DNA of 64,000 nt, taken from assembly GCA_038065275.1 (NCBI GenBank), contig JBBTRH010000007.1, positions 2,873 through 66,872 on the forward strand, written 5' to 3'. Every line of letters starts with the position of its first letter. Positions within the stretch are counted from its first letter, which is position 1. The position numbers and the translations under genes were made by a program. The stretch comes from Patescibacteria group bacterium. GTDB taxonomy: Bacteria; Patescibacteriota; Patescibacteriia; SBBC01; CAIJZX01. Below, one piece after another: positions 1 through 64,000 of this stretch. Under the pieces are notes generated by a model. It saw only the letters and a list, made by a program, of their open reading frames with translations. It was not told where the DNA came from and did no database searches.

Positions 1-1325
1 AACAGCTCTTCGCGCCGGGCAACCATTTCTTCTTTAGTTTTCGCCTCAACCGTCAAGCGCAGTAGCGGTTCGGTGTTCGACGGCCGGACATTAAACCACC
101 AGGTCGGGTATTCGACGGTCAGGCCGTCAGTTTCGTCTGGTGCGCCGGTGGCGTACACAGCTTTGATCTTGGCGATCGTCCCCGAAATATCGTCAACCTT
201 CGAGTTCACTTCCGCGTCATGGGCGTAGATATCAATGGCGCGGACCAGTTCTGACAGCGGTTTGTCCTGGCCGCTCAAGAAATCAAGTCCGGCCACCATC
301 GCGTCAAGTCCGGAGTCGGCGTAGTAGTGGTCGCGAAAAAAGAAGTGTCCGGAAATTTCGCCGCCGAACGGCGCGTCATGCTGGCGCATGGCCGGTTTCA
401 TGTACGCGTGGCCGACCGCCGAACGGATCGGCTGACCGCCCGCCTTGGTAATTTCTTCGGGGACCATGTGCGAGCAGATCAGGTTGTAAACGATGGCCGA
501 ACCGGGATATAGCTTGAGAAAGTGTTTGGCCAGGAGCGCGGTCATGGCGTCGCCCAAGACGCGTTGGCCGTGTTCATCGGTGAAGAACATCCGATCGGCG
601 TCGGCATCGAACGCCACGCCGACATCCGCTTTGGCGCTTAGCACCGCTGATTTCAATCCATCAAGCGCGCCGGGCGCTAACGGGTTCGGATTGCGGCCGG
701 GAAACGTTCCGTCCGGCTCCATGTTGATGGCCGACCAGGCGAACGGCAGACGAGCCATCACGTCCGGCAGAAAACGGCTGACCGTTCCGTTGCCCGGATC
801 AATGACTACTTTCAGTTTGCGGGCTGACATGAACGTACCGAAAGATAACACCTGTTCAACATAGGCCGGTTGAATGTCGAAATTGGTCAAGGTGCCGGGT
901 CTGGCCGCCTGTTTAGCGAAGCCATCGGCCGCGACTATGTCACCGATTTGCTTGATCCCCTGATCGCCGAACAGCGGGATAGCCTGTTCACGCGTAAATT
1001 TCACGCCGTTCCATTGCGGCGGGTTATGGGACGCGGTCACCATCGCCCCGCCGTCATAGCCGTATTTCCCAACGGCGAAATACAACGCGTCCGTCGTCAC
1101 CACGCCGATGTCAACCACCGCGACGCCGAGACTGCGGATGCCGTCAATCAACGCCGCTTGCAATTCCGGCCCCGAGACGCGTACATCGCGGCCCGTCACT
1201 ACTCGCTTCGGCTTCAAATAAGTCGCGTACGCCTGGCCGATCGCCCGCATGATCTCGGTTGAAAGGTTGTCGCCGACCACGCCGCGAATGTCGTAAGTTT
1301 TGAAGATGGACGAGTCTACTTGCAT
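1..1325 (-). CDS. Phosphomannomutase/phosphoglucomutase (alpha-D-phosphohexomutase), C-terminus cut by window edge
   Basis: Minus-strand ATG at 1325..1323 reads MQVDSSIFKTYDIRGV..., with the phosphoserine loop MVTASHNPPQWNG (TASHNP motif). The ORF runs off position 1 and is therefore missing from the track. The plus-strand ORFs 327-1262 are antisense artefacts. Confidence 0.85.
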   Translation of the reverse strand, partial: MQVDSSIFKTYDIRGVVGDNLSTEIMRAIGQAYATYLKPKRVVTGRDVRVSGPELQAALIDGIRSLGVAVVDIGVVTTDALYFAVGKYGYDGGAMVTASHNPPQWNGVKFTREQAIPLFGDQGIKQIGDIVAADGFAKQAARPGTLTNFDIQPAYVEQVLSFGTFMSARKLKVVIDPGNGTVSRFLPDVMARLPFAWSAINMEPDGTFPGRNPNPLAPGALDGLKSAVLSAKADVGVAFDADADRMFFTDEHGQRVLGDAMTALLAKHFLKLYPGSAIVYNLICSHMVPEEITKAGGQPIRSAVGHAYMKPAMRQHDAPFGGEISGHFFFRDHYYADSGLDAMVAGLDFLSGQDKPLSELVRAIDIYAHDAEVNSKVDDISGTIAKIKAVYATGAPDETDGLTVEYPTWWFNVRPSNTEPLLRLTVEAKTKEEMVARREEL

Positions 1326-1686
1326 AGTGGTAATTATTAATACCCGCTTGGTGTGCCTATCAACTGTGAAATTGGTAATTTACTAGTCCACCCTGAGCCA
1401 TAATCTTTCGAGGCGAAGGGTCTGGGATCAACATTCATACAAGCAGTATATCACGACTATTGACGTCTCGACGACTTCGTGGTAAGAAGCCTTAGCTTCG
1501 AGAAACGCTCGAGGCTTGCCCTTTGACAACGGGCGTTCCGCCTGGCGTACCGACCGGAGGATCCCGTCCCGAGCAAAGCCGAGGGACCGGATGGACCGCG
1601 TCCGTATCGCCACCCGCCTGTCCCGAGCGGAGTCGAGGGATCTCTCCCTTGACACCGCGAATGACATGGCCGGAAAGGAGAACGTA

Positions 1687-2658
1687 ATGAAACGTCCCAA
1701 AGCGTGGTTCGACCGAAGGTACAGTCACAAACACGTTATTCCTCGCTCTGGATGGTCGTTGTGGTTTTTCTTTCTGCTTTTTCTCGCGTTCACTGCCAGT
1801 AGCGTCATCGGCTTGTTCCGGGTTTGGGGTGACGCTTTTCTCGGGGGCACGGCCGCACCAATCACCGTCCTTCGGGCATTTGGACTGACCCTTCTCACCG
1901 GACTCATTATCTCGGCTACAGGGGGTGTGTCCTTTCTTCTGTTTTCCCGGGAGCTGTGGCCCAAGCATATTCGCGGTTACGTTCTGTGGATCTTGACCGG
2001 CTCGAGCGGTCGTGAGTGGCGCGTCGTCACCCCCCGTGGCCAGCGGCCGCGGCTCAAGACGGCTAATCTCTTCGCTCTCGGTGTTCCGCTCGGCGGGTGG
2101 TGGCATTCCGGCCAGATCTGGAACGGCTCGGACCGCCTGACGCTCGACGTGAGGCAAAAATCTGAGTGGATGGGAAAGAAGATCCAAATTCGCGATCCCT
2201 TCTATCATGATTTGGTCTCCACCAGCTACGAGGACACTACCGCCGTGCTCCGACTGCTTCGAGAAAATCCCTCCGGGGCATGGCGTGACATCCTGTACCA
2301 GGCTCAGCTCAAGATCGAAGGCCTGCGGACGGACAACGAGCGGCTACAAAGCCGAATCCGGGGAGATCGAGACCGTATTCTCGGCCTCGAGACTCAACTC
2401 TCTGACTGGAGAGACGCGGCTGACGAGCTCTTCAACAGCCTGATGGGGACGAGTCGGCTCGTTTATTCCAGTGAAGGCCAGGAGATCGCCCGCCGGTGGC
2501 GTGATCAACTGCTCAAGCTCATGCCGGAGAACATGAGCACCTATCTGAAGTACCGCGAGGCCCAGATTCCGCCGACTCGACGGCGTCTGAAAACGACCCG
2601 TGAAGACCCTCCTCACCGGTCATCCGACCACGGTAAAACACCGACGAACGTCGGCTAG
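1687..2658 (+). CDS. Hypothetical membrane protein with C-terminal coiled-coil region
   Basis: ORF 1516..2658 trimmed to Met58 (ATG 1687), which is preceded by GGAAAGGAG at 1672-1680. It has hydrophobic helices (WSLWFFFLLFLAF...) and a heptad-like C-terminus, and is followed by an intrinsic terminator. Confidence 0.55.
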   Translation: MKRPKAWFDRRYSHKHVIPRSGWSLWFFFLLFLAFTASSVIGLFRVWGDAFLGGTAAPITVLRAFGLTLLTGLIISATGGVSFLLFSRELWPKHIRGYVLWILTGSSGREWRVVTPRGQRPRLKTANLFALGVPLGGWWHSGQIWNGSDRLTLDVRQKSEWMGKKIQIRDPFYHDLVSTSYEDTTAVLRLLRENPSGAWRDILYQAQLKIEGLRTDNERLQSRIRGDRDRILGLETQLSDWRDAADELFNSLMGTSRLVYSSEGQEIARRWRDQLLKLMPENMSTYLKYREAQIPPTRRRLKTTREDPPHRSSDHGKTPTNVG

Positions 2659-2673
2659 CACCTCAACTCTATC

Positions 2674-2706
2674 GAGCCGCCGAGCAATCCGCGGCTCGTT
2701 TTTTTT
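2674..2706 (+). terminator. Rho-independent terminator
   Basis: GAGCCGC-N10-GCGGCTC stem followed by a T8 run. Confidence 0.7.
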
Positions 2707-2731
2707 ACGAAAAGTTGCTATACTTTTGCCG

Positions 2732-3553
2732 ATGTTCCTCCATACCTGGCACCCGCAACCATTGATCGCCGCCCTCGGCGGATTTTCCTTTCGCTGGTAC
2801 GGTTTGCTGTTGGCGCTGGCGGCGTTGGTCGGTTTCGGCCTGATTCAACGGATCGGCCGGCGCTACCGGCTCGACGTCAACCGCCTGTTCGACTTGGCGC
2901 TGATCACCCTCGTCGCCGGTTCCATCGGCGCCCGGATCTACCATGTCCTCAACGAATGGACGTACTACTGGGCTCGTCCGACGGAGATGTGGAAGGTCTG
3001 GAACGGCGGCTTGGCCCTACATGGCGGGTTAATCGTCGGCGCCGCGGCGCTGTTCATCATGGCCAGACGCTGGAAATGGAACGCTTGGTTGATCGCCGAC
3101 GTCATGGCTCCGGCGGTAGCCCTCGGCCAAGCTATCGGCCGCTGGGGCAACTACGCCAACCAGGAACTGTTCGGCCGGCCGACCTTGCTTCCTTGGGGCA
3201 TCCCGATCGATCCCCTCAACCGCCCGCCGGCCTACGTGACGCAGACGTATTTCCATCCCACCTTTCTCTACGAATCGCTTGGTCTGTTGGTCATCGCCGT
3301 TTTGCTGTGGCTGATGCACCGGCGTCGGTGGCGGGTGTCGGCTTCGTCACAGCCTCAACCCTACGGCGCTATTGCACTGGCCTATTTCGTCCTGTATTCG
3401 GTCCTGCGCATCAGCACCGAATCGCTTCGCCTCGACCGCACGCCCATCATCGGCGGCGTTCGTTTGCCCATTCTCGTCAGCGGATTGATAATCGTGGTCG
3501 CGCTGGTTATTCTCTTCATCCGCTACCGCCGCACACCTGCCAGTTCCGTTTGA
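2732..3553 (+). CDS. lgt: Prolipoprotein diacylglyceryl transferase
   Basis: Polytopic membrane protein with the Lgt signature GRWGNYANQELFG. Start taken at Met45 of ORF 2600..3553. Confidence 0.85.
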   Translation: MFLHTWHPQPLIAALGGFSFRWYGLLLALAALVGFGLIQRIGRRYRLDVNRLFDLALITLVAGSIGARIYHVLNEWTYYWARPTEMWKVWNGGLALHGGLIVGAAALFIMARRWKWNAWLIADVMAPAVALGQAIGRWGNYANQELFGRPTLLPWGIPIDPLNRPPAYVTQTYFHPTFLYESLGLLVIAVLLWLMHRRRWRVSASSQPQPYGAIALAYFVLYSVLRISTESLRLDRTPIIGGVRLPILVSGLIIVVALVILFIRYRRTPASSV

Positions 3554-3594
3554 CCCCCGTTAGAGGCTTCACTCATAAAACTTATCCGACACGC

Positions 3595-4857
3595 ATGTTG
3601 AACAATTCGAAAAATGCGGCCTCTAGCGGGGTTGATCCTCAATTGAAGAGGTTGCTGAACGCCGAACTCAAGCGTCAACGTGATGGTTTGACATTGATCG
3701 CTTCGGAGAACATTGTTTCGCCGGCGGTCCTGAAGGCGGTCGGCAGTGTCTTAACGAACAAGTACTCCGAAGGCTACCCCGGCAAACGTTATTACGGCGG
3801 CAATCAGTTCATCGACGAAATCGAAAGGCTCGCCATTGCTCGGGCGAAAAAACTTTTTGGCGCCGAACACGCTAACGTCCAGTCCCACGCCGGCGCGATC
3901 GCGAATATCGCCGTGTTTTTTACCTTCTTGAAACCTGGCGACACGATATTGTCGATGAGTCTGCGCGCCGGCGGCCACCTCACTCATGGTTACAAACTCA
4001 ATCTTTCCGGCCAGGTCTACGACGTGGTCCACTACGGCGTCAATGCCGACGGTTTCATCGACTACGATGAAGTCGAGCGCTTGGCGCTTGCCCGGAAACC
4101 AAAACTGATCATCTCCGGCGCCTCGGCCTACCCGCGACAGATCGACTTCAAGCGTTTCGGCGCCATCGCCAAGAAGGTCGGCGCCTATCACCTGGCTGAC
4201 GTGGCTCATGTGGCCGGTTTGATCGTGACCGGTTTACATCCTGATCCAATCCCGTACGCTGATGTCGTTACGACCACCACGCACAAAACATTACGCGGGC
4301 CGCGCGGTGCGATCATCCTCTGTAAAGCCGAGCATGCCGATCTGATCGATAAAGCCGTTATGCCCGGCATTCAGGGTGGTCCGCTTGATCACGTTATTGC
4401 CGGAAAAGCACAGGCTTTCGCCGAAGCGCTGACGCCGGCCTTCAAAAAATACCAACAGCAAGTCATTAAAAACGCGGCGCGAATGGCTGAGACGCTGGCC
4501 GGTCATGGCTTAGCCCTCGCCACCGGCGGCACGGATAACCATCTTATCTTGGCTGATGTCACGCCGATGAATCTCACCGGCGCACAAGCTGAGGTATTAC
4601 TCGAATCGGCGGGAATATACGTCAACAAGAACTTAATCCCGAACGACCCGCGAAAAGCTTTGGACCCCTCCGGCATCCGTCTCGGCACGCCGGCTATCAC
4701 CTCGCGTGGGCTCAAGGAAAAAGATGTCGAAAATTTAGCTCATCTGATATTACAACTGCTCCTAGCGCCCACGAATGCTGTTATCAAACGCCGCGTCGCG
4801 GCCGCTGTTCGAACACTGACCAAGCGTTTTCCACTCTACCCGGGTTTGAAAGCATGA
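3595..4857 (+). CDS. glyA: Serine hydroxymethyltransferase
   Basis: Met214 of ORF 2956..4857, reading MLNNSK..LIASENIVSPAVLKAVGSVLTNKYSEGYPGKRYYGG...TTTTHKTLRGPRG (PLP-lysine region). The N-terminal 213 aa of the tracked ORF are an out-of-context extension. Confidence 0.9.
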   Translation: MLNNSKNAASSGVDPQLKRLLNAELKRQRDGLTLIASENIVSPAVLKAVGSVLTNKYSEGYPGKRYYGGNQFIDEIERLAIARAKKLFGAEHANVQSHAGAIANIAVFFTFLKPGDTILSMSLRAGGHLTHGYKLNLSGQVYDVVHYGVNADGFIDYDEVERLALARKPKLIISGASAYPRQIDFKRFGAIAKKVGAYHLADVAHVAGLIVTGLHPDPIPYADVVTTTTHKTLRGPRGAIILCKAEHADLIDKAVMPGIQGGPLDHVIAGKAQAFAEALTPAFKKYQQQVIKNAARMAETLAGHGLALATGGTDNHLILADVTPMNLTGAQAEVLLESAGIYVNKNLIPNDPRKALDPSGIRLGTPAITSRGLKEKDVENLAHLILQLLLAPTNAVIKRRVAAAVRTLTKRFPLYPGLKA

Positions 4858-4884
4858 TCCCGTTTCGTTCAAATGGATTTCTAA

Positions 4885-4993
4885 TCCCGTTAGAAATGAA
4901 CGAAGATGAACTATTGGTAAAAGCGAGGTTGTATTTACTTCCGCTACATTTTTCAAAAATAACGTTTTATTCATTTCTAACGGGACTAACGGG
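4885..4993. repeat. CCCGTTAGA hairpin element, copy 1
   Basis: Left arm TCCCGTTAGAAATGAA (4885-4900) and right arm TTCATTTCTAACGGGA (4970-4985), followed by a second CTAACGGG that abuts the folD ATG. The spacer is AT-rich. Confidence 0.7.
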
Positions 4994-5797
4994 ATGAGCG
5001 CGATCAAGCTCGACGGCCGCCGCGCGGCTGATCGAATGTTGGTACAATTAAAGAAAAAAATTCGGCGCACGCGGGAACCGATCACGTTAGCCACGATTCT
5101 CGTCGGTTCGCGTTATGATTCATCCCTCTACGTCCGCCTCAAGCGCCGCGCGGCCACTCGCGTCGGGATTAAAACCGAAGCGCATCATCTTCCGGCAACG
5201 ACAAAACAAGCGTCCTTGACGCGCCTGATTCGCGCGCTCAACCACCGCAAAAACATCAGCGGCATTCTACTACAACTCCCTTTGCCACCGCGCCTCGATG
5301 CTGACGCGGCCATCCGCGTCATCGATCCCCGCAAAGATGTTGACGGTTTTCACCCGCGCAACGCCGTAGTTGTTCCCCCGCCGGTAGCCGCCGTCTTGCG
5401 TCTTATCAATCTCGGCCAACCGCCGCGAGGTTCGTTCGCGGCCATCGTCGCCCAGCCGTCAGTTTTTACCGCCCGACTGGCGACCGAACTTGCCCGCCAT
5501 GGTTTTGTTCCGGCTGTCGTTGAACCGCACCGTAATCTGAACCTGGTCACGACCAAAGCCGACATTGTCGTCACCGCGCTTGGTCAGGGCGCGCGCTTGA
5601 CGGCCCGCGACGTCAAGCGTGGCGCGATCATCGTCGATGTCGGAATACGTCGGCACGGTAAAAAAACCATCGGCGATGTTCATCCCTCAGCCTGGAAAAA
5701 AGCTAAGGCCATCAGTCCCGTACCCGGCGGAGTTGGGCCGTTGACGGTCTCCTGCGTCCTCGAAAATACTTATCAGCTGGCCGAACATCAGTCGTGA
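4994..5797 (+). CDS. folD: Bifunctional methylenetetrahydrofolate dehydrogenase/cyclohydrolase
   Basis: KDVDGFHP motif; follows glyA, giving a one-carbon metabolism pair. Confidence 0.9.
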   Translation: MSAIKLDGRRAADRMLVQLKKKIRRTREPITLATILVGSRYDSSLYVRLKRRAATRVGIKTEAHHLPATTKQASLTRLIRALNHRKNISGILLQLPLPPRLDADAAIRVIDPRKDVDGFHPRNAVVVPPPVAAVLRLINLGQPPRGSFAAIVAQPSVFTARLATELARHGFVPAVVEPHRNLNLVTTKADIVVTALGQGARLTARDVKRGAIIVDVGIRRHGKKTIGDVHPSAWKKAKAISPVPGGVGPLTVSCVLENTYQLAEHQS

Positions 5798-5846
5798 TCC
5801 TCCAAAATCTTGGGTTCGAGAAAAAGGAATTGACCGGCGAGCAAGC

Positions 5847-6044
5847 GTGAAGCTCCGCCAGTCGCCGCCTTTGGCGGGATCCCGCTTGCGGCGGTGACAG
5901 GAGCTGGCGGCCTCACCGAGATGCGGTGCGGAGCCACGTAGAAGCCAGGCGCTTTACGTGGCGGAGCGTAACCCCGCACCGGAGGCCGAGCGCACCATAC
6001 TCCTCCACCGACAGAGTCGGTGGCCTCCTGGTGCGCGGGTAAAA
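5847..6044. repeat. GC-rich structured repeat, copy 1 (129-nt core plus 36- and 33-bp insertions)
   Basis: Matches 10281-10409 exactly outside two insertions. The core has several internal stems, including CCACCGAC-AGAG-TCGGTGG and GGTGCGG-N9-CCGCACC. Confidence 0.75.
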
Positions 6045-6074
6045 AAGAACCGCGCCCATCGATCGCGGTTTTTC
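6041..6074. terminator. Bidirectional intrinsic terminator
   Basis: A6-AACCGCG-N9-CGCGGTT-T5. It gives T6 on the minus strand directly after the stop of the 6079..6645 gene. Confidence 0.7.
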
Positions 6075-6078
6075 GTTG

Positions 6079-6645
6079 TCATATCCCCTGGCCGTTGGCC
6101 AAGAGGATGAAATTGCGGAGCGTGACCGAGTCGATCGGCAGTCGAATCGTCGTGCGGAGATACCCGCCCTCATCGGGACGTCCCGTGACGATCGCGACGC
6201 GGCCCGGCGGCCAGGGGTATTTTCCGAAACGATAGATCTCCAACCGAATGCCGTTTGCCGGACGCAACGGGCGGCCGTCGCCGTCAAGGATCCGGAGACT
6301 GATGCCGAGATCAGCCTGATCCTGTTTACCGGCGCGACGAATGAGTCCGGTGAGGAACATCGAATCGACCGGAAACTTGGCCATGACCAGCATGTTTCCT
6401 TCGCTGTCGAGCCGGCCGATGATGTACGCCCAACGGCCCGGCGCCCAGGTAGTCTGGCCGAAACGGGATACTTCCAAGCGGACGCCCGTCGGCGGATGGA
6501 GCGGCTGTCCATTTCCGTCAAGGACCCGGACCCCGACGCACATTTCAACGATTTTGATGTGTCCGCCATCCCTCGCGAATCCGGCTGTCGGATTCACCAT
6601 CGGGCCAAGGAGCAGAATGGCTATCATCCACCGAGACAGATGCAT
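6079..6645 (-). CDS. Secreted hypothetical protein with two internal ~60-aa repeats
   Basis: Signal peptide MHLSRWMIAILLLGPMVNPTAGFA. Two tandem repeats: VRVLDGNGQPLHPPTGVRLEVSRFG... and LRILDGDGRPLRPANGIRLEIYRFG... Confidence 0.7.
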   Translation of the reverse strand: MHLSRWMIAILLLGPMVNPTAGFARDGGHIKIVEMCVGVRVLDGNGQPLHPPTGVRLEVSRFGQTTWAPGRWAYIIGRLDSEGNMLVMAKFPVDSMFLTGLIRRAGKQDQADLGISLRILDGDGRPLRPANGIRLEIYRFGKYPWPPGRVAIVTGRPDEGGYLRTTIRLPIDSVTLRNFILLANGQGI

Positions 6646-6763
6646 CTCGAACCCCCGTTGGACATGAGAAAGATCAGAACGTCGGTAATGTCGGACGGAT
6701 AATAGCGGGTGGACGCTACGTTGTCAATCTTTCGCGGCAAAAAGAAAAACGCCGCGTGGTGGA

Positions 6764-7039
6764 TTACGCGGCGGTGGGGCGGCGAGTTGGCAGTGTCCCG
6801 TACCGGATGCCGTTCGACAGGCGCACGCAATGCGTGCACGCTTGATGGAGTTCCAGAACCGCGTAGGCGGTCCAAACTCGATCAGCGTATTGCCAGACCG
6901 CTTCGAGGTTCCCCTCGATCAGCGACAAGACGGCGCGATCGTTGGCCGCCAGCAAGTCGGCGCGGTAGCCGCCGAGAATCTGGCGGTGGATCGTGTCGAT
7001 TCCTCGCAGGCGACACATAAACTCTTGGAGCTGTTCCAT
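6764..7039 (-). CDS. Hypothetical small protein (91 aa)
   Basis: ATG preceded by GGGAGGAG. A hairpin + T-run terminator overlaps the stop codon. Confidence 0.5.
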   Translation of the reverse strand: MEQLQEFMCRLRGIDTIHRQILGGYRADLLAANDRAVLSLIEGNLEAVWQYADRVWTAYAVLELHQACTHCVRLSNGIRYGTLPTRRPTAA

Positions 7040-7212
7040 GGCTCCTCCCTGAACAGCGGTGTAGCAAAGTCCGTATCATTTCCCTCCCGGTTCTCCGACG
7101 GTGCGATGCAAGGTGCGATGAGGATACACTACGTGATGTTGATGGTGATGTCAAGGCGCTATGAAGAGTGCCGTTGTCGCGGCGTCAACTGCGTGGTACG
7201 CTACATTCCCCT

Positions 7213-8292
7213 ATGTCATTTTCTGTTGGCATCGTTGGTCTGCCCAACGTCGGAAAATCATCGCTGTTTCAAGTGCTGACGAAAAAACAGGTCGACACTT
7301 CGAATTACCCCTTCGCCACCATTGATCCGAACGTCGGCGTCGTGGCCGTGCCGGACCCGCGGCTCGAAGTGTTGACAAAGATGGAAAAATCGGCCAAGAC
7401 GATCGCCACCGCCATCGAATTCGTCGACATCGCCGGCTTGGTCAAAGACGCGCATAAGGGCGAGGGTTTGGGCAATCAATTCCTGGCGAACATTCGCGAA
7501 GTCGATGCTATCACTGAAGTGGTGCGGGCTTTTGATGATCCGAATGTAATCCATGTCGCCGGCAAGATAGACCCCGCGTCTGACACGGCGACGATCGACA
7601 TCGAGCTGGCCATGGCCGACCTAAGCACCATCGCGAAAAGGCTTGACACGTTGACCAAACAAAAAAAGGCCGGATTGGACAAACAACAAACATCGGAACT
7701 GGCGTTGATCGAACGGGTCCACGCTCATCTTAGCGATGGAAAACCGGTTCGTGTTTTGCCTTTGACCGATGAAGAGCGCTCGGAACTGAAATCTCTCAAC
7801 TTGTTGACTATTAAACCGCTGATCTACATCCTCAACGTCAGTGAAAACCAAGTAGCCGCGTCCAGAGCGGAAACGTATGGCTTACCGCCGGAGCAAACTG
7901 TCGTCATCGCCGTGAAAGTCGAGCAGGAATTAGCCGACTTGAGTCCGGCTGATGCCGCCGCGTACCTCAAAGAACTCGGATTATCCGCTTCCGGCCTTGA
8001 CCGGCTGATCCAAACTGCGTACCGAACGCTCGGCCTGGTGACGTTCCTCACCACCGGCCCGGATGAGACACGGGCTTGGACAGTTCCGTCCGGCACGAAA
8101 GCGCCCCAAGCCGCCGCGGTTATCCACACTGATTTCGAACGGCATTTCATCCGCGCCGAAGTGGTAAGTTACCCTGATCTTGTCGCCGCTGGATCATGGG
8201 AGATGGCAAAAACGTCGGGGAAACTCAGAATCGAGGGAAAAACATATGTCATTCGGGATGGTGATGTCGTGTTTTTCCGAGTGAGTGTTTGA
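7213..8292 (+). CDS. ychF: Ribosome-binding ATPase YchF (Obg-like GTPase family)
   Basis: [20 protein letters not shown]1 motif; TGS domain at the C-terminus. Start at Met16 of ORF 7168..8292. Confidence 0.9.
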
Positions 8293-8300
8293 ACGGTTGA

Positions 8301-8403
8301 CCCAGCACCACATTGGCTAAAACAAAAGACTTGCCGATGATTCATTGATTACTACAACGTGACTTCTCAGTAAATCAACAAGTTAACCAATGTGGTGTCT
8401 GGG
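8301..8403. repeat. CCCAGCACCACA inverted-repeat element, copy 1
   Basis: CCCAGCACCACATTGG (8301-8316) and CCAATGTGGTGTCTGGG (8387-8403) flank a 70-bp AT-rich spacer. It starts 9 bp after the ychF stop. Confidence 0.65.
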
Positions 8404-8408
8404 TTAAT

Positions 8409-8508
8409 CCCGTTAGAAGCGGCTAAGCAAAAATTATTGATGAAGTGTTATTATGTGGCCACAAACAGAGTACACTATTTTGGTGCAGGTTTCCCCGCTT
8501 CTAATGGG
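8409..8508. repeat. CCCGTTAGA hairpin element, copy 2
   Basis: CCCGTTAGAAGCGG (8409-8422) and CCGCTTCTAATGGG (8495-8508), followed by TTGACA. Confidence 0.7.
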
Positions 8509-8625
8509 GTTGACAAGCCGTTGCCGTTTGTCGACGGAAGTCGTAGACTTGTACATAGTAGCCCTTTCCATTCCCAGTGATAAACACTCACGGGAGATTT
8601 GCGGCTCACACTTCAAGGAGGACGC

Positions 8626-8769
8626 GTGTTCAAGAGGAGCACGGTTCGCACCACCCAGCACCGCCGTCGGCTGATCCACGGTTACCGTAACCTGCTGGCC
8701 CGCTGGCTGACACCGTTCTGGAGGGTCAAGGACACCCGGCCGATCAGTGCGCGAACGTGAATCGCCCAT
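8626..8769 (+). CDS. Candidate small basic protein (47 aa)
   Basis: GTG start 8 nt after AAGGAGGA (8615-8622), reading MFKRSTVRTTQHRRRLIHGYRNLLARWLTPFWRVKDTRPISART. No homolog recognised, so this is speculative. Confidence 0.25.
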
Positions 8770-8926
8770 CACCCCTCGACACAAATCACCTCGGGGAGGA
8801 GCCTCCGATGCGAAGGCATCAGCTGACGCACACCCACAACCTGCGCTAGCGAGGAGGTGATCCGTATCTTCGCCGGGCTAATTCCCCGGTACGCCATACT
8901 GCCAGTCCGTTCGCGGGCTGGCTTTT

Positions 8927-10138
8927 TCACGTCAATGTCCACTTTCGGATTTGCCGTAACACCCGCGCCCCATCTCGCGCGTAGATAAGCATGTTTGGAT
9001 GAGGAATGTTTAAAATGGTAGCCGACGCATCGGACAGTAGCGGTTCTTGCCTGAATCCTAAGTTTGCGACCGCCTGTTCGATGTCAACGCGAATGTTCCC
9101 GTCGGGAAAAACATACTCCGGCCAGATCATCACCACCCGCGCGCCGGGCCGTAGCTTCGTCGCCCACTGTTCAAAACATCGAAGATACAGCGTTTGTACT
9201 TCTTTAGCCTGCTGACGCAACCACGGTCGCGGTTCATGTCCGCGCAACGGTTTACCCAAATACGGTTCGGTCACGATCACGTCGGCGGCCACATTGATAT
9301 GTCGCGCGTTGCGTGAGGTAATTTCCACCGTAGCCTGAACTTTTGGAAATTCTTTAAAGAGCCAACGGAGATTCTCCTGGCTCTCTCGCACCGCTCGCGA
9401 GTCCGCATCTGTCCCGTAGATTTCTTTCACGCCCATCAACACCGCTTCCTGTAAAATCGTACCCGCACCGCAGAATGGATCGAGCAGGATTGTTTGCTCA
9501 TTGACATTGGCAATATTCAACATCATCTGCGCCAGTTTTGGTGGCACCATGCCGCTCTTGGCGTTCGCGGCCGGGCGGCCGAAGTCGCGTCGGCCATAGG
9601 CTTCGTAATCCTGCACGGCTGTCGTCACGCCGACAATTACCTCCGATGCTGTTTTTACGAATACCAATTCTTTCCCCTTCTCCAACAATCCGTTTTTCTT
9701 CACGGTCACCGCCGACAGTTGCGGTTCGCGAGACGTGACGTACCGCACCGGTCGCCCAGTATGAACTAATTCTTTTTTCAAGCGAAGCCCCTGGCGATTC
9801 CCGGCCGCGCGTTCAGAATTCGACGCGCCGTAGACGCTTAGGCCGAATTCAATGCGGCCGCGGTCAGGAAAGAGTTTCTGCGCCCAGTCTCCGGACAACT
9901 CCTCGATCAGCGTCGTCACCAGATTCGTGGTGATCGGCCAGCGCTCAAGTACGGTCACCTGCTTGACGCTTCCGCCGAGGCGGTCAAGCGCCCGATCGGG
10001 CAATCCGCCCTCATGACGAACAAGCGCGACACTTGTTGACGCCACCGTTACCGCGGCCGACCATGCGGTCGTCATGGCCTCCAATTCCGCCACCGACAGT
10101 TCCGGCTCACGACCCAGGATAAACAGGGTTTCCGACAT
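8927..10138 (-). CDS. THUMP-domain class I SAM-dependent RNA methyltransferase
   Basis: SAM-binding motif LDPFCGAGTIL and catalytic TEPYLG (NPPY-like). THUMP-like N-terminus. Confidence 0.75.
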   Translation of the reverse strand: MSETLFILGREPELSVAELEAMTTAWSAAVTVASTSVALVRHEGGLPDRALDRLGGSVKQVTVLERWPITTNLVTTLIEELSGDWAQKLFPDRGRIEFGLSVYGASNSERAAGNRQGLRLKKELVHTGRPVRYVTSREPQLSAVTVKKNGLLEKGKELVFVKTASEVIVGVTTAVQDYEAYGRRDFGRPAANAKSGMVPPKLAQMMLNIANVNEQTILLDPFCGAGTILQEAVLMGVKEIYGTDADSRAVRESQENLRWLFKEFPKVQATVEITSRNARHINVAADVIVTEPYLGKPLRGHEPRPWLRQQAKEVQTLYLRCFEQWATKLRPGARVVMIWPEYVFPDGNIRVDIEQAVANLGFRQEPLLSDASATILNIPHPNMLIYARDGARVLRQIRKWTLT

Positions 10139-10280
10139 AGGTCGTCAGTATAGCGGAATTGGGCGCTCCTGCCGACTTTCCTGCCCAGCCCCACTTTTAC
10201 GCCCAATGAATCGCTTGATGAAAGGTTTATAAAACGTCTGCCAATACTCGCGGCGCTCACGCGTCGCCGGAAAATCAAGG

Positions 10281-10409
10281 GTGAAGCTCCGCCAGCAGGA
10301 GCTGGCGGCCTCACCGAGATGCGGTGCGGAGCGTAACCCCGCACCGGAGGCCGAGCGCACCATACTCCTCCACCGACAGAGTCGGTGGCCTCCTGGTGCG
10401 CGGGTAAAA
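10281..10409. repeat. GC-rich structured repeat, copy 2
   Basis: 129 nt identical to the copy-1 core. It lies in the rpsF upstream region. Confidence 0.75.
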
Positions 10410-10595
10410 GTGGGGCTGGGCTTGCCAGGTTTTCCGGCTCATGGTACCCTGCGTCCACGATGGTTGTGTCCCGAAGCGCTACGGCCTTCGGGACTCCCCG
10501 CAGATTGTGGGGACCCGCGCGCCATCGATCCGATCGAGGCACACCTTCGACGGTCATGGCGGGCGCCTCCCGCTTATTAGGTATTCATCCACTCC

Positions 10596-11087
10596 ATGCC
10601 ACAGCACTACGAACTCCTCTACATCATACCCGGCACCAAAGGCGAAGACGAAGTCCCGGCTCTGACCGCCCAAATTCACGAGCTACTCAAGACGAATGGC
10701 GCCGCTATCGTCAAGAACGATTTTTGGGGCAAGCGTAAACTGGCTTATGAAATTAATCACATTCGCTATGGCTACTACGACACCGTTGATTTCGACATGG
10801 AATCGACGAAACTCGGCGCCCTGGAACAAGCTCTGCGCTTAAACGCCGGCATCTTACGATCCCAAATCACCAAACGCAAAGTTTTGACGTCCGAACAACA
10901 GACCGCCGCCACCCAGCTTCGCGAACGCATCACCGCCAAGCGCGAAGTGGCCAAAGAGAAAGAAGCCGCGGCCATGCTCAAACCGGCCGCACCGGTCGCC
11001 GCACCGGTCGCACCGGCCCCGGTTGAGACCAAGCAACTCGAAGAAAAGCTGGAGGAGATTCTTGGGTCAGACAAAGTTGAATTTTAA
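10596..11087 (+). CDS. rpsF: 30S ribosomal protein S6
   Basis: MPQHYELLYIIPG...; heads the conserved rpsF-ssb-rpsR arrangement. Confidence 0.9.
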   Translation: MPQHYELLYIIPGTKGEDEVPALTAQIHELLKTNGAAIVKNDFWGKRKLAYEINHIRYGYYDTVDFDMESTKLGALEQALRLNAGILRSQITKRKVLTSEQQTAATQLRERITAKREVAKEKEAAAMLKPAAPVAAPVAPAPVETKQLEEKLEEILGSDKVEF

Positions 11088-11111
11088 ACATCGTTCACTC
11101 ATTACACGCCT

Positions 11112-11564
11112 ATGAGTTTTAGCCTCAACCGCGCCACCATTCTCGGCAATATCACCCGCGACCCCGAGTCGCGGACGACCACCAGCGGCCAGTCAGTCGT
11201 CTCGTTCAGTGTTGCCACCAACCGCCGCTGGAAGGATCAAACCTCGGGCGAACTGAAAGAAGCCACCGAGTTCCATAACTGCGTCGCCTGGAGCAAGCTG
11301 GCCCAGACGATCAGTACCTACGTCCGCAAAGGCAGTAAAGTCTACGTCGAAGGCCGGATCCAGACCCGTTCCTGGGACGACCCGACCGGCGTCAAGAAGT
11401 ACCGCACTGAAATCGTGGCCGATAATCTGATTATGCTCGACAAGAAAGGCGACGCTCCGTCCGGCGCCGCTCCGGCTACTCCAGTCACAGCGCCAGCCGA
11501 TCCTACCGCCCAACCCGCCGCGCCGACCGAGGCCGAGATAAATATTGAAGACATCCCCTTCTAA
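11112..11564 (+). CDS. ssb: Single-stranded DNA-binding protein
   Basis: OB-fold N-terminus; Pro/Ala-rich linker; acidic C-terminal tail ...EDIPF. Confidence 0.9.
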   Translation: MSFSLNRATILGNITRDPESRTTTSGQSVVSFSVATNRRWKDQTSGELKEATEFHNCVAWSKLAQTISTYVRKGSKVYVEGRIQTRSWDDPTGVKKYRTEIVADNLIMLDKKGDAPSGAAPATPVTAPADPTAQPAAPTEAEINIEDIPF

Positions 11565-11587
11565 TTTATAAACGGTCAGCCCATTAA

Positions 11588-11650
11588 CCAACTAACGAGC
11601 TATCAAGCTAACCGTCTAACCGGCTAGCCAGCTAACGAGCTAACCAGCTG
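11588..11650. repeat. GCTAAC-type short tandem/degenerate repeat tract
   Basis: AACCAACTAACGAGCTATCAAGCTAACCGTCTAACCGGCTAGCCAGCTAACGAGCTAACCAGCTG immediately 5' of the rpsR ATG. Confidence 0.6.
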
Positions 11651-11654
11651 CCCC

Positions 11655-11888
11655 ATGCGTCCTAAACCATCTCACGCCCCGCTCAAAGAGCGAACCTGTT
11701 ACCTCTGCGCCAACGTCATCGATGACCTCGACTACAAGGATGTCCGCAGTCTCCAGCGCTTCACCTCGGCCTCGGGCAAGATATTTCCCCGCCGCCGGAG
11801 CGGTGCCTGCATGAAACATCAGCGCGTCATCGCCGAGGCCATCAAACGCGCCCGGATCATGGCCCTGTTGCCGTTCACGACGCACTAA
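11655..11888 (+). CDS. rpsR: 30S ribosomal protein S18
   Basis: 77 aa: [36 protein letters not shown]... Confidence 0.9.
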
Positions 11889-11904
11889 CGTTTGCCGTAC
11901 GGAT

Positions 11905-12468
11905 ATGCTGGACATGAACGATATTCGCGTCGGCACGTTGGTTAAAATCAACCGCCAGCCGTACGTTTGTTTGTGGTCGGACTTCATGCGCACCGCCCAG
12001 CGCAAACCAGTTCGCCGCACCAAGCTGAAGAATCTCATCACCGGCAACATCCTTGAACAGACTTTCAAGCACGGTGATAAAATCGAGGAAGCCGATGTGG
12101 AACGGAGCAAGGCCAGCTATCTGTACTCCGACGCCACCGGTGCCCATTTCATGGACAGCACCAGTTACGAGCAAGTCGCCGTGCCGAAAGAAATGGTCGC
12201 TGAGCAATTACATTTCATGAAAGACGGCACCGAGTACACGCTTGTCAACTTCGAGGGCCAGCCGATCACTGTCGAACTGCCGAAGAAAATCGAACTAAAA
12301 GTGACCGAGACGAACGACGTGGTCCGCGGAGACACGACCGGCGCGGTGCTCAAAGACGCCACTCTCGAAACCGGTCACGTCGTCAAGGTCCCGCAATTTG
12401 TTAAGACCGGCGACGTCATCAGAATAAATACAGAGACCGAAGAGTATACGGAGCGCGTTACCGAATAA
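11905..12468 (+). CDS. efp: Elongation factor P
   Basis: 187 aa with KOW-like N-terminus and the conserved lysine region KNLITGNILEQTFKHGDKIE. Confidence 0.85.
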   Translation: MLDMNDIRVGTLVKINRQPYVCLWSDFMRTAQRKPVRRTKLKNLITGNILEQTFKHGDKIEEADVERSKASYLYSDATGAHFMDSTSYEQVAVPKEMVAEQLHFMKDGTEYTLVNFEGQPITVELPKKIELKVTETNDVVRGDTTGAVLKDATLETGHVVKVPQFVKTGDVIRINTETEEYTERVTE

Positions 12469-12484
12469 TTTCTCCACCAATGTA

Positions 12485-12526
12485 CAGCCACAGGCTCCCC
12501 AGCCTGTGGCTGTTGTTTACGTTTTC
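12485..12526. terminator. Bidirectional intrinsic terminator between efp and recA (convergent)
   Basis: CAGCCACAGGC-TCCCC-AGCCTGTGGCTG followed by a T-rich tract. Confidence 0.65.
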
Positions 12527-13621
12527 TTATTCCTTTTTCTCCGGTTCGCTTGTGGCCGGCTCCGGCACACTCGGCATTCGCCCGATCGCATCGTCCTCGA
12601 TTTGCCGTTCTTTCGCCACCGACAGCACCTTGAGGCGCACTTCTTCCGTCACTTTCGGGTTATCATGAAGGTACTGTTTGCATGCCTCGCGCCCGACGCC
12701 GAGCTTCACCTCGCCGTAGGCCATCGTGTTACCTGATTTGGTCAGCACACCATACTGGAGCGCCGTGTCGAGCACATCGCCTTCGAGATTAATTCCCTGG
12801 TTATACAGAATGTCGAACTCGGCTTGGCGGAATGGGGCGGCGACTTTATTTTTCACCACTTTAGCTTTCGTCCGGTTGCCGACAATCTTGTCGCCGAGTT
12901 TCAGTTGACCGATACGGCGGACTTCAATCCGCACCGAGCAGTAAAACTTCAAGGCCGTGCCGCCGGTGGTTGTTTCCGGGTTGCCGAAGAACACGCCGAT
13001 CTTCATGCGCGTCTGGTTGATGAAGATGACGATAGTTTTTGTTTTGGACACAATGGCGGTCAGCTTGCGGAGCGCCTGGGACATTAAGCGCGCCTGTAAC
13101 CCCATGTGTGAGTCGCCCATTTCGCCTTCAATCTCCGCTTTCGGCGTCAAGGCGGCCACCGAGTCAATTACCACGACATCAACGGCATTCGAGCGCACCA
13201 ATGTTTCCACAATTTCCAGCGCTTGTTCGCCGGAATCCGGCTGTGAGATGAGGAGGTCGTCAATATTGACCCCGAGTTTCTTAGCATAACTTGGGTCAAG
13301 GGCATGCTCGGCGTCAACGAAGGCGGCGGTCCCGCCGAGTTTCTGAACTTCGGCCACGATGTGCTGGGCCAGCGTTGTTTTCCCCGATGCTTCCGGACCG
13401 AAAATCTCAATTACCCGTCCGCGCGGCACGCCGCCCACTCCCAGGGCCAGGTCCAACGACAAACAACCGGTCGAGACGACATCGACGTCCATCGCCCGCG
13501 CTTCGCTGAACTTCATGATCGAGCCTTCGCCGAAGCGTTCGCGAATCTGCTCGACCGCCGCCCAAGCGGCATTATGCTTAACTTCTCCCGCTGAGCGGGA
13601 CTCTTTTTGGCCTTTGGCCAT
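12527..13621 (-). CDS. recA: Recombinase A
   Basis: Walker [12 protein letters not shown] and the canonical RecA core (…[10 protein letters not shown]…IDSVAAL…). Confidence 0.95.
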
Positions 13622-13733
13622 AGTATTGTTCCTTCCGCCGCTCGTCTCCCCACGAATCGGGGGCAGTCGGGGCTTAATAACTATAGGTTAACCGAAGAAA
13701 TACCGAATGTCAAGACTGTCCCTGTGGATAACT

Positions 13734-13913
13734 ACCTCCCCGTAATAAGGTAACACCTTTTCATCCAATAATGCCTATCAAGTAAGTACCTGCACTAAAA
13801 ATCCTCATATCGCACCCCTCCTTGCGAAGGAGGGGTGTGTTGATGTACGTTGCTAGCGCTCATTTAAGATAAAGGGGGTAGAACATTGGGGCGATACTAT
13901 TTGACGGGGAGGT
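13734..13913. mobile_element. MITE-like element family (CCTCCCCCGTCAAATA TIR), copy A
   Basis: Terminal inverted repeats ACCTCCCCGTAATAA and TATTTGACGGGGAGGT. Internal hairpin CACCCCTCCTT-GCGA-AGGAGGGGTG. AT-rich and non-coding. Confidence 0.65.
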
Positions 13914-14003
13914 GGCGTCGATCGCACGTCTGGTGCGTGGGTAAGAACTTAGGGAAAAACGCCAACCGCCGCCCGTCGATCAAACCGGCGGCTTTCTATT
14001 GCC

Positions 14004-14702
14004 CTAACTATTCGTTGTGCTCGCCGGTGCCACAGCCGATTCGACAAGAATATTCCTGATTACCGTCCGCGGTCGGCTGTGTTTCTTAATGGCCGAAATT
14101 TTCAGCGCATTGAGTCCGATATGAAGGTCGATCGATTCATTAAACCGACCGTCACCGGAAGTCTGGACGTCCTGGTCGTTGATGGTCACCGTGGCGTTCG
14201 GGTCGGTCGTACCGCTGATGATCAAAGTCACGGCCGAGGTTGAAATATCCGTCGCCGGTTGCGTGACGGTCAACCGCGGGGGCAGGAAATTCCGCACAGC
14301 TTGGGTGCCGAGGTAGGTGACGGCTATGACCACGATGATGCCGGAGACGATGAAGCGAAGATGGCGCCGCACCCAGGGAAACTCCGTCGATGCTCGCGGG
14401 GTGAGGAGCGGCCGCGCGGTCGGTCCGGTCTTGGCCACCACGGCATATTCTTGCTCGAAGATCCCGACCGCCGTTTCCACGTCCGTCTCCAGCGCTTCCG
14501 CATACCGGCGGACGAACTGCCGAGCATAGACCAGCCCGGGCAAGTCACGATAACGCGATTCCTCGACGGCCGTGAGGTATTTCGAGGTGACGTGAATCCG
14601 CCGTCCGACGTCTTCAACTGACCATCCGGTTTCAGTCCGCAGGGCCCGTAGGCGGTCACCGAGCGTCGCCCCGGCCGTGAGCGGCCGCTTGGTGAACGTC
14701 AT
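14004..14702 (-). CDS. RodZ-like helix-turn-helix membrane protein
   Basis: N-terminal XRE-type HTH (LGDRLRALRTETGWSVEDVGRRIHVTSKYLTAVE), a single TM segment, then an extracytoplasmic domain. Confidence 0.6.
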   Translation of the reverse strand: MTFTKRPLTAGATLGDRLRALRTETGWSVEDVGRRIHVTSKYLTAVEESRYRDLPGLVYARQFVRRYAEALETDVETAVGIFEQEYAVVAKTGPTARPLLTPRASTEFPWVRRHLRFIVSGIIVVIAVTYLGTQAVRNFLPPRLTVTQPATDISTSAVTLIISGTTDPNATVTINDQDVQTSGDGRFNESIDLHIGLNALKISAIKKHSRPRTVIRNILVESAVAPASTTNS

Positions 14703-14775
14703 CCCGTTAGAGCGTTATATTGAAGCATTATTATTCTCATTACGGTCTGATCCGACGATGGCCGCTCTAACGGGA
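14703..14775. repeat. CCCGTTAGA hairpin element, copy 3
   Basis: CCCGTTAGAGCG (14703-14714) and CGCTCTAACGGGA (14763-14775). The element fills the whole 73-bp gap between the ftsK stop and the ATG of the RodZ-like gene. Confidence 0.75.
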
Positions 14776-17049
14776 TCATGCGCGGCCGGCCTCGTCCTCC
14801 CCGCCCCCGACCGGCGTCCGTTCATCGCTGGCTGGACTGTCATCAACGGGCAGGTCTCGCGGGTCGACCGGGATTCCATCCGCCGTGGCCGATACCTGAC
14901 CGGCATAGATTTCCCTAGGCTTGGCGCCGGAGCCGGGGCCGATGAATCCTTGTTGTTCAAGCAGATCCATGATGCGCGCCGCCCGGGCGTAACCGAGGCG
15001 AAGGCGGCGCTGGAGGAGAGTGGTCGAGGCTTTGCCGCTCTGGAGGATGACTTCTCTGGCTTGGGTCATCAGTTCGTCATCCCCGAGATCTTCCATGCTC
15101 CCGCTGATCATCGGCGCGGCTTTTTCGACGATGTCGTTCATATAATCCGGTCGGCCGCGTTGCTTAAGGAACTGGGTCACGCGTTCCACCTCTTTTTCCG
15201 AAACATAGGCGCCCTGCAAACGCTTCGGTTTGCTCAGCTCGGCCGAGACGAAGAGCATGTCTCCTTTGCCTAGCAATTTTTCGGCGCCAGAGGTGTCGAG
15301 AATCGTCCGCGAATCGATCTGCGAGGCGACGCTGAAGGCAATGCGGGCGGTGACGTTGGCCTTGATTAGGCCGGTGATAACATCGACTGACGGCCGTTGC
15401 GTGGCCAAGACGAGGTGGATGCCGACGGCTCGGGCCATTTGCGCCAACCGCACGATCGCGCCCTCGACTTCCTTGGCCGCGACCGACATCAAGTCAGCTA
15501 ACTCATCGATCACCACCACGATATAAGGCAGGTCGTCATTAATGTCTTTACGATAGGAGGCGATGTTGCGCTTGCCGGCGTTCTGGAATAACTGAAACCG
15601 GCGGTCCATTTCGCTGACCACCCAGCGCAGGGCGTTGATGGTCTTGATCGTGTCGGTAATGACCGGTGTTAAGAGGTGCGGGATGTCATTATACAACGAC
15701 AACTCGACTCGTTTTGGATCGACCAAGATGAGCTTCAAATCATCCGGCGAGTTGCTGTAGAGCAAACTCAGAATCAAACCGTTGATTTGCACCGATTTTC
15801 CCGAACCGGTCGCGCCGGCGATCAGCAGGTGCGGCAACGGATCGAGGTTGGCTACCCACGGTTGCCCGGACACGTCTTTGCCCAGTGAGAACGTCAAGTT
15901 CGACTTCCGGTTCTTAAAGTTGTCGGCTGTCAGGATATCGCGCAGATTGACCAGCGCCACGGCCTGATTCGGGACTTCAATGCCGACTAGGGACTTGCCG
16001 GGAATCGGCGCTTCAATGCGAATCGGGTGGGCGGCCAGGGCCAGGGCCAAGTCGTTGTATAGCGACGCGATCTGGGCTAAGCGTACTCCTTCCGACGGTT
16101 TGAGCGTGAACTGGGTGACCGTCGGGCCGACATTGACTTCGCCCATTTCGACCGCAATGCCGAAAGTTTCCAGCGTTTTGCGGATTTTTTCTTTATTCGC
16201 TTCAATGTTGCCGCTGGTCGGCTTGCCGGTCGATAGGTCCAGCAGGTCAAGCGGAATAGTGATCTGCCGCTTCTCTTTTTTCGCCGGTGCTGGCGGCCGG
16301 GGAGCGTCGGCTTCCTCCTCGTCCTCATCGCCGGCGCGATCATCGTCTGCCGGCGCATCAGCGATCGCTTGCTTCGTAAAACCCGGCGCGGCGTTTTCCG
16401 TTGCTTGCTCTTCATGGCCACCGGCATCCAGCGTTAATTTCCGGCGCCACCAGCGGTGACGGACCCAGGCCAAGAATTTCGCCGGCAGGTTCCCGCGATC
16501 GGCTAAGCCGCGCAGGGTCGTGTTGAACATGATCAACAGAGCGATAATAAACAATCCGGCCATGATCAGTCCGGCGGCCACCGCCCCGAACCCTTGGCGG
16601 AGCGGATAGTCCAATAACACGCCCAAGTATCCCCCGCCCTCACCGCCGATCGCCCGGCTGACCGACTCCGCCGCCGGCAGGAACAGTTGCAGGATGCCGG
16701 AGACGCTGATTACGGCTAAAACGAATCCGGCCCACTGGGTGGCGTTGATATGCAAACGCTCGGGAAACAGGAGCAGTGTCCCGACGACCGCTAGGTACAC
16801 CCAAATCACGTAGCGTTGCCAGCCCACCAATGTCCCCAACCCGCCGCTGATGGCGCTACCCAGACCGCTGGCGCCGTTGAAAACGCTCAACGCGCCAACC
16901 GCCGCCAGGATGAACAGCGCGACGATCGTGACGGCGCGGCGAGTTTCAGGAGTTAGCCTAGACCGCGGCGGTTCAGCCGAAACTGGGCGTCCGGATTGTT
17001 GATCGCCGTTGGCACGAGCGCGTCGCGCTGATCGTTTCGACTGAGCCAT
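14776..17049 (-). CDS. ftsK: DNA translocase FtsK
   Basis: N-terminal TM segments; FtsK/SpoIIIE motor with Walker A GATGSGKS; winged-helix C-terminus. Confidence 0.9.
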   Translation of the reverse strand: MAQSKRSARRARANGDQQSGRPVSAEPPRSRLTPETRRAVTIVALFILAAVGALSVFNGASGLGSAISGGLGTLVGWQRYVIWVYLAVVGTLLLFPERLHINATQWAGFVLAVISVSGILQLFLPAAESVSRAIGGEGGGYLGVLLDYPLRQGFGAVAAGLIMAGLFIIALLIMFNTTLRGLADRGNLPAKFLAWVRHRWWRRKLTLDAGGHEEQATENAAPGFTKQAIADAPADDDRAGDEDEEEADAPRPPAPAKKEKRQITIPLDLLDLSTGKPTSGNIEANKEKIRKTLETFGIAVEMGEVNVGPTVTQFTLKPSEGVRLAQIASLYNDLALALAAHPIRIEAPIPGKSLVGIEVPNQAVALVNLRDILTADNFKNRKSNLTFSLGKDVSGQPWVANLDPLPHLLIAGATGSGKSVQINGLILSLLYSNSPDDLKLILVDPKRVELSLYNDIPHLLTPVITDTIKTINALRWVVSEMDRRFQLFQNAGKRNIASYRKDINDDLPYIVVVIDELADLMSVAAKEVEGAIVRLAQMARAVGIHLVLATQRPSVDVITGLIKANVTARIAFSVASQIDSRTILDTSGAEKLLGKGDMLFVSAELSKPKRLQGAYVSEKEVERVTQFLKQRGRPDYMNDIVEKAAPMISGSMEDLGDDELMTQAREVILQSGKASTTLLQRRLRLGYARAARIMDLLEQQGFIGPGSGAKPREIYAGQVSATADGIPVDPRDLPVDDSPASDERTPVGGGEDEAGRA

Positions 17050-17130
17050 ATCCCGTTAGAAGCTATCTGAAAAAAAAGTGAATTGTTTGTTCATACGTGA
17101 TAAGCTTGTTATTACGGCTTCCAACGGGAC
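17050..17130. repeat. CCCGTTAGA hairpin element, copy 4
   Basis: CCCGTTAGAAGC (17052-17063) and GCTTCCAACGGG (17117-17128). It starts 1 bp upstream of the ftsK ATG. Confidence 0.7.
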
Positions 17131-17682
17131 ATGGAAGCGCTTAGGATAGCATAAAAATGGCCTTGCGGCAATCTGATTTGTAATCCTGACGCCCAGGCGA
17201 GGATAGAGTACGCTCGATACTATCCGGTGGCTGAGGAGAAGCTATGCCTCAACACGCCATCTTCACTACATACAGCACACGCTGGGGAGCATGCGCTGTG
17301 GGAAAAGGGGAGAGCTTGCGGAGCAAGAAAACTACTACCTCTTCAAACACCGTCGGCGCCCCCGCCGGCGGTCGCCGAAGAAGAATAAGTGTTACTCACT
17401 GTCAGCCCAAATTTTCCCGGGTCGTCCAATAGATTTAGCTTTCTAGGATCTCAAATTGTCCCTCTCTCAAAGCAAAAATGGGTAAATCCGCTTTATGCTT
17501 CTTCAATTTAGCATCTGCCTTACCCAATCAATGTTCGGCGCATTAATATTCACCCAAACTGTGTCGACCCGGCGTGAATGGGGTCGGCACAGTTTCTGTC
17601 TTTCGTACCCTCACCTGCCCCACTCCTCACCAGACCGCAACCATCCTCACCTATCCCGCCCTCGTGCGGAATGATGCGGTCT

Positions 17683-20600
17683 TTACGTCGCGGCGTTTTG
17701 GGCCGCTAGTTCATTCGCGGCGTTTTGGCGTTGATGAAGTTCGAATCCGGTCCCGGCCGGAATCGGTTTACCGATGATCACATTCTCCTTCAACCCGCGA
17801 AGCGGATCGATCTTACCCGAAACGGCGGCGTCGATTAAGACGCGGGCGGTTTCCTGGAATGAGGCGGCGGACAGCCAGCTTTCGGTGGTCAACGATGATT
17901 TCGTCACGCCGAGCAGGAGCGGTTCAATCTCCGGCGGCGACTTTTTTAGCCTGGCGATCAGCTCGTCGGCGACCGCCCGATCGACGATTTCCCCGACTAC
18001 TAGTTCAGTCCCGCCAGCCGACTTAACGTAGGCGCGGGAGAACATCTGGCGGACGATGATCTCGATGTGCTTGTCATTCAGGTATTGGCCCTGCGACGAA
18101 TAGATGAACTGGATTTCCTTGATGATGTATTTCTGCACCGCCTGACGGCCCTGGAGAACGTAGAGTTCCTGGAGATTAATCGATCCGTCGGTCAAGACGG
18201 CGCCGACATCCACCAGGTCGCCGTCGTTGACCCGCAAGATGGTATTGCCGGCCACGTCGAAGTCGGTCGTCGCTTGATGATCAAACTCGACGTAGGCCGC
18301 GGTAGGAGCGATCTTGACGATGCCGGCGCGTTTGGCCGTCACCGTCTTCTCGCCGATCGTCATCAGTAGCGCGCCGGCACTAACCCGAGCGCCGTCCTTG
18401 ACCTGGAGAACGGCTTTCACCTTGGCCCGCGCCTTCGGCAGGTCATAGCGGTCGTGGCCTGGCGCTTGATGGGCGAGCTTGATCACCCGGTGGTCGCCGC
18501 TGGAATCGATCTGTACTTGACCGGCCACGGTCGCTAACAGGGCCGGCGATTTCACCGGTCGGGCCTCGAACAACTCCTCGACCCGCGGCAAACCTTGAGT
18601 AATGTCATCACCACCGGCCACGCCGCCGGTATGGAACGTGCGCATGGTCAGCTGGGTGCCCGGTTCGCCGATTGATTGGGCAGCAATGATGCCAACGGCG
18701 GTGCCAATCTGCACCAGATCATTCCGGGCCAGGTCGTATCCGTAACAACGCTGGCAAACCCCCCGCACCGCTTTGCAGGACAGGACGGAGCGGATGGTGG
18801 CGGAGGTAAGGCGGGCCTTTTTTAGTTTGGCGACGATTTTCGGCGTCAACAGTTCGCCGTTCTTCACTAGCGTCTTCCCCTTCCCGTCGACCAGATCGGC
18901 CGCCAGCACCCGGCCGCTGATGCGGTGGATGATGTCGTAGCCCATCTCTTCGCTCTCGGCGGTGGTGATGGTGAACCCCTCAGTGTCGCCGCAGTCTTCC
19001 AGGTTGATCACCACATCCTGGGACACATCGACCAGCCGTCGCGTCAGATACCCGGCGTTAGCCGTCTTCAGCGCGGTGTCCGTTAGCCCTTTCCGCGCGC
19101 CGTGCGTGGAAATGAAGTATTCGAGCACATCGAACCCTTCCTTGAAACTGGCCTTGACCGGCAACTCGATAGTCTTCCCCGACGGGTTGCCGACCAACCC
19201 TTTCATGCCCATCATCTGGGTGGTTTGAGCCCACGATCCGCGCGCGCCGGAATTAATCATCATGTACACCGGGCCGAGCTTATTCAGCGTTTCTTTCGAA
19301 GCCGCTTGAATGTCTTCCTTAGCCGTCGTCCAGGTATTGATCACCCGGACATAGCGCTCGGTATCAGTCAGCAAACCGGCTTCGTAGGCTTCTTGAATTT
19401 CCCGGATGCGTTGTTCGGCGCGGGACAGAATGTCGGCTTTCTGGGCGGGGACTTCCAGGTCGCTCATGCCCCAGGAGATGCCGGACTGCGTGACGTATTT
19501 GAATCCGAAGTTCTTGACTGCGTCGAGCAGTTCAACCGTCCGCTCCTGGCCGAGCTCGACGAATGATCGTGAAACCAGCGCCGAGAGGGATTTCTTATCC
19601 ATGTTCTCGTTGATGAATCCGAGTTCCTTCGGCAAGATGCGGTTGAACAGAACGCGGCCGACCGTGGTGGCCATGCGTTCGCCCTCGATCCGGATAGTGA
19701 CCCGGGTCTGGAGGCCGATCCGGCCGGATTCGTAGGCTAGAATAGCCTCATCGGGGTGGGCAAAAGTGTAGTCTTTCTGGTCACCGGATTGAGTCATGTA
19801 GTAGCAACCCAAAACAATGTCCATGTTCGGCGTCATGACCGGCGTGCCGGTCGCCGGCTTGAGGAGGTTTTTCGTCGACATCATCAGGTTGGCCGCTTCC
19901 CACTTGGCCTGTTCGGTCAACGGCACGTGGACAGCCATCTGGTCGCCGTCGAAATCGGCATTAAAGGCACTGCAGACCAGCGGGTGGATCTGGATCGCCT
20001 TGCCTTCGATCAAAATGGGTTTGAAGGCTTGGATACCCAGGCGATGGAGGGTTGGGGCGCGGTTGAGGAGGACGGTCGCGCCCTTCGTCACCCCTTCCAA
20101 GATGTCCCAGACTTCGGGATGTCCGGCCTCAATGTACCGACCGGCGGAGCGGACGTTATGGACGTATTCGCGCTTGATCAACTCGGAGATGACGAACGGC
20201 CGAAAAAGTTCAAGGGCCATCCGTTTCGGCAGGCCGCACTGGTCGAGTCTGAGATACGGACCGATGACAATCACCGAACGGCCGGAGTAGTCGACCCGCT
20301 TGCCCAGGAGATTCTGACGGAACCGGCCTTGTTTGCCTTTCAGCATATCGGCGATTGAACGGAGCATCCGCTTTTGGCCGGTTGAGGCGGTGACCGTCTT
20401 GCCGTGACGGGCGCCGTTGTCGATCAAGGCGTCAACGGCTTCCTGTAGCATCCGTTTTTCGTTGCGGACGATGACTTCCGGAGCGTTAAGCTCAAGTAAT
20501 CGCTTCAGACGGTTATTCCGGTTAATGACCCGGCGGTACAGATCATTCAAGTCAGAGGTGGCGAACCGGCCGCCGTCGAGCTGGACCATCGGTCGGAGAT

Positions 20601-21552
20601 CGGGCGGGATGACCGGCATGACCGTCATGACCATCCACTCGGGCCGGATGCTGTTGGCTTTAAAATTCCTGGTCAGGCGCAGGCGGCGGATAATGCGGCG
20701 CTGTTTCGACTCGGTCGCTTTGGCCACCTCGTCTTCGAGTTGGGCGATCAATGCGTCGAGGTCGATGTTCGACAGCAGATGATGGATGCCTTCAGCGCCG
20801 ATCGAAGCCTCGAAAACATGGCCGTATTTCAGCGACAGGTCTTGGTAGGCTTGCTCCGTCAGGATTTGGAGCGGGGCTAAGTTGTTCAGTTCGCGCCGCG
20901 CCGTGGCCACCGCCTCGTCGAGGAGTTTCAGTTTCTCAATTTTGGCCAGGCTGAGATTCTGGCGGTCGGTCTCAATTTTGGATTTCGCTTTGGCGTCGGT
21001 CGTGCCGAGGATCTGCTGTTTCAACTGATTCGCTTGCTGTTGCCACTCGCCGTCGATCTGCTTCTTTTTCGAGCTGTATTCGCCGTCAAGCTGCTGGAGC
21101 GTTTCATGGCGCAGGTTCTCGTCAACCGCCGTAATGATGAAGTTGGCGAAGTAAATGACTTTCTCCAGGTCCTGGACGCCCAGGTCGAGCATCAGGCCGA
21201 TTTTCGACGGCACGCCGCGCAGGAACCAGATGTGGGACACCGGCGTGGCCAGGTTGATGTGGCCCATCCGTTCGCGCCGGACGACCGACCGGGTGACTTC
21301 GACGCCGCACTTGTCGCAAACGATGCCCTTGTAGCGGATGCGCTTGTACTTGCCGCAGAAACATTCCCAGTCTTTCGAGGGTCCGAAGATTTCTTCGGCG
21401 AACAGTCCGGATTTTTCCGGTTTCTGGGTGCGGTAGTTAATCGTCTCCGGCTTGGTGACTTCGCCGAATGACCAGCGGTGGACGTCTTCCGGCGACGCCA
21501 CTTTCAAGCGGATGGCTTTGAAGTCGACGGCGTGGGTTTCTTCGTAGGGCAT
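17683..21552 (-). CDS. rpoC: DNA-directed RNA polymerase subunit beta'
   Basis: [24 protein letters not shown]..., NADFDGD catalytic motif and zinc-finger cysteines. Start trimmed to Met19 of the tracked ORF by alignment to the conserved N-terminus. Confidence 0.95.
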
Positions 21553-21555
21553 ATG

Positions 21556-21615
21556 ATATATTGGGTAGCTCGTTAGCTGACAAGCTATAGAGCTAACTGC
21601 TAACAAGCTAAAAAG
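21556..21615. repeat. GTTAGC/GCTAAC-type repeat tract in the rpoB-rpoC spacer
   Basis: GGTAGCTCGTTAGCTGACAAGCTATAGAGCTAACTGCTAACAAGCTAAAAAGCTAG. Confidence 0.6.
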
Positions 21616-24600
21616 CTAGGTCACCACTTTCTCTTCTTCCTTGAGCGTCTGGCCCTCTTTTTCTTCGATGAGGACCGGTGATTCTGGTGCGGGTAATTCT
21701 TCAGCGACAAGTGTATCGGGCGGAATCTCGTACTTCCGGTTCGGCCGCTCTTCTTCTTCCGGAGCTACTTGCGCGCCGATCAGGTCAACTTCGAGGCCGA
21801 GACCTTTGAGTTCGCGCACCAAGACATTAAACGATTCGGGAACGTTCAGTCGCTTGATCGGCTCTCCTTTGATGACGGATTCGTAGGCCTTCGAGCGGCC
21901 GGGAACATCGTCGGACTTGATGGTCAGAATTTCCTGCAAGGTCGCGGCCGCGCCGTAGGCTTCCAGGGCCCAGACTTCCATTTCCCCGAAGCGCTGGCCG
22001 CCGAACTGGGCCTTGCCGCCGAGCGGCTGTTGGGTGACTAGCGAGTACGGTCCGATCGAGCGCTGGTGGATCTTGTCCTCGACCAAGTGGTTGAGCTTCA
22101 GGACGTACATCACGCCGACGGTCACCGGCAGGTCGAATGGCTGGCCGGTCCGGCCGTTGTAGACGGTCATCTTGCCGTCCGCGGGCAAGCCAGCTGACCG
22201 TAAGAGCTCTTGAATTTTCGTCTCCGGCAGGCCGTCGAGCACCGGCGAGGCGACGTGGAGCCCCAGGCGCTTGGCGGCGATACCGAGGTGGGTCTCAAGG
22301 ATCTGACCGAGGTTCATGCGCGAAGCCACGCCCAGCGGATTAAGAATGATATCGACCGGCGTACCGTCAGCCAAGTAGGGCAGATCTTCGACCGCCACAA
22401 TGCGGGAGATGACGCCCTTGTTCCCATGACGACCGGCCATTTTATCACCCACCTGGATCTTCCGGAGCTGGGCCACCGACACCTGGATCTGCTTGATCAC
22501 GCCGGCCGGGAGTTTGTCGCCTTTGTCGCGGGAGAAGATTTTGATGTCGACGACTTTGCCGTGCTCGCCGTGTTCGAGATAGAGTGATGAGTCTTTGACG
22601 TCCTTAGCCTTGTCGCCGAAGATGGCGCGGAGTAGCTTCTCCTCGGCCGACAGCTCAGTTTCCCCTTTGGGCGTAATTTTGCCGACTAGGATATCGCCCG
22701 AAGCGACTTGGGCGCCGATGCGGACAATGCCCTCGTCGTCAAGGTCCTTGAGTTTCTCTTCGGAGATGTTCGGGATGTCGCGGGTGACAATTTCCGGGCC
22801 GAGTTTGGTATCGCGGACGTCGATAGTATAGTCTTCAATGTGGATCGACGTGTACCGGTCCTGGTGGACGACGCGCTCGGAGATGAGGATGGCATCTTCG
22901 TAATTGCCGCCCTCCCAGGGGATGAAAGCCACGACCAGGTTTTGACCGAGGGCCAGTTCGCCGTTCTCGGTGGCCGCGCCGTCCGCCAAGAGCGTGCCCT
23001 TGGCCACCGACTGACCCGGCTTGACGACCGGCTTCTGGTTAATCGACGTCGAGGCATTGGAGCGGAAGAAATTGCGCAGGTGGTAGCTACGGACATTACC
23101 ATCGTCTTCCATCACCTGCACCTCACTCGCTTGGACCTTGATGACTCGACCGGCTTTCTGGGTCAAGACGACCTGCCCGGAATCGGCCGCCGCTCGGCTT
23201 TCGACGCCGGTGCCGACGATTGGCGCTTCCGGCTTAATGCAGGACACGGCTTGTCGCTGCATATTCGTACCCATCAAGGCCCGCACCGCGTCGTCATGTT
23301 CAAGAAATGGGATTAAGGCGGTGGCAATGGAGACGATCTGTTTGGGTGAGACGTCCATGTAGTCGACGGTCTCGACCGCCGCCATAGTCGGTTCGCCGTG
23401 CCGGCGGACTTCGACTTTCTCCTGAACAAAGTACCCGTGCTCGTCGAGCGCGGTGGTCGCCGCGGTGGTGACGTGGCGTTCCTCCGTGAAGGCATCGAGG
23501 TAGAGCACGTCCTTCGTCGCTCGCGGTTTGACCGGGATCGTCTGCCGATTGGTGTCCTTGAGCCGCTTGGCCTGGGCCGGGGATATTTTTTCGCCCGACT
23601 TAACGACGTTGTCGAAATCTTCACGGGCTATTTCACCGATCGCCGCTTCACCGTCATTCGGCACGTCGTGAACGACCTTGCGGAATGGCGTCTCGATAAA
23701 GCCGTAATCGTTGACCCGGGCGTAGCTGGCTAGGTGGCCGACCAAGCCGATGTTCGGGCCTTCCGGGGTAGCGATCGGGCAAATGCGGCCGTAGTGCGTG
23801 CGATGGACGTCGCGGACGTCGAACCCGGCCCGTTCGCGAGACAGGCCGCCGGGGCCCATGGCTGAGAGGCGGCGCTTATGCTCAAGCTCAGCCAGCGGGT
23901 TCGTCTGGTCCATGAACTGCGACAGCTGGGAACTCATGAAGAATTCCTTGATGGCGCCGATCACCGGCCGGGCGTTGATCAGCTGGTTGGGAGTCAGGGT
24001 GTTAATGTCGAGCGTCGACATCCGGTCTTTAATGATCCGCTCCATCCGCGCCAGCCCGACCCGGAATTTGTTCTGGACCAGCTCGCCGATGGCGCGGACG
24101 CGGCGGTTGCCGAGATGGTCGATGTCGTCCGGTTCCTGCTGGGAGTTATTCAAGCGGATGATTTGCTTGACGATTTCGATAATGTCCTGCCGCTGGAGGA
24201 CGCGGAACTCGGGCGTGATCGGGAAATCAAAATTGAAACGGGTGTTCAGTTTGTAGCGGCCGACCCGGCCGAAGTCGTAGCGGTCAAAGGAGAAGAACAT
24301 CTTGTGGATCAGGTCGCGGGCGTTATCGATGGTCGCCAGGTCGCCCGGACGGATCCGCTTGTAGACTTCTTTCAATCCTTCCGCTTCGTCGTGTGACACA
24401 TCCTTAGCGATCGTCGCGGCCAAGTATTTGACCTTCGGGTTCGTGTCCACGTCTTTAAACAGCTCGAATTGTTCGGCATCCGTCGGCGTGCCGAAAGCAC
24501 GCAAGAGCGCGGTGATCGGCACCTTGCGCTTGCGGTCGATTTTGACGGTGATGACGCCGTTGACGTCCGTTTCGAGTTCCAACCAAGCGCCGCGGTTGGG

Positions 24601-25077
24601 AATGATCTTGGCTCCGTAGTAGCGGCGGCCGCGGATGCTTTCGGCGGTAAAAAAGACGCCGGCTGAGCGGATCAGCTGGCTGACAACCACGCGTTCGATG
24701 CCGTTGACGATGAACGTCCCGCGATCGGTCATCAGCGGAAAGTCACCGAGGTAGATTTCTTGTTCCTTTATTTCGCCAGTCTTCTTGTTCACCAGGCGGA
24801 CCTGAACGCGCAACGCCGCTTCGTAGGTGACGTTCTTGGTCTTAGCCGTCACCTCGTCGAACTTCGGTTCGTCGAGGTAATAATCAAGGAAGGACAGCTC
24901 CAGGTCGCGGCCGATGAAGTCGCGCACCGGCGAGATCTCGGCAAACAGCTCCTTCAGTCCGTCGCGGAAGAACCAGTCGTAGCTTCGTTGCTGGATTTCG
25001 ATCAGGTTCGGCAACGACGTCGCTTCGTGCAACGTCGTGAAGTACTTCCGCTCGGCCACTGTCGCTTGGTCAGACAT
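21616..25077 (-). CDS. rpoB: DNA-directed RNA polymerase subunit beta
   Basis: 1153 aa with canonical rpoB blocks; immediately upstream of rpoC. Confidence 0.95.
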
Positions 25078-25282
25078 GAAGAAAATACCCCATCCTCTCC
25101 TGGGCCGGAGAGTGGTTACGATTGCTCAGATTCCGCCCCGCACCAAGGGACGGCGGGCGCTCAAAGGCGCCGAGTATACGCTCAAAATATGGCTCAAAAT
25201 ACGCTAACTGATAATAACAACATTGTGCGTCCCTGTCAAGGATAAATGTGATAGGTTGTCAATACACAAATATTTAGCTAAT

Positions 25283-25394
25283 GTTAGCCCCGTTAGAGGT
25301 GATAGCGAAAACAAGGTGGAGATTAGTTGTCGTTATCCACAGCAATGTGGCGTATTAAAAAAAGTAATTACATTCGCCTCTAACGGGGTTAGCC
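25283..25394. repeat. CCCGTTAGA hairpin element, copy 5
   Basis: GTTAGCCCCGTTAGAGG (25283-25299) and CCTCTAACGGGGTTAGCC (25377-25394). A candidate promoter TTGTCA-N17-TAATGT (25256-25284) abuts its left arm. Confidence 0.7.
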
Positions 25395-25598
25395 ATCCTT
25401 TTTCGTCATGGTGTACAGCAACAAAAAACTATCCCCAATTATATCCAGAAGGTATCCACAGGAGGTAATTTCATAAATACACCTAATAATAACCGGCGAA
25501 AGTTGGTCCTGAGGAGCTATCGCTGGGGCACACCAATGGAGGCGGTGATCAGCGCCTCCCCATTGCCGACCCCCATTTCAATGCGTTAAGGTGTAGAC

Positions 25599-27002
25599 AT
25601 GGCTAATCAACTCTTCACTCCCGATTTGGCCCACTGGGTTTTTTCCCAAGCCTGGTTCCCTAAAGAACAAGAGTCGGCCTGGCACGAGCTCTGGTCGCCG
25701 GAACTATGGCCGGAGAATGATCGTCCGACCGATGAGACGCTGGAGATTTTTTTGAACCAGTGGATCATCTATGACCGGCCCACGTCGACGCACCATCGCA
25801 CGCCGCTTGAATTGTTCATCGATGCCAAGGTCAAACAGCGGCCGGTCGAGCGATCGGTGTTTGAAGGTTTCAAACGAAGTTGGGTCGGCGCGTTCGGCCT
25901 TGAGGCCATTCAGCCGCTCCAATCTATGCTCCTGCTCGACCTAGCCAGCGGGCGCCGATTCGAAGTTCAGGAACAGCAGGGCACCGTCGGCCCCCAAGTC
26001 GGCGACGTGCTGTTAGCCCGGATCCTCCCCTTCGGGCAGACCTTTCTCATCGGCGCCTCGTACGGGTTAGTCCAACAACCGGAGGCCGTGGCCATGCGGT
26101 ACACTTGGGATCGTTTGCGGCGGGACGGGCCGCTCCCGCCGTTAACCGCGCCGCAGTTGGCCCCGTTTATCATTCAACCGACGCCGGCCCTCCGGAAGTG
26201 GCAACTGATCGTCGAGTTGGATGATTTTTTGCGGGCGAAAAAGTACGCCGCTCAATCGGCGACGGCCATCGTCCGCGAGTTTGAGCGGCTCGACGATCCT
26301 AACGGGGTTCTCCGTCGCTTGCTGAACGAGGTGCCGCTGAAAACAACGGCCGAAGTAAACACCCTGTCGAGGCTCATCATCGAACTGTGGAACGCCTTTC
26401 AAGCGAAGGTTCCGCGGCGCGGCGAACCGGGTGCCGGCCCGATCGAAACGGCCATCATCCACGATCTGCTAACCAAGATGCAAGTTGAACAACCGACGTC
26501 CCACCTGAACGATTCCGACCAGGCGAAACGTTTCGGCGAGGAATGGTACCAACGCTACCTGCATCTCCCCCAGGCCGAGTTGCACGGACGCACGCCATGG
26601 CAGATGATCCTCGCCGAGCGGCAGGAGCGGGGCAATCCGGATACGGGCTGGCATTACGAATTCTCGGCCCAGCCCGTACCCAACCCGGCGGTCGCGAAAT
26701 TTCAACGATTGCTCGACAACGCCGTGGCGGCCCATCAAGACAAAAAATTCGGCCCCGCGCTCCGCCAGTACAAAAAATTATTATCCTACGGCGACGACCA
26801 GGTACCGGAAATCTGGCGGATCTACGGGAACGCCGGCGCTTGTGCCTGCGAACTCAACGACTTTGACGCGGCGGAAGAGTATTTCAAAAAAGCGCTTCGC
26901 CTCAATCCAAACTACAGTTTGGCTAAGAAAAATTTACGGCGGCTAAAGAAATTTCGCGCCTCGGGGCAACAGCCGCCGGGCGCTAACCGCCCAACCGCTT
27001 GA
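25599..27002 (+). CDS. Hypothetical protein with C-terminal TPR-like repeats
   Basis: 467 aa. The C-terminal region (…YKKLLSYGDD…AEEYFKKALRLNPNYSLAKKNL) looks like TPR. No catalytic motif recognised. Confidence 0.55.
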   Translation: MANQLFTPDLAHWVFSQAWFPKEQESAWHELWSPELWPENDRPTDETLEIFLNQWIIYDRPTSTHHRTPLELFIDAKVKQRPVERSVFEGFKRSWVGAFGLEAIQPLQSMLLLDLASGRRFEVQEQQGTVGPQVGDVLLARILPFGQTFLIGASYGLVQQPEAVAMRYTWDRLRRDGPLPPLTAPQLAPFIIQPTPALRKWQLIVELDDFLRAKKYAAQSATAIVREFERLDDPNGVLRRLLNEVPLKTTAEVNTLSRLIIELWNAFQAKVPRRGEPGAGPIETAIIHDLLTKMQVEQPTSHLNDSDQAKRFGEEWYQRYLHLPQAELHGRTPWQMILAERQERGNPDTGWHYEFSAQPVPNPAVAKFQRLLDNAVAAHQDKKFGPALRQYKKLLSYGDDQVPEIWRIYGNAGACACELNDFDAAEEYFKKALRLNPNYSLAKKNLRRLKKFRASGQQPPGANRPTA

Positions 27003-27133
27003 CACCCTGGTCGACGTCGAATACTATACCTTCAAGGTAAGTCGGTGGCGGAAAGTATGCGCCTCTATGTTAAAGAGCGCGGTGTTCGAGCGTGTTTGCC
27101 GTCCCATAAGCCTTCGCCGATTTCCATGATCCC

Positions 27134-28939
27134 ATGCGCGCCATCCTAAAAAAACATTTCGGGTACGAGGAATTTCGGCCCTTGCAAGCTGATATTATCA
27201 CTCATGTCCTGGCCCGGCGCGATGCGTTAGTCTTGATGCCGACCGGCGGAGGTAAGTCGCTGTGTTTTCAATTGCCGGCCCTAATGTCTGCGGGAATGAC
27301 CATCGTCGTTTCGCCGCTCATCTCGCTGATGAAAGATCAGGTCGACGCATTGCGAGCGAACGGCATCGCCGCCGCCCAGATCAACAGCGCCGTTGAGGGC
27401 GCCGCCATCGGCGAGATCAAACGACAAGCCGAGTCGGGACGGATAAAATTATTATATGTCGCGCCGGAACGATTAGCGATCCCGTCATTTCGGGCCTGGC
27501 TTAAAACTCTCGCTGTCTCGCTCATCGCGATTGACGAGGCGCATTGTATTTCCGAATGGGGCCACGATTTTCGACCGGATTATCGTACCTTGTGCACGCT
27601 CCGGCCGTATTTCCCCGGCGTATCGGTGTTGGCTCTGACCGCCACCGCAACCGACCGCGTGCGGCGGGACATAATCAAGCAATTGCGCCTCAGCCAACCG
27701 CGGATATTCGTGTCCAGTTTCAATCGCCCCAACCTGACCTACACCGTGCGGCCAAAGCGCAACGCCTTCCCAGTGTTGGTCGATTTACTGCGCCAAGACC
27801 CCCACGCCAGCGCGATCATTTATTGTTTTTCCCGCACCGGCACGGAAAAACTGGCTGACAAACTTAGGCGGCAGGGTTTTGTAGCCGAAGCCTACCACGC
27901 CGGTTTAGACAGCGAGACCCGCCGCCAGACGCAAGAACGGTTTATCCGCGATGAAACGCGGATCATCGTCGCCACCATTGCTTTCGGGATGGGGATTGAT
28001 AAACCGGATGTACGGTTGGTCATCCATTATGACCTGCCTAAATCCGTCGAAAATTACTATCAAGAGACCGGCCGCGCTGGACGCGACGGGTTGCCGAGCC
28101 AGTGTTTTCTTTTCTGGTCGTACGGCGACGTGATGAAGCATCGTTTTTTCATTCGAGAAATTGAGAATCCAGCCGAGCAACAGCGGGTCGAGGAAAAATT
28201 ACAGCAGATGGTACAGTATTGCGAACAACGGTCGTGCCGCCGACAATTCTTGCTGAACTATTTCGGAGAACAGTGGACGGCGGACGATTGTCGGGGCTGT
28301 GACATTTGTTTACCGTCAGTAGCGCCGGATGTAGCATCAATGCCGGCCCCGACCTTCGATCGCGAACTCTTTGAACAACTGCGGCAACTGCGCACTATGC
28401 TGGCCGACCAGCGCCGCGTGCCGCCCTTCGTCATTTTCGGCGACCGCAGTTTGCAGGAAATGGCGACCTATTATCCGCAAAACCTCGCCAGTTTCGCCCG
28501 CCTTTATGGCGTCGGCCAACGCAAAATCACCGACTTCGGCCCGCAATTTGTCCAGCTGATCCGCCGCCACGCCGCCGATAAAAACCTCAAAGAACTGGCC
28601 CGTCCGATTTGGCGCGAACGTGAAGCCGCCGACACGGATATTGTTAGCGCCACGTACGAGGAAACTAAGGCCCTGGTCAAACAAAAACTTTCCATCGCCG
28701 AGATAGCCAAGCGGCGCGGTTTAGTAACCGGCACTATAATGGGGCATCTCGAAAAAATTCACCGGATCGACCCGGCGCTCAACCTGGATTACCTGCGGCC
28801 GGAATCGACGCGCCTGGCAAAGATAACAGCCGCTTTCAAAAAAACTGGCGGCATGAGTTTGTCGCCGGTGCGTGAAATCCTGGGCGAGGAATATTCTTAT
28901 GACGAGTTGCGGTTGGCGAGGATGTTTGTGCGGTCGTAA
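27134..28939 (+). CDS. recQ: ATP-dependent DNA helicase RecQ
   Basis: Helicase motifs (LVLMPTGGGKSLCFQLPAL, DEAH-box region, RQC zinc cysteines, C-terminal HRDC). Confidence 0.9.
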   Translation: MRAILKKHFGYEEFRPLQADIITHVLARRDALVLMPTGGGKSLCFQLPALMSAGMTIVVSPLISLMKDQVDALRANGIAAAQINSAVEGAAIGEIKRQAESGRIKLLYVAPERLAIPSFRAWLKTLAVSLIAIDEAHCISEWGHDFRPDYRTLCTLRPYFPGVSVLALTATATDRVRRDIIKQLRLSQPRIFVSSFNRPNLTYTVRPKRNAFPVLVDLLRQDPHASAIIYCFSRTGTEKLADKLRRQGFVAEAYHAGLDSETRRQTQERFIRDETRIIVATIAFGMGIDKPDVRLVIHYDLPKSVENYYQETGRAGRDGLPSQCFLFWSYGDVMKHRFFIREIENPAEQQRVEEKLQQMVQYCEQRSCRRQFLLNYFGEQWTADDCRGCDICLPSVAPDVASMPAPTFDRELFEQLRQLRTMLADQRRVPPFVIFGDRSLQEMATYYPQNLASFARLYGVGQRKITDFGPQFVQLIRRHAADKNLKELARPIWREREAADTDIVSATYEETKALVKQKLSIAEIAKRRGLVTGTIMGHLEKIHRIDPALNLDYLRPESTRLAKITAAFKKTGGMSLSPVREILGEEYSYDELRLARMFVRS

Positions 28940-28961
28940 AGCCCTGGGGGATTCATCGTCG

Positions 28962-29142
28962 ACCTCCCCCGTCAAATAATAATGACAACCTTTGTTACAC
29001 AGAATAAACTACGCAATTAACAAAATCGTTGCCCCCCAACGCACCCCTCCTTCGTAAGGAGGGGTGTTTAAGACAAAACCGAAGACGTTTTTAACGATGC
29101 TGGTAATAGAAAGCACGAATGTTACTATTTGACGGGGGAGGT
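28962..29142. mobile_element. MITE-like element, copy B
   Basis: TIRs ACCTCCCCCGTCAAATA and TATTTGACGGGGGAGGT. Internal hairpin CGCACCCCTCCTTCGTAAGGAGGGGTG. It sits exactly between the recQ stop and the NUDIX gene stop. Confidence 0.7.
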
Positions 29143-29681
29143 CAACGTCGCACTTCCAGAACCCCTAATGCCATCAACCCCCGATACGCCGTTTCGCCGT
29201 CGGTCATTTTTCCTTCGGCCAGCATTGTGAAAAACGTTTTCATTGACACGGTTACGACTTCGATGGCTTCGTATTCGTCATTCTTCGGTTTTTGCGCCGC
29301 TTTCGCATTGGTGAATAAAAAATGGTGGCGCCAGCCGTCTGACCATCCATCATTAGATGTTCTGCCTAATGAGCGGCTATGTCCACGATATCCGGTTTCT
29401 TCAAGAACTTCACGAATCACCGCTTGCCTCGGTGTCTCGCGGCGGTCGATCCTTCCGCCTGGAAGTTCAAACATTACTCGTTCGACGCCGGGGCGGAATT
29501 GTTTCGCAATCACTACCTTGTTGTCAGGCGTAATAACCAGAGCGCAAACAATGTTCGGCCTATTGATTGTATAAAAGTCTCCCACTGCGCCATTCGGCAA
29601 CCGGAAACGCTTTTTTCGAAGTGACCGGAAGCGATTGATTTTGATAACGCGGTCGCTGATTTTTTCCCAGGCCAATCTCAT
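29142..29681 (-). CDS. NUDIX hydrolase
   Basis: Nudix box …RQAVIREVLEETGY…. Confidence 0.8.
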   Translation of the reverse strand: MRLAWEKISDRVIKINRFRSLRKKRFRLPNGAVGDFYTINRPNIVCALVITPDNKVVIAKQFRPGVERVMFELPGGRIDRRETPRQAVIREVLEETGYRGHSRSLGRTSNDGWSDGWRHHFLFTNAKAAQKPKNDEYEAIEVVTVSMKTFFTMLAEGKMTDGETAYRGLMALGVLEVRR

Positions 29682-31003
29682 GACCCGTTTGACAGCATCT
29701 TCCGCACCGTCTCGACATCACTCCACTCCATTTTCTGTCCCCTGACCATCATCGACGTCTCCGAACCCATGCCGGTAATTGCAATCACATCCCCCGGTTG
29801 AGCGAGTTTTATCGCGTGATGTATGGCTTCTTTGCGATCCAGGATAATTTCCGCCTTCCCCTGTTGATCAACGGGCAGACCGTCATAAATCGTAGCGCAA
29901 ATCTGTTGCGGATCTTCATCATACGGGTCGTCCGTAGTTAAAATAATCTTGGCACAGTATCGCGCGGCAATCTTCCCCAGTTCCGGGCGTTTCCAGGCGT
30001 CCCGTCCGCCGCCGGCCGCACCGAAGACAGCAATGATGCGCTTCGCACCGTCTGATTTCAGCGATTGATAGAATTGTTCAAGCGCGGCGGGTGTCAGCGC
30101 ATAATCAACCACTACTCGCCACGGTCGGCCGGTGGCTATTTCTTCGCTTCTTCCCGGCACCGCCTGTGCGCTAGCCAGCCCCTTAACGATCGCTTCCCAC
30201 TCCAGCCCCAAGGCGCGGCCGACGGCGATGGCTTGCAACGCGTTACGGACATTGTATTCGCCGGACAACGGTAGCGTGAAATCGCGGCCGTCAACGGTGA
30301 ACATCATCCCGTCCGCCGTCGGCCGCGCGCCGCTCCCCGCAATGACCGTCATTTTCCCTTCGGCATCCGCTATCGTTCGGTGATGACTTAACGTTGTTCC
30401 ATAGTGCTTTTCGGCCCAAAATTTCAGGTAATAGTCGTGTGACGCATCGTCGAGATTAACGACGGTGACTTTGGGAATGGCGGCGCCAAACAAGTGCTTG
30501 TCGCCGCTACGGATAATCGAGGTGAAGAGCAGGCCTTTAGCTTGCCGATAGGCTTCGAACGAACCGTGTGTCTTGATGTGCTCGGGCGTAAGATTGGTGA
30601 TCACCGCCACGTCGAAGTCGACGTCGGTATGGCGGTACTGAACCAGCCCTTCCGACGACGCCTCAACGACCGCGTAGCGACAGCCAGCCTGGACCATTCG
30701 TCGCAGGAGCCGCTGTAGTTGAAACGGGTCGGGCATGGTCAGGTGCGATTCGTTGAGCCAGCGCTGTTCGCCAATCTGAAACACCGCCGACGTCGACAAC
30801 CCGACCGGCGCGCCGCTCGCGCCGAGCACATCGGCGATCAGCGACGCCGTAGTGGTTTTGCCGTCAGTCCCGGTCACGCCAACCACAATTATATGGCGCG
30901 ACGGCCGTCCGTACCGCCAGCCAGCCAGAAGCGCCAGCAAGTGATGGTACTGCCGGCGGATAGTCGGCGGAGCTAGGCGCTTTAGTGTTCCCAGCGCGGG
31001 CAT
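29678..31003 (-). CDS. Mur ligase family protein (MurE-like UDP-MurNAc-tripeptide synthetase)
   Basis: VVGVTGTDGKTTT ATP-binding motif and the C-terminal TTDDPYDEDP (DNPR-EDP-like) motif. It overlaps the NUDIX gene by 4 bp. Confidence 0.75.
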   Translation of the reverse strand: MPALGTLKRLAPPTIRRQYHHLLALLAGWRYGRPSRHIIVVGVTGTDGKTTTASLIADVLGASGAPVGLSTSAVFQIGEQRWLNESHLTMPDPFQLQRLLRRMVQAGCRYAVVEASSEGLVQYRHTDVDFDVAVITNLTPEHIKTHGSFEAYRQAKGLLFTSIIRSGDKHLFGAAIPKVTVVNLDDASHDYYLKFWAEKHYGTTLSHHRTIADAEGKMTVIAGSGARPTADGMMFTVDGRDFTLPLSGEYNVRNALQAIAVGRALGLEWEAIVKGLASAQAVPGRSEEIATGRPWRVVVDYALTPAALEQFYQSLKSDGAKRIIAVFGAAGGGRDAWKRPELGKIAARYCAKIILTTDDPYDEDPQQICATIYDGLPVDQQGKAEIILDRKEAIHHAIKLAQPGDVIAITGMGSETSMMVRGQKMEWSDVETVRKMLSNGS

Positions 31004-31008
31004 AGGAA

Positions 31009-31263
31009 TTAAGCGAACGATTCCGGGGTCAACTCCTGATCGTCGCTCAAGCGCACCGTGAACGAAAAATCCTTGTTACGCACGAGATCGTAACGCCGGC
31101 CCTGGAAAATTAATGTGGTGATGCCGTAACGCTTGGCCGTGTAGAACAATCCTTCGACCACGTCGTGATCGGCATTCTTGAGGTAGACGATGGCGTCTTT
31201 ATCTCCCTCAACTTGGTGGACGTTGATCAGCTCGCGGCGCGGTTTATCATTCGGCAACGGCAT
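31009..31263 (-). CDS. Small hypothetical protein, paralog 4 of 4
   Basis: 84 aa (LINVHQVEGDKDAIVYLKNADHDVVEGLFYTAKRYG...). Confidence 0.55.
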   Translation of the reverse strand: MPLPNDKPRRELINVHQVEGDKDAIVYLKNADHDVVEGLFYTAKRYGITTLIFQGRRYDLVRNKDFSFTVRLSDDQELTPESFA

Positions 31264-31312
31264 AGGTCGCTAGTCTAGCAAACATGGCGTCGCCTGGCCA
31301 GCGCGGGGATTA

Positions 31313-31552
31313 TCAGATCACCAGGTCGTCGTCCGCGGCGATAATCGTGTAACTGTTGTCGCGATCATGATTAATAACATACGCTGTACCGCGAACATGA
31401 AACGTACTCTGTCCGCGCCGCTTGGCTCGGTAGAGAAGCTCTTCCGTCCGCAGGTGACTGCCCTCCTTGAGGTAATCTATGGCGTCCTGATCGCCGTGGA
31501 GACGATGGACGACGATGTATTCTTCGTCAGTCTGGCGGTAGGGTTTTTTCAT
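31313..31552 (-). CDS. Small hypothetical protein, paralog 3 of 4
   Basis: 79 aa (YIVVHRLHGDQDAIDYLKEGSH...), clearly similar to paralog 4. Confidence 0.55.
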   Translation of the reverse strand: MKKPYRQTDEEYIVVHRLHGDQDAIDYLKEGSHLRTEELLYRAKRRGQSTFHVRGTAYVINHDRDNSYTIIAADDDLVI

Positions 31553-31554
31553 GC

Positions 31555-31785
31555 TTAGAGAATCCCCTGGACGAACGAGCCCGGCTCAAGCGTGAAAGTG
31601 TGGTCGGGATGGCGGCGAAGGATGCGTTCCTGTCCGTCGAGAATGAGGCGGGATTGCCCATGTTCCTGGGCCTCAGCGAACAGTCGGTTAAGGTAGGCGG
31701 CCGATTGCCGGCGGAGAATTAGGGCCAGCTCCGGATCGCCGATGACGATGTGCCCCTGAATGTTCGTGCGTTTAAAACCAGCCAT
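31555..31785 (-). CDS. Small hypothetical protein, paralog 2 of 4
   Basis: 76 aa; overlaps the previous ORF by 14 bp; same pattern. Confidence 0.5.
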   Translation of the reverse strand: MAGFKRTNIQGHIVIGDPELALILRRQSAAYLNRLFAEAQEHGQSRLILDGQERILRRHPDHTFTLEPGSFVQGIL

Positions 31786-32017
31786 GGGAGACGTTGGTCG
31801 CTACGACGACGAATGCGCCGTTTTCGCCGTCTACCAAGCTGAACTTGCGGTGGTCCTCGTCCTCGAAGGCGACTTCTTTTTGTGCCTCAACTTGCTTGAA
31901 CAACTCCAGCGCCTCGTCTTGGCTGAGTTTGTAGGCTAGATGCTTAACCCCGAAAAACGACCGCTCGTCGTCGCAGGTGACGCGATGACCGTGGACGGTC
32001 AGCTGGTGGTTGCTCAT
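31772..32017 (-). CDS. Small hypothetical protein, paralog 1 of 4
   Basis: 81 aa, first gene of an overlapping four-gene array, sharing the pattern hVH..G...A..YLK....L....EL...A...G...F. Confidence 0.5.
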   Translation of the reverse strand: MSNHQLTVHGHRVTCDDERSFFGVKHLAYKLSQDEALELFKQVEAQKEVAFEDEDHRKFSLVDGENGAFVVVATNVSHGWF

Positions 32018-32080
32018 ATGGATCGTATGAGATGATGAAGCCTACCGCCATCGTAGCACTATCGCAAAAAAATGCCAGTT

Positions 32081-32219
32081 AAAAAGGAGAGACACACTGG
32101 TGAGAGTGTGTCGTGGTAAGTAGGGGGGTTGATTGAGGTGGCCGTGGGGCGAAGGTTTTTTGGGAGCTTGGTGCTTCCGGAAACCATTTCGCTCGAGAGC
32201 TACCTCATTTCCTACTTAC
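32081..32219 (-). ncRNA. Candidate small structured RNA (~139 nt), class unknown
   Basis: A near-consensus sigma70 promoter lies just upstream on the minus strand. The transcript begins GUAAGUAGG, and a 9-bp terminal helix GUAAGUAGG/CCUACUUAC encloses the body. It ends with GACACACU-CUCACC-AGUGUGUC plus UCUCCUUUUU. No convincing ORF. Confidence 0.5.
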
Positions 32220-32225
32220 AGCTGA

Positions 32226-32254
32226 ATTATAGACCTATACGGTTTCTACGTCAA
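32226..32254 (-). promoter_or_regulatory. Sigma70-type promoter TTGACG-N17-TATAAT for the candidate sRNA
   Basis: On the minus strand, TTGACG (32254-32249), a 17-nt spacer, then TATAAT (32231-32226). Confidence 0.55.
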
Positions 32255-32316
32255 GAGGTATTTTTCTTAGGAAAAACCAGGTGTTTTCTACCGCCGTGTA
32301 TCCAAAAAAAGGTTAT

Positions 32317-32346
32317 CCACAAAAAGACCTCGGAATTTCTTCCGAG
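32317..32346 (-). terminator. Intrinsic terminator of the exonuclease gene
   Basis: Minus strand: CCTCGGAA-GAAA-TTCCGAGG followed by TCTTTTTGT. Confidence 0.65.
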
Positions 32347-32358
32347 GCGCAAGCACTA

Positions 32359-32964
32359 TCATGCCGATTGACGACGGGCGTTCAACCGGGCGTCGATCTG
32401 AACTTCGTATCGAGCGCCGGCCAGCCCGCGGTGCGGTTTGGCTTCTTCACCCAGTCCGAGGTACGCGCCGACGGACGAGAGTGACAACTTGGTGATGCGG
32501 CCGGCCAGGAAATCCGGCCGCAGGGCTTCGCTGGCCTTGGTCATCAGGCAGTGCCAGTGGTAGTCGCCCCGCCATTCCCGACCGTAGCGGTAGAAATAGT
32601 CGGCCAGCCAGCGGAACTCGAAGCTGACGTTATACGCCCAGGGCACACATCCGGCGCAGAACGCGTTGAGCTGATCAAGCGCCTGCTCCGCCAGAATCGC
32701 GTCAACCCACTCGGCGAAGGTGAAACCGTTGTAGCGATGGTACGACAGCTCCTCTTCCGACCTGCCGAACGGATTGGCGACCCCGAACATGAGGTTGAGT
32801 TCGGCCAGCGCGTCGCCGCTGACCGGATCGACTTTCACCAGTCCGGCTTCACAGACCTCGCCCCCTTCGGCCAGGCTGTCGCCGGTGGTTTCCAGATCAA
32901 TAAAGACCCTTGGCAAAGCGATGAAATCGGCCGTGCCGCTGACACGGTTGGGGCGCATACTCAT
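32359..32964 (-). CDS. DEDDh-family 3'-5' exonuclease (DnaQ-like)
   Basis: Exo I motif VFIDLETTG. The C-terminal H-x4-D-like region is HRGLAGARYE. Confidence 0.75.
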   Translation of the reverse strand: MSMRPNRVSGTADFIALPRVFIDLETTGDSLAEGGEVCEAGLVKVDPVSGDALAELNLMFGVANPFGRSEEELSYHRYNGFTFAEWVDAILAEQALDQLNAFCAGCVPWAYNVSFEFRWLADYFYRYGREWRGDYHWHCLMTKASEALRPDFLAGRITKLSLSSVGAYLGLGEEAKPHRGLAGARYEVQIDARLNARRQSA

Positions 32965-33063
32965 TTATGTGCCTCCCTGTGAAAGATCAAACCCAAAAAG
33001 CATGGCTGGACAATACTCTATCTTTAGCAGAAGTCAAGCGCGTGTGTAAGACACCGTCGCCCT

Positions 33064-33250
33064 ACCTCCCCCGTCAAATAGTAACATTCGTACTTTCTAA
33101 TGCCATCATCTATACAAAACGTTTTTGGTTTTATCATAAACCCCCCTCCTCCCGCGCGGGCGGGAGGAGGGGTGCGTTTGGGGCAACGATTTCGCTAAAT
33201 GTGTAATTTATTTTGTAATTCAGACAATCAGTAACATTTGACGAGGGGGG
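33064..33250. mobile_element. MITE-like element, copy C (inverted relative to copy B)
   Basis: TIRs ACCTCCCCCGTCAAATA (33064-33080) and CATTTGACGAGGGGGG (33235-33250). Its interior is the reverse complement of copy B: GTAACATTCGTACTTTCTAATGCCATCATC versus GATGCTGGTAATAGAAAGCACGAATGTTAC, and the GGGAGGAGGGGTGCGTTTGGGGCAACGATTTCG block. Confidence 0.7.
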
Positions 33251-33254
33251 CGGG

Positions 33255-33959
33255 CTACGTCGTAGTCTGCAATGCCGCCTCAATCTTCGGAATGTCCGTC
33301 GGCGCCGTCAGGTCGAGCCAACGGTCTTCCAGCGCGACGACCTCGACCGCTTCGCGTCCGGCGATGACATTAATCGCGTCCGTAATTTCGTATTCGCCGC
33401 GCGGCGAAGGTTGTAATTGTTCGATGATCGGGAAAATAGCCGGGGTAAACAGGTACAGGCTGGCGTTGATTAAATCACCGACGAACTCGGTCGGTTTTTC
33501 AATAATTTTATCGAGCGTGCCGTCCGGTTTCTGTTTGAGAATGCCCATTCCTTGCCACTGCGGCGTCCGGTAGCCGCCGATAATCATCTGTCCGTCATAC
33601 CGCGTCATCTTCCGCAGGTCATTGACGCTGTAAAGGTTATCACCGGCGATGACGGCGAAAGGTTTGCCTCCGACCGCGGATTTAACGTTCTCTACGGCGG
33701 CGGCCGTACCGTAACGTTCATGGAAGCGGTGCTGTTCCGCTAAGCGAATGTCCGGCACATTTTTGTACATCGAAAAAGTATGGCCGTTGTGGCCGATGAG
33801 GATGACCAGGTCGGTAAACCCGGCTTGGCGGAGCCGGTCGAGCGTGTAGTCGAGGAACGGCCGCCCGAGCACCGGCAACAGGTGTTTCGGCTTATCCGAC
33901 GCTAAATCTTTCATTCGCGTGCCGCGCCCGGCGGCCATGATGACGACGGTGGAGACCAT
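33255..33959 (-). CDS. Sugar-phosphate nucleotidyltransferase (glucose-1-phosphate thymidylyl/uridylyltransferase-like)
   Basis: N-terminal MAAGRGTRM (G-x-G-T-R) nucleotidyltransferase motif. Confidence 0.75.
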   Translation of the reverse strand: MVSTVVIMAAGRGTRMKDLASDKPKHLLPVLGRPFLDYTLDRLRQAGFTDLVILIGHNGHTFSMYKNVPDIRLAEQHRFHERYGTAAAVENVKSAVGGKPFAVIAGDNLYSVNDLRKMTRYDGQMIIGGYRTPQWQGMGILKQKPDGTLDKIIEKPTEFVGDLINASLYLFTPAIFPIIEQLQPSPRGEYEITDAINVIAGREAVEVVALEDRWLDLTAPTDIPKIEAALQTTT

Positions 33960-33975
33960 GTGTAAAAAATAGTTG

Positions 33976-34500
33976 CTACATTCCTAAAGATATCGACTGA
34001 CCGTTCAGTATCGCCAGATCTCTTATGACGCTCCGTAATTCTTCATCACTCGTCGGGCCGATTGTTGCCGTTTCTTCTTGCGACACCCATTTAAATTCGG
34101 AATGATTATCGGGCTGGAGGGTGATCTTTTCGATCGGATCAATACACCTCGCAAAGTATACCACCTCGATGGAATGAGAACCCTTGATCTCGTTGGTATA
34201 TGTAAAGGCCGCGTACGGATCGCCAACGTTGATGTGCGCCCCCAGCTCTTCCCGCACCTCTCGCTTCAAACCCTCGACAATGTCCTCGCCCCAGTTGATA
34301 TGACCGCCTGGAAGTTCAAATACGCCTGGCAGGAATTTCTTGGTAGCCGCCCGTTTCGCGACCAACACTTTTTCCACCCCATCGATATTGTGGTGAATCA
34401 GCGCACAGGCGGTTATCACTTGCTGACCACGGGCTGGGGTTTCGCTGTCGTGGGAAGTTTTGCTCATAATATTGGCTACTGTACGAACGTCGGAAAACAT
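33976..34500 (-). CDS. NUDIX hydrolase
   Basis: Nudix box GLKREVREELGA. Confidence 0.8.
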   Translation of the reverse strand: MFSDVRTVANIMSKTSHDSETPARGQQVITACALIHHNIDGVEKVLVAKRAATKKFLPGVFELPGGHINWGEDIVEGLKREVREELGAHINVGDPYAAFTYTNEIKGSHSIEVVYFARCIDPIEKITLQPDNHSEFKWVSQEETATIGPTSDEELRSVIRDLAILNGQSISLGM

Positions 34501-34622
34501 CGTAGTCTGTACATTGTTTTCCGCGCCAGGTGGTGCCCTCTAGAACCTCTAATCGATCGCCGCACGAAGCCCCTGTCCTCGAGTGGAATCGACGCCTCGC
34601 AGTGATCCGTCCCGCCCCAGCC

Positions 34623-34697
34623 TGGTGCCCCCCAGAGGAATCGAACCTCTATCGCGAGATCCGGAATCTCGTGTCCTATCCGTTGAACGAGGGAGGC
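34623..34697 (-). tRNA. tRNA-Arg(CCG)
   Basis: The minus strand folds as a cloverleaf. Acceptor GCCUCCC/GGGGGGC (one G-U). D-arm GUUC/GGAC. Anticodon stem CGAGA/UCUCG with loop UUCCGGA, giving anticodon CCG. T-arm AGAGG-UUCGAUU-CCUCU. Discriminator A and an encoded CCA. 75 nt. Confidence 0.85.
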
Positions 34698-34843
34698 CCA
34701 GGCTGGGGCGGGATATCCGTTGAACTACGAGGGCACGGGTCTTGTGCGGGATGTGCGTTGCCGGGCGAAGCCGGGTCCGGCTCCGCCGGAAACGAGGGAG
34801 GCATCATCTAGTGCGGAACGGAAACAGCTTATCAGAAGTTTTC

Positions 34844-35851
34844 CTATTCATCAACCCCGCCCCGCATGCGCTTGGCCAACCGGTATGCCTGGTACCACTG
34901 TGGTTGCAGAATGGCGTTCAGTGACAACGGAAAAACGATCTGCCGTCCGCTAAACCCGCGTTTAAATCGTGTGATACCGGCCCATTTATGCGTCGGTTCA
35001 TCATCCGGCGCTATCCCCCACAGGTCGTATTCTTTCACTCCACGTTGGTGAGCCTGCTTGATCGTCTCCCACTGCAACAGATATGGCACCATGGCCTCTT
35101 TTGTGCTGTCATCGGAGCCACCATGCAGATAGGTAGCCGTCCGGCCGTGCCAGATGATCATATGCGCGGATCGAACAGCACCGTTATATTCTCCAAGAAT
35201 GAGTTCGGCCATGCCCGCCGTTTGTAGCACGGTGAACAGTTGGCGGTAGTATTGATCCTGATGCAATCGGATGCCCTGCCGCTGAGCAGTTTGATGCATT
35301 AAACCGAGAAACGTTTCCAGGTCTTGAAGCTCAGTACTCCATCGCACCGTCACCTTTTTCTTTTCCGCCAAACGAATATTGTAACGGGTTTTCGGATGCA
35401 TCGAGGCCAGTAGATCATCAGGCGATTGGGCCGTATCAATGACCAGGGTTTGTTGCGGTTGTAACGTTGTGCCCAATGTATATTTTCCGGCTAACTGCGT
35501 CACGTCATCGGCAAAATGATAAATTCCCGGATCAACTTTGACATACATAGCATTCTCTTTTTCTCCCAGACTCCGCATCGCAACGAACAGTGTTCGAGCG
35601 ACTTCCGACCTATCAGCCAGCGGGCCACGCGGACAGTATAAGTACGTTTTTCTGAGCAGTAGCTCGTGTCCGATCACTAACGCCGAACCGACCAACCGGT
35701 TTTCATCGAAAGCTCCCAGCCACCATATTGGCCGTCCGAGTACATGCTGAAACTCACCCCAAGTCCAGGATTGTAAAAATGGTTGCAACGGCTGGCGTCC
35801 GACCAGATCGTGTAGTGCCTCTTTGTCGTCAAGCGTACGGACGGTGACCAT
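34844..35851 (-). CDS. FemAB-family peptidyltransferase (peptidoglycan interpeptide-bridge formation)
   Basis: 335 aa with two GNAT-like halves and FemAB-like composition (…HGGSDDSTKEAMVPYLLQWETI…). Confidence 0.65.
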   Translation of the reverse strand: MVTVRTLDDKEALHDLVGRQPLQPFLQSWTWGEFQHVLGRPIWWLGAFDENRLVGSALVIGHELLLRKTYLYCPRGPLADRSEVARTLFVAMRSLGEKENAMYVKVDPGIYHFADDVTQLAGKYTLGTTLQPQQTLVIDTAQSPDDLLASMHPKTRYNIRLAEKKKVTVRWSTELQDLETFLGLMHQTAQRQGIRLHQDQYYRQLFTVLQTAGMAELILGEYNGAVRSAHMIIWHGRTATYLHGGSDDSTKEAMVPYLLQWETIKQAHQRGVKEYDLWGIAPDDEPTHKWAGITRFKRGFSGRQIVFPLSLNAILQPQWYQAYRLAKRMRGGVDE

Positions 35852-35855
35852 AGTT

Positions 35856-36410
35856 TTATCCGACGCGTTTCAGGGCTTGTTTGACGCGCTGTTCGATCGG
35901 CAGGGCCGGCGACGTCGTGGCGGCGGCTTCGCGGGCTTCTCGGCTCGTGTAACCGAGATTGACCAGCGCGTCAATGACGGTGCCCATGGCGCTATCGCCG
36001 GCCGCTTCATCGCGAACCAGTTTTCCTTTCAGGTCGACGATGATCCGCTCGGCGGTTTTGGTGCCGACGCCGGAAACTTTCGTCAGCAATCCGGCTTGAC
36101 CGCGTTCAATGGCCGCTTCCAAATCTTCGACGCTGGCCGCCGACAGCACCCCGAGCGCCAGGCGCGGCCCGACGCCGGACACGGTTAGGAGCTTCTCAAA
36201 GAGACGTCGCTCCGCGGCGCTCGCGAAGCCGTAGAGTTCAAGCGCATCTTCCCGCACGTGGAGATGGGTCGTCAACGCGGCTTCACTGCCGACCGGAAAC
36301 TGTTCCAGCGTGCGCGGCAACACAAAGAGACGGAACCCAACGCCGTGGACATCAACGGTCAGCGACCGCTCGTCGTGGGCCGTCACCAGGCCGCGGAGCG
36401 AAGCCAGCAT
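35856..36410 (-). CDS. ruvA: Holliday junction branch-migration protein RuvA
   Basis: OB domain at the N-terminus, two HhH motifs (LLTVSGVGPRLA, LTKVSGVGTKTAERI) and the C-terminal domain III. Confidence 0.9.
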   Translation of the reverse strand: MLASLRGLVTAHDERSLTVDVHGVGFRLFVLPRTLEQFPVGSEAALTTHLHVREDALELYGFASAAERRLFEKLLTVSGVGPRLALGVLSAASVEDLEAAIERGQAGLLTKVSGVGTKTAERIIVDLKGKLVRDEAAGDSAMGTVIDALVNLGYTSREAREAAATTSPALPIEQRVKQALKRVG

Positions 36411-36412
36411 CG

Positions 36413-38047
36413 CTAGGTGCTCCCCAACCGCAGACCGTTCTTCACCGTCCGCGGGAAGACGAAATAGTTCTGGATCTGCTCGAACTTTTTCTTCAGGCCG
36501 CTGTAACGGAAGACGCGGAGGCCGGGATCGCCGTTCCGGTATGTCCCGGTGATGATTTCTTCGCGGCCGTCGCGGTTGACATCCAGGACGGTCAACGTCA
36601 CGCCGCCCCGGTAGGCCTTCGACGTCGGCAAGAAGTGCGCTCGGAGTTTGCCGTTGATATCGAAGACGTTGATGTCCGAGTAATACCCCGGTCCGCCGAC
36701 GGTGATGATGTTCGCCCGGCCAGTGCCGAAGACGTCGCCGCTGGCCACGGTCAGCCCCGAAGTAAACTGGATGGGGTAGGGATTAAAGCGACGCACCACT
36801 TTCAGCTCATTCTTGTCATTCAGGTTGAGAATCGTTACTGAGCGGCCGTTGAGGCGCGGGGCCACGATGATCTCCGCCCGGGCATCGCCATCGAGATCGC
36901 CAGTTGCAATCGAGTACCCTTGACGCTGGGTCCGGTCGTAGGCGAACCCTTGGGCCAAGCTGGTGAATTTTTTCGTGGTCTGGTTATAAGTCCAAATACG
37001 AATCTGCGGGTAAGACTTGGCCGGAACGGTGATGAGCTCGTCAACACCGTCAGCGTTCACGTCGCCCGCCGCGACCGCCACCCCGGTTTTCCGCTCGGTG
37101 GAATAGGGATTGAAGCTGGTGACGAGCCGGCCGTCAGGCGTAAACACTTTCACCAGCGGGTCAGTGCCGGCGCCGGTTCCGACAATGACGTCGGCTTGAT
37201 GGTCCCCGGTGACGTCCCCCGCGGCGACGTTAATCCCGTTTCGATCTGATTTGGCGAACGCGTTGAACTGCTTGGTCGTTTTTTTCGTGACGGGGTCAAT
37301 CACCCGCACTGTCGGTTCGCGACCCGGAGCCAAACCGGCCACGATGATGTCCTTGATAACATGCACCGGTCCGCCGCCGGTCGGTGACGGTTTGTCGGGT
37401 GAAACAACAGGCCCAACGCATGATTGCTTGATCAGCGGCACGTCGAGTCCGGCCGGACAACCGTTGGTGGCGGTGCAAGTCCGGCTCTGGGTGCCGCTGA
37501 CACAGGCCGTCCATTCCGAACAGGTATAGGTTGGAACGCACGCCTGCAACGTGGCCGCGGTGGTTTTCGTAGCCACGTTAGACATGGTCGAGACGTTGCC
37601 GGCCTCATCGGTCGACTTCAAAGCGAAGAAGTACGTGGTGGCCGGTTGGAGGTTGGTGACCGTGGCGGTCTCGGTCGTGCCGGCCGGAGCCGGGATTGGC
37701 GGCCCAAGTACCAAGATGGCTGAATCGAAGGATGCTTCGGTGATCGGACTGGCGGCGTACCGCAGGTTGTAGCTGGTTGCTTGGCCGACGTTGCCGTCGT
37801 CACCAGGCGCCGTCCAGGTCAGCGTCACGGCCGTGGCCGTTGATGGCGCCGATTGTTCGCTGACCGGGCCCGGGATGAACAAAAACCCGGCGCCCGGACT
37901 GACGAACAGGGCGGTGCCGAGCGCCAGCGAGATGAGGCTGAGGGAAATGGCAATCAAGCCAATCGACACTTGATGGACGGTGTTGATTCGTTGCTTGGTG
38001 GCGATTTCTGTGCGGCGCGGGGGCATAAAGAATCGTGATAATAGCAT
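36413..38047 (-). CDS. Cell-surface protein with a fibronectin type III domain and FG-GAP/VCBS-like repeats
   Basis: N-terminal TM/signal anchor, FN3-like segment (…LTWTAPGDDGNVGQATSYNLRY…), then repeated GDVxxDGxxEII propeller blades. Start at the first in-frame ATG (Met6 of the tracked ORF, which begins at a TTG). Confidence 0.7.
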   Translation of the reverse strand: MLLSRFFMPPRRTEIATKQRINTVHQVSIGLIAISLSLISLALGTALFVSPGAGFLFIPGPVSEQSAPSTATAVTLTWTAPGDDGNVGQATSYNLRYAASPITEASFDSAILVLGPPIPAPAGTTETATVTNLQPATTYFFALKSTDEAGNVSTMSNVATKTTAATLQACVPTYTCSEWTACVSGTQSRTCTATNGCPAGLDVPLIKQSCVGPVVSPDKPSPTGGGPVHVIKDIIVAGLAPGREPTVRVIDPVTKKTTKQFNAFAKSDRNGINVAAGDVTGDHQADVIVGTGAGTDPLVKVFTPDGRLVTSFNPYSTERKTGVAVAAGDVNADGVDELITVPAKSYPQIRIWTYNQTTKKFTSLAQGFAYDRTQRQGYSIATGDLDGDARAEIIVAPRLNGRSVTILNLNDKNELKVVRRFNPYPIQFTSGLTVASGDVFGTGRANIITVGGPGYYSDINVFDINGKLRAHFLPTSKAYRGGVTLTVLDVNRDGREEIITGTYRNGDPGLRVFRYSGLKKKFEQIQNYFVFPRTVKNGLRLGST

Positions 38048-38132
38048 ACTGAAAAACCGCAAAAATGTGAAGGGGGGTCAACTGAAGGAATTTTCTAAAG
38101 CACCCGAGAAAATTGATGGATGTTTTTTAACG

Positions 38133-40730
38133 TTAGGGTTTACCTCTTATTTTCTTCGGATAAAGCTTTTTAGCTTGACCGATGACTTCCTTCGCCGCCC
38201 AGTCAGGAGCATCACCGAAACTTTCCAAGTTCGTTCCGTCCGGCGCATATGTTGATACGACTTGTCGGGCACCGGATCCGATGCCTCCAGCTTTCACAAT
38301 CGCGCCTAAAGATTTCAGCGACTCTTTGGCGGCAATGGTCGTGGCCGGATTATCACTGCCGCCATCGGCTGAAACCAAGACTAATCGTAAACGTTCCTTG
38401 CCTGAAGTATGTTCACTCGCGTCTTCTTGAATCATTCGTCGAACGGTCTGCAATCCCAAGTGATCGGGAGTTCCGCCGCCGACATTCTCCTGCAAAGATC
38501 TCCAAACCCTGGCTTGTTCTTTCGGCCCCCATGATGTGCCGAGCGGCAATTCCACCTTACCCGATCCACCTTGAAAACTCACTAACGCCACGCGCAAATC
38601 CAGCGGAGAAATCAACTTAATTTTCTGTCGTTTGAACTCCTGGGCCGCCCCGTACATGGAATCCATCATCAGGAACACGAACGTTTGCTGATCTTCCCAT
38701 TTCGGCCGACCACTGCTTGGATCGGTCTCAGACATGGACCCGCTTTTATCAACCGTCAAAAATGCATCAAACCCGCCGTAAATTTGTTCACGTTCCACCT
38801 TTCGTTCGTACTTGGAAAAACCCGACGGATCAGCCTCGCCGGCCGCCATATCCAAAACCGTTTCCACCGGATCAACGAGTTCCTGACCGCGAGAAAGTCT
38901 GATGGGTGCGGTGTATCTAATTCGGTTTACTAAATTATCTTGAATGACTTTTTGCCATTCCGCCAGCAACCGTGATCGAATATTCCGTCCTTGGTTGTCT
39001 CTCTTTTCTCGTGCTTCGGAAATCTTTCTCATAATTACCTTGGCCTCTTCTGGCGTACAATCGGCCTCGGCGGCAAAACGAAGTGCGGCCAGCTCCTCCG
39101 GCGCTCGCTCTTTCTGCTCCAGGGCTCGCTCAGCATCAGCCATCAGTTTTTCCAGCTGTTCGTCACTTAACACTTCCGCCTCTTGTTCGCCAAAATCACC
39201 TTCAAAAGCATCATCAGATTTTTCTTCGTCCGTTTCTTGGACGTCCATGTTTGGATCACCCGGCGGGGTGGCGTCTAATCTCTGCCAACGCTGGCCATCC
39301 CAGGCTTCCGCCCAGGCATGCGCCGTGCCGGAAGACATCACGGTGGCATTCTGCTTATCTTTTACTTTAACATAATGGCCGGATACCAGACACGATGGAA
39401 TTCCTATTCGGCGCAATAAAGCCACAAAGTAGGTGTTGGCGACATCGCAATCCGCCTGCCGGTGTTGCTCGATGCGTGAAAAGTATTCATTCGGGTCGCC
39501 GGACCGATAAACCGCATTGAAACTGGAATCATTGGAGTATTTTAGTGTGCTTCTGACAAAAGCCTTCAACGCCCGAGCTTTATCAAGAGCTGATTGATTG
39601 GATCTTACAATTTCTTCCAACTTACGTTGAGTTTCAGGAGAAAGAACTTCTGTCCCTGGCTGTGGCGCACTGGGGGCAACTTCTAAAACCGGTGTTGTAT
39701 TTTTACCAATCTCGGCTGAAAAAGAAATGAGTCCACGTTGCTTACTGGCGTCGATAATGAAACTGCCATGTCCATCACTTTTCACCGGCAAGACTTCACC
39801 ACCATGGGTCCGGATGGTTTGGACATCAGGCGCGTATCCATAAGGCATCGGAAGAATGGTTCTCTTGCCTCCATGTATCGTTCCGGCTACGGTTTTCCTG
39901 GTTTTTGCATCAAGCGACGTTTCTTCAACATCAGCAAGCGAGCTAGCCGACTTCTCCCAGCGCATGGCTCGATTGTTCCAGGTGTCAAAATCATCACCAC
40001 GGTAATACCCGCCGTAGAATGGTCGGACAGTGAAATATGCGCCCGGTTCATTCTCTTTGGATCGTTCCATCTCCTCCATGCTTGGGGTCAACGTGTCCTC
40101 TTGCGGCGGCGGAACATTCAAATCGGGTTGCTCCTGTTTCTGTTTCATGACTTCCGGCGGCGGTGGCTCCTGGGCTTTCGCTCGAGCTTCTTCCGTATCA
40201 CGAGATTCCAACCAATCCAGTGCTCCGGCTAATCGTGATTCAAACCATTGAAATTTGCTCCCGTAACTGATATTCCCTGAAGCCATCAGTTCAGAAACAT
40301 CAACCTCTCCTTCGGTCGATTGGCTCTTTACAATCCGGGTAAAAATCCGCTCCACCTCCGGGCGAACTTTTGGCATCGGCTGACCCAACTGCTTTGCCCG
40401 AAAACAAGAGAGGAGTTCGTTAACCCGATTTGGTTCAAGGCCAGTTGGTTCAGTTTGAGCCATGACTTCCGCCTGTAAGGCTTCAGTGTTTTCTGGGGAC
40501 GCCCTGACCGATCGATCGTATGCGCCGAGGGTTTCAAAAACGTGTTTCGCCGTCCGGGCTGATTTGCTCCGCTTGCCCAGCGATTGCCAAGAGCGCAGGC
40601 CGGCAATTCCCTCTCTTGATTGTAGGGCCTGGCCGATAGCCGCATTTTTGGCCTGGCGAAAAGCGTCTTTGGCGTCAAAACTGGCGATCTCTGGTTGTTC
40701 GGGATGACGACTTAATTCCGGGTTAGACAT
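38133..40730 (-). CDS. Large protein with transglutaminase-like cysteine-protease core and C-terminal von Willebrand factor A domain
   Basis: TGc core …QADCDVANTYFVALLRRIGIPSCLVSGHYV…GTAHAWAEAWDGQRWQRLDATP (Cys-His-Asp). vWA with MIDAS motif VDKSGSMS. Its start overlaps the RT stop by 8 bp. Confidence 0.75.
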   Translation of the reverse strand: MSNPELSRHPEQPEIASFDAKDAFRQAKNAAIGQALQSREGIAGLRSWQSLGKRSKSARTAKHVFETLGAYDRSVRASPENTEALQAEVMAQTEPTGLEPNRVNELLSCFRAKQLGQPMPKVRPEVERIFTRIVKSQSTEGEVDVSELMASGNISYGSKFQWFESRLAGALDWLESRDTEEARAKAQEPPPPEVMKQKQEQPDLNVPPPQEDTLTPSMEEMERSKENEPGAYFTVRPFYGGYYRGDDFDTWNNRAMRWEKSASSLADVEETSLDAKTRKTVAGTIHGGKRTILPMPYGYAPDVQTIRTHGGEVLPVKSDGHGSFIIDASKQRGLISFSAEIGKNTTPVLEVAPSAPQPGTEVLSPETQRKLEEIVRSNQSALDKARALKAFVRSTLKYSNDSSFNAVYRSGDPNEYFSRIEQHRQADCDVANTYFVALLRRIGIPSCLVSGHYVKVKDKQNATVMSSGTAHAWAEAWDGQRWQRLDATPPGDPNMDVQETDEEKSDDAFEGDFGEQEAEVLSDEQLEKLMADAERALEQKERAPEELAALRFAAEADCTPEEAKVIMRKISEAREKRDNQGRNIRSRLLAEWQKVIQDNLVNRIRYTAPIRLSRGQELVDPVETVLDMAAGEADPSGFSKYERKVEREQIYGGFDAFLTVDKSGSMSETDPSSGRPKWEDQQTFVFLMMDSMYGAAQEFKRQKIKLISPLDLRVALVSFQGGSGKVELPLGTSWGPKEQARVWRSLQENVGGGTPDHLGLQTVRRMIQEDASEHTSGKERLRLVLVSADGGSDNPATTIAAKESLKSLGAIVKAGGIGSGARQVVSTYAPDGTNLESFGDAPDWAAKEVIGQAKKLYPKKIRGKP

Positions 40731-41805
40731 AATCAGTATTTAGTCCGAGGCTTAGGCGAAGTTTCTCCCGCAGGTTATAGCTTTTCAACTGCGCCAGTAA
40801 ACCAATGTATGAAGCGAGCTGTTTCCCGACCAGACTCTGATATCCTTGGCTAGCCGCGTCGCCAGCCACCGCCAACGATGCCCTCCGCAATCTGATTCTC
40901 GGTACCAACCCATAAGGAAAAGCTACGGCTCCCAACATATCAACTCCCTGACTTAAACTACGGATAATGATTTTCTCGTCTGGTAAGGTTAAGTGGAGTC
41001 GAGTACGTAAAAAATCTTTCGCTTTCTGCGATACCTCGATTAAATGATTTTTATTCGCGGACACGATGTAAAAGTCGTCATTATACCGAGCGTAGCAACG
41101 AATATCACACACTTGTTTCATGAAGTAATCGAACTCATGCAAATAGATATTGGCGAATACTTGGGAAGTAAGGTTGCCGAGCGGAATCCCACGACCGCCA
41201 CTTCTCGAGTCCGAGCCTCGAAGTCGAGGACTGACATCTCCGGCGGAGCCGGATCCGGCTTCGCCGGAAAAACTGTTAATAATTGTCCGGCACAGTCGGA
41301 TATATTGCGGATCCTTCACTTGGCGACGGATGAGTGACAGTAAAATCTGATGATCGACGCTCCCGAAAAAGTTAGCGACGTCTCCGTGAAAAACATAGAC
41401 CTCTCGAGAAAAACTCTTGCTTTCCTGCCGCAAAAAATCCCAGATCCGGCTGATAGCCGCTTGCGTGCCCTTTCCCAGCCGACACGAATATGAATCAAAA
41501 AAGAATTGCCGATCGAACAGCGGGCACAAGGCCGAATATATCGCTTGGTGCACAATTCGATCCCGCACCGTCGCTTTATGAATAGAACGAAATTTAGGAT
41601 CTCGAACATAAAATCGGTTGTACTCGTCGTGCCGGTACGTTCCCGACTTAAGCTCTTTCGACAACTGCATCAGCTCCGATTCTAAATGGCGCTCGAAATC
41701 GATAACATCCCGTCGTTCCTGTTTTCCGCGTCGAAACCGTCTCCAGGCAAGATAGAGATTATCAAATCCTATTAACCCACTAAATGTTTGCAAACTATAT
41801 GTCAC
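40723..41805 (-). CDS. Diversity-generating retroelement reverse transcriptase
   Basis: RT motifs RSIHKATVRDRIVHQAIY, SYSCRLGKGTQAAI, FHGDVANFFGSVDH, the DGR-type motif GIPLGNLTSQVFANIYL (with the [I/L]GxxxSQ signature) and catalytic YARYNDDFYIV. GTG start with no ribosome-binding site. The gene has lower GC than its surroundings. Confidence 0.85.
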   Translation of the reverse strand: MTYSLQTFSGLIGFDNLYLAWRRFRRGKQERRDVIDFERHLESELMQLSKELKSGTYRHDEYNRFYVRDPKFRSIHKATVRDRIVHQAIYSALCPLFDRQFFFDSYSCRLGKGTQAAISRIWDFLRQESKSFSREVYVFHGDVANFFGSVDHQILLSLIRRQVKDPQYIRLCRTIINSFSGEAGSGSAGDVSPRLRGSDSRSGGRGIPLGNLTSQVFANIYLHEFDYFMKQVCDIRCYARYNDDFYIVSANKNHLIEVSQKAKDFLRTRLHLTLPDEKIIIRSLSQGVDMLGAVAFPYGLVPRIRLRRASLAVAGDAASQGYQSLVGKQLASYIGLLAQLKSYNLREKLRLSLGLNTDYV

Positions 41806-42164
41806 AAGATTCTTTCGACCCGCCGGTCGTTATAAAGATTTATAAAACCTATCAGATTTTCATTCCGCTACTGGCGAATTTCCCGAAACCGCAACGATAT
41901 ACTCTCGGACAGGTGATTGATCGTTCCCTTTTAAGCATGTTGGAATACATCTTTGAGGCCAATGCTATGCCGCTACCCTTGCGAGAGTCCTTACTCCTCC
42001 GAGCGATGGCGAAATGCGAATTGACAAAGATACTTATTCGGCTGTCATGCGAGAGTAGCATCATCAATAACACGCAGTACTTCCAACTCATGTCTAATCT
42101 TCAGGAGGTTGGTAAAATGCTGGGAGGATGGATCAAATACATTCGCCATCTGCCGGTAAAGTAA
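41784..42164 (+). CDS. avd: Avd-like four-helix-bundle protein (accessory variability determinant candidate)
   Basis: 126 aa with …FPKPQRYTLGQVIDRSLLSMLEYIFEAN… and C-terminal …EVGKMLGGWIKYI, matching the layout of the four-helix-bundle (bAvd) family. It ends 12 bp before the TR but is on the opposite strand, and its start overlaps the RT start head-to-head. Confidence 0.55.
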   Translation: MFANYMSQDSFDPPVVIKIYKTYQIFIPLLANFPKPQRYTLGQVIDRSLLSMLEYIFEANAMPLPLRESLLLRAMAKCELTKILIRLSCESSIINNTQYFQLMSNLQEVGKMLGGWIKYIRHLPVK

Positions 42165-42175
42165 TGACTGTTCTC

Positions 42176-42299
42176 ACAACGACCGCGGGGCGGGCACCCA
42201 ACTTCGGGTTCGAATTGTCAGCGTCGTTCCAGTTCACGTTGACCTGCCTATCCTGCGGATTCCAGTTGGCATTGGCGACCTTCGATGACGACACGCGGC
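42176..42299 (-). repeat. DGR template repeat (TR)
   Basis: 124 bp; in minus-strand sense rich in AAY codons (…AAT GCC AAC TGG AAT…AAC GTG AAC TGG AAC…). It differs from the VR at 18 positions, 17 of them TR adenines. Non-coding; the overlapping tracked ORFs are rejected. Confidence 0.9.
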
Positions 42300-42513
42300 C
42301 ACGCCCCGTATTCCTTGATCCATCCATACGCGCGGAGCCTTCCGCAGAAAACCCCTGACCGATATTCCCACAAGGAACGTCGTTGTGCTTCACTTGTTCA
42401 TCCCGCCCGGAGCCAACACTGTTGGATCTCCGATTCGGTGGAATGAGAGTCGGCGAACCAATCTCTCACATACGTATGTCGTACAGGAGGGTGGCTTCAT
42501 AAGCCGAAAATGG

Positions 42514-43164
42514 CTATCTGATTATTCTGTTGGCAATGATCGGTACTTCCCGTAAAAAATACTTCTTTACCTGCGCCCAGGTAGCGTCAAAATATATTTC
42601 CGGGTTTGGGTCGGTTTCGGCGTCTTCAAAAAAGACCAAGCTCTTCAAAATGTGGTGGTAATTGTGAGCCACCGACGGATACTGAATTTTCAATCTCTTA
42701 ATAATGTCCTCCAAGGATTCAACATTATTGGCGCACCAGTACAAATCAAAATAATCTCTTTTTTTACCGCGCTGTGAGATGGCGGTGATCTTCATGACCG
42801 CGATATCAAGCTGATTCAGTATCCGGATCGATCCGTAACGGAGAAAATTTTGTTTTGGGAGAAAGAATGGGTAGGCGATGAAACTTATTTTGCTTTTGGA
42901 CAGCTCGCCGTAAATGGTATTTTTTTCTTCCACGGTCGTCTCCCAGTTTTTATAGCGGGCAAAGTTCGATAGCAACTTTTTGGTATCAAAATCTGAATCG
43001 AGCGTAAAAAAATCTAAATCCAGAGACCGACGATGGCCGGCCTGAAGCGCCAGAGCCGTTCCGCCCGCCAAATACCATCCCGACGTAGTAAGCCATTGCT
43101 GTTGAGACAAAAAATCAAGTGCCTTCCTAGTGCGGTGCGGTAATGTTTGGTATTGCCAGTTCAT
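42514..43164 (-). CDS. AbiEii/AbiGii-family nucleotidyltransferase (type IV toxin-like)
   Basis: LAGGTALALQAGHRRSLDLDFF motif typical of DUF1814/AbiEii nucleotidyltransferases; AT-rich. Confidence 0.65.
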   Translation of the reverse strand: MNWQYQTLPHRTRKALDFLSQQQWLTTSGWYLAGGTALALQAGHRRSLDLDFFTLDSDFDTKKLLSNFARYKNWETTVEEKNTIYGELSKSKISFIAYPFFLPKQNFLRYGSIRILNQLDIAVMKITAISQRGKKRDYFDLYWCANNVESLEDIIKRLKIQYPSVAHNYHHILKSLVFFEDAETDPNPEIYFDATWAQVKKYFLREVPIIANRIIR

Positions 43165-43385
43165 GCTTTGAGTAGAAGTGTCCAGAGCGCCCTAGTCCTC
43201 GGTCGCAGACTTCGGGAACGTGTGATTATTTTTTTTAGCAGTTTTTGATCATAAAAATCCAAGACCCACCGCGCCTCTTTATCGTTCCCAAAATCAGCCA
43301 CCCGTTCAACAATATATTGGGCGTTCTTACGCGGATCAATATTTTTGGGATCAACATCCCAAAATAGCGTCGGCCTAAATTTCAT
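43161..43385 (-). CDS. Small hypothetical protein (possible cognate partner of the AbiEii-like gene)
   Basis: 74 aa; 4-bp overlap with the downstream nucleotidyltransferase gene suggests translational coupling. Confidence 0.4.
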   Translation of the reverse strand: MKFRPTLFWDVDPKNIDPRKNAQYIVERVADFGNDKEARWVLDFYDQKLLKKIITRSRSLRPRTRALWTLLLKA

Positions 43386-43458
43386 ATCACTATCAGTATA
43401 TCAGATTGCAAGCTCATTCGAAATGATAAATAATAAAGAAAAGTCTAGCCATTAAAAC

Positions 43459-46140
43459 TTAAAGTATCTCAACAACGACCGCGGGGCGGGCACCCAACCC
43501 CGGGCCCGACCTGCCAGCGTCGCTCCAGCTCACGCTGACCCGCCTACCCCGCGGATCCCAGTGGGCATCGGCGACCCCCGATGACGACACGCGGCTGTCT
43601 AATAGCCATGACCATTGAGATTTGGTCGCATCGTCGTCATAAGCGTCGAAACTGTGATTATTATGCTCTTCAAGTTCACGGCGTTGAAGAAGAAGATATT
43701 CGGACATCGTTAAGCCATTCCACTTTTTTTGTTGAAACAGCGTTTCCAGTTGATCCGGCGTTTTACCCTTCGTTTCCGACGGAACTGGTCTTGATTGGTA
43801 CATTAGCATATATGCTTTCACCGGACGGTTACGGGTTTGTGATTGTTTTGTTCCCTCGGCAATGTATGGATCGCCGTATTGATCGGGGGCGGACAAGCCG
43901 GTATGAGGTTTTTTAGCCATCTGCTCAATAACGGCGTTGATGGATCGCCCTTGAAGTTCGGCCTGCGGCAATATCATCGCCTTATCAAACCCCATTTTCA
44001 GCGCTTCTCGAATTCGCGCTTCGCCCTCCGGGGAGAATCGAATTTCTTTCGGCAGATTGTCGACAAAGTCGTAGAGGTCGTGTTCTTCATAGAACTCCTC
44101 CGAAACGCGCCGTGTTTCCGTAACGTCAAGCTTGATTTCCTTTCCTTCAAACCTTTCGGCAAAAGTCAACGAGGCGGCTGCCCATTCGCGTCGCAGGACT
44201 CGTTGGTCAACTAACTCAATGCCTGCTTCGCCCTCCATCACGACTTTACCCTGATGCGCGCCTTTTCCAACTCCTAACATACGCCATGGTCGTTTGCTAC
44301 GGTCTCCTTTTTTCATCCACTGCGACCGGCCGCCCGTTTGTTCGGGACTGTACACCACTTCCGTGCCGTCAGCTAAAAACTTGCTGGCCTCAACCGGTTT
44401 CGGGGCCTCTTTTAATGTTTCGGCTTCTCGCGGTACGCGCGGAGACAGAGCGCCGATTTCTTGCGGGGTGAGAAATCGATGTCCGCCTTCGGTATGAATG
44501 GAGTCCACCGATTCATCCAGCCGATAGGCCTGAAGAAATTTCCCTAGCAGGACGCGATCTTCCGACGGTAAACCCTTCCGGCCGGCCCATTCGTGCAACT
44601 GGTGGGTCAGAAACTCGGTCAGGCTTTGCCGGCGCATGCTGTGAAGCGCTTTCCGGTAGGCGCCGAGCCAGGACAAGACCAGGCCGGTATCAAGCACCGC
44701 CGCCCGCAGGTAGGAGGCTTCCCTTTCCGTCGGGGTCAAGGCGTTGGCTTGGCCGGTATAGCTACGCTGGATGTCGGCCATAAGATTAGCAAACCGCCAC
44801 AGCGTTCCGCCGGCTTCTGGCTGGGTTTTTAGTTCCTGGCGCTTAACATTGGTGGTGGCGTCCACCACGTCTTCATATTCCGGCGCAAGTTCCTCGGCCG
44901 GTAGACGAAGACGGCCGTTTTGGTCCATCAGTCCGGCCGTCAGCAATTCGTAGAGTTCCGGATTTTCCGGCGTCTGTGGCTGGTAGCCGATTTCTATTTC
45001 CCCCAACTCGCGAGCGACTTCAATCGGCAGATCCGACCGGTCGGGGTGTTTTTCCGACGGCAGGTTGGCCGAGCCGATAAACCCGAACTCGGACGAAAGC
45101 CGCTCAACCCGGCCGGCCCAAGCCGCGAAGGTGATGGCCTCGCCCGGCCGGCGGCCGGAGATCTGTTTGATCAGCGACCGCAGAGCATCCGGTGGATAGC
45201 CGTTCATTTCATCCATGTAGAAAATACCGCCCGGCCCTGGTTCCGTGCTGCGCGAGGTTTCCTTGCCGGTTAAGGCCTGACCCAGCTGACCGTAGTGGAT
45301 GTACGATCCTTCGCCGTCAATGGCTTTCGAACCCAGCAAAGGACGAATGTCGGATTTGGCCTCTTCCCCGACTTCAAGCGGGGATCGACCGACCAGGCGT
45401 CGGGATGCGTTCCTGGCGAGCGCGGTTTTTCCTGTCCCGGTTTCGCCGACAAGAAGGAGCGGGCGATTTTGGTTGAAGATGACCAGATACTCGATCATTT
45501 TCTCAAAATGTTGTTCGCGCGACGGAGTCCAGGCGAATCCTTCGGTTCGGAGTTGGTCGTTGTATTCCACCATGCGCTCAAACGACAACCGAGCCGCAAA
45601 CTCAGGGCTTTGATGTTCCAAAGAATCCAATCGCCGTTCTTGCGCCTCGATCTGCGCGGATAACTCACCAAGGCGGATTTGCGTCAGTTCGTCAGGGTCG
45701 CGGTCGCGATGCCGGAAAACAGTGCGGTAGAGTTTTTCTCTCTCGGCGAGGTACGAGTCGCGAGTGTCGCGCAGCTTTCGAAAATCAACCATCGGTTCGG
45801 CCAGCTTGATCCTTTCTTCGTACCACTGACGTAATTTTTCCATGAATGCTTTTTGTGTTTCTGGATTGTGCCACCGCTGTGCGATGGCATCTTTGACGGT
45901 AGCTATCCTATCAGGGCCTGGATGCTCTTCGTGCCGCCGGCGACCGTAGTCTTCCCACAACGCAAAAAGCTCTTCCGCTCCTCGAACCGCCTCGGAGTTG
46001 AAGACGGAAGTCTCCGGCGATCCTTGCGGTTCTGCCCCTTGCGGTGAGCGCGTCGAACCCGTGGTCTCGGGAGGGAGCGGTTCTACCTCTTGCTCGATTC
46101 TTTCCCAAATTGGATGGGTACCGCCTCGTTCAGAGCTCAT
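43459..46140 (-). CDS. DGR target: AAA+ ATPase (AAA_5/MoxR-like) with C-terminal C-type-lectin-like variable domain
   Basis: Walker A LLLVGETGTGKTALA and Walker B IFYMDEMNG. The VR forms the last 41 codons. Start set at Met14 (MSSERGG…) of the tracked ORF. No signal peptide. Confidence 0.8.
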   Translation of the reverse strand: MSSERGGTHPIWERIEQEVEPLPPETTGSTRSPQGAEPQGSPETSVFNSEAVRGAEELFALWEDYGRRRHEEHPGPDRIATVKDAIAQRWHNPETQKAFMEKLRQWYEERIKLAEPMVDFRKLRDTRDSYLAEREKLYRTVFRHRDRDPDELTQIRLGELSAQIEAQERRLDSLEHQSPEFAARLSFERMVEYNDQLRTEGFAWTPSREQHFEKMIEYLVIFNQNRPLLLVGETGTGKTALARNASRRLVGRSPLEVGEEAKSDIRPLLGSKAIDGEGSYIHYGQLGQALTGKETSRSTEPGPGGIFYMDEMNGYPPDALRSLIKQISGRRPGEAITFAAWAGRVERLSSEFGFIGSANLPSEKHPDRSDLPIEVARELGEIEIGYQPQTPENPELYELLTAGLMDQNGRLRLPAEELAPEYEDVVDATTNVKRQELKTQPEAGGTLWRFANLMADIQRSYTGQANALTPTEREASYLRAAVLDTGLVLSWLGAYRKALHSMRRQSLTEFLTHQLHEWAGRKGLPSEDRVLLGKFLQAYRLDESVDSIHTEGGHRFLTPQEIGALSPRVPREAETLKEAPKPVEASKFLADGTEVVYSPEQTGGRSQWMKKGDRSKRPWRMLGVGKGAHQGKVVMEGEAGIELVDQRVLRREWAAASLTFAERFEGKEIKLDVTETRRVSEEFYEEHDLYDFVDNLPKEIRFSPEGEARIREALKMGFDKAMILPQAELQGRSINAVIEQMAKKPHTGLSAPDQYGDPYIAEGTKQSQTRNRPVKAYMLMYQSRPVPSETKGKTPDQLETLFQQKKWNGLTMSEYLLLQRRELEEHNNHSFDAYDDDATKSQWSWLLDSRVSSSGVADAHWDPRGRRVSVSWSDAGRSGPGLGARPAVVVEIL
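43472..43595 (-). repeat. DGR variable repeat (VR) inside the 3' end of the AAA+ ATPase gene
   Basis: 124 bp aligning with the TR end to end. It encodes …RVSSSGVADAHWDPRGRRVSVSWSDAGRSGPGLGARPAVVV, against TR-encoded …RVSSSKVANANWNPQDRQVNVNWNDADNSNPKLGARPAVVV. Both share a GC-rich 3' block GGTGCCCGCCCCGCGGTCGTTGT. Confidence 0.9.
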
Positions 46141-46166
46141 AATGATTGAAAAGTATGTGACATAAA

Positions 46167-46271
46167 CCCAGCACCACAATGGTTGATTCGTTGTTATTTC
46201 TGAAAAAAGTGCAGTCTTTACTCACGTATACGTATTTTTTTTAGTTCGCATTATACCATTGTGGTGCTGGG
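46167..46271. repeat. CCCAGCACCACA inverted-repeat element, copy 2
   Basis: CCCAGCACCACAATGGT (46167-46183) and ACCATTGTGGTGCTGGG (46255-46271), a perfect 17-bp IR around a 71-bp AT-rich spacer. It lies in the divergent region between the DGR target gene and uvrB. Confidence 0.7.
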
Positions 46272-46418
46272 TAAACGTTGCAACTTACACCATAATCGTT
46301 CTTTTGTCAATCTAGATTTTTTTATTCTGTTCGACTGCTATTATAGCAGAGATTGGGAGAAAAATCAAGTTTTTTCTTCAAGACCTATATGCCATAGACA
46401 TGGTAGGCTACCCGCATC

Positions 46419-48503
46419 ATGCCCCCGCCGCGGTTCCAACTCGCCGCTCCTTTCCAGCCGACCGGCGACCAGCCGGCGGCGATCGCCAAGTTGGTGTCCG
46501 GATTGCGGGCCGGCCACCAAGCCCAGACGCTCCTCGGCGTGACCGGGTCGGGCAAGACCTTCACCATGGCTAATGTCATCGCGGAGCTCAACCGACCGGC
46601 GCTGATTATTTCCCATAATAAAACCTTGGCCGCGCAATTGGCCAGCGAGTTTAAGGACTTTTTCCCGCACAACGCCGTCGACTATTTCGTCTCGTATTAC
46701 GATTACTACCAACCCGAGGCGTACATGCCGCAGAAAGATTTGTACATCGAAAAAGAATCGCAGATCAACGAGGAAATCGACCGCTTGCGCAACGCCGCCA
46801 CGCGCGACTTGCTCAGCCGCCGCGACGTGATTATCGTGGCTTCCGTGTCCTGCATCTACGGCCTCGGCAGTCCGACGGCTTACCGGCAAGCGGCGATTTC
46901 CGTCGCCCGCGGTCAGCGCTTGCCGCGCCTGCCGTTCCTCAGGCAATTGAACTCGGCGCTCTACCAGCGGAACGACTACGACCTGACCCGCGGAACGTAT
47001 CGCGTCCGCGGCGAGGTGATTGACATCGTTCCGGCCTATGCCCAGGACTTGATCCGTCTTGAATTCGATGATCACGCCCTCCGGCGCATCTCAACGGTTG
47101 ACCAGCTGACCGGTCGAGTCGCCGCGGAGCATCAACGCATCACCATTTTTCCCGGCCGGCAGTTCGTGACTCAAGCCGCACAGTTGCCGGCCATCGCTCA
47201 AGCTATCCGAGCTGAGTTAGCCGTACGGGTAAAAGAGTTTGAGCGACTGCATAAGCCCCTCGAAGCCGAGCGGATCGCCCAGCGGACGAATTTCGACCTG
47301 GAGATGCTCCTCGCCACCGGCCTCACCGGCGGCATTGAGAACTACTCGCGGTACTTCGACGGCCGCCAACCGGGTCAGCCGCCAGCGACGTTGTTCGAAT
47401 ACTTCCCCGCCCCCGCCAAGGCTATGGCGAGCGGGCCCAAAGATTTCCTCCTGTTCATCGATGAGTCCCACATGACTATCCCCCAATTCCGCGCCATGTA
47501 TGAGGGCGACCGGGCGCGGAAACAGACGCTTGTTGATTACGGTTTTCGCCTGCCCTCGGCGCTCGACAACCGTCCCTTGAAGTTTGAGGAGTTCCTGAGT
47601 CGCATCCACCAACGGGTGTTCGTCTCGGCCACGCCGGCGCCGTATGAAATCCAAGAATCGCAACAAGTGGTCGAGCAACTCATTCGGCCGACCGGCCTGC
47701 TCGATCCGGCCGTCGCAATTCGTCCGACCGAACACCAGGTTGATGACCTGCTGAAAGAAATCAAAGCGGTGACCGGCCGGGGTCAGCGGGTGATCATTAC
47801 TACCCTCACCAAGCGCATGGCCGAGGACCTGACCGAGTACCTCCAGGAGTTGCAGATCAAGGTCCAGTACCTCCACTCCGACGTCGAGACTTTTGAACGG
47901 CTGGAAATCCTGCGCGACTTGCGACTCGGCGTCTATGACGTGGTGGTCGGCATCAATCTCCTCCGCGAGGGGCTTGATTTGCCCGAAGTGTCGCTGGTAG
48001 TCATTCTCGACGCCGACAAAGAAGGGTTCCTCCGTTCGGAAACCGCCCTAATGCAGGTCATGGGCCGGGCGGCCCGTCATGTCGAGGGCCGCGTGGTCAT
48101 GTACGCCGACGCGGTCACCGGCTCGATGCGACGGGCGATCGACGAAACCAAGCGCCGCCGCGCCACCCAGGAATCGTACAACTGGCGACACGGCATCACG
48201 CCGAAGACCATCGAGAAGGCCGTCCGCGAGGACCGCCTGGCCGGTCGGAAGCGCGAGGTGGAAGATGTCCCGACCATCGCCGCCGCTGACGTCCCGCCCG
48301 ACGAACTGCCTTTTCTCATCAAGACGCTCACCAATCAAATGGACTTAGCCGCTAAGAACCTCGAATTTGAAAAGGCGGCCGCCCTGCGGGATGAAATAAC
48401 CAAGCTTGAAAAAAGCCTGCCGCCGAAAGCCCGGACAAGGGGCGGTTTGCGGAGCAGCGGCCGGGGCAAGAACGTTCGGCGGCGGTCAATTGGCCGACGG
48501 TAG
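46419..48503 (+). CDS. uvrB: Excinuclease ABC subunit B
   Basis: GVTGSGKTFTMANVI Walker A, helicase motifs, and the C-terminal UvrB/UvrC interaction region. Confidence 0.95.
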   Translation: MPPPRFQLAAPFQPTGDQPAAIAKLVSGLRAGHQAQTLLGVTGSGKTFTMANVIAELNRPALIISHNKTLAAQLASEFKDFFPHNAVDYFVSYYDYYQPEAYMPQKDLYIEKESQINEEIDRLRNAATRDLLSRRDVIIVASVSCIYGLGSPTAYRQAAISVARGQRLPRLPFLRQLNSALYQRNDYDLTRGTYRVRGEVIDIVPAYAQDLIRLEFDDHALRRISTVDQLTGRVAAEHQRITIFPGRQFVTQAAQLPAIAQAIRAELAVRVKEFERLHKPLEAERIAQRTNFDLEMLLATGLTGGIENYSRYFDGRQPGQPPATLFEYFPAPAKAMASGPKDFLLFIDESHMTIPQFRAMYEGDRARKQTLVDYGFRLPSALDNRPLKFEEFLSRIHQRVFVSATPAPYEIQESQQVVEQLIRPTGLLDPAVAIRPTEHQVDDLLKEIKAVTGRGQRVIITTLTKRMAEDLTEYLQELQIKVQYLHSDVETFERLEILRDLRLGVYDVVVGINLLREGLDLPEVSLVVILDADKEGFLRSETALMQVMGRAARHVEGRVVMYADAVTGSMRRAIDETKRRRATQESYNWRHGITPKTIEKAVREDRLAGRKREVEDVPTIAAADVPPDELPFLIKTLTNQMDLAAKNLEFEKAAALRDEITKLEKSLPPKARTRGGLRSSGRGKNVRRRSIGRR

Positions 48504-48563
48504 CTGACACTTGCGCTCCTGGCGGAACGTGCTAAGATAGCCCCCGTTCTTTGTCATTTCTCC

Positions 48564-48683
48564 TTGTCCGACGAAGCCTTCTTGTCCACCGAAGCTTCAG
48601 CGTAGGTGGAGGCGTAGTCGGGCTTGTCCGACGAAGCCTTCTTGTCCACCGAAGCTTCAGCGTAGGTGGAGGCGTAGTCGGGC
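48564..48683. repeat. Perfect tandem duplication of a 60-bp unit
   Basis: TTGTCCGACGAAGCCTTCTTGTCCACCGAAGCTTCAGCGTAGGTGGAGGCGTAGTCGGGC occurs twice. Each unit contains the hairpin CCACC-N14-GGTGG. The array sits between a candidate promoter (TTGCGC-N16-TAAGAT, 48511-48538) and the M16 peptidase start. Confidence 0.85.
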
Positions 48684-48714
48684 TAAACCCGAAACCCGCT
48701 AGGAGGTGATCGCC

Positions 48715-49995
48715 GTGAGCCGGCTGTCCCAACGGAAATTGGCCAACGAATTTACCGTCATTTACGACCCCTTCGTCAGTTTGACCGTCGGGGTGGCCCT
48801 GGCCGTCATCGGCGGTTATCGCGACGACCAGGAGCGGCCGGGCATCCGCCACGCGCTTGAGCATAAACTCTGGCGTTCGACCCGGTTGCATCCGACCGGG
48901 ATGTCGTTCGCCCGTCATTGGGAACGGTTCACCCCGATGCTCCACGCCGAAACCGACAAATCGTCAGTGGTGTTCCACTGCGAGACGTCCCACCGGCATG
49001 TCCGGCCGGCTATCCGACTGATGGCCGAGATCGCTAAGCATCCGACCTTCCCGGCGGAACAAGTCCGGAAAGAAACGGAGCGGCTCCAAGAGGAGCGCGG
49101 CGACGAGGAAGACTCTCCCGAAACGAGATTGAACGAGGTGCTGGACCGGCTGATGTTCGCCGGCGACGGGCTCGGGCGCTCGGTTGATCGCGGCCACGCT
49201 ACCGTCGGCCAGTTCCGGCCCGCGGAACTGCGGACCCTCTACCGGCAGAAATTCGTCGGCCAACGCTTGGCGCTGATCGTGTCCGGAGGATTCACCCGTG
49301 ACCTGGTCGAACCGCTTATCACCCGGCTGTTCTCCGACCTCCCGCCCGGAACGGTTCACCAGTCGGCGGCGCTGAATTACCGCCGGCTCCGCGGCGGCAT
49401 CCGCCTGACCAGGGCCGAGTGCCAGAAACTGACGTTCCTGATCGGTTTCCCGACTTTCGGATTCGACCAGGAGTTGCCACGGATAGCCCTGGGCGTGATC
49501 CGCAACCACTTTTCCTCCCGGATCACTTCACGGCTGGGGATGAAGTTGGACGCCGCCGGGTTCGTTTACAGTTCCACCGACTCTTTGTGGTTCTGGCGTG
49601 ATGTCGGTCAATACTACTTTCAGGTTCCCCTCTTCCCCGAGAAGTTTTCCCGGGCCCTGGAAATCATCGCCGCTGAGCTCAATCTCCTCCGGGCCGAAGG
49701 CGTCACGGCTGACGACTTGGACCACGCCAAACATAACCTGGCCATGGAGGCCGGGGTCCGGTTCACCAAGCCGGAGGACGCCGCGCCGTTCTACGGCCGG
49801 GGGTGGGTGAATTGCGGCGGAGCGCCGGTACTCTCCGCCCCCCGTTACCGGCGGGTACTTGGGCGCGTCGATTGTCGCCTGACCCGCCGGGTAGCACGAA
49901 TGATCTTTACGAATGGGCGACTGGTTCTCGTCGCCCACGGACCGATCCCGAAGCTGACCAAGACGCAGATCCGTTCCTTACTGCGACTGCGTTGA
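48715..49995 (+). CDS. M16-family zinc metallopeptidase (pitrilysin-like)
   Basis: Inverted zinc motif HALEHKLW (HxxEH). GTG start 8 nt after AGGAGG. Confidence 0.75.
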   Translation: MSRLSQRKLANEFTVIYDPFVSLTVGVALAVIGGYRDDQERPGIRHALEHKLWRSTRLHPTGMSFARHWERFTPMLHAETDKSSVVFHCETSHRHVRPAIRLMAEIAKHPTFPAEQVRKETERLQEERGDEEDSPETRLNEVLDRLMFAGDGLGRSVDRGHATVGQFRPAELRTLYRQKFVGQRLALIVSGGFTRDLVEPLITRLFSDLPPGTVHQSAALNYRRLRGGIRLTRAECQKLTFLIGFPTFGFDQELPRIALGVIRNHFSSRITSRLGMKLDAAGFVYSSTDSLWFWRDVGQYYFQVPLFPEKFSRALEIIAAELNLLRAEGVTADDLDHAKHNLAMEAGVRFTKPEDAAPFYGRGWVNCGGAPVLSAPRYRRVLGRVDCRLTRRVARMIFTNGRLVLVAHGPIPKLTKTQIRSLLRLR

Positions 49996-49996
49996 C

Positions 49997-50024
49997 CCCT
50001 GTACCCACGGGGGTTTTTCTTAAA
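49997..50024 (+). terminator. Intrinsic terminator after the M16 peptidase gene
   Basis: CCCCTGTACCCACGGGGG followed by TTTTTCTT. Confidence 0.65.
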
Positions 50025-50391
50025 AAAATACCCGCCGGTCGTGTGCCGAAGACCGAACACGCGACCGGACGGGGTTTAGGGGTACTGTTGGCTCCCTCGG
50101 GAGCCAGAGGGGGGGGAACCCCGATCAGATTCAAAGAGCTCTGGAGCCAGAGGGTGCGGACGTCGATCTCACCGGGCTAGAAGCAGCCCGACGAGATCAT
50201 GTAGCGGCAGACCGCCTCCTGGAGGGTATACCAGAAGGGGATGAAAACCTGCACTTCCCCGTTGATGTCCCAGTCGGCGAGCGCCTTGCCTGCCGCCGCT
50301 GACATGACTGCCGTCGCTACCAGCGTCCGCCGCAGCTTCAGGAATTTCCGCACACGTATCACCTCCTCTCCTCTGGAATAGCCAGCTCCGG

Positions 50392-51156
50392 CTACGGTCC
50401 GACGCTGGCTCGTTGCGCCAGTACTGGATTCCGCTCCAGGGTGAGTTGCCGGCCGATCACGCTGATCTGGATACCGACAATATCCTTAAAGTCGAAGTCC
50501 CGGCCGGCATTCTGGAAACCGACAAGAAACGTGTTCGTTGTCGGTCGATCCTGGTACAACGGACTTTTGTCCCAGAGCTGCCGAAGCTCGGCTTGACTGT
50601 AGAGAATCTTCCAACTAAGCATGGCCTTCATCTGCCAGCAGTGATGCTCGATGACCGAACTTGGATTGCTCACCGTGGGCCGCGGTTCCGGCAGCGTTAC
50701 TGGTCCGATCGAGGACACCACCCGACCATCGGATAGCCGTATGGTCACCTTGTCCTTGTCTGATGCTCGCCAACTCGGACGCCCAGACTGAGGGAAGGGG
50801 CCCGTGACGGACATATTGACGATGAGGAACGTCAGGTTCTCGAGCGGATGGTACTGCTGATCCTTGAGTACGATCCGTTTCCAGAAGTAACCGCTCGACG
50901 TGCCCCGCGCCCACTTTTCCCAGGCATTCGGTCCGCAGTTGACGCACGAGTTCCGGGCGGCGTGTTGCGTGTCCGAAAAGCTCAGTCGCCGTCCGCGGTA
51001 CATCGCTCCGGAATCGACGGTGACCTCGAGGGTATCGTCGCCGGCGGTCGAGAAATACAGTTTCCCGCGCCAAGGAGCCTGCTCATACGAACTGGCCCGC
51101 GCCTCCGACAGCAGTCCGGCTGCCAGCACCAATATCAGCAACCACCGCCATCTCAT
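50392..51156 (-). CDS. Secreted hypothetical protein
   Basis: Start at Met24 (MRWRWLLILVLAAGLLSEARA signal peptide) with GAGGTG upstream. ATGA overlap with the upstream membrane-protein gene. Confidence 0.55.
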   Translation of the reverse strand: MRWRWLLILVLAAGLLSEARASSYEQAPWRGKLYFSTAGDDTLEVTVDSGAMYRGRRLSFSDTQHAARNSCVNCGPNAWEKWARGTSSGYFWKRIVLKDQQYHPLENLTFLIVNMSVTGPFPQSGRPSWRASDKDKVTIRLSDGRVVSSIGPVTLPEPRPTVSNPSSVIEHHCWQMKAMLSWKILYSQAELRQLWDKSPLYQDRPTTNTFLVGFQNAGRDFDFKDIVGIQISVIGRQLTLERNPVLAQRASVGP

Positions 51157-51626
51157 ACGGCACCTCGCGATCCGGGGCTGATCAGCGGCGCCGGAGCGAC
51201 GCTGTGTTTGCGGGTGACCAACCAACTCGCCGTGATGAAACCAGCGAGTTGCATGAACTTATCAACCAGCGGCCATGTCGGCCAACTACGTTGCAACTGT
51301 TCGCCGACAGTCACCAAATAGATGAGGTTGAACAGGGTGTAAACGACCAGGATCAGACTGGTCGTCAGGTACAGCTCGACGAACTTCGACCAGCGCGGCG
51401 CATTGGGGTTCACGACGTGCATGAACTTCCAGACCAGACCGGTCCAGAGGAACAGCCCTATCGAGAAACCGATGACTGTGCCGAGCATGTCTTTCCCCAG
51501 ATCGAATCGGAGCAATCCGTAGGCGTCGAACGCCCAGCGCTTGATGACCTGCGTGACCGTCAGCACGATCATCATCAAGATGATGAGAGACGGATTGCCA
51601 GCCATCGCAGTCCTTTGAGGATCCAT
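51153..51626 (-). CDS. Hypothetical integral membrane protein (about 4 TM)
   Basis: Start at Met9 (MDPQRTAMAGNPSLIILMMIVL…), preceded by AAGGAGA. Confidence 0.55.
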   Translation of the reverse strand: MDPQRTAMAGNPSLIILMMIVLTVTQVIKRWAFDAYGLLRFDLGKDMLGTVIGFSIGLFLWTGLVWKFMHVVNPNAPRWSKFVELYLTTSLILVVYTLFNLIYLVTVGEQLQRSWPTWPLVDKFMQLAGFITASWLVTRKHSVAPAPLISPGSRGAV

Positions 51627-51983
51627 GGTTGATTCTCCTTTTGTTGTCAAAGATCGCCGGAACCCAGCGATCTATGGGGTCTGCCTATGCTAAATAGTCG
51701 CTAATGCTGGGTTTCTACCCCCACCCTACTCCTCCACTTTTCGTTCGTCAAGGCAACTCCCCCCTCACGAACGGCGTGGACATGAAAAAGGGTGCTGGTG
51801 TCAACGGCTGATGGAGGTGCCAGACTCACCGTTGACGTTCTCTCCGTCGGAGGGGCCTCCGGCAGCGGAGGGGGGACCTCGACATCAGGGACGGATCGGC
51901 GGATCGCGGGTCCAGCCGATTTTAGTCCAACCAGCACCCAACAATTACAGTATAGCCCTCCGGCTGGTAGCTGGCTATATCGC

Positions 51984-52012
51984 TTGATGGACACCACAGG
52001 TTGTGGTACACT
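51984..52012 (+). promoter_or_regulatory. Candidate sigma70 promoter of rpsT
   Basis: TTGATG-N17-TACACT, about 35 nt upstream of the rpsT ATG. Confidence 0.4.
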
Positions 52013-52048
52013 CCGCCTGCTTGGCTGTTTATTTATTCCTGACTCGTC

Positions 52049-52309
52049 ATGCCCACTACTACCGCCGCCGCTAAAGCTTACCGCCAGAATCTTAAAGCTC
52101 GGGCGCGCAACGCGATCGTCAAGCATCAACTGAAAAAACTCCAGGTCCGGCTCCGGAAAGCGCTCACCGCCAACCAGACCGACCAGGTGAAGACCGTCGC
52201 TCAGGAACTCGTCCGTGCCTACGACAAAGCGGCCCAGAAGAAGGTCATCACTCGGAACACCGCGGCCCGCAAGAAGTCGCGGTTAGCCGCCGCGTTGCGG
52301 TCAGCCTAG
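52049..52309 (+). CDS. rpsT: 30S ribosomal protein S20
   Basis: 86 aa, basic: MPTTTAAAKAYRQNLKARARN…. Confidence 0.9.
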   Translation: MPTTTAAAKAYRQNLKARARNAIVKHQLKKLQVRLRKALTANQTDQVKTVAQELVRAYDKAAQKKVITRNTAARKKSRLAAALRSA

Positions 52310-53301
52310 CGTTCAATCAGAATCAGATCGAGCAACGTCTCTGCGTCGAGCGGCGACGTTTTAAGATCGTGGTCAATCTCAAGCAGGCGATGGTGGAGAT
52401 CGCGTAGTTCAGCGGGCCGGAAATGCGATGTCTGGGCTAACGCTTTTTGGACGACGTACGGGTGCAGGCTAAGTTCGGCCGCGATCGCCGCCGGGCTGAG
52501 GCCGCGTTCCTTGGTCCGCTGCACCTGCCACAAATTACGGACATGGCTGGCCAGCGTGGCGATCAGGGCGAACTCGTTCGATCCGGCGGACAATTCGCGG
52601 TGCAGTAACTCAAGCGCCCGCGCGGTCTGACGCTGGCCAAGCGCGTCGGTCAAGGCAAAGATGTCGCTGGCGTATTCGCTCTTGACCATGGCGTCGACAT
52701 CGGCCACGGTCACGACGCGGCCGGCGGCGTAGGCCAACAGCTTCTCCAGTTCCGTCGCCATCCGCCAGGAATCCCGATTGCACAGCGCCACCAGGCGCTG
52801 GGCCGCGGCGGGATCGAGCAGGCCGGCTTGTGCTTGAGCTTCCCGGCCCAGCCAGGCCACGGCTTGCGCCGCCGTCAGCTGGGCGAATGTTTCACGTTTT
52901 TCCTTCGGCAGGACCAGTTGGCCGGGCGCTGTTCGTCCGGTAGTTTTGGCGCGTGACCCCGCCGCCGGTCGCCTGGCGGAACGCTCCGGCTCTGCCAGCA
53001 GGTCACGAATAACAACCACTACGTCGCTGTCCTTCGCCGCGACCGGTTCGAGTAGCGACGACAAGCGGTCTGGTTTGAGCGGCCCGTCAGGCGCATAGCG
53101 GTCAAGGGCGACAAATCGTTTGGCCGCAAAAAAACCCGTCGTCGTGACGGCGGTCCGCAGTTCTTCCAGGCTCGTCGTGGCGCCGTCGAGCGTCACGGTA
53201 TTGAACCCGCGCGGATCGTGCTTGGCTACGAATGCCGACCGCAGTTCGGCCAGTCGTTGGGCTGAACGGTAGGTGTCGGCGCCGGTCAGGTGGATGGTCA
53301 T
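52306..53301 (-). CDS. holA: DNA polymerase III subunit delta
   Basis: Start at Met22 (MTIHLTGADTYRSAQRLAEL…), typical HolA N-terminus. The tracked N-terminal extension reads through hairpin element copy 6. Confidence 0.75.
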   Translation of the reverse strand: MTIHLTGADTYRSAQRLAELRSAFVAKHDPRGFNTVTLDGATTSLEELRTAVTTTGFFAAKRFVALDRYAPDGPLKPDRLSSLLEPVAAKDSDVVVVIRDLLAEPERSARRPAAGSRAKTTGRTAPGQLVLPKEKRETFAQLTAAQAVAWLGREAQAQAGLLDPAAAQRLVALCNRDSWRMATELEKLLAYAAGRVVTVADVDAMVKSEYASDIFALTDALGQRQTARALELLHRELSAGSNEFALIATLASHVRNLWQVQRTKERGLSPAAIAAELSLHPYVVQKALAQTSHFRPAELRDLHHRLLEIDHDLKTSPLDAETLLDLILIER

Positions 53302-53402
53302 CCCGTTAGAGGTGATGGAAATAAGAACATATCGAACTGCTTCTGGTGGATGCTTGGAGTGCACCTAATGGAAATAACATAGTATTCGTCACCTCTAACG
53401 AG
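53302..53402. repeat. CCCGTTAGA hairpin element, copy 6
   Basis: CCCGTTAGAGGTGA (53302-53315) and TCACCTCTAACGAG (53389-53402). It begins at the base after the holA ATG. Confidence 0.7.
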
Positions 53403-53521
53403 ATCATGGCGTTGACCTCATCAGAGACAGTTTCCGTCCAACCGGACAATAAGACGACTATGCGTAACGAGGAAACAATGGTTGGGTTTGAACATGATCA
53501 TGCCCACGCTAATGGAGTTGG

Positions 53522-53617
53522 CCCCGTTAGAGGCGAAAGTTGTTTGCCTCAGTTAGCTGGTGCGATTCCGGACGCCGGAAAGATCAACCGTTCTCTTGAT
53601 ATCAGCGTCTAACGGGG
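53522..53617. repeat. CCCGTTAGA hairpin element, copy 7
   Basis: CCCCGTTAGAGGCG (53522-53535) and CGTCTAACGGGG (53606-53617), immediately followed by TTGACA. Confidence 0.7.
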
Positions 53618-53646
53618 TTGACAATCGGTCTTCCTTCTGCTAGCAT
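53618..53646 (+). promoter_or_regulatory. Sigma70-type promoter TTGACA-N17-TAGCAT
   Basis: The -35 hexamer directly abuts the right arm of hairpin copy 7. The gene starts about 55 nt downstream. Confidence 0.5.
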
Positions 53647-53704
53647 CAGGCGTTATCGTAACAGTATCACGGTTGGAACACAACGCACCTTCAAGGAGGA
53701 ACGC

Positions 53705-53956
53705 ATGATCCATCTGTCGCGGTATCATCGCTGGCGGTTGCGCCAGTTGGGCCTGACGGCGCGATCCGGCTCACCCGACAAGTGTTCCGGGGCTGATCTC
53801 GACCGGGTACTTCCGCGGCATTTCCCGCTCTCTCTAACCAGTGAGACCAGTGATCCGCCGGCTGGTGCCGATGCGCCGCACACGAATCAGGAACTGAACG
53901 TGATCATCAGCGGCTCGGCCGGAGGAATTCTCCCACCGCGTCTGCGCCAGAAGTAG
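53705..53956 (+). CDS. Hypothetical protein (83 aa)
   Basis: Met30 of the tracked ORF, preceded by AAGGAGGA. Low-complexity sequence, so it may be non-functional. Confidence 0.35.
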   Translation: MIHLSRYHRWRLRQLGLTARSGSPDKCSGADLDRVLPRHFPLSLTSETSDPPAGADAPHTNQELNVIISGSAGGILPPRLRQK

Positions 53957-53968
53957 CGGGGACGACTC

Positions 53969-54070
53969 ATGCATCTTGGTCAACTGCTCTTCCTGATCGC
54001 GGTCGCCGCCGCGATTCTCCCGGTCTTTCGCCTGATCTGGAATCACGGTGACCGCTTCCCCAAGCGCTGA
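53969..54070 (+). CDS. Candidate 33-aa hydrophobic micropeptide
   Basis: MHLGQLLFLIAVAAAILPVFRLIWNHGDRFPKR: one predicted TM helix, ending inside the terminator. Confidence 0.25.
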   Translation: MHLGQLLFLIAVAAAILPVFRLIWNHGDRFPKR

Positions 54071-54094
54071 TTACAAGATCGGCGCTCTTTTTTC
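54063..54094 (+). terminator. Intrinsic terminator
   Basis: AGCGC-N14-GCGCT followed by a T6 run. Confidence 0.6.
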
Positions 54095-54140
54095 TGTGGA
54101 CAGTTACATGTTGACATTGATGGGGAAGTAAGAATAGACT

Positions 54141-54438
54141 ACCAATAACCGTGTGTCGTTTCCTTCGCTCCCTTTGCGGGGCCACGGAATCGGCGTGCGG
54201 ATGTCCGCAGGCGTCTTCCCCTTTCTCCAATTGTGGAGAGTGGCACATGAAGTGTCATTGTTGCTGGGACCACCCCGGCTAGCGCCGCCGCCTCGGCAAC
54301 ACAGCTCGTCCCCTAGCTCACGACCATCCGACCTCCTTCGGGAGGACTACGACCGCCGGGTCCGCTACAGTCGCCCTTCGGGGCCGCTCCAGGACCACAA
54401 AGTCATCGAAAGGCCGCTGTGAGCTAGGGGTCTTTTTT
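54141..54438 (+). ncRNA. Candidate structured RNA (~300 nt), class unknown
   Basis: Putative promoter TTGACA (54111-54116)-N18-TAGACT (54135-54140). GC-rich body with two UUCG-capped hairpins (CCUCC-UUCG-GGAGG; GCCC-UUCG-GGGC), a UGUUGC/GCAACA stem, and a 12-bp long-range helix CCCCTAGCTCAC (54310-54321) / GTGAGCTAGGGG (54419-54430) that ends in a T8 run. No RNase P, tmRNA or SRP hallmark was found. The overlapping 89-aa ORF is Pro/Arg-rich and unconvincing. Confidence 0.3.
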
Positions 54439-54774
54439 ATACTCCTCCCCTGTACTGGAGGGGATGGGGAGGAAGTGAAGCCGAGCGAAGCGAGAGCTGA
54501 ACGACGGAGAGGGGTCGGTATGCCGGGAATTATTGTTCGTTCTCGACATCGCTTTCTTCGTCACCTAGGGCAGGAGCCTCGTTCGATTCGTTATCCCCGA
54601 CGTCGCCCGTCACGACTTCGGGTGTTTCCGGTTTTTCGTCGTCTGGCGGATCTTTCACGTATTCCCGACCCACCCGATCGTCGACTTCATGTTCAGTTTC
54701 CTCGTCCTCAAACCCCGTATCCTTTGGCTCGCGATCTTCTGGACCCATTGTTGTATACTTAAGTTGATAAAGCG

Positions 54775-55359
54775 TTATTGGTTCATCATCCCCTTAAGCG
54801 ATTTGACGACCGAGGTCAGGACCATCACCCCGTCTTCTCCGCCGAGGTGGCGTTTCTGGTGCTCGATGACCAGTTTAGCCCCGAGTTCCCTGACGAAGAG
54901 TTTGCCGGCCTCTACCGGGACATATTGATCGTCGTCGGACATGATGGCGGTCAGGTTTTCAAAATGCGAACGAATCTTCGGCCAGTTTAGCGGCCGTTCG
55001 AGCCAGGGCGTCGCGACCGCGGCCGCTTCTTCGTCTTCCATCGCCACCGGTTTGAGCGTCACCCATCCGGCCACTAGCACCACCCCGCCAACTTTCACTC
55101 CCGCCGGCAAGGTTTCGAGATAGCGCAATATCGCCTGACAGCCGATGCTGTGGCCAACCATGAATGTTTGCTCATCGGCCCGACCGACAACGTGTTTGAG
55201 AAACGGCACCCAGGTGTCGATGGTCGGATGAGCCGGATCGGGCATGGCCGGCACATGAACTTCAACGCCCTCTGCCTCAAGTTTTTTCTTCAACCAGGGA
55301 AACCAGCCCTCCTGCGGCGATCCTTCCCAGCCGTGAATAATAAATACCCTCTTAGTCAT
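54775..55359 (-). CDS. Alpha/beta-hydrolase-fold serine hydrolase (YdeN/RBBP9-like)
   Basis: MVGHSIGCQA (GxSxG nucleophile elbow); about 190 aa with a small alpha/beta fold. Confidence 0.7.
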   Translation of the reverse strand: MTKRVFIIHGWEGSPQEGWFPWLKKKLEAEGVEVHVPAMPDPAHPTIDTWVPFLKHVVGRADEQTFMVGHSIGCQAILRYLETLPAGVKVGGVVLVAGWVTLKPVAMEDEEAAAVATPWLERPLNWPKIRSHFENLTAIMSDDDQYVPVEAGKLFVRELGAKLVIEHQKRHLGGEDGVMVLTSVVKSLKGMMNQ

Positions 55360-55481
55360 ATATTAATTAGAGGCCGTCCTTGCCCCGCACCCGACGAGCG
55401 GCTGAGGAGCGGTGCGGGGCCAACCGTGGATGATGAAAACTCGTTGTTTCATGATTTATCGTCCGTAGTCAACACCCCTCC

Positions 55482-58256
55482 TTAGTCGAGGAGGGGTTTC
55501 TGCGCGAGGGCGCAGAAAAGGGGTGGGCATTTCGCCTCCCCCCAATTCTTCCCCACCCCCACCCCCACCTCAATCGGCACATTCAATGTGTACACACTAT
55601 CCATCGTCTTCTGCAGAAACTTGCTCACCCTTTCAACGTCATCAACCGGCGCCTCGACCACCAATTCATCATGCACCTGCAGTAACAACCTGGCCTGGGG
55701 GCTGATTTTTGGCAATTCGGCGTGCACTTTAATCATCGCCATCTTCATCAGGTCCGCCGCCGTCCCCTGGATCGGCGCGTTAATGGCTTGCCGTTCGGCC
55801 GACGCCACCAACATTCCATTCGATGAGTTTATTTCCGGAAAATACCGTCGTCGGCCGAACAACGTTTCCACGTAGCCTTTTTCATGAGCCAGTTTCTTGG
55901 TGTTGTCAATCCAGGTTTTGATGTTCTGGTGGATGGCGAAGTACTTGTCGATGAATTCCTTGGCCTGCTGGCGCGAAATTCCTTCGCCCTGGGCCAGGCC
56001 GACGTACCCGAGACCGTAGATGATGCCGAAGTTCACCGCCTTGGCCGCCCGGCGCATCTGGTGCGTCACTTTATCGAGCGGCACGCCGTTGATGTTGGCG
56101 GCGGTGCGGGCGTGAATGTCTTCGCCTTTTCGAAAAGATTCCATCATGGCCTCGTCCTTCGCCATCGAGGCCACGATACGCAATTCAATTTGCGAATAGT
56201 CAGCCGACAGCAGGCGGAAACCGCGTTCGGCGATGAAGGCTTTGCGGATTTCCGCGCCGAGTTCGGTGCGAATCGGAATGTTTTGCAGATTTGGATCGGA
56301 CGAGGATAGCCGGCCGGTGGCGGCGACGGTTTGGTTGTAGCTCGTGTGCACTCGGCCGGTTTTTTCGTTCACCAATTCGGGCAAGGCGTCGATATAGGTT
56401 GACAGAAGTTTCGCCAGTTCTCGCTGTTGAGAAATCAGCGGGATAATCGGATGACGGTCCTTCATTTTCTCCAGTTCATCGGCCGCCGTCGAGACGCCGG
56501 TTTTCGTTTTTCCTAATCCGGCCGTCGAGATTTTTAGTGTTTCAAACAACACCTCTTTCAACTGGAGCGGTGAGTTGATGTTAAACTCGTGTCCGGCGAG
56601 TTCATAAATCTTCGATTCGATCTTCTTCAGGTCGCCGCGTATGCGCTTCGACATGGCCGCTAAAAATTCCGTATCAATTTTGATGCCGGCTAGTTCCATG
56701 TCGGTCAGGACTCGCACCAACGGCATCTCCATTGATTCAAAGACGCCGCTGACGTCCGCCGCCTCAAGTTTCGGCCGGAGCCGTTCCACTAAGCGCCAGG
56801 TAAAATCCGCGTCTTCGCTCGAATACCACGACAGTTTTTCGAGCGGCACGTCGGCCATCGAAAGTTGCTTTTTTCCTTTCGGCCCAATCAGCGCCTGAAT
56901 CGGCATCATTTCGTACCCGAACTCCGTAAAGGCCAGTGCGTCGAGGGAGTGCTGGCGCGTGCCAGGGTTTAGCAAATATGACGCCAGCATCGAATCGAAA
57001 CTCATCGGATTCAGTCGAATATCGCTCATGGCCAACACCGCAGCATCAAATTTCATATTATGCCCGTACTTCTCTGTTTTTTCATCCTCCAGGATTGGTT
57101 TAAGAGTTTTCAGCCATTCTGGCTTCGCTACTACATACCAACCCTCTCCGGCTTCCCAGGAAAAACTAAGTCCAAGAAGTTTCGCTCTCCAAGGATCAAG
57201 TCCGGTCGTTTCAGTATCAACAGCAAATTCACTTTTTCTCCCCAATTCACCAATGAACTTTCCCCACGTCGCCTCATCATTCACCAGGGTATATTTGTGT
57301 CCCTCTTTCTTCGGCGCCGGCGCGGACAAATCGAAGCGCATGGCCGCTTGTTTGCCTGTCTTGGCGTCGATCTCCGGCAGTTTTGTCAGGAGCGACTTAA
57401 AATTTAAATCCTGAAACATGCTCACGACTTTCGACCGGTCATAATGCTTGATGGCGGCGGTGTTGACATCAAAATCAATCGGCACGTCGCGCTTGATGGT
57501 GGCAAGTTTTTTCGACAAGAACGCGTCGGTCTTGTGCGACAGCAATTTTTCACGAATCAACCCGCGAATAGCTTGAGATTTTCTTGTATTGTCAGCCAGC
57601 GCGGTGTAGAGATCTTCCAGGGTATCGAAGTTTTGCAGTAATTCAGTGGCCGTCTTTTCGCCAATGCCTTTGACTCCCGGAATGTTGTCCGCGGCGTCGC
57701 CACGCAGGGCTTTGTAGTCGATGATTTGGTCCGGTCGCAAACCGTATCGCTCCTTCACCCCGGCCGAATCGTACAGAGCGGTGTCGCTCAATCCTTTGCG
57801 CATGGTGAAGACCTTGGTGTGCTCGTCGACTAACTGCATCGTGTCCATGTCGCCGGTCAAAATGACTTTCTCAACCCCCTTAGCCTCTTTGGTGATAGTC
57901 CCAATGACATCGTCCGCCTCAAAACCCTGTTGTTCGTAGATCGGAATATTGAAGCTCTTGACCATCTCCTTGACCCGCGGAATCTGCTCGTACAATTCAT
58001 CCGGCGCTTTGACTCGCGTGGCTTTATATTCCTTGTACATCTCGTCCCGGAACGTCGGCCCCTTCAAGTCAAATGTGGCCACGATGTGCGTCGGCTTCAG
58101 CTCTTTCCAGGCTTTTAACAACGACGAAGCAAACCCGTAGACCGCGTTCACCTGCTCACCCTTCACGTTCGTCAACGGCGGCAACGCATGAAAACTCCGG
58201 TGTACTAAAGCATTCCCATCAATGATTAAGAGTTTCTGCTTAGCGGGCATGAGCAC
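55482..58256 (-). CDS. polA: DNA polymerase I
   Basis: 5'-3' exonuclease N-terminus, 3'-5' exo domain, and polymerase motifs including RRAAKAVNFGIIYG and HDELV. Confidence 0.95.
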   Translation of the reverse strand: MLMPAKQKLLIIDGNALVHRSFHALPPLTNVKGEQVNAVYGFASSLLKAWKELKPTHIVATFDLKGPTFRDEMYKEYKATRVKAPDELYEQIPRVKEMVKSFNIPIYEQQGFEADDVIGTITKEAKGVEKVILTGDMDTMQLVDEHTKVFTMRKGLSDTALYDSAGVKERYGLRPDQIIDYKALRGDAADNIPGVKGIGEKTATELLQNFDTLEDLYTALADNTRKSQAIRGLIREKLLSHKTDAFLSKKLATIKRDVPIDFDVNTAAIKHYDRSKVVSMFQDLNFKSLLTKLPEIDAKTGKQAAMRFDLSAPAPKKEGHKYTLVNDEATWGKFIGELGRKSEFAVDTETTGLDPWRAKLLGLSFSWEAGEGWYVVAKPEWLKTLKPILEDEKTEKYGHNMKFDAAVLAMSDIRLNPMSFDSMLASYLLNPGTRQHSLDALAFTEFGYEMMPIQALIGPKGKKQLSMADVPLEKLSWYSSEDADFTWRLVERLRPKLEAADVSGVFESMEMPLVRVLTDMELAGIKIDTEFLAAMSKRIRGDLKKIESKIYELAGHEFNINSPLQLKEVLFETLKISTAGLGKTKTGVSTAADELEKMKDRHPIIPLISQQRELAKLLSTYIDALPELVNEKTGRVHTSYNQTVAATGRLSSSDPNLQNIPIRTELGAEIRKAFIAERGFRLLSADYSQIELRIVASMAKDEAMMESFRKGEDIHARTAANINGVPLDKVTHQMRRAAKAVNFGIIYGLGYVGLAQGEGISRQQAKEFIDKYFAIHQNIKTWIDNTKKLAHEKGYVETLFGRRRYFPEINSSNGMLVASAERQAINAPIQGTAADLMKMAMIKVHAELPKISPQARLLLQVHDELVVEAPVDDVERVSKFLQKTMDSVYTLNVPIEVGVGVGKNWGEAKCPPLFCALAQKPLLD

Positions 58257-58351
58257 ATTCTACCACGATGGGAGTACGAGTTGTAGGATTTAGGATTTAA
58301 GACTTAAGAATTAAGCTTTTGCGCGAAACGTTTTCCAACCTTCCGCTTAAA

Positions 58352-58440
58352 TCATAAAATCCTACAACTTACACCTTACAACCTAAACCCTACAACCTAT
58401 ATCCTACAAACCACAACTTACAATTTTAATCCTACAACCT
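58352..58440. repeat. Tandem ~14-bp repeat array (TAAATCCTACAACC-like)
   Basis: About 7 degenerate units of YYTACAAC spaced 13-15 bp, immediately 3' of the four-helix-bundle gene. An inverted partial copy (GTTGTAGGATTTAGGATTTAAG…) lies at about 58280-58320. Confidence 0.7.
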
Positions 58441-58785
58441 CTCCAACGCTTGCTCAAGCCGAAAAAGCATCCTCGAACATACCTCAAAGTCGTTGTAGAA
58501 CTGAATAAAGTCTTTCTTCGGGACATAACCTTTGTTGAACGCTATGCGTAGATGGTGTTTCGTCTCTCGTGTTTCACCCTGGGCGCGACTGATGCATTCC
58601 GTATAGATATTGGTGTGCTTATTGCCGAATCCCTCGGCCAGGTTGGCCGCCACCGAATTTGACGATCGTCGCAGTTGTGAACCCAGTTCATACACTTCAA
58701 ATTTCGGAAACGTCATCGTTAAGTCATGCACCCGTATCACCAAATCAACGAGCCTCCGATAAACCTCTAAATCCTCAACTCTCAT
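58432..58785 (-). CDS. Four-helix-bundle protein (23S rRNA IVS protein / Avd-like family), second copy in this window
   Basis: 117 aa: …FPKFEVYELGSQLRRSSNSVAANLAEGFG…FIQFYNDFEVCSRMLFRLEQ. It is flanked on both sides by 14-bp tandem repeat arrays. Confidence 0.7.
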   Translation of the reverse strand: MRVEDLEVYRRLVDLVIRVHDLTMTFPKFEVYELGSQLRRSSNSVAANLAEGFGNKHTNIYTECISRAQGETRETKHHLRIAFNKGYVPKKDFIQFYNDFEVCSRMLFRLEQALERL

Positions 58786-58789
58786 GTCA

Positions 58790-58848
58790 TAGTATCCTTC
58801 AACCTAAATCCTACAACCTCAATCTTACAACTTAAATCCTACAACGTT
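58790..58848. repeat. Tandem ~14-bp repeat array (TAAATCCTACAACC-like), upstream copy
   Basis: CCTTCAACCTAAATCCTACAACCTCAATCTTACAACTTAAATCCTACAACG. The last unit overlaps the stop codon of the metalloprotease gene. Confidence 0.7.
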
Positions 58849-59990
58849 CTTCCCCCACCGATCGGCAACGGTTTGGCCGTCCGTGGAAAGTCTACTCTGA
58901 CTGTCAGCTTCTCCGGCGTCGCATCTAGGGTGGTCAAACGCACGCCGGACTGAAGATCAGTGAAGCTCGCGCCGAGTCGCAGGATATTCACGCGGACATA
59001 GGCCGGCGGCGTTGGATCAACAAGAAAGGTTTTTCCGCCGTCACCGCTAATGTGTAGCAAGGCACCGGAAAATACCGCCGGGTCATCCAAACTAAGGTCA
59101 TATCCGATGGGCTGGCGATACTCGACCGACAATACTGTCCCGTCACCGCGCGATATGTTCAGCGCCTTCACGCCGGGGGACAACGATTCAAGTGGTAACA
59201 GGTTGTAGGTGCCGGAAACTGGAGCCGTCAACACATCGCCTTCGTTAAGCCACCCCAATTGTTGTTTGTGCAATGCGTCAAAGTGTCCGCCCATCGTCTC
59301 GTAGGCGCCGCCCATCAGATCAAAGTGATCGCCGTATTCCCAGACCGGACACTGCGAAACAGTCATCACCGCCAGGTCGCAGTTGAGCAACCCGGCGTGG
59401 TGAAGCCCCAGACCATGCCCTAACTCATGAGCCAAGCTGTAGAGGGTCGCGGCGCTGGCGCGGATGACGGCCCGACTGCCGGTCACCGTCCCGTCAGGGG
59501 TTAGGAAGGGTGTAGCGCCGATAAGCGATGCGCCATCACCGCAAGTGGCATTCGTATATGGCGCAACAACGATGAAATGCTGGTAGTCGAGAAAGTGAAC
59601 GTTGGCGCCGCTGGTAGCCAGAGCATTGACCGCCGTCAGGATCAGGTCTCTGATGGCGCACGTCGAGTCGATCGGCAACTGGTACCAGCCGTGGACTTCG
59701 CCGTCAAGCTGGAAACGGCCGTAAGAATTCTCGCGGTAGTATCCGCTGACGCTCGGCACTGAACTGCCGAACATCAGCGTCTGGATCGAGGTCTGATCAA
59801 TTCCCGTCGGCGGCGTTTGGCCGGCAAAGTACGTTAGCATCACCAGGGCACGGTGCGTCGCAACGCCAGCGGTAAACCCATCGTCCCCTGAGCCATCAAT
59901 GACCAGCGCCTCGGCCCTGAAGACCGGCGTGGGCCAGAGTAAGAGCAGAACGATGGCCGGAACCGCCAGGCATCGTTTAGCCGGGTTCAT
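58839..59990 (-). CDS. Secreted zinc metalloprotease (zincin HExxH…H)
   Basis: Signal peptide; LAHELGHGLGLHH zinc-binding motif. Confidence 0.75.
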   Translation of the reverse strand: MNPAKRCLAVPAIVLLLLWPTPVFRAEALVIDGSGDDGFTAGVATHRALVMLTYFAGQTPPTGIDQTSIQTLMFGSSVPSVSGYYRENSYGRFQLDGEVHGWYQLPIDSTCAIRDLILTAVNALATSGANVHFLDYQHFIVVAPYTNATCGDGASLIGATPFLTPDGTVTGSRAVIRASAATLYSLAHELGHGLGLHHAGLLNCDLAVMTVSQCPVWEYGDHFDLMGGAYETMGGHFDALHKQQLGWLNEGDVLTAPVSGTYNLLPLESLSPGVKALNISRGDGTVLSVEYRQPIGYDLSLDDPAVFSGALLHISGDGGKTFLVDPTPPAYVRVNILRLGASFTDLQSGVRLTTLDATPEKLTVRVDFPRTAKPLPIGGGRTL

Positions 59991-62157
59991 GGGGGCGGCC
60001 GCGTCCTTTCCGCCAAGCCACCCAGGCCGGTTTCGCCCCGGCCCCTAACCCCCCGAGCGCCGCCAACGCCCAGTACCACAGCGTCTGGTTCCGCGATGCC
60101 GCCGGCGCGGTCATCGTTGGCGCGGGCGCGACCGTGGCCGCCCCGAGCACGCGTTCAACGCGGAGATCGTTCTGCATCCGCGGCAGGATCCGCACGCCGC
60201 TGGTCGACACGCCGACCACGCCAACCGCATCAACCGTATCACCGGCTTTAACTTTCGGCCGGACAATGCCGGTCGACGACTTCAGGTACAGCGATACCGG
60301 CCCGCTGCCGTCGTCGATTTCGATCCGGTTGCCGCTGGCTAAACTGACCACCCCTTTGACGTGGACCAGTTGATCGGCTTGGTCCGGCCCGACCTCATCG
60401 GTCGTCACCGTCGGCGGAGTCGGGACCGCCGGAGCGGAGGTTAGGATGCGCAAGCTGTGGGCGGCGACGCTGACGTACCGCCGGCCGTTCTTCAGCCGGA
60501 CGGTGCCGGTCGCTTCGACCTCCTGCCCAAGCTGAATGCTCTTTTCACCGTTGGGAATGGCCAGGCTCACTCCGCCGGCGTCGCTTTGGACATAGGCCAG
60601 CGTTGCCCCGAGCGCGTCGCGCGGCACGGTGACGATGCCGCTGACTATCACCCGATCACCCGAGTCAAGCTCTTGCACCTGGGTCAATGATACCCGTTCG
60701 GCCGGCGGTTCGGTTGACGCCGTTTTCTTAGTGCTGATCGTTTTCTTTTTCGTCGCGGCACCCTTGGTCGCGCTTGAAGCGCTTTTCGGCGCGCTCGACT
60801 TATCCACGGCCACATTCGCCAGAACGTTGATCGCGCCCGGGGTTGGTTTGCCTGTCCACGACCAGGCGTCGCCGAACCGCGCCCACGTTTTTCCTTCGGC
60901 CGCGGCGCCGTAAGTCGCCCGATCAAGTTCCGCGCCGTCGCTGTCGACGAATCGCACCGTCGCGCCGCCGTTATTCAAAGTCAGATGCGTTTCCGATTTC
61001 GGCAACAATAGCCGCGCGCCGCGCGCCACTGTTTTCCCCGCCGGTATTTTGTACGACCGCGTGGCCGTAGTGAATACCGCGCACGCGCCGGTGGTGACCT
61101 CTTCATCGCCGTCATTAACCAATTCGATAAATTCGCCGCTATCGACGCCGGGCGGGTTCGGATACAGCTCTGAAATATGCAACTCAAGACACGAAGTGGC
61201 CGGGGCCGTCGCCGCTGTTTTCCCCGCCTCTGCTGGGGAGAGGTTAGGGGCGGTGGGAGTCGGGGACGGTGCGGCAACGGGCGTGGCCGGAGTATTTTCG
61301 ATCGTCGCTTTGGCCGTGTCGCTGGCCGAATCACTCCCGTCGTTTACCGCCAGGGTCACTGCATACGCGCCCGCCGCCGCGTAGATGTGCTTCGGGGTAG
61401 CTTCAGTGCTGGACACCCCATCACCGAACGACCAGGCATAGGTCAACGGCTGGCCTTCCGGGTCGGACGAATCACTGCCGTCGAAGTTCAGCTCCTGGCC
61501 GACGGTTCCGGTTTGATCCGGACCGGCATGGGCGGCCGGCAGGCCATTGGAATTGACACTGCCCGGCGTGCCGAGCTCGACGGCGGACGGTTTGAATCCG
61601 AGACCTCGGCTGGCCGCGTGCCAATTCGAGGCTTGCGTACCGTCGCCGGGTACGGGATTGCGTTCCATGCTGGCGTACAGCTTTTTAGCGCTGTCATAGG
61701 CGCCGGATAACGGGTTGCCGACGCCGTCATCGACCGTATCAACGAGCGTTTTCGCCGCATCGTAGAGTTTAATCTGCAAGGCGGTGTTGCTCAACGCGAC
61801 GTCGGTCGTGACGTAATCGGGAACGACGCTAAGGACCGAGTTGGCGCTGGTGACGGCGTAGTTGCTGATCAGGAATATACCCCCCGGGGGTATATTTTTC
61901 CCGGCGGGAATAGCCAGCATCGGCGCTTCAGCCCCGCCGCTCTTCTTCGTTAGCGTCCAATTCGAGAGATCGACCGGCTGATCAGTGACATTGCGAAGTT
62001 CAATCCACTCATCCGCCGACGAGGCCGACGACCCCATCCACATCAGCTCGTTGATGACGACCGTCGGTCCGTCGGCCTGGACGCGGCCGGAACCAAGCCC
62101 GGCCGGCATGGCCAGGGCGCTGAAAACCGCGATAATACTGAGAATTCTGGATAGCAT
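59977..62157 (-). CDS. Cell-surface protein with two lamin-tail domains and a PKD domain
   Basis: Signal peptide. LTD motifs (VINELMWMGS…DEWIELRN…DLSNWTL; ISELYPNPPG…EFIELVN). PKD (LNFDGSDSSDPEGQPLTYAWSFGDG). Pro/Thr linkers and a C-terminal TM anchor plus basic tail. Confidence 0.75.
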   Translation of the reverse strand: MLSRILSIIAVFSALAMPAGLGSGRVQADGPTVVINELMWMGSSASSADEWIELRNVTDQPVDLSNWTLTKKSGGAEAPMLAIPAGKNIPPGGIFLISNYAVTSANSVLSVVPDYVTTDVALSNTALQIKLYDAAKTLVDTVDDGVGNPLSGAYDSAKKLYASMERNPVPGDGTQASNWHAASRGLGFKPSAVELGTPGSVNSNGLPAAHAGPDQTGTVGQELNFDGSDSSDPEGQPLTYAWSFGDGVSSTEATPKHIYAAAGAYAVTLAVNDGSDSASDTAKATIENTPATPVAAPSPTPTAPNLSPAEAGKTAATAPATSCLELHISELYPNPPGVDSGEFIELVNDGDEEVTTGACAVFTTATRSYKIPAGKTVARGARLLLPKSETHLTLNNGGATVRFVDSDGAELDRATYGAAAEGKTWARFGDAWSWTGKPTPGAINVLANVAVDKSSAPKSASSATKGAATKKKTISTKKTASTEPPAERVSLTQVQELDSGDRVIVSGIVTVPRDALGATLAYVQSDAGGVSLAIPNGEKSIQLGQEVEATGTVRLKNGRRYVSVAAHSLRILTSAPAVPTPPTVTTDEVGPDQADQLVHVKGVVSLASGNRIEIDDGSGPVSLYLKSSTGIVRPKVKAGDTVDAVGVVGVSTSGVRILPRMQNDLRVERVLGAATVAPAPTMTAPAASRNQTLWYWALAALGGLGAGAKPAWVAWRKGRGRPHEPG

Positions 62158-62541
62158 TTTGGTGACTCCTTTCCTAGGGAGCCACCAAAATTTGTCTATG
62201 TGGACAGTATACCCCAGCGCCGGAAAACGTCAAGTGGCACCGTGAGTCCCGTCCCAGTGGTGCCGCTAGTCGCCGCCCCTCCAACGGCGAGCAGGCCGGG
62301 CGCGCCTTGGAGTTTACCCCGCACCAGAATGGTGCGGGGACGATTTTCCCGCCACCTAAATCCAGGTGATTATGTGGGCGGGATCCCGCTTCGCGGGATA
62401 ATCCTTCGACTCGCTCCGCTCGCTCAGGACACGGTTTTTCTACGGATTCCGAATTAGTACAGATTCGGAATTCGTAGGTAAAGTCTATTCGACTTTACCT
62501 TCCTGTGGTGAGCCGGGCCGAACCATGACGGCAAATTCCTA

Positions 62542-63285
62542 TTATAATTTTCGAGCTAATTCTTTATATGCTGTAATGATATATGGCATTTGAGGAATGA
62601 TAGTTTTAATATCAACATCGACAAGAGGATTGTGTGCAGATACATCTCCAAGAAATTTTATTCCTTTAATTTCTCGTGCAGTTTTGGAAGTAAGAAAGGG
62701 CGCTCCATGGATCTTTTCAGAAGAAGCACTGTTTATCATTGTTTCCAATCCTACCAAACCACCGGGCTTGGTACGGTCTTCTAATTTTGATCCGAGACGG
62801 TTTCTGTTGAATGAAATATAAATCAACTTCTCTAAAACTTTACGAAGCAGAAAGGCAGTACAGTTACCGCTCTTCCCAAAGTTTAACTGCAAATCTTCAA
62901 GTTCAACATTGAAATTCCTTTTCAATTTTTTTACAAGTGACTCAGAAAATAATTCACTTTCTGCGGTAACAGCTTTGCTTCCGCCGGCTGCCAATTTTAA
63001 GGCTTTGGCGCGGAGAACACTTGAAAGAACCCATAGATTGCCAATCAAGCCCTCTTTCTTGATAGCTTGGATAATTCCCTCCATCATGAATTTCTGCATG
63101 TATGTCTGCACATGATTGGGCTTCAATTTTTTCCCAAATCTTTCCTTCACTCTTAGGATAAGTGCCGGGCTAGTAACTGGGGTATCAAAAAATCCTTCGA
63201 GAATAAGAGTTCTAATAAATTCGTGTTTACCCTTTGCCCGTAAAGAAAGTTTTTTAGCCCTTTCTTTTAGTGCTTTTGCCGTCAT
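62542..63285 (-). CDS. Hypothetical protein in a low-GC block
   Basis: 247 aa, lysine-rich; about 40% GC against about 60% upstream. Confidence 0.45.
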   Translation of the reverse strand: MTAKALKERAKKLSLRAKGKHEFIRTLILEGFFDTPVTSPALILRVKERFGKKLKPNHVQTYMQKFMMEGIIQAIKKEGLIGNLWVLSSVLRAKALKLAAGGSKAVTAESELFSESLVKKLKRNFNVELEDLQLNFGKSGNCTAFLLRKVLEKLIYISFNRNRLGSKLEDRTKPGGLVGLETMINSASSEKIHGAPFLTSKTAREIKGIKFLGDVSAHNPLVDVDIKTIIPQMPYIITAYKELARKL

Positions 63286-63294
63286 ATTTGCTTG

Positions 63295-63645
63295 TCATTT
63301 ACGTACAACATATTTCCAATTCTTATCGTCCTTGTCGCGAAAACGCGTTAAAACTCTTTCGCGTACTAAATTCAACAGCCCCATCGATATTGTAGATCTT
63401 GAATAATGCCTTCCTTCTTGCCGCAGAAATTCAATAATTTCTGTCAATTGTTTTGGTGAGTCAATTTTTCCTTCTTCAACCAGCAGGCGAATTCCGCCGG
63501 TAGCGCCGGACATATCTTTATTCTGTGATTTAGGAGTTTTGTGTACCCCTACTGATCTGTGAGTAGCAGGCACACCCGCAAGCGATGCAAGCTCTATTAC
63601 CAGAGTGTTAATTTGTTTAGCAATTATTTGTGGGTCTTTTTTCAT
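63295..63645 (-). CDS. Hypothetical winged-helix-like small protein
   Basis: 116 aa; paralogous to the next ORF (…QLTEIIEFLRQEGRHYSRSTISMGLLNLV…). Confidence 0.4.
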   Translation of the reverse strand: MKKDPQIIAKQINTLVIELASLAGVPATHRSVGVHKTPKSQNKDMSGATGGIRLLVEEGKIDSPKQLTEIIEFLRQEGRHYSRSTISMGLLNLVRERVLTRFRDKDDKNWKYVVRK

Positions 63646-63659
63646 ATAATTTTTTAAAA

Positions 63660-63971
63660 TTAACGTTGACGATACCTAAATGGGCCCTTTCCATCGGCAG
63701 CTTCGTTACGCCCAATAATCTTTTTTCTGATTAGGAGTAAAAGCGGTTTCATTAGTGACGTTGTTGGTTTGTTAACACCTTCGAGTCGGAGCTTCTTCTG
63801 GATTTCAGAGATAGTGCGCGGCTCTTTGAAAAATCCGTCCTGAACCAGATCGAATATTTCGCCGGTAAGACCGGAGAATTCCTGCCCGGCATTTTTTTCT
63901 TTTGTTGCCCTTTTAATTTTCGGGGCATTGCCCCCCAGAGAAGATTTAAGTTCTAATAAAAGTGCCTCCAT
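63660..63971 (-). CDS. Hypothetical winged-helix-like small protein
   Basis: 103 aa (…RTISEIQKKLRLEGVNKPTTSLMKPLLLLI…); low GC. Confidence 0.4.
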   Translation of the reverse strand: MEALLLELKSSLGGNAPKIKRATKEKNAGQEFSGLTGEIFDLVQDGFFKEPRTISEIQKKLRLEGVNKPTTSLMKPLLLLIRKKIIGRNEAADGKGPFRYRQR

Positions 63972-64000
63972 TTTTGCTATGATTTCGACGTTTCTGTCCA

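Follow-up and report, generated by a model that had tools for sequence, protein, structure and literature searches.

The hairpin-forming repeats that adjoin several translation starts in a Patescibacteria group bacterium very probably represent a transposable element of foldback structure, MITE-like and non-autonomous, and they are not dedicated translation-control leaders. The window referred to throughout is the whole stretch of DNA analysed, 64 kb in length. Insertion duplicates four target bases, or three where the site is ATGA. The last base of the element is a purine and the duplicated bases are often TG, TAA or TGA at their start, so that a start codon, a stop codon, an ATGA stop/start overlap or a TTGACA -35 box hit by an insertion is rebuilt against the arm, and the old copy is left beyond the element. 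Selection removes insertions in coding sequence, so that the survivors pile up at gene boundaries. Comparison of sequences shows this part of the account. The family itself is new, MITEs as a kind being already known, and no paper describing this element was found in the literature.

The motif CTAACGGG occurs 15 times in the 64-kb window against 1.6 expected, a count reached in 0 of 100 shuffles, and 13 of the 15 occurrences fall within eight copies of one type of inverted-repeat element, each 72-101 bp long. The element can be written 5'-Y-CCCGTTAGA-NNN ... NNN-TCTAACGGG-R-3', a 13-bp inverted repeat flanking an AT-rich, unconserved interior; it is a long-range repeat rather than a compact hairpin, and no interior sequence is common to the eight copies. 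Their neighbours are lgt, glyA, folD, ychF, ftsK, rpoB and holA, the gene identities being backed by Pfam and the start codons by N-terminal conservation with relatives. The elements, with the genes and open reading frames that concern them, are as follows.

Element H, 3555-3631: core of 75 bp (3556-3630), right arm TCTAGCGGG with one mismatch; TTGA duplicated at 3550-3553 and 3632-3635, with an extra C at 3554; the left TTGA includes the lgt stop TGA (3551-3553) and the right end adjoins the SHMT (glyA) coding frame at 3631.
Element A, 4885-4985: core of 99 bp (4886-4984), T...A termini; perfect CTAA duplication (4881-4884 and 4986-4989); 8 nt CTAACGGG (4986-4993), the arm end repeated, adjoin the folD ATG at 4994.
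Element B, 8408-8509: core of 100 bp (8409-8508), right arm TCTAATGGG; flanks TTAA on the left (8404-8407) and TTGA on the right (8510-8513), the latter making TTGACA at 8510-8515.
RodZ-like HTH_25 gene, 14004-14702, minus strand: from Pfam; homologues named RodZ by JGI; N-terminus MTF... conserved in relatives.
Element C, 14702-14775: core of 72 bp (14703-14774), terminal T...A pair, filling the ftsK/RodZ-like gap; minus-strand reading ...GCGC-ATGA-T[CCCGTTAGAGCGGCC...GGCCGCTCTAACGGG]-ATGA-CGTT.
Open reading frame through element C, 14699-14779, minus strand: 26 codons, computed translation MIPLERPSSDQTVMRIIMLQYNALTG*.
ftsK, 14776-17049, minus strand: Pfam FtsK_SpoIIIE, alpha, gamma and 4TM domains.
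Element D, 17051-17129: core of 77 bp (17052-17128), arms CCCGTTAGAAGC / GCTTCCAACGGG, of whose pairs one is G-T; the ftsK ATG follows after 2 nt; flanks CATG / TATG.
Element E, 25288-25388: core of 99 bp (25289-25387), C...G termini; perfect TTAG duplication with GTTAGC on both sides; in the divergent intergenic region between rpoB and a TPR gene, with no start codon adjacent.
Element G, 53301-53403: core of 101 bp (53302-53402), one arm CTCGTTAGA; minus-strand reading GCC-ATGA-T[...]-ATGA-CC, flush with the holA ATG (53301-53299); GAGG 8 nt upstream of the duplicated ATG, which is at 53407-53405.
Open reading frame through element G, 53306-53407, minus strand: 33 codons from the duplicated ATG, translation computed; stopped by a UAA of the right arm, which leaves 4 nt to the holA ATG.
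Element F, 53522-53617: core of 94 bp (53523-53616), C...G termini; flanks TTGG and TTGA, the right flank giving TTGACA (53618-53623), then 17 nt, TAGCAT, AAGGAGG and an ATG at 53706.

A first-pass annotation of this DNA had placed copies directly against start codons, and all the junctions that it quoted are present, namely CTAACGGGACTAACGGG-ATG at folD (ATG at 4994), CGCTCTAACGGG-ATG at the RodZ-like gene (14702-14700, minus strand), GCTTCTAACGGGAT-ATG at ftsK (17049-17047, minus strand) and CACCTCTAACGGG-ATG at holA (minus strand). The spacing of 0-1 bp that it gave fails at ftsK, where GGG and ATG are 2 nt apart, the junction itself being as described. What it took for a half-site after lgt is in fact the complete element H adjoining glyA, and the joining of a right arm to TTGACA that it reported for two copies is seen in elements B and F. 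A foldback element of a second family (8300-8403) lies in tandem with element B.

ftsK and the RodZ-like gene are both minus-strand genes. The 73-bp gap from the ftsK stop (14778-14776) to the RodZ-like ATG consists, as had been noticed earlier, of the 72-bp element C plus one base. The 26-codon reading frame through it starts at an ATG overlapping the ftsK stop and ends at a TGA overlapping the RodZ-like ATG, and it may actually be translated. In the relatives L120, L212, L214, L215 and L218 the element is absent and the ATGA overlap is intact; the relative L213 carries both C and D at the same sites as the window, the orthologous copy of D being at 7527-7600, and in L216 and L217 other elements occupy the same ATGA. 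On this evidence the gap arose when an element inserted where stop and start overlapped as ATGA. Element C of the window and its counterpart in L213 have arms identical at 30/30 positions and interiors about 57% identical, FtsK being 76% identical, which suggests that the arms have been constrained after insertion. The arms of element D have decayed in both lineages; they agree at 21/24 positions and include one wobble pair and one mismatch. A conserved -10-like box (TGnTATCCT/TATAGT) immediately precedes the left ATG copy at element D; a sigma-70 promoter scan of 14600-17700 gave zero sites and no evidence for an outward promoter in either element.

The wider survey covered about 160 copies from 119 public genome loci, of which 67 were labelled Patescibacteria/CPR and the remainder were mainly from Planctomycetota and Deltaproteobacteria; the phyla with matches are CPR, Planctomycetota, Deltaproteobacteria, Omnitrophota and Nitrospirota. 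The modal stem length is 13 bp. Core positions 0-8 are invariant in sequence and paired in at least 99% of copies, Watson-Crick pairs occupy position -1 in 90% (C-G 78, T-A 50) and positions 9, 10 and 11 in 92%, 88% and 81%, with several pair types at each, and pairing that had run at 81-100% then falls to 36% at position 12. The terminal pair and the three inner pairs covary around the invariant 9-bp core, and since the stem covaries the mobilisation mechanism may read structure rather than sequence. The interior is AT-rich and variable, mostly 45-80 nt, shrinking to a loop of 3-4 nt in mini-hairpins of 27-28 nt. A 4-bp direct repeat, TNNA, at -5..-2 and +2..+5 is perfect in 74/142 elements (shuffled pairings, mean 8.1 and maximum 16), and identity rises above background only at the 6-nt alignment width that sets -5..-2 opposite +2..+5, among the widths of 4-8 nt tested; at ATGA sites the duplication is 3 bp. 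The target type is R|TNNA|Y, most commonly TAAA, TGAA, TCCA and TCAA with their reverse complements TTTA, TTCA, TGGA and TTGA, and the targets have RTNNAY alone in common, arm-like flanks being absent.

These properties are those of a MITE: terminal inverted repeats of 13 bp, a target-site duplication of fixed length, small non-coding units present in eight copies in 64 kb, and orthologous sites that are empty in five relatives and occupied in the window, L213, L216 and L217. They bear out the earlier suggestion of insertion-site-specific mobile hairpins, as does the patchy occurrence of the element: 593 kb of sequence from 80 relatives contained none, other genomes carry several per contig, and copies were found also in a Mu-like phage contig. 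Identical 13-bp ends in several phyla and in such a phage point to horizontal spread. Near-identical copies inside one genome (L014, L107 and L006/L010/L057) show amplification, and internal sequence is common to copies in some genomes (L014/L107, L006/L010/L057 and L023/L044/L073), which is not so for the eight window copies. That absence of interior similarity would be unusual for a recently amplified MITE, and ordinary binding by a transposase does not call for four covarying stem positions; the covariation hints that base pairing itself matters. The fetched loci, about 1.6 Mb in all, contained neither an autonomous copy nor a transposase, of whatever family, with these ends. Candidates for an autonomous parent, sought as arm pairs 130-5000 bp apart with or without a matching duplication, proved to be nested or tandem small elements or coincidences; apparent solo arms were degenerate copies or the 27-28 nt mini-hairpins, and a composite in L010 consists of a secreted-protein gene enclosed by a 320-bp inverted duplication. 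The phage contig encodes a Mu-type transposase, capsid and Mu F proteins and is a carrier rather than an obvious mobiliser, the known properties of a Mu-type transposase not fitting the element.

The bias towards start codons extends beyond the window: in public genomes the first possible start codon lies exactly at the element end (+1) in 47/132 outward-reading long ORFs, every other distance accounting for at most 4. Of 102 incoming ORFs, 21 stop at -5 or -4 and another 5 use the TAG of the arm itself, which makes 26/102 that end within a few bases of the element. When the empty sites were reconstructed, 21 fell at starts, 8 at stops, 29 in other non-coding DNA and 15 within ORFs, where uniform choice among the same 4-mers would give 2.0, 1.4, 11.9 and 57.8 respectively. 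Adjacency to ATG arises because the terminal base of the element, a purine, and the duplicated TG together build a start codon; when A|TGAA is the target, a rebuilt RTG start directly follows the right arm and the old start persists on the other side. Pairs such as ATGAAC|...|GTGAAA illustrate this, the arm-adjacent base being the element's own and only TGAA being duplicated, and among 44 start-flush copies there are 32 whose far-side duplication contains another start codon.

Genes displaced in this way may be translated by way of the duplicated upstream start. Ribosomes would start there, where the original Shine-Dalgarno, the leaderless 5' end or the overlap with an upstream stop is retained, and would traverse the element as a short ORF that continues in frame, stops at the right-arm UAA, or ends at the UGA of an R-UGA shared with the rebuilt start; reinitiation would be possible after either kind of stop. 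Close to the new start, at no more than 4 nt, there are stop codons in two frames. In 14/32 copies the frame set by the duplicated start crosses the element unbroken, compared with 13/64 for the other frames (p = 0.03), and the same rate is not significantly different from the 33% found at unrelated ends; a first test that gave p = 7e-5 was inflated by the arm's own TAG and is discarded in favour of these two. Shine-Dalgarno sequences are not enriched upstream of the duplicated start (4/27), and a leaderless-type TANNNT (-10) box is present at 9/27 duplicated starts compared with 24/242 control ends (p = 0.002). The translation-through model is weakly supported. Split ribosome-binding sites bridged by a hairpin, and AUGA termination-reinitiation, offer possible precedents for the way in which displaced starts stay functional, the base of the stem perhaps bringing the old signal and the new start together.

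The first-pass annotation also raised the possibility that the hairpins are translation-control leaders. As cis-acting leaders they would have an RNA stem that masks the sequence ahead of the AUG and is bound by a CsrA/RsmA-like or other RNA-binding regulator. Several copies do end at a start codon with no Shine-Dalgarno between arm and AUG, the stems predicted for the RNA are closed directly at the AUG (z-scores -2.2 to -4.8), and between the window and L213 arms are more conserved than interiors. However, these arms are also found where genes end, at -35 boxes and in gene-free intergenic DNA, copies bear target-site duplications, the five relatives lack the element at the orthologous ftsK/rodZ junction, and identical ends recur in unrelated phyla and in a phage contig. 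A CsrA-type site would have a loop-exposed GGA that overlaps the ribosome-binding site, on the transcribed strand only, whereas here GGGA lies within the 13-bp stem, the two strands are symmetric and the sense-strand mismatches (10 G-U vs 9 A-C) reveal no G-U excess and no RNA-strand asymmetry; Rfam, searched with the whole window at gathering threshold and with 3400-5200 by E-value, yielded one tRNA and noise only. The leader reading is therefore largely refuted and highly improbable, and of the earlier interpretation it is the mobile insertion that survives and the CsrA-like control that falls. It is distinctly improbable, if less so, that the elements are substrates for structure-specific recombination, in which a tyrosine or HUH-type recombinase, and not a cut-and-paste DDE enzyme, reads the folded 13-bp stem as in attC sites or REPINs. 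The joined ends TCTAACGGG-RTNNAY-CCCGTTAGA would make a classic core site of two 9-bp inverted arms and a 6-bp spacer, and the covarying positions, the sharp end of the stem at 13 bp, the dispensable interior of the mini-hairpins, the equivalence of the strands and the repeated use of one ATGA site by different elements would all suit such an enzyme. Against it, the targets share RTNNAY without arm-like flanks, the 4-bp duplication and element-borne terminal bases fit staggered cleavage, the arm order is the reverse of that in attC with extrahelical bases absent, no guide-like association links targets to variable arm bases (p = 0.39), and Pfam reveals no recombinase gene nearby in the window.

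Some copies might, after insertion, have become of value to the host and been kept by selection, the stem holding stop and start, or 5' end and start, together so that coupling to an essential gene survives, or the arms serving as a protein-binding site. The identical arms of element C beside a diverged interior and FtsK, the ORFs across C and G, which terminate either at a UGA that shares bases with the following start or at the UAA of the arm, 4 nt short of that start, and the TANNNT boxes at duplicated starts speak for this; the decayed arms of element D, the weak open-frame enrichment and the expression of the same genes by relatives without the element speak against it, and the proposal is doubtful. 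Equally tentative, and on balance unlikely, is a broader scheme of a cross-phylum minimal foldback family defined by its 13-bp stem alone, moved by a putative enzyme that needs paired ends (piggyBac/IS1380-like or a structure-specific recombinase) and targeted to stop/start boundaries and leaderless 5' ends, where the stem would become indispensable for translation of essential genes, by reinitiation or bridging across its base, and the host would have to keep it. If true, a mobile element would be persisting by becoming part of the ribosome's path.

Among known systems, bacterial MITEs such as the Correia (CREE) elements of Neisseria and Chunjie of Geobacter are likewise small, non-coding and multi-copy, with terminal inverted repeats, short target-site duplications, AT-rich targets and a hairpin when transcribed. 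Correia elements have 26-bp inverted repeats and a TA duplication. Chunjie resembles the element in lying in or beside transcription units and being tolerated inside operons, and is larger at 178-235 bp (PMC10969869). Both differ from it in their ends and in a duplication other than TNNA, and here, unlike in those MITEs, only 13 bp per end are conserved, even copies in the same genome have unrelated interiors, the ends span several phyla and insertions are flush with start and stop codons through codon rebuilding. In the piggyBac family the duplication is TTAA, and IS1380/piggyBac ends begin CCC and finish GGG with a TAGAAA-like stretch near the tip. The element has a TNNA 4-bp duplication with T...A ends and Y-CCC...GGG-R termini, again with a TAGAAA-like stretch close to the tip, a likeness to be read as a lead and not a test; it differs in an extra covarying Y/R base between duplication and CCC and in a target that is not strictly TTAA. 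With attC sites it shares short conserved ends, a variable interior, discrete size classes, complementarity kept by covariation, occurrence across phyla, often just before the next gene's start, and a GTTAGA/TCTAAC core resembling GTTRRRY/RYYYAAC. Identity with attC is ruled out by the motif order, 5'-CCCGTTAGA ... TCTAACGGG-3' and not 5'-RYYYAAC ... GTTRRRY-3' (GTT...AAC as against AAC...GTT), and by stem anatomy, the stem being a perfect 13 bp lacking extrahelical bases; moreover there is a 4-bp duplication, the flanking genes are housekeeping ones (ftsK, holA, folD, rpoB) and not cassettes, and the window holds no promoterless cassette array beside an integrase. REP/REPIN-RAYT systems are similarly hairpin-forming, extragenic and multi-copy with apparent selection on pairing, but the element has no GTAG motif, has a target duplication and forms a single long-range stem instead of two REP palindromes. 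An IS200/IS605-like (PATE) or REP-RAYT guide model was rejected on the presence of the duplication and the lack of association between target 4-mer and arm bases (p = 0.39).

Patescibacteria genomes are small and tightly packed, and their mobile DNA has been little described. The dozens of genes in which hairpins of 70-100 nt separate old and new start codons constitute natural experiments, and the two-frame stops within 4 nt of the new start make reinitiation, or bridging over the hairpin, directly testable. In this genome the element parts the start codons of essential genes (ftsK, holA, folD and the rodZ-like gene) from their original initiation signals, and gene callers and start-site predictors would therefore be misled; a longest-ORF listing of the window runs both holA and glyA into the element.

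The expected number of CTAACGGG motifs in the 64-kb window is 1.6 but 15 are present, and 13 of these pair into eight foldback elements of the form CCCGTTAGA...TCTAACGGG, each 72-101 bp long; the number left unpaired (at 677 and 26299) agrees with chance expectation. The elements obtained by pairing the pattern in the window are as follows.

3556-3630, element H
4886-4984, element A
8409-8508, element B
14703-14774, element C
17052-17128, element D
25289-25387, element E
53302-53402, element G
53523-53616, element F

According to Pfam the adjoining genes are folD, a gene for a RodZ-like HTH_25 protein, ftsK, holA, lgt, glyA, ychF and rpoB, and the start codons are backed by N-terminal conservation among relatives. 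Every junction between element and start codon quoted in the first-pass annotation was found in the window sequence. The 73-bp gap that it described as filled by a hairpin is also present; since the minus strand encodes both ftsK and the RodZ-like gene, it is an intra-operon gap. What the annotation called a "half-site after lgt" is actually a full element, which at its other end abuts the reading frame of glyA. Insertion has left the start of glyA ambiguous (3595-3645): an in-frame ATG at 3595 falls within the element and a TTG lies at 3643, 12 nt past it, and in the reconstructed empty site no in-frame start precedes the TTG.

A scan of public genomes, one per species, with the pattern CCCGTTAGAR-N52-82-YTCTAACGGG yielded at least 119 loci. 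By our own estimate about 67 chance matches to so short a pattern would be expected in the 596 Gb, but features that lay outside the search pattern, the stem extension and the duplication among them, show most of the matches to be genuine.

Distribution of loci by record title, among the matches listed
Patescibacteria/CPR, 67 loci
Deltaproteobacteria-type, 15 loci
Planctomycetota, 13 loci
Unclassified, 11 loci
'Gammaproteobacteria', 5 loci
Nitrospirota, 4 loci
Omnitrophota, 3 loci
KSB1, 1 locus

The anatomy derived from about 160 copies is that of a stem sharply 13 bp long with an invariant core. The pair immediately outside the core is C-G in 78 copies and T-A in 50, and the three pairs immediately inside it are Watson-Crick in 92%, 88% and 81% of copies, with several pair types at each, before pairing drops to 36% at the next inward position. 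Sizes group at 76-78, 92-93 and 99-100 bp, and the interiors are unrelated to one another save for scattered GC-rich (G/A)CGGG-type (C-GGG) motifs. An interior may be as small as a loop of 3-4 nt: mini-hairpins of 27-28 nt in five of the fetched loci (L051 6015-6041, L042 3725-3752, L200 2558-2585, L207 3963-3989 and L058 1263-1290) comprise two 13-bp arms and such a loop and nothing else, and the interior is therefore dispensable.

When the flanks were aligned at widths of 4-8 nt, identity rose above background for the 6-nt alignment only, in which positions -5..-2 before the left arm lie opposite +2..+5 after the right arm, and these central 4 bp were identical in 74 of 142 elements, compared with 8.1 on average and 16 at most for shuffled pairings. 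The consensus on either flank is RTNNAY, the outer positions agreeing in class (R or Y) only and the arm-touching bases pairing with each other. Pairs such as ATGAAC...GTGAAA indicate that the two arm-touching bases travel with the element and that the duplication is TGAA only. The commonest duplications, with reverse complements pooled, are TAAA (23), TGAA (18), TCCA (8) and TCAA (8); at ATGA sites the register is shorter by one base, ATGA-T[...]-ATGA. The TTGACA hexamers adjoining arms at 8510 and 53618, previously described as fusions, do exist; they likewise arose when an element entered the TTGA of a -35 box.

The absence of a start-codon bias among copies outside the window had been named beforehand as a refuting result, and the bias holds: in 47 of 132 long ORFs reading outward the first possible start lies exactly at +1, any other distance accounting for at most 4 ORFs. 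Of 102 ORFs that run towards an element, 21 have a stop codon beginning at -5 or -4, and a further 5 end at the arm's own TAG. A second start codon is present in the far-side duplication of 32 of the 44 start-flush copies. Empty sites were rebuilt for the 73 copies with perfect duplications and each was set against every place in its locus where its 4-mer occurs.

Rebuilt empty sites, observed number and number expected under uniform choice
At a start codon, observed 21, expected 2.0
At a stop codon, observed 8, expected 1.4
In other non-coding DNA, observed 29, expected 11.9
Inside an ORF, observed 15, expected 57.8

If the comparison is confined to non-coding 4-mer sites, the excess of start codons is about twofold. 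Most of the positional pattern is explained by a target motif compatible with ATGAA, TGAA and TAAA, together with loss of intragenic insertions. T...A ends are over-represented among copies whose duplication is TGAA or TCCA, the ones found at ATG starts (p = 0.0025), as would be expected if ATG were preferred to GTG.

The history of one insertion can be followed at the ftsK/rodZ junction, where synteny is retained in relatives located via FtsK and via the RodZ-like protein. Five of these relatives (L120, L212, L214, L215 and L218) have the stop of ftsK and the start of rodZ merged in an ATGA, as in ggcATGAcctttg. The junction in the window reads gcgcATGAT[72 bp]ATGACGTTC, so that the 73-bp gap is an insertion into the ATGA overlap. 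The relative L213 has the same insertion (9926-10000, orthologous to the window copy) with identical arms (CCCGTTAGAGCGGCC / GCGCTCTAACGGG), and also has an element ahead of ftsK like the window; since both insertions are common to the two, whose FtsK proteins are 76% identical, both are older than the split of the lineages. At the very same ATGA L217 carries another element of 99 bp with different arms (6729-6827), and L216 another of about 235 bp with arms AGACGG (about 9766-10000). Three different elements at one overlap imply that the site has been struck repeatedly, and it looks like an insertion hot spot. No copies were found in 593 kb from eighty more distant relatives. Elements at ftsK starts also occur in unrelated CPR lineages, and a Kaiserbacteria locus (L079) has two in tandem upstream of ftsK (434-510 and about 533-650), the second coming after a duplicated ATGAAT.

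An important consideration is whether the elements act as RNA regulators or are mobile DNA. A translation-control leader of the CsrA type, one of two readings offered by the first-pass annotation, would accord with RNA stems that fold as expected (z-scores -2.2 to -4.8), but Rfam searches of the window gave no match for the elements, the stem mismatches on the sense strand are unbiased (10 G-U versus 9 A-C) and identical arms also lie at the ends of genes and in DNA that has no genes. The target cannot be predicted from the variable bases of the arms. These results point to a strand-symmetric mobile element at the DNA level, the other reading offered, and a CsrA-type leader is judged very unlikely. 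An attC site is ruled out by the reversed motif order, the perfect stem and the housekeeping neighbours, and a REP/REPIN or IS200/IS605 derivative by the duplication and the lack of a guide relation. The mobile element fits the structural definition of a MITE, the parent transposase excepted, and is rated a new family of this already known kind, whose effects on the boundaries of genes in compact genomes are unusually tidy. The TNNA duplication and CCC...GGG ends may resemble those of IS1380/piggyBac elements. An autonomous partner was sought in the fetched loci (about 1.6 Mb) and none was found. Several copies lie on a 30-kb Mu-like phage contig, IMGVR_UViG_3300038429_000794 (L200, L207 and L208), which encodes a Mu transposase, an AAA/TniB-like protein, capsid and Mu F; it has sequence in common with a Smithellaceae contig (L042) and could therefore carry the elements from one host to another. 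Between the window and L213 the arms of element C are identical at 30 of 30 positions with an interior roughly 57% identical, and those of element D have drifted (21 of 24). Arm identity and stem covariation leave room for selection on pairing, which could act in mobilisation or via expression of the downstream gene.

As to how displaced genes are expressed, the duplicated starts show no enrichment of Shine-Dalgarno-like motifs ahead of them (4 of 27), but a leaderless-type TANNNT box lies 4-9 nt upstream in 9 of 27, compared with 24 of 242 control ends (p = 0.002), and the window and L213 share a conserved TGnTATCCT/TATAGT box directly upstream of the left ATG copy of ftsK. It may also be that a ribosome from the old start, or one terminating at ftsK, reads into the element, in which case the right arm would place a stop beside the new start in two of three frames, either the UAA within UCUAACGGG, 4 nt ahead of the start, or the UGA in R-UGA, which overlaps that start; a ribosome in the third frame would carry on, in frame, into the gene. 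Window positions 14699-14779 form a 26-codon ORF that connects the stop of ftsK with the start of the rodZ-like gene via two ATGA overlaps, and a 33-codon ORF at 53306-53407 terminates 4 nt ahead of the holA ATG. The frame through the element is open in 14 of 32 copies versus 13 of 64 other frames (p = 0.03), but the rate does not differ significantly from that at unrelated ends. The ORF upstream of ftsK itself terminates after 6 codons, and translation through the element would thus not cover every case.

A number of other repeats were observed. A second foldback family (46166-46272 and 8300-8403 in the window), with arms C-CCAGCACCACA(A/T)TGG... unlike the canonical ones, has the canonical geometry of C...G termini, a 4-bp flank of TAAA or TTGA/TTAA and a length of about 105 bp, and no copy was present in any fetched locus. 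Its copy at 8300-8403 is in tandem with element B, and the two appear to have entered one and the same TTGA of a TTGACA box. In one metagenome-assembled genome, DX4.bin27, inverted repeats of about 320 bp (L010, 2046-2369 and 4832-5155) contain one element each and flank the gene for a 686-aa probable secreted protein, and the repeat unit is found again on further contigs (L006 and L057). Between two minus-strand genes, window positions 58280-58440 hold dense short repeats of CCTACAA / TTGTAGG type in both orientations, with inverted pairs of up to 41 nt. The inverted-repeat scan also revealed a 60-nt unit present twice at 48568-48681, each with an internal palindrome (CCGACGAAGCCTTCTTGTCCACCGAAGCTTC...). 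The tRNA-Arg(CCG) gene at 34623-34697 lies within a 23-nt inverted repeat, TCCCGCCCCAGCCTGG... / ...CCAGGCTGGGGCGGGA (34610-34713), that reaches past the tRNA ends.

Follow-up and report, generated by a model that had tools for sequence, protein, structure and literature searches.

An intergenic region of a Candidatus Kerfeldbacteria (Patescibacteria/CPR) chromosome very probably carries the gene of a real, independently transcribed and structured non-coding RNA of a new family, judging from its sequence and from that of related loci. The family is new and of a familiar kind, the bacterial small RNA. It matches no described RNA family and has so far been seen only in Candidatus Kerfeldbacteria, a lineage of ultra-small bacteria from groundwater. 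As a full explanation we propose that the product of this independent gene is a trans-acting protein-binding scaffold or regulator linked to a cell-wall operon, an account that we consider plausible and a little short of probable. All positions refer to the window, which is the whole stretch of DNA that was analysed (64 kb).

Overall architecture of the RNA gene

The predicted transcript runs from 32219 to 32081 on the minus strand and comprises 139 nt. We infer the start of transcription, the 3′ end and the abundance of the RNA from its sequence. The start is placed at the G at 32219, seven nucleotides past the -10 element and the first base of GUAAGUAGG. The gene and its product are made up of the following features.

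32226-32254, minus strand: sigma-70-type promoter TTGACG-N17-TATAAT, with the -35 element at 32254-32249, a 17-nt spacer and the -10 element at 32231-32226
32116-32219, minus strand: rod domain, consisting of P1 (GUAAGUAGG, 32219-32211, paired with CCUACUUAC, 32124-32116) followed by P2 (with the AGUAG strand), P3, P4 and P5
32162-32178, minus strand: apical hairpin GGAAGC-ACCAA-GCUCCC with a C/A-rich loop (helix 4; 98% paired, 4/5 pairs compensatory)
32125-32133, minus strand: C/A-rich bulge AUCAACCCC between P2 and P1 on the 3′ strand, single-stranded in each of the individual folds
32081-32112, minus strand: intrinsic terminator, consisting of an 8-bp hairpin GACACACU/AGUGUGUC (32112-32091) and the U/C-rich tract UCUCCUUUUU (32090-32081)

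The length of 139 nt and the pairing of the 5′ and 3′ ends, both part of the original prediction, are correct, and the strong hairpin with a U-run that it placed at the 3′ end is found as the 8-bp hairpin and UCUCCUUUUU. The rod is an unbranched structure of ~105 nt and 45 bp capped by the apical hairpin, and the minimum free energy (MFE) and centroid structures agree. The RNA (folded from 32220 to 32081) has an MFE of -47.8 kcal/mol, compared with -24.8 ± 3.2 kcal/mol for 200 dinucleotide shuffles (z = -7.1), none of which folds as well. Across homologs the bulge between P2 and P1 measures 5-13 nt, and the alignment shows it to be conserved in composition but not in sequence. The U tract of the terminator is interrupted by a C, suggesting that termination may be partial. 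A hairpin followed by a U-rich tract is present 3′ of the rod in 12/12 short-type homologs examined, but the hairpins of different loci have unrelated sequences.

Along the rod, (A)GUAG recurs two or three times together with its partner CUAC (32211-32219 and 32197-32203, minus strand; three times in locus L005), so that register-shifted alternative pairings are possible. These repeats could represent an internal duplication or a repeated protein-binding site.

Promoter and upstream box

The minus-strand TTGACG-N17-TATAAT promoter that had been read from the sequence by eye is present at its expected location. It matches 11/12 consensus positions and is the top-scoring promoter between 27 and 38 kb in a promoter scan. 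The pattern TTGACR-N17-TATAMT occurs a single time in 64 kb, with 0 occurrences expected from 100 shuffles. The promoter is kept in 20/20 RNA-bearing loci with upstream sequence. Seventeen of these fit the regular expression TTGAC[AG]-N17-TA[TG]A[ACT]T, and the remaining three (L012, L017 and L031) show the one-base -10 variants TATGAT, TATTAT or TATGCT. In most related loci the promoter takes the form TTGAC[AG]-N17-TATACT. Farther upstream lies one more element.

32312-32321, minus strand: upstream box TGTGGATAAC, whose reverse complement TTATCCACA is the DnaA-box consensus

An A/T-rich stretch separates the TGTGGATAAC box from the -35 element. The window holds four exact copies of the box, while only ~0.1 is expected for an exact 10-mer (an estimate). 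The listed box positions are 32312-32321 (minus), 25332-25341 (minus), 25451-25460 (minus), 13723-13732 (plus) and 8119-8128 (minus), to which loci L006-L031 are added. In 15 RNA-bearing loci the box, in the form TGTGGA[TA]AAC, is located 46-50 or 59-68 nt 5′ of the -35 element, the spacing changing in steps of about one helical turn. Two copies also lie 5′ of the rpoB promoter (TTGACA-N17-TATTAT, ~25239-25211). The box is probably a regulator site of the RNA promoter, as a candidate element common to strong housekeeping promoters.

Related loci and size variants

Related loci were fetched through the first small protein of the downstream operon from species-representative genomes, JGI metagenomes and Logan/ENA contigs, and more were added through homologs of the exonuclease encoded upstream. 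The first small protein gave 42 sequences with a mean column identity of 81%. An RNA-like unit lies directly 5′ of the operon in 22/25 distinct loci (the window counted), a figure biased towards association with the operon because the loci were gathered through the downstream gene. The recurring unit consists of the promoter, a transcript that begins at a helix, a terminator and an extended -10 element TGnTAnnnT before the start codon. Loci L016, L024 and L030 have no such RNA, and there the operon is found behind a large surface-protein gene. BLASTN detects just four related RNAs, at 71-78% identity, which indicates that the RNA sequence evolves fast.

The RNAs fall into three size classes: 13 short ones of the window type, three medium ones (190-240 nt) and six long ones (about 300-390 nt). 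Only their position, promoter and shared motifs assign the nine medium and long variants to the family, and the covariance model does not detect them. Long variants have extra hairpins within the first domain as well as a second, multi-hairpin domain of ~110 nt, seen at ~2250-2380 in L006, ~2310-2420 in L013, 1-100 in L020 and ~2740-2860 in L031. This second domain has four hairpins and the conserved elements GAUGAUC...GAUCGC, UGGUC-UCU-GACCA and GCUGAUC...GAUCAA. It has no match in Rfam, is absent from the window (nhmmer search) and may be a separate, undescribed RNA motif.

Conserved secondary structure and covariation

Of the checks proposed with the original prediction, folding with homologous loci and a covariance search against Rfam were run. 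When 10 homologs are folded singly, each forms the same unbranched rod with z-scores from -2.7 to -7.0. The conserved layout starts with P1, continues with an internal loop of unequal strands (5′ side 3-5 nt, 3′ side 9-13 C/A-rich nt) and P2 to P5, and ends in the apical hairpin. P2 has AGUAG on its 5′ strand. The apical hairpin has 5-7 bp of the form GRAAGC/GCUYYC and a C/A-rich loop of 5-8 nt.

RNAalifold predicted no structure on a plain MAFFT alignment of 12 homologs, whose columns were not in register, and a model-guided alignment took its place. The first covariance model was made of the window sequence and its MFE structure alone, and it found 8 homologs on the correct strand. The second-round model (R2), made of seven sequences, then collected all twelve short-type RNAs and later the one of L033, 13 in all, at the expected spot and strand. 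The same model found no second copy of the RNA in the window.

The 10-sequence alignment was fitted to the model, so that its figures are somewhat inflated, an effect mitigated by the independent single-sequence folds with the same helices: 89.8% of the cells are paired, compared with 35-52% after a shift of the 3′ partners by 1-3 columns, and compensatory changes on both sides occur in 26/33 pairs. None of 500 column shuffles matches the observed covariation measures. In helix 4 the pairs change between GC and AU, between GC, AU and UA, and between CG and AU. This covariation places GGAA in a stem and not in a GNRA tetraloop. The G-U pairs in several columns, together with the orientation of promoter and terminator, fix the strand of the RNA.

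Genomic context

The window is part of the chromosome of its Candidatus Kerfeldbacteria host and encodes rpoB, rpoC, ftsK, recQ and polA. A phage origin was rejected, since these genes are present and there are 0 DNA matches among 50,697 phage records. Exact copies of the exonuclease protein are found on groundwater metagenome contigs, including Hainich, where the intergenic region is identical as well. Relatives of the downstream gene occur in metagenome-assembled genomes (MAGs) labelled Candidatus Kerfeldbacteria or Patescibacteria. The local gene order is ruvA, femX-like, tRNA-Arg(CCG), NUDIX, glmU-like nucleotidyltransferase, DEDD exonuclease, the RNA, four small paralogs, murE and NUDIX. 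The features that flank the RNA gene are the following.

32359-32964, minus strand: upstream gene, a 201-aa ORF for a DEDD/RNase T-type exonuclease (weak Pfam, NCBIfam and PADLOC hits)
32327-32348, minus strand: terminator hairpin of the exonuclease gene, a 9-bp stem followed by CTTTTTGTGG
32050-32058, minus strand: extended -10 promoter of the downstream operon, TGCTACGAT (TGCTAGGAT-like), of the form TGnTAnnnT between the terminator and the ATG
29142-32017, minus strand: downstream operon of four small paralogs (81, 76, 79 and 84 aa), an N-terminally truncated murE (441 aa) and NUDIX, with conserved gene order

The RNA had been described as lying between a DEDDh exonuclease gene and a four-paralog operon. 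This placement agrees with the weak exonuclease hits on one side and, on the other, with the four tandem ORFs of ~80 aa, which are distant paralogs (13-26% identical). The four paralogs stand as described, while the context of their operon is amended: it belongs to a CPR bacterial chromosome, and its 'Mur ligase' is MurE without the N-terminal domain. The terminator of the exonuclease gene at 32327-32348 makes the RNA gene a separate transcription unit on its 5′ side. As a partner of the exonuclease the RNA was rejected, because an 822-kb genome has the exonuclease 140 kb away with no adjacent RNA while the RNA remains beside the operon. A retron, a bridge RNA and a guide RNA were rejected likewise; the operon and its near neighbours contain no reverse transcriptase or recombinase, and the sole nuclease is the DEDD exonuclease.

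The Mur ligase of the operon (29678-31263, minus strand) is identified as MurE by NCBIfam TIGR01085, with 347 bits against a cut-off of 257. Its alignment starts at about residue 86 of E. coli MurE, so that the protein lacks the N-terminal UDP-binding domain, which one of the four small paralogs encoded directly upstream might replace. For the 81-aa protein, the AlphaFold model (pLDDT 81) gave a best Foldseek E-value of 0.4, with no significant fold match, no recognisable RNA-binding fold and no match to MurE. A profile search of PDB sequences with the same protein returned noise only. In the window and in other loci the operon leader measures 26-36 nt, and in about half of these its first bases form a GUAGG motif that resembles the 5′ end of the small RNA.

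Known RNA families and coding potential

At the gathering score, Rfam 15 matches only tRNA in the window. At E ≤ 10, the 451 nt around the RNA give chance matches to unrelated families, with neither SRP nor 6S among them, and the 18 homologous loci give tRNAs only. ARAGORN reports no tRNA or tmRNA at the site of the RNA. The original prediction had found no hallmarks of SRP, 6S, tmRNA or RNase P, and these searches agree with it: no family matches the RNA in the window or in the homologous loci. A tRNA-like end (AAGUAGG/CCUACUU followed by ACCA) was rejected, since the 3′ CCA is not conserved among homologs. In the literature searched, we found no earlier description of this RNA family.

That the RNA is instead a small-protein gene or a dual-function RNA, or only a chance intergenic hairpin, is hardly credible. 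A single ORF does exist inside it, ATG-initiated and 42 aa long (32059-32187), but it crosses the terminator, and open frames are expected in a G-poor, C-rich stretch. Among 12 homologs no ORF is conserved: frame and start differ, or the ORF is absent (L008 and L029), in line with the original remark that no convincing ORF is present. A chance hairpin is excluded by the covariation in combination with the conservation of the promoter.

Proposed function and alternative explanations

A near-consensus sigma-70 promoter with a phased TGTGGATAAC box should set the start of transcription at the base that opens helix P1. The RNA folds into P1, the asymmetric loop, P2 to P5 and the apical hairpin, forming the unbranched rod. 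The intrinsic terminator ends the RNA, and the downstream operon starts from its own promoter. In the mechanism that we propose, the RNA would act in trans, not as a riboswitch or leader, and the rod would most likely serve as a rigid scaffold bound by protein. The rod has purine strands conserved in sequence (AGUAG twice, AAUGG and CCGRAAGC) and displays G-free, C/A-rich single strands in the apical loop, in the 9-13-nt 3′ bulge and in the linker to the terminator. The conserved purine strands and the displayed C/A-rich strands point to what is probably a protein-binding regulatory RNA, either sequestering or scaffolding. Its near-constant place before the small-protein/murE operon suggests that the partner or target belongs to that cell-wall precursor module. 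Several observations support the scaffold. Sequence conservation in the alignment is concentrated in the paired purine strands, while the unpaired tracts keep composition only; relatives add hairpins or a second domain to the same core in a modular pattern; and selection acts on every helix of the 45-bp rod. The scarcity of SD-like sites and the chance-level complementarity within the window, both given below, likewise favour a scaffold over seed pairing. Among the mechanisms we rank the trans-acting, protein-binding RNA first, as a tentative choice, and any particular partner is rated lower. It is rather unlikely that the rod serves, as RNA subunit or regulator, in a lineage-specific ribonucleoprotein (RNP) tied to CPR peptidoglycan-precursor synthesis, such as one bound by the four paralogs that precede the truncated MurE, or else that it is a housekeeping RNA peculiar to the CPR and regulated jointly with rpoBC by way of the phased DnaA-box-like element.

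Ranked second is a base-pairing (antisense) sRNA, which would use the G-free C/A-rich loop, bulge and linker as seeds for G-rich mRNA sites and repress or activate its targets; we regard this as possible and somewhat doubtful. Unpaired C-rich tracts are the classical signature of base-pairing sRNAs such as RoxS/RsaE and 6C and of the C-rich-loop sRNAs of Gram-positive bacteria, and sRNAs are often encoded beside their targets. Like RoxS/RsaE and the actinobacterial 6C RNA, the RNA is encoded by a stand-alone gene of ~100-140 nt that has a sigma-70 promoter and ends in an intrinsic terminator, and several of its C-rich stretches are unpaired; all three are found in bacteria without known Hfq dependence. 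Such sRNAs typically have a size, a 5′ stem and a terminator like those of this RNA, and the composition of the three unpaired C-rich stretches is conserved in all homologs, including the medium variants (CCAACACCC-type loops). However, the RNA has no sequence or covariance-model similarity to RoxS/RsaE or 6C, and its C/A tracts all belong to a single long rod with covariation, not to hairpin loops of their own. These tracts vary in sequence and length whereas the paired strands are better conserved, and selection on all helices of the rod would be needless for a seed-type sRNA. As targets, SD-like motifs are located upstream of only 8/36 genes of the window, the host using few SD sequences in contrast to the hosts of RoxS/RsaE and 6C, and exact 10-mer complementarity in 64 kb is at chance (18 matches versus an estimated 16 or so). 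A duplexfold scan of neighbouring start regions for targets yielded uninterpretable long-loop duplexes and was discarded. A divergent housekeeping RNA, either a reduced SRP (4.5S) RNA or a 6S-like decoy of RNA polymerase that the Rfam models miss in this lineage, is very unlikely. Small SRP RNA (4.5S, RF00169) is also a hairpin of ~100 nt whose ends pair, and both RNAs have a strong promoter of the constitutive type and a GGAAGCA-like string. The string CCGGAAGCACCAAGC resembles the apex of 4.5S RNA, and the stretch GGUUUCCGGAAGCACCAAGC is superficially like GGUCCGGAAGGAAGCAGCCAAGGC, which E. coli 4.5S carries. With 6S RNA (RF00013 and relatives) it shares the rod shape and, probably, abundance, and its promoter is as strong as that of rpoBC and has the TGTGGATAAC box in common with it. 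Yet no SRP or 6S model scores at E ≤ 10, here or in the 18 homologous loci. SRP RNA was rejected because covariation puts GGAA in a 5-6-bp stem (GRAAGC/GCUYYC) with a C/A-rich loop of 5-8 nt, and there is no GNRA tetraloop, no symmetric AGCA/GGA loop and none of the other symmetric or asymmetric loop motifs of RF00169. For 6S RNA the rod is too short (~105 nt compared with 150-200 nt), and the one large loop that it contains bulges on a single side (3-5 nt facing 9-13 nt) where 6S has a two-sided central bubble. In addition, three related loci have no RNA at this position.

A cis-acting leader or attenuator of the small-protein/murE operon would make different use of the same elements: the strong promoter would drive the operon, and a protein (e.g. 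a small paralog) or a ligand would set the read-through. The order of promoter, structured RNA, intrinsic terminator and operon is indeed that of Gram-positive attenuators and other terminator-type leaders (riboswitches, r-protein leaders, PyrR/TRAP-type attenuators), in 22/25 loci the RNA directly precedes the operon, and the C-interrupted U tract may allow partial termination. Nevertheless we consider this explanation unlikely. The operon has a conserved promoter of its own, TGnTAnnnT between terminator and ATG, in 22/24 loci checked, including the RNA-less L016, L024 and L030. In 8 loci only 6-8 nt separate this extended -10 element from the ATG, implying that the mRNA is leaderless. Three loci have the operon with its promoter and lack the RNA, and in one of them the first protein is 78% identical. 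By inspection of the window RNA and its folds, no segment pairs with either arm of the terminator as an alternative antiterminator. The rod is conserved from locus to locus, whereas the terminators have unrelated sequences, and known aptamers do not look like an unbranched rod in which few unpaired bases are invariant. Among the circumstances that would speak against a separate RNA, the original prediction had named a region that is the read-through 5′ UTR of the downstream operon, and the operon's own extended -10 promoter makes this unlikely too. On every point tested, the original reading, an unannotated small RNA with a promoter and an intrinsic terminator of its own, is supported.

Whichever way it acts, the RNA has retained its consensus promoter, the phased upstream box and the covarying rod of 45 bp in a genome of ~1 Mb with space at a premium, suggesting that its role is likely to be important. 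It adjoins essential cell-wall genes (femX-like, glmU-like and murE). The CPR/Patescibacteria account for a large part of bacterial diversity; nearly all of them are uncultivated, and their genomes are tiny. We found no description of lineage-specific regulatory RNAs of this group in the literature searched. The covariance model and the alignment provide a handle for finding the RNA in metagenomes and metatranscriptomes and for testing binders. If true, the RNP or housekeeping reading would add a new functional class to the bacterial RNAs, and would do so in organisms in which RNA biology has hardly been explored.

Other features of the window

The tRNA gene in the neighbourhood of the RNA is the sole match of ARAGORN and is also found by Rfam.

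34623-34697, minus strand: tRNA-Arg(CCG)

It is located directly downstream of the gene for a FemX-like aminoacyl-tRNA-dependent peptidyltransferase (34844-35851, minus strand), and this pairing recurs in most related loci. The adjacency may be coincidental synteny, or it may provide a dedicated tRNA supply for the synthesis of cell-wall cross-bridges.

The 8-mer CTAACGGG is present in 15 copies in the window, compared with 1.6 expected, for example at 14703-14710 (minus), 17052-17059 (minus), 4977-4993 (plus) and 25289-25296 (minus). It often stops 0-3 nt short of start codons, as in ftsK and the ORFs 14004-14702 and 4994-5797, and it also precedes ATGs in L017 and L024. This 8-mer may be a lineage-specific translation-initiation or 5′-UTR signal.

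Follow-up and report, generated by a model that had tools for sequence, protein, structure and literature searches.

Sequence evidence for an apparently intact chromosomal diversity-generating retroelement with an ATPase target in a Patescibacteria genome

The window, i.e., the whole stretch of DNA that was analysed, comprises 64,000 nucleotides from a Patescibacteria (CPR) MAG. The original prediction had described a complete diversity-generating retroelement (DGR) in it, and the four components that it named, a reverse transcriptase (RT), an Avd gene, a template repeat (TR), and the copy of this repeat (VR), are all present where it had placed them or close by. Together with four further genes and an RNA element, they make up the following locus, listed from the target gene onward:

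43459..46140, minus strand: target (variable-protein) gene, 893 aa from ATG 46140
43472..43595, minus strand: VR, 124 nt; its final 27 nt (43472-43498), an invariant GC-rich and putative IMH-like block, are shared with TR
43161..43385, minus strand: small DUF6922 protein, 74 aa (Pfam PF21956, 2.5e-17), putative antitoxin partner
42514..43164, minus strand: AbiEii-family nucleotidyltransferase, putative toxin, 216 aa (Pfam PF08843, 3.6e-15)
42297..42512, minus strand: conserved structured non-coding RNA, ~215 nt, abutting the TR 5' end (from alignments and covariation)
42176..42299, minus strand: TR, 124 nt, 27 adenines
41799..42164, plus strand: Avd accessory protein, 121 aa, on the strand opposite TR and RT
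40723..41805, minus strand: DGR RT, 360 aa, GTG start, LGNLTSQ and YNDD motifs
38133..40730, minus strand: transglutaminase + VWA partner gene, 865 aa, outside the range of the original prediction

The coordinates confirm that RT, TR, and target are co-oriented on the minus strand, with avd as the exception. The flanking genes are housekeeping genes (RuvA, FemAB, UvrB, M16 peptidase, and Pol III delta), and a prophage origin was rejected on account of these flanks. The GC content is reduced over 38-44 kb of the window. In the NCBI record, the target has no more specific name than 'AAA family ATPase', and RT, Avd, TR, and VR are left unlinked.

The two 124-bp repeats had been correctly recognized, and they differ at 18 positions (16 A>G, one A>C, and one T>G). 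With the T>G exchange as the sole exception, these mismatches are at TR adenines (P=4e-13 for at least 17 of 18 on 27 adenines). When TR is read in the target frame, 26 of its 27 adenines are found at codon positions 1 or 2, eight codons are AAY codons, and stop codons can be reached by mutation only from two AAG codons; with 16 recodable codons, the theoretical repertoire amounts to 1.3e15 proteins. Both repeats close with the invariant, GC-rich 27-nt block GTTGGGTGCCCGCCCCGCGGTCGTTGT, directly after which the homology ends, and this block, which is conserved across loci, is a putative IMH-like element as judged from its sequence. Downstream of VR, neither a GC-rich inverted repeat (cruciform) with a stable hairpin within 100 nt (z=0.71) nor a terminator above background was detected; a GC-rich hairpin at this place is not a universal feature, as it accompanies ~34% of DGRs (Wu et al., 2018, PMC5758913). 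VR had been regarded as the last 41 codons of the 893-aa ORF, and its C-terminal position is correct, but it is not the literal end: VR stops 10 nt before the stop codon and thus covers approximately codons -45 to -4. It is the only VR of the 64-kb window, as a scan in which TR adenines were treated as wildcards gave no second one. The adenine specificity is also seen in related cassettes, where the window and seven of the eight further family loci together show 121 A-site versus 4 non-A differences between TR and VR, and 24 more TR/VR pairs from the wider family show 405 A-site changes.

The target protein can be counted with 893 aa as listed or with 906 aa from TTG 46179, and the NCBI call has 794 aa. 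From N- to C-terminus, it has a coiled region, an AAA_5 ATPase with Walker A (GETGTGKT) and Walker B (FYMDEMN) motifs, a linker domain, and a final domain that contains VR. The prediction of a C-type-lectin (CLec) fold for this last domain is a confident one, and on this model it would be the tip of the lectin-like binding domain of the ATPase that is rewritten by the DGR. PDB sequence searches with the ATPase part yielded nothing informative, and the target did not match any defence-system model of PADLOC.

That the gene next to TR is Avd-like agrees with the Pfam bAvd match, which is above threshold (55.2 bits, cutoff 40; 1.1e-14), and the top NCBIfam match is DivGenRetAVD (2.5e-19), with 69.5 bits under the equivalog cutoff of 80; a phmmer search of the PDB with Avd gave no matches. 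Comparison with homologues indicates ATG 41799 rather than 41784 as the avd start; this start and that of RT lie head-to-head, with an overlap of 7 nt. On the other side, 11 nt separate the Avd stop codon from TR, one less than the predicted 12 bp. The resulting order, TR (42299->42176, minus), avd (41799-42164, plus), and RT (41805->40723, minus), is that of the B3 architecture, TR-(avd)-RT with a reverse-strand avd, which is typical of CPR DGRs and represents 90% of them (Wu et al., 2018, PMC5758913). The opposite orientation of avd had been noted correctly and was said to be as expected, but this expectation fits B3 and not the canonical Bordetella arrangement.

In the RNA element that precedes TR, a variable linker connects a 5' stem-loop with a long-range helix that encloses a YGCG-capped hairpin. 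Its pairs covary, with 96.9% paired positions and double changes in 22 of 36 pairs; none of 500 shuffles equalled the observed values, and slid controls gave 4-5. The covariance model has a single match in the window (181 bits). An Rfam search that included the RT-1 to RT-19 motifs gave no match at E<=1, and by this measure the element is uncatalogued; in the viral contigs that were scanned, its core motif had no match either. A second upstream motif reads CUCACG...GCAAACCAAUGC. On the 3' side of TR, which is the site of the Bordetella priming element, no convincing conserved structure was found: for an Sp-like structure in this region, which is antisense to avd, the single-sequence analysis gave z=0.14 and the covariation term was -1.25, and one long helix is maintained only via G-U changes, but these values are hard to interpret because the region also codes on the other strand. 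The Bordetella RNP model comprises an upstream:downstream 'cPRT Stop' and an Avd-binding stem-loop. In the window, GGAUGGAUCAA, which lies just ahead of TR on its 5' side, has its perfect complement in UUGAUCCAUCC on the 3' side (antisense of the Avd G-W-I-K codons), and we considered a 'cPRT Stop'-like duplex of these sequences. Inspection of the alignments did not support it, as other loci keep 5-7 of the 8 core pairs and wobble changes in avd are uncompensated. A covarying RNA at the 5' boundary of TR, combined with an inverted avd, constitutes a natural test of the generality of the Bordetella RNP model.

Between VR and TR, a 0.95-kb insertion of two genes resembles a toxin–antitoxin (TA) pair. 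The AbiE system is a type IV toxin–antitoxin system in which the nucleotidyltransferase AbiEii is the toxin and AbiEi (COG5340) the antitoxin. The Pfam match of the AbiEii gene has 57 bits (cutoff 22.5), the PADLOC AbiEii matches are weak, and the upstream partner of the gene, with which it overlaps by 4 nt, is DUF6922 and not AbiEi. None of the other family loci examined has this insertion at the corresponding site. It sets the target gene apart from the RNA element and fits exactly into the interval between the stop codon of the gene and the element, neither of which is disrupted.

At the other end of the locus, the transglutaminase-VWA gene is translationally coupled to the RT gene, its start overlapping the RT stop by 8 nt. 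The two domains of its product (Pfam Transglut_core, 1.7e-15; VWA_2, 1.5e-6) have kept the Cys428-His471-Asp486 residues of the transglutaminase core and the DxSxS of the VWA MIDAS. The same cassette was found in eight further Patescibacteria loci, and in all eight the partner gene is downstream of RT; the alignment of the partner proteins has 71% column identity, with invariant catalytic residues. In some other genomes, the cassette adjoins recombinase, transposase, or conjugation genes. A PDB sequence search with the transglutaminase-VWA protein was uninformative, and PADLOC has no defence-system model that matches it. As the pairing is constant in this lineage, it offers a concrete partner with which the function of the CPR 'AAA-CLec' variable proteins can be probed.

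All these data are best explained by a chromosomal DGR with the B3 layout known from Patescibacteria (target-VR ... TR-(avd)-RT), to which we assign a probability of about 90%, and the sequence evidence supports a genuine and apparently intact element. The sequence features by which DGRs are recognized in silico were all found: an RT assigned to the DGR clade by its motifs and best match, Avd, a TR/VR pair with adenine-specific differences, a C-terminal VR in a CLec domain, and a GC-rich IMH-like 3' block. The profile searches with the RT could be taken to argue for something else, namely an RT from a retron, a group II intron, or a defence RT system, with the 124-nt repeat as an ordinary partial gene duplication: the top NCBIfam match is a group II intron RT/maturase model (126 bits, far under the cutoff of 300), a DGR RT model is absent among the NCBIfam matches, and PADLOC DRT models match the RT domain. 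However, IPLGNLTSQVFANIYL and YNDD are found in the RT translation as predicted, the LGxxxSQ motif is present, and the catalytic motifs are invariant in a family alignment of eight RTs. The best relative in the PDB, by 17 orders of magnitude, is 8ub7, the Bordetella DGR enzyme bRT (E 6.1e-32), whereas group II and retron RTs have E values of 3e-15 or worse (~1e-15 for group II), so that this search places the RT nearer to bRT than to both of the classes against which it was to be checked. In addition, the Avd gene adjoins the RT gene, more than 30 TR/VR pairs have independently diverged at adenines only, and maturase domains, endonuclease domains, or intron RNA were not found. With the TR/VR pattern, the relationship to bRT, and the related pairs against it, an origin outside the DGRs has almost no probability left and is effectively refuted.

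A question that also concerns the B3-type DGR is whether it still operates. It may be a relic in which the TR/VR differences record past homing and the target is no longer diversified in this lineage, and we regard this as improbable. The exact target protein has one other copy in public assemblies, and its VR is identical; one TR/VR mismatch is off adenine; the TA-like pair separates the target from the TR RNA element; and the RT has a lineage-specific low-complexity insertion (aa ~177-203, ~30 aa) just before motif 4. Each of these would suit a decaying element, but the insertion in the RT is partly common to the closest relative, which likewise has TR/VR differences at 23 A sites, and the TA-like insertion leaves both the stop codon of the target and the RNA element intact. 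Moreover, all ORFs are intact, catalytic and structural motifs are invariant in comparison with family members, and TR has kept 27 adenines with an ideal codon placement. In a sister element from Doudnabacteria, two otherwise identical 883-aa proteins (P0005 and P0054) differ between strains, and they do so at four VR residues only. An RT search across genomes gave only four distant relatives (37-43% identity), in unrelated MAGs. A 31-nt similarity between the RT insertion and an N-terminal insertion of the target is borderline against chance.

From the homology with the Bordetella phage DGR, a mechanism can be proposed; current activity in this genome is inferred. The RT-Avd complex would bind an RNA that contains the upstream structured element, TR, and the downstream sequence antisense to avd, and the RT would then copy TR into cDNA, with misincorporation opposite template adenines only. 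This cDNA would replace VR, guided by the common GC-rich 3' block, and the outcome would be the recoding of 16 codons, or ~1e15 peptides, on the ligand-binding face of the C-terminal CLec-fold domain that a cytoplasmic AAA_5 ATPase carries. Priming and stop would follow by analogy. By the precedent of AAA_5/MoxR-VWA pairs already known, a likely role for the ATPase and its variable lectin domain is that of a ligand sensor or adaptor that works together with the co-transcribed transglutaminase-VWA protein. We tentatively consider a wider proposal, which we think has a lesser though real chance to be correct: the DGR may be a module of a conserved intracellular, Patescibacteria-specific system of five parts—ATPase sensor with a hypermutated lectin-fold tip, transglutaminase-VWA effector or partner, Avd, RT, and structured RNA—in which the RNA would replace functions of the Bordetella avd 3' end and spacer, for example as a stop or scaffold for cDNA synthesis, and the RT might be intrinsically A>G-skewed. 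If true, an episymbiotic bacterium would possess a form of adaptive-like recognition, with the RNA as a new class of DGR RNA.

The DGR core itself is not unusual, as its type has already been described for CPR bacteria and is abundant there (Wu et al., 2018, PMC5758913; 'DGR clade 2' in Roux et al., 2021, PMC8144416), and the core finding therefore has chiefly annotation value as one more example of this class. Host phylum, reverse-strand avd between TR and RT, single adjacent target, and C-terminal VR are the same, and the target likewise has a P-loop/AAA (Midasin-like) ATPase N-terminal to VR (Wu category g1 / 'UVR4', PMC5758913), so that nothing essential is different; in the account of Dore et al. 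(2024 PNAS, PMC10907252), AAA ATPase+CLec is named as the most frequent target in CPR bacteria. The VR domain was an 'unknown fold' in the earlier work (Wu et al., 2018, PMC5758913), whereas a CLec fold is modelled here. Compared with published CPR B3 DGRs, the extras are the transglutaminase-VWA partner, the covarying RNA upstream of TR, and the locus-specific TA-like insertion. A study by Paul et al. (Nat Microbiol, 2017) is said to be a source on CPR/Patescibacteria DGRs, and part of these extras may already have been reported there.

The mechanistic prototype is the DGR of Bordetella phage BPP-1, mtd-avd-TR-brt (Handa et al., 2018, 2021, 2024). Common to both are a homologous RT (E 6e-32) with the LGxxxSQ motif and an Arg74 equivalent, Avd, adenine-specific divergence, a CLec variable domain, and a VR that ends in a GC-rich IMH-like block. 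However, BPP-1 is phage-borne with a tail-fibre target, whereas the element described here is chromosomal with a predicted cytoplasmic ATPase target, and it lacks the hairpin after VR. Its avd is inverted, unlike that of BPP-1. As a consequence, TR is preceded by a dedicated, structured non-coding RNA element where BPP-1 has the avd 3' end, and it is followed by antisense avd RNA where BPP-1 has a non-coding spacer. The substitutions fixed in VR are skewed towards A>G (67-75%), whereas bRT in vitro follows the order A>T > A>G > A>C (PMC7826257); if the skew is mutational, DGR RTs would differ in the repertoire that they generate.

A third comparison is with the 'VMAP ternary' conflict systems of the MoxR-vWA type, whose lectin (FGS) domains are diversified by a DGR (Kaur et al., 2020 eLife, PMC7159879; Dore et al., 2024, PMC10907252). 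These, too, encode a MoxR-class (AAA_5) ATPase and a vWA protein alongside a DGR that acts on a CLec/FGS-type domain, and transglutaminase-like peptidases are found in them, though rarely. We do not assign the element to these systems, as the variable domain is on the ATPase here and on the vWA protein there, and neither a third VMAP-type gene nor adaptor domains were seen in the gene content of the conserved cassette across the family loci. The vWA domain is fused to a transglutaminase core here; the hosts are CPR bacteria with small genomes in the one case and multicellular cyanobacteria or proteobacteria in the other; and the RT clades are reported to be distinct, with clade 2 for the CPR type and clade 5 for the VMAP ternary systems.

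The original observation of a complete diversity-generating retroelement (DGR) is confirmed and its interpretation supported; all of its listed components (RT, Avd, TR, VR and target ORF) are present in the region, where they are arranged with neighboring features as follows.

38133-40730, minus strand: TGase-VWA, a transglutaminase-core and VWA protein of 865 aa, whose start shares 8 nt with the end of the RT gene and which is translationally coupled to the RT
40723-41805, minus strand: reverse transcriptase (RT), 360 aa
41784-42164 as first called, start revised to ATG 41799, plus strand: avd, with a Pfam bAvd match
42176-42299, minus strand: template repeat (TR)
42297-42512, minus strand (the TR strand): structured non-coding RNA, common to 11 loci, abutting the TR 5' end
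42514-43385, minus strand: DUF6922 and AbiEii, a toxin-antitoxin (TA)-like pair, an insertion sited exactly between the stop codon of the target and the upstream RNA
43472-43595, minus strand: variable repeat (VR)
ATG at 46140, minus strand: target ORF, an 893-aa AAA_5 ATPase with a predicted C-terminal C-type-lectin (CLec) domain and the A-poor repeat copy (VR) at its 3' end

In the repeat search, TR (42176-42299) and VR (43472-43595) came up as a single direct repeat of 124 nt and 85% identity, with 27 adenines in the TR versus 10 in the VR when read on the minus strand. The 18 differences comprise 16 A>G, one A>C and one T>G; random placement would put 17 or more of them on the 27 A positions with a probability of 4e-13. 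In the target frame, 26 of the 27 TR adenines are first or second codon bases, with eight AAY codons, and recoding of the 16 A-containing codons could yield 1.3e15 protein variants. The VR, which spans the last strands of the CLec domain, had been described as the last 41 codons of the 893-aa ORF; it does lie at the 3' end of this ORF, but it stops 10 nt short of the stop codon. A wildcard scan of the 64 kb found no second VR. One TR serves two VRs in each of the related loci L023 and L045.

The ORF at 40723-41805 carries IPLGNLTSQVFANIYL and YNDD, as anticipated for the RT, and among solved structures it is closest to the Bordetella phage DGR RT (bRT, 8ub7), with an E-value of 6.1e-32, whereas group II intron and retron RTs reach about 1e-15 or worse, which argues for a DGR RT rather than either of these alternatives. 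Alignment with seven RTs of related loci shows no change in the catalytic motifs, and a low-complexity insertion of ~30 aa, shared in part by the closest relative, precedes RT motif 4. A 31-nt match of 81% identity, borderline against chance, joins a window-specific low-complexity insertion in the RT (41215-41245) with a window-specific 9-aa insertion near the target N-terminus (45989-46019); the reading frames differ.

The Avd-like gene scores 55.2 bits against Pfam bAvd (cutoff 40), and among NCBIfam models that for DGR Avd fits best, with 69.5 bits, under its cutoff of 80. As Avd homologues begin with M(T/P/S)Q.SFDPPVV, the start is placed at ATG 41799, and the avd ATG and the RT GTG therefore overlap head-to-head by 7 nt (41799-41805); related loci are similar, with 0-25 nt. 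The overlap leaves no intergenic room for promoters or ribosome-binding sites, and any TR-RT transcript reading through would be complementary to the whole of the avd mRNA. That avd alone lies on the opposite strand, as had been noted, recurs in eight further loci and matches architecture B3 of Wu et al. (2018). In locus L051, it is the RT that is inverted, not avd.

These eight loci contain the same cassette of AAA_5-CLec target, TR, opposite-strand avd, RT and a TGase-VWA of ~860 aa. Target homologues occur in other Patescibacteria (CPR) with 51-65% identity, besides more distant ones, and in the window and seven of the eight loci, 121 TR/VR differences fall at adenine sites and four elsewhere. 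All related cassettes contain the TGase-VWA, which shows 71% conservation per column, with the Cys-His-Asp triad and the MIDAS motif unchanged throughout the family alignment. When it was used as an independent probe for a metagenome scan, 69 loci were returned; an RT lay within reach in 35 of them, in varying gene orders, and in others the TGase-VWA adjoins an AAA_5 gene with no detectable RT. The wider family yielded 24 further TR/VR pairs with 405 A-site substitutions. In L021, a CLec gene is directly followed by TGase-VWA, with RT and avd absent between them, and in L015 the ATPase is separated from the downstream ORFs.

The RNA upstream of the TR folds, according to RNAalifold, into a 5' stem-loop, a variable linker and a long-range helix around a YGCG-capped hairpin. 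Across the 11 loci, 96.9% of cells are paired and 22 of 36 pairs show changes on both sides; none of 500 shuffles matched these values, and slid controls gave 4-5 double-change pairs. With the covariance model, a single copy is recovered in the window, and weaker, correctly placed hits lie upstream of the TR in three DGR loci that are less closely related; the RNA matches no Rfam 15 family, including the RT-1 to RT-19 motifs (Weinberg et al., 2017). In Bordetella, TR-flanking RNA is essential, and the survey of other DGRs in that study covered only 40 nt upstream (Handa et al., 2024). We hypothesize that the upstream RNA may be the B3 counterpart of the Bordetella TR-flanking segments, for example, a stop or scaffold element. 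Another conserved TR-upstream motif, CUCACG...GAUGAAAAAAGCAAACCAAUGC with a hairpin, occurs in less closely related DGRs of this TGase-VWA/AAA family (L028, L031, L039, L042, L043, L045 and L063) and may represent a second RNA class.

If the mechanism follows that of the homologous Bordetella system, RT-Avd would copy the TR RNA into adenine-mutagenized cDNA, which would replace the VR through a shared 27-nt GC-rich 3' block. A GC hairpin was looked for after the VR and not found, and the spacer downstream of the TR (antisense avd) gave no significant signal of structure. In a Doudnabacteria sister element, taken as a proxy for population variation, a pair of 883-aa proteins is identical but for 4 residues, all within the VR; in the sole other public copy of the window's target protein, the VR is identical. 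The intactness of the DGR and its sister elements suggest that it is currently active in this genome.

Among fixed VR substitutions in the window VR and 31 related TR/VR pairs (L005-L083), A>G accounts for 91/121 (75%) in close loci and 270/405 (67%) in the wider family, and T>G is frequent among the few non-A changes. This differs from bRT in vitro, where A>T exceeds A>G and A>G exceeds A>C (PMC7826257; chi-square p=2e-20). Because the sequences compared are fixed, selection is a possible cause of the skew, as is a mutational one.

The flanking genes are housekeeping genes, and thus the DGR is chromosomal. The GC content of 0.47-0.52 over 38000-44000 versus about 0.56-0.62 in the flanks is consistent with horizontal acquisition of the cassette, which in other genomes adjoins recombinase, transposase or conjugation genes. 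Related loci do not carry the DUF6922-AbiEii insertion; in L005, a GIY-YIG gene lies instead in the stretch from TR to avd. Just downstream of uvrB, a 60-nt unit with a palindromic segment is perfectly duplicated in tandem (48563-48682).

A functional analogue is provided by the MoxR-vWA conflict systems whose lectin domains are diversified by a DGR (Kaur et al., 2020, PMC7159879; Dore et al., 2024, PMC10907252). They represent a different family, since the variable domain here is on the ATPase and no VMAP-type gene was seen in the conserved cassette. Wu et al. (2018, PMC5758913) assign 90% of CPR DGRs to architecture B3, TR-(avd)-RT, in which avd is encoded on the reverse strand, and describe CPR targets that contain Midasin/AAA P-loop domains ('UVR4', category g1) and have an unassigned VR fold. 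Dore et al. (2024), citing Paul et al. (2017), give AAA ATPase with CLec as the most frequent target type in CPR; a Patescibacteria-restricted DGR clade is also known (Roux et al., 2021, PMC8144416). An inverted avd and an ATPase target are thus usual in this phylum, and the present element is unexceptional among CPR DGRs. What interest remains lies in its conserved TGase-VWA partner, in the covariation of the RNA upstream of its TR and in the skew towards A>G.

Follow-up and report, generated by a model that had tools for sequence, protein, structure and literature searches.

A diversity-generating retroelement of CPR bacteria targeting a MoxR-type AAA+ ATPase linked to a transglutaminase-like/vWA partner

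In a stretch of 64,000 nucleotides from a Patescibacteria group bacterium (hereafter the window), a diversity-generating retroelement (DGR) targets the C-terminal tail of a MoxR-type AAA+ ATPase, and a neighboring gene encodes a protein that combines a transglutaminase-like (TGc) core with a vWA domain. We infer that this locus encodes a MoxR-vWA-peptidase system of CPR bacteria that is both compact and soluble, and that the DGR rewrites its ligand-recognition module. A probability of roughly 55% is given to the reading in which the ATPase works with the TGc-vWA partner and the DGR-varied lectin serves as recognition module. CPR bacteria exhibit some of the highest DGR densities known. The features of the locus are collected in Table 1.

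Table 1. Features of the DGR locus, in positions of the window.
Feature	Position	Strand	Remarks
TGc-vWA partner, 865 aa	38133..40730	-	overlaps RT gene by 8 bp
vWA, Pfam part (aa 659-787)	38370..38756	-	VWA_2 1.5e-06
MIDAS DKSGS	38736..38750	-	
TGc core (aa 372-487)	39270..39617	-	Pfam Transglut_core 1.7e-15
DGR reverse transcriptase (RT), 360 aa	40723..41805	-	Pfam RVT_1 1.8e-15; PADLOC RT 4.4e-47
Avd accessory protein	41784..42164	+	between TR and RT, on the opposite strand; Pfam bAvd 1.1e-14
Template repeat (TR)	42176..42299	-	124 nt
AbiEii-type nucleotidyltransferase (type IV TA toxin)	42514..43164	-	Pfam AbiEii 3.6e-15; PADLOC AbiEii models
74-aa ORF, possible antitoxin	43161..43385	-	overlaps AbiEii start by 4 nt
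DGR target gene, 893 aa	43459..46140	-	carries VR at C-terminus
C-terminal module (aa 557-893)	43462..44472	-	starts with motif LTPxEIGALSPRVPR, ends in predicted CLec
Variable repeat (VR)	43472..43595	-	124 nt; residues 849-889, last beta-strands of predicted CLec domain
AAA+ alpha/beta core (aa 225-440)	44821..45468	-	Pfam AAA_5 8.8e-10
Walker B IFYMDE (I306-E311)	45208..45225	-	
Walker A GETGTGKT (G232-T239)	45424..45447	-	
Candidate promoter	46340..46368	-	TTGATT, 17 nt spacer, TG-TATAAT; 10/12 matches; ~200 nt upstream of target

The locus is a DGR, as indicated by its TR/VR pair, its RT, its Avd protein and the position of the VR in a C-terminal domain of predicted C-type-lectin (CLec) fold. 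Of the 18 mismatches between TR and VR, 17 are at adenines of the TR (16 A>G and 1 A>C, the remaining one being T>G), a bias with a chance probability of 8e-11; among 37 related TR/VR pairs, 596 of 633 mismatches are similarly located on adenines. The TR adenines number 11, 15 and 1 at codon positions 1, 2 and 3, and 17 codons of the VR, in the last CLec strands, have template adenines. The RT harbors the motifs LGNLTSQ, invariant in the RT alignment, and YNDD, as well as an in-frame insertion of 20 aa that is absent from the four homologs aligned. Avd matches the NCBIfam model DivGenRetAVD (2.5e-19) with a score of 69.5 bits, below the curated cutoff of 80, and its inverted orientation is identical across all related loci. 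An 86-aa ORF covering the TR had no family match in Pfam. Ongoing diversification was seen in a related cassette: L009 and L010 represent a single cassette recovered in two groundwater samples, and 36 of the 8780 positions differ between them. The VRs account for 30 of these differences and a site about 45 nt upstream of the VRs for the other 6, the rest of the cassette being unchanged and the TRs identical.

The AbiEii gene sits between the target gene and the TR and is missing from the cassettes L001 and L004; together with the 74-aa ORF, for which PADLOC and NCBIfam gave no family match, it is an insertion outside the conserved cassette. AbiEii neighbors of the cassette are seen occasionally (the window, L013 and L024) and, like the surroundings of L004, hint at a possible association with defence islands or prophages. 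The promoter-like site ahead of the target gene is only a candidate, since the sites found by a promoter and terminator scan of the region were not above chance, and an Rfam scan of the window returned only a tRNA.

The target protein has helices in its N-terminal part (aa ~43-222), then the MoxR-type AAA+ core (aa ~225-440), followed by a helical lid spanning aa ~446-538. Next come the conserved linker motif, which is predicted to be disordered, and a beta/alpha domain; the CLec domain bearing the VR lies at the C-terminus. Its longest ORF starts at a TTG at position 46179 (906 aa), and homologs favor the ATG retained in the original prediction; an assembly or frameshift fusion as the source of the 906-aa ORF was excluded, as ~15 independent full-length homologs share the architecture. 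This prediction, made from the letters of the DNA, had recognized an AAA_5/MoxR-like ATPase with a Walker A GETGTGKT and an hhhhDE Walker B, which the Pfam match to AAA_5 and the alignment of 17-22 homologs bear out. Conservation is complete or almost complete at G232-T239, D310/E311, N359, R368 and R377; D310, N359 (sensor 1) and R368 show no exception and E311 is at least 90% conserved, so that the AAA+ motifs are not degenerate. In structure predictions built on shallow alignments (22-31 sequences), the fold of the ATPase most resembles those of MoxR members and contains the inserts that mark the helix-2-insert clade, and CbbQ/NorQ-type MoxR chaperones are its closest structural relatives. 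The clade placement comes from this fold comparison and not from sequence comparison, as the sequence-only comparison with solved structures placed the protein in no AAA+ clade and gave P-loop-dominated matches to Clp, VCP and NorQ. The tail, expected to be lectin-like, models as a CLec/FGE fold. The motif that opens the C-terminal module is conserved and predicted to be disordered, and the module exists elsewhere as a separate gene of ~361 aa. According to these predicted folds, the 893-aa protein is a CbbQ/NorQ-type MoxR AAA+ ATPase fused via a flexible conserved linker to a CLec domain.

The partner gene lies directly downstream of the RT gene, as initially described, and its product has an N-terminal region that is conserved and is followed by the TGc core. 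Beyond this core lie a D/E-rich linker (aa ~493-530) and the vWA domain (aa ~655-830), the latter forming the C-terminal end, with no CLec on this protein. The anticipated Cys-His-Asp core and C-terminal DxSGS MIDAS were both recovered by Pfam and by alignment with 23 homologs of down to 25% identity, in which C428, H471 and D486 of the TGc core as well as D661 and S665 of the MIDAS are invariant and S663 nearly so; a GGGTPD segment (T754) and D789 after the MIDAS are also conserved. Neither the ATPase nor the TGc-vWA protein was matched by any PADLOC or NCBIfam model. A Cys-His-Asp triad is common to transglutaminases and related peptidases, and the partner weakly matches a protein-glutamine gamma-glutamyltransferase profile (E 0.19), both of which would suit a machine of the same kind with a true transglutaminase that cross-links and immobilizes or modifies its ligand instead of cleaving it. 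However, prokaryotic MoxR-linked members of the superfamily are predicted to be peptidases (Zhang and Aravind, 2012; PMC3495828), and we consider such chemistry unlikely.

No signal peptide or transmembrane segment was found in either protein, the maximum 19-residue hydropathy being 1.10 in the TGc-vWA protein and the maximum 19-residue Kyte-Doolittle mean 1.03 in the target, the acidic and hydrophilic N-terminus of which agrees with the absence of a signal peptide noted from the outset. Both proteins thus appear cytoplasmic, which suggests intracellular ligands. DGR targets of these bacteria, which depend on hosts, are usually interpreted as surface or secreted adhesins for host-cell attachment, and CLec-type DGR targets are classically receptor-binding proteins. 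Paul and colleagues are said to have proposed in 2017 that CPR targets act in attachment. For the present protein an adhesin is highly improbable: a signal peptide and hydrophobic segments are lacking from the pair, the lectin is covalently attached to an ATPase with intact catalytic motifs that needs cytoplasmic ATP, and clade 2 CPR targets are devoid of transmembrane domains (Roux et al., 2021). The latter authors left undecided whether CPR targets are genuinely non-membrane.

Linkage was assessed in 24 TGc loci that were fetched via the TGc protein alone and that retain 5.5 kb or more of upstream and 3 kb or more of downstream sequence. An AAA module gene is located on the same strand as the TGc-vWA gene in 23 of them, confirming the co-occurrence that the original prediction had proposed to look for in relatives, and RT or Avd is present in 17. 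The AAA gene carries the VR at its 3' end even in clades of 25-30% identity, and the lectin tail is the DGR target in about 30 loci, the tails of distant clades, which the C-terminal-module profile misses, being recognized via TR/VR pairs and by eye from C-terminal sequences. Loci differ in their lectin module, which may be part of the ATPase, encoded by a separate gene, sometimes in two copies (L006, L009, L018, L021, L022), or absent, as in L038 and L053, where a tail-less AAA gene accompanies TGc and family profiles detect no RT or Avd in ~10 kb on each side. Because pairs without any DGR exist, the AAA/TGc-vWA pair forms the core, to which the DGR was added.

The TGc-vWA gene follows the RT in many loci and overlaps it by 8 bp in the window, and Wu et al. 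(2018; PMC5758913) mention unexplained candidate accessory genes in DGRs, so that both proteins could be viewed as accessory factors of the retroelement, acting for instance in cDNA synthesis or retrohoming, rather than as a system served by it. This is scarcely credible considering that L038 and L053 hold the pair without RT or Avd, that the order relative to the RT is not constant, with TGc and AAA abutting or overlapping by 0-40 nt in a second arrangement, and that the AAA protein is itself the target of mutagenesis. An ordinary MoxR-vWA maturation chaperone devoted to one fixed client, similar to CbbQO with Rubisco or NorQD with nitric oxide reductase, would account for the closest structural relatives and for pairs devoid of DGR or lectin tail, and would reduce the lectin to a structural appendage. 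Yet the tail is targeted in about 30 loci, the differences between L009 and L010 in and near the VRs argue for changing ligands, and no obvious client gene is conserved beside the cassette, the flanks of which vary among genomes; a fixed client is therefore decidedly unlikely. In the neighborhoods of related loci, no third conserved gene common to the cassettes was seen.

Several elements of this locus have been reported before. According to Dore et al. (2024; PMC10907252), who cite Paul et al., AAA-CLec proteins are the commonest DGR target in CPR bacteria, and the CPR class UVR4 (category g1) was tied to a midasin-type AAA ATPase, the fold of its VR being left undecided (Wu et al., 2018; PMC5758913). 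These targets belong to the same phylum-level group as the window and share with it a P-loop or midasin-like AAA domain followed by a C-terminal VR, as well as the inverted avd between TR and RT. No assignment of their ATPase to the CbbQ/NorQ type was encountered in the literature searched, nor was a conserved transglutaminase-vWA neighbor mentioned in it. DGR-diversified CLec domains were described within MoxR-vWA systems (Kaur et al., 2020; PMC7159879) and MoxR-vWA-transglutaminase-like operons by Zhang and Aravind (2012; PMC3495828). The original prediction thus stands for the ATPase, the lectin-like tail, the partner and the established nature of MoxR-vWA pairing, exemplified by CbbQ-CbbO, NorQ-NorD and the two latter studies, whereas its view of an unusual, poorly described target class is not supported in the light of these four papers.

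In the VMAP ternary systems (PMC7159879, PMC10907252), each locus similarly brings together a MoxR-type ATPase and a vWA protein with an effector of peptidase type and a lectin domain varied by a DGR, and their targets are mostly cytoplasmic, as that of the window also appears to be. However, they have three core genes, against the two recognized here; their FGS/CLec domain is fused to the vWA protein, whereas in the cassette family described here it belongs to the AAA+ protein or has a gene of its own; and their peptidase, usually trypsin or caspase and rarely transglutaminase-like, resides on a third VMAP protein, whereas the peptidase-like domain of the window is fused to the vWA domain. 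They are hosted by multicellular cyanobacteria, actinobacteria and gammaproteobacteria rather than by CPR bacteria, and CPR RTs form a clade separate from the RTs of VMAP-linked DGRs. The MoxR-vWA-YebA operon (PMC3495828) links the same three domain types and its transglutaminase-like domain has the catalytic Cys-His-Asp also found in the window, but YebA-like proteins carry eight transmembrane helices and act at the membrane, unlike the soluble vWA-fused form seen here, and the operon has neither DGR nor lectin. CbbQ-CbbO and NorQ-NorD pair a MoxR AAA+ protein with a vWA/MIDAS adaptor for the fixed clients Rubisco and NO reductase, without lectin, transglutaminase-like domain or DGR; compared to CbbQ/NorQ, the ATPase of the window adds a helical N-terminus of ~220 aa and a C-terminal module of ~340 aa. 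Full-text searching for DGRs together with transglutaminase, whether or not von Willebrand was included, yielded nothing beyond Aravind-group and unrelated papers. The ATPase-lectin target is already known, and the conserved TGc-vWA partner is apparently new; the soluble arrangement with the lectin on the ATPase and the peptidase fused to vWA is apparently undescribed in the literature searched, to which Paul et al. (2017) did not belong.

An order of events may be proposed by comparison with CbbQ-CbbO, with NorQ-NorD and with the MoxR-vWA-YebA operon, for which Zhang and Aravind (2012; PMC3495828) modeled an ATP-dependent degradation with the vWA recruiting, MoxR unfolding and the transglutaminase-like domain cleaving. 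The DGR, made of TR, inverted avd and RT, would mutate the last strands of the lectin domain, which would pick the client. The vWA/MIDAS domain would link the partner with either the ATPase ring or the bound client, adjacency of the genes suggesting that the AAA-CLec and TGc-vWA proteins physically interact. ATP hydrolysis would unfold or remodel the client, and the transglutaminase-like domain would then cleave or possibly cross-link it. The likeliest role, already suggested for MoxR-vWA-DGR conflict systems, may be to survey the cell for proteins of invading phages or mobile elements, though we hold to it only tentatively.

Linking the target architecture seen most often in CPR bacteria to a machine of two defined proteins provides a concrete testable model of intracellular ligand-directed remodeling or proteolysis, in place of a "hypothetical AAA protein with a variable tail", and the fused, split and tail-less forms are natural controls. 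The small soluble parts may also appeal to those who engineer DGRs for the directed evolution of effector-coupled binders. A bolder and more doubtful possibility is that the commonest CPR DGR target is the receptor subunit of a cytoplasmic, diversifiable system for targeted protein destruction, in which the lectin repertoire would steer the MoxR unfoldase and the vWA-tethered peptidase onto any intracellular foreign protein bound by a variant. If true, this would represent an anticipatory, antibody-like immunity of bacteria whose genomes are minimal, and it would have an evolutionary history distinct from that of the VMAP systems found in multicellular bacteria.

Of the parts predicted for this locus, the DGR was borne out by adenine-specific differences between the template (TR) and variable (VR) repeats and by significant family matches in profile searches for Avd and for the reverse transcriptase (RT), which retains the LGNLTSQ motif. 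The gapless TR/VR alignment spans 124 nt, and 17 of its 18 mismatches fall on adenines of the template (P = 8e-11), 16 being A>G and one A>C. The VR covers codons 849-889 of the target gene, and the 27 TR adenines, nearly all at codon positions 1 and 2, follow the classic TR design of AAC/AAT codons. The substitutions lean strongly to G, as 16 of 17 in the window and as 374 G, 135 T and 87 C at template adenines in 37 TR/VR pairs of the related loci L001-L067, a bias that may stem either from the misincorporation spectrum of the RT or from selection for Gly, Ser, Asp and Arg codons.

Features of the cassette and its neighbour in the window
Feature	Position	Strand	Remark
Target gene (AAA-CLec), 893 aa	43459..46140	-	
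VR	43472-43595		
74-aa ORF	43161..43385	-	overlaps AbiEii-type gene
AbiEii-type nucleotidyltransferase	42514..43164	-	
Template repeat	42176..42299	-	
avd	41784..42164	+	opposite to rest of cassette
Reverse transcriptase	40723..41805	-	
TGc-vWA gene, 865 aa	38133..40730	-	8 bp overlap with RT
Adjoining gene, 549 aa	36413-38062	-	

The sequence derives from a metagenome-assembled genome of Patescibacteria (CPR); identical proteins are recorded as "AAA family ATPase" and "transglutaminase domain-containing protein", both from Patescibacteria group bacterium, and the nearest relatives belong to Doudnabacteria. G+C is 0.48-0.50 over the TGc-vWA, RT, avd and AbiEii genes (38001-44000), lower than the value of about 0.57 for the AAA gene and the remaining window, which is consistent with a separate origin of the former part. 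The AbiEii-type gene and its overlapping ORF, probably a toxin-antitoxin pair, sit as an insertion between target gene and TR (42514-43385, minus strand) and are missing from the cassettes of L001 and L004; L024 also has AbiEii between RT and TGc, and in L013 it lies 3 kb away from TGc. Within 41150-41300, the RT carries a 20-aa in-frame insertion (GEAGSGSAGDVSPRLRGSDSRSGG) missing in four homologous RTs compared, the DNA of which includes a 30-nt GC-rich palindrome (~41239..41268) repeated with 90-96% identity at 34764-34792, immediately 3' of tRNA-Arg(CCG); it resembles a small element of the REP/MITE type. The adjoining gene encodes a probable surface protein of 549 aa that bears a hydrophobic segment at the N-terminus, a stretch similar to FN3 and, in translation, repeats resembling FG-GAP/VCBS repeats; as judged by neighbourhood comparison, this gene is not kept beside the cassette in other genomes.

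The target had been described as an AAA_5/MoxR-like ATPase devoid of signal peptide, and both points held: Pfam AAA_5 matches it at 8.8e-10, Walker A (GETGTGKT), Walker B (IFYMDE), sensor-1 N359, R368 and R377 show little or no variation among homologs down to 26% identity, and both it and the TGc-vWA protein lack hydrophobic segments and any N-terminus resembling a signal peptide. Its AAA+ clade could not be told from sequence comparison with solved structures; two beta-hairpin insertions in the predicted core (aa 270-283 and 335-347) would correspond to the helix-2 insert and pre-sensor-1 hairpin of the helix-2-insert clade, that of CbbQ/NorQ-type MoxR ATPases. In CbbQO and NorQD, a MIDAS site links the partner to the ATPase ring or client. 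The predicted Cys-His-Asp core and vWA domain of the 865-aa partner were likewise recovered (Transglut_core, 1.7e-15; VWA_2, 1.5e-06; vWA domains of solved structures by profile search, 3e-07). Among 23 homologs down to 25% identity, catalytic C428, H471 and D486 are invariant, and there is little or no variation at MIDAS residues D661, S663, S665, T754 (within a conserved GGGTPD segment) and D789. The linker ahead of the vWA domain is strongly acidic.

The C-terminal module of the target (residues 557-893) is a free-standing protein of about 361 aa in many genomes. The VR falls on the last beta-strands of the predicted tail, as in known variable proteins. This prediction would answer the question of the VR fold context in CPR class UVR4, left undecided by Wu et al. 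(2018; PMC5758913). The module opens with a stretch of ~24 residues (LTPQEIGALSPRVPRE...) that is conserved despite its predicted disorder. This motif recurs not only in fused proteins but also where free-standing modules begin and where tail-less ATPases end, from which we infer that it may be a short motif for docking or processing. When a profile of the ATPase module was run against the whole library, 111 clusters scored at E <= 1e-30 and 421 reached E <= 1e-10, mostly of 750-1150 aa; judged by eye, many have C-termini that resemble the variable tails of DGR targets and fall into several sequence classes. ATPases of L054, L056, L068 and L026 end in lectin-like, VR-like C-termini (e.g., ...GGAARAGWLYPVDSRNGLGFRVAVVLGT) with no RT or Avd within the 3.6-10 kb fetched around them; their DGR may act in trans or have been lost.

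Neighbourhoods of AAA homologs present the same cassette in differing chromosomal settings. In a check of co-occurrence set beforehand, 56 loci were retrieved through the TGc-vWA protein alone and their six-frame ORFs profile-searched; among the 24 with at least 5.5 kb upstream and at least 3 kb downstream of the TGc gene, an AAA-module gene is present on the same strand in 23, and RT or Avd occurs in 17. Genes are ordered either AAA(-CLec), TR, avd, RT, TGc, or TGc then directly AAA, often overlapping, with the DGR before or after the pair. When loci were compared with themselves, about 30 yielded TR/VR pairs with adenine-specific differences, and the AAA gene has the VR at its 3' end even where the lectin profile missed the clade. 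Five loci (L006, L009, L018, L021, L022) encode a short ATPase (557-599 aa) and one or two separate VR-bearing lectin genes. In L038 and L053, the TGc gene abuts an ATPase of about 768 aa without lectin tail, and family profiles detected no RT or Avd over ~10 kb on both sides; the ATPase-TGc/vWA pair is therefore the constant core, and lectin and DGR an add-on. Such pairs also argue against both proteins being retrohoming factors.

L009 and L010 represent one 8.8-kb cassette from two groundwater samples, with identical TRs and 36 differing positions, 30 within VRs, 6 about 45 nt upstream of VRs and none elsewhere, which shows diversification in the population of this related cassette. Two free-standing lectin gene copies, identical within each assembly, VR included, flank the short ATPase gene (1139-2227 and 3966-5054 in L009; 168-1256 and 2995-4083 in L010); either a genuine duplication, with both copies rewritten in the same way, or an error of assembly may explain them. 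In L004/L016 (a 699-kb Doudnabacteria contig), the cassette is flanked on one side by a serine recombinase gene and on the other by ParB-methyltransferase and terminase-like genes, which suggests that a prophage or integrative element carries it there.

The original prediction of an unusual, poorly described class of DGR target did not stand, as a passage of Dore et al. (2024; PMC10907252), citing Paul et al. (2017), gives AAA-CLec as the most commonly observed CPR target architecture, and a midasin-like AAA match was noted by Wu et al. (2018; PMC5758913). DGR-varied lectins are known in MoxR-vWA systems, although there on the vWA protein and with a third VMAP protein (PMC7159879, PMC10907252), as are MoxR-vWA-transglutaminase-like operons, which are membrane-bound and without DGR (PMC3495828). 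For the conserved soluble TGc-vWA partner, no description was found in the literature searched, which excluded Paul et al. (2017), and it apparently had not been reported before.

By analogy with CbbQO and NorQD, the MIDAS site would couple this partner to the ATPase ring or client, the lectin domain would choose the client, ATP hydrolysis would remodel it, and the transglutaminase-like domain would then cleave it, as has been suggested for the MoxR-vWA-YebA operon (PMC3495828), or cross-link it. Dore et al. (2024; PMC10907252) speculated that the CPR ATPase is a possible transducer; their statement that conflict-system domains are not associated concerns only the CPR/DPANN RTs in clade 5F and does not extend to the main clade of CPR RTs. 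The sole direct hints at an anti-invader role are the AbiEii genes in or near three cassettes and the prophage-like setting of L004. Given the apparent location in the cytoplasm and the similarity to MoxR-vWA conflict systems linked to DGRs (PMC7159879, PMC10907252), surveillance of invader proteins would be the likeliest role.
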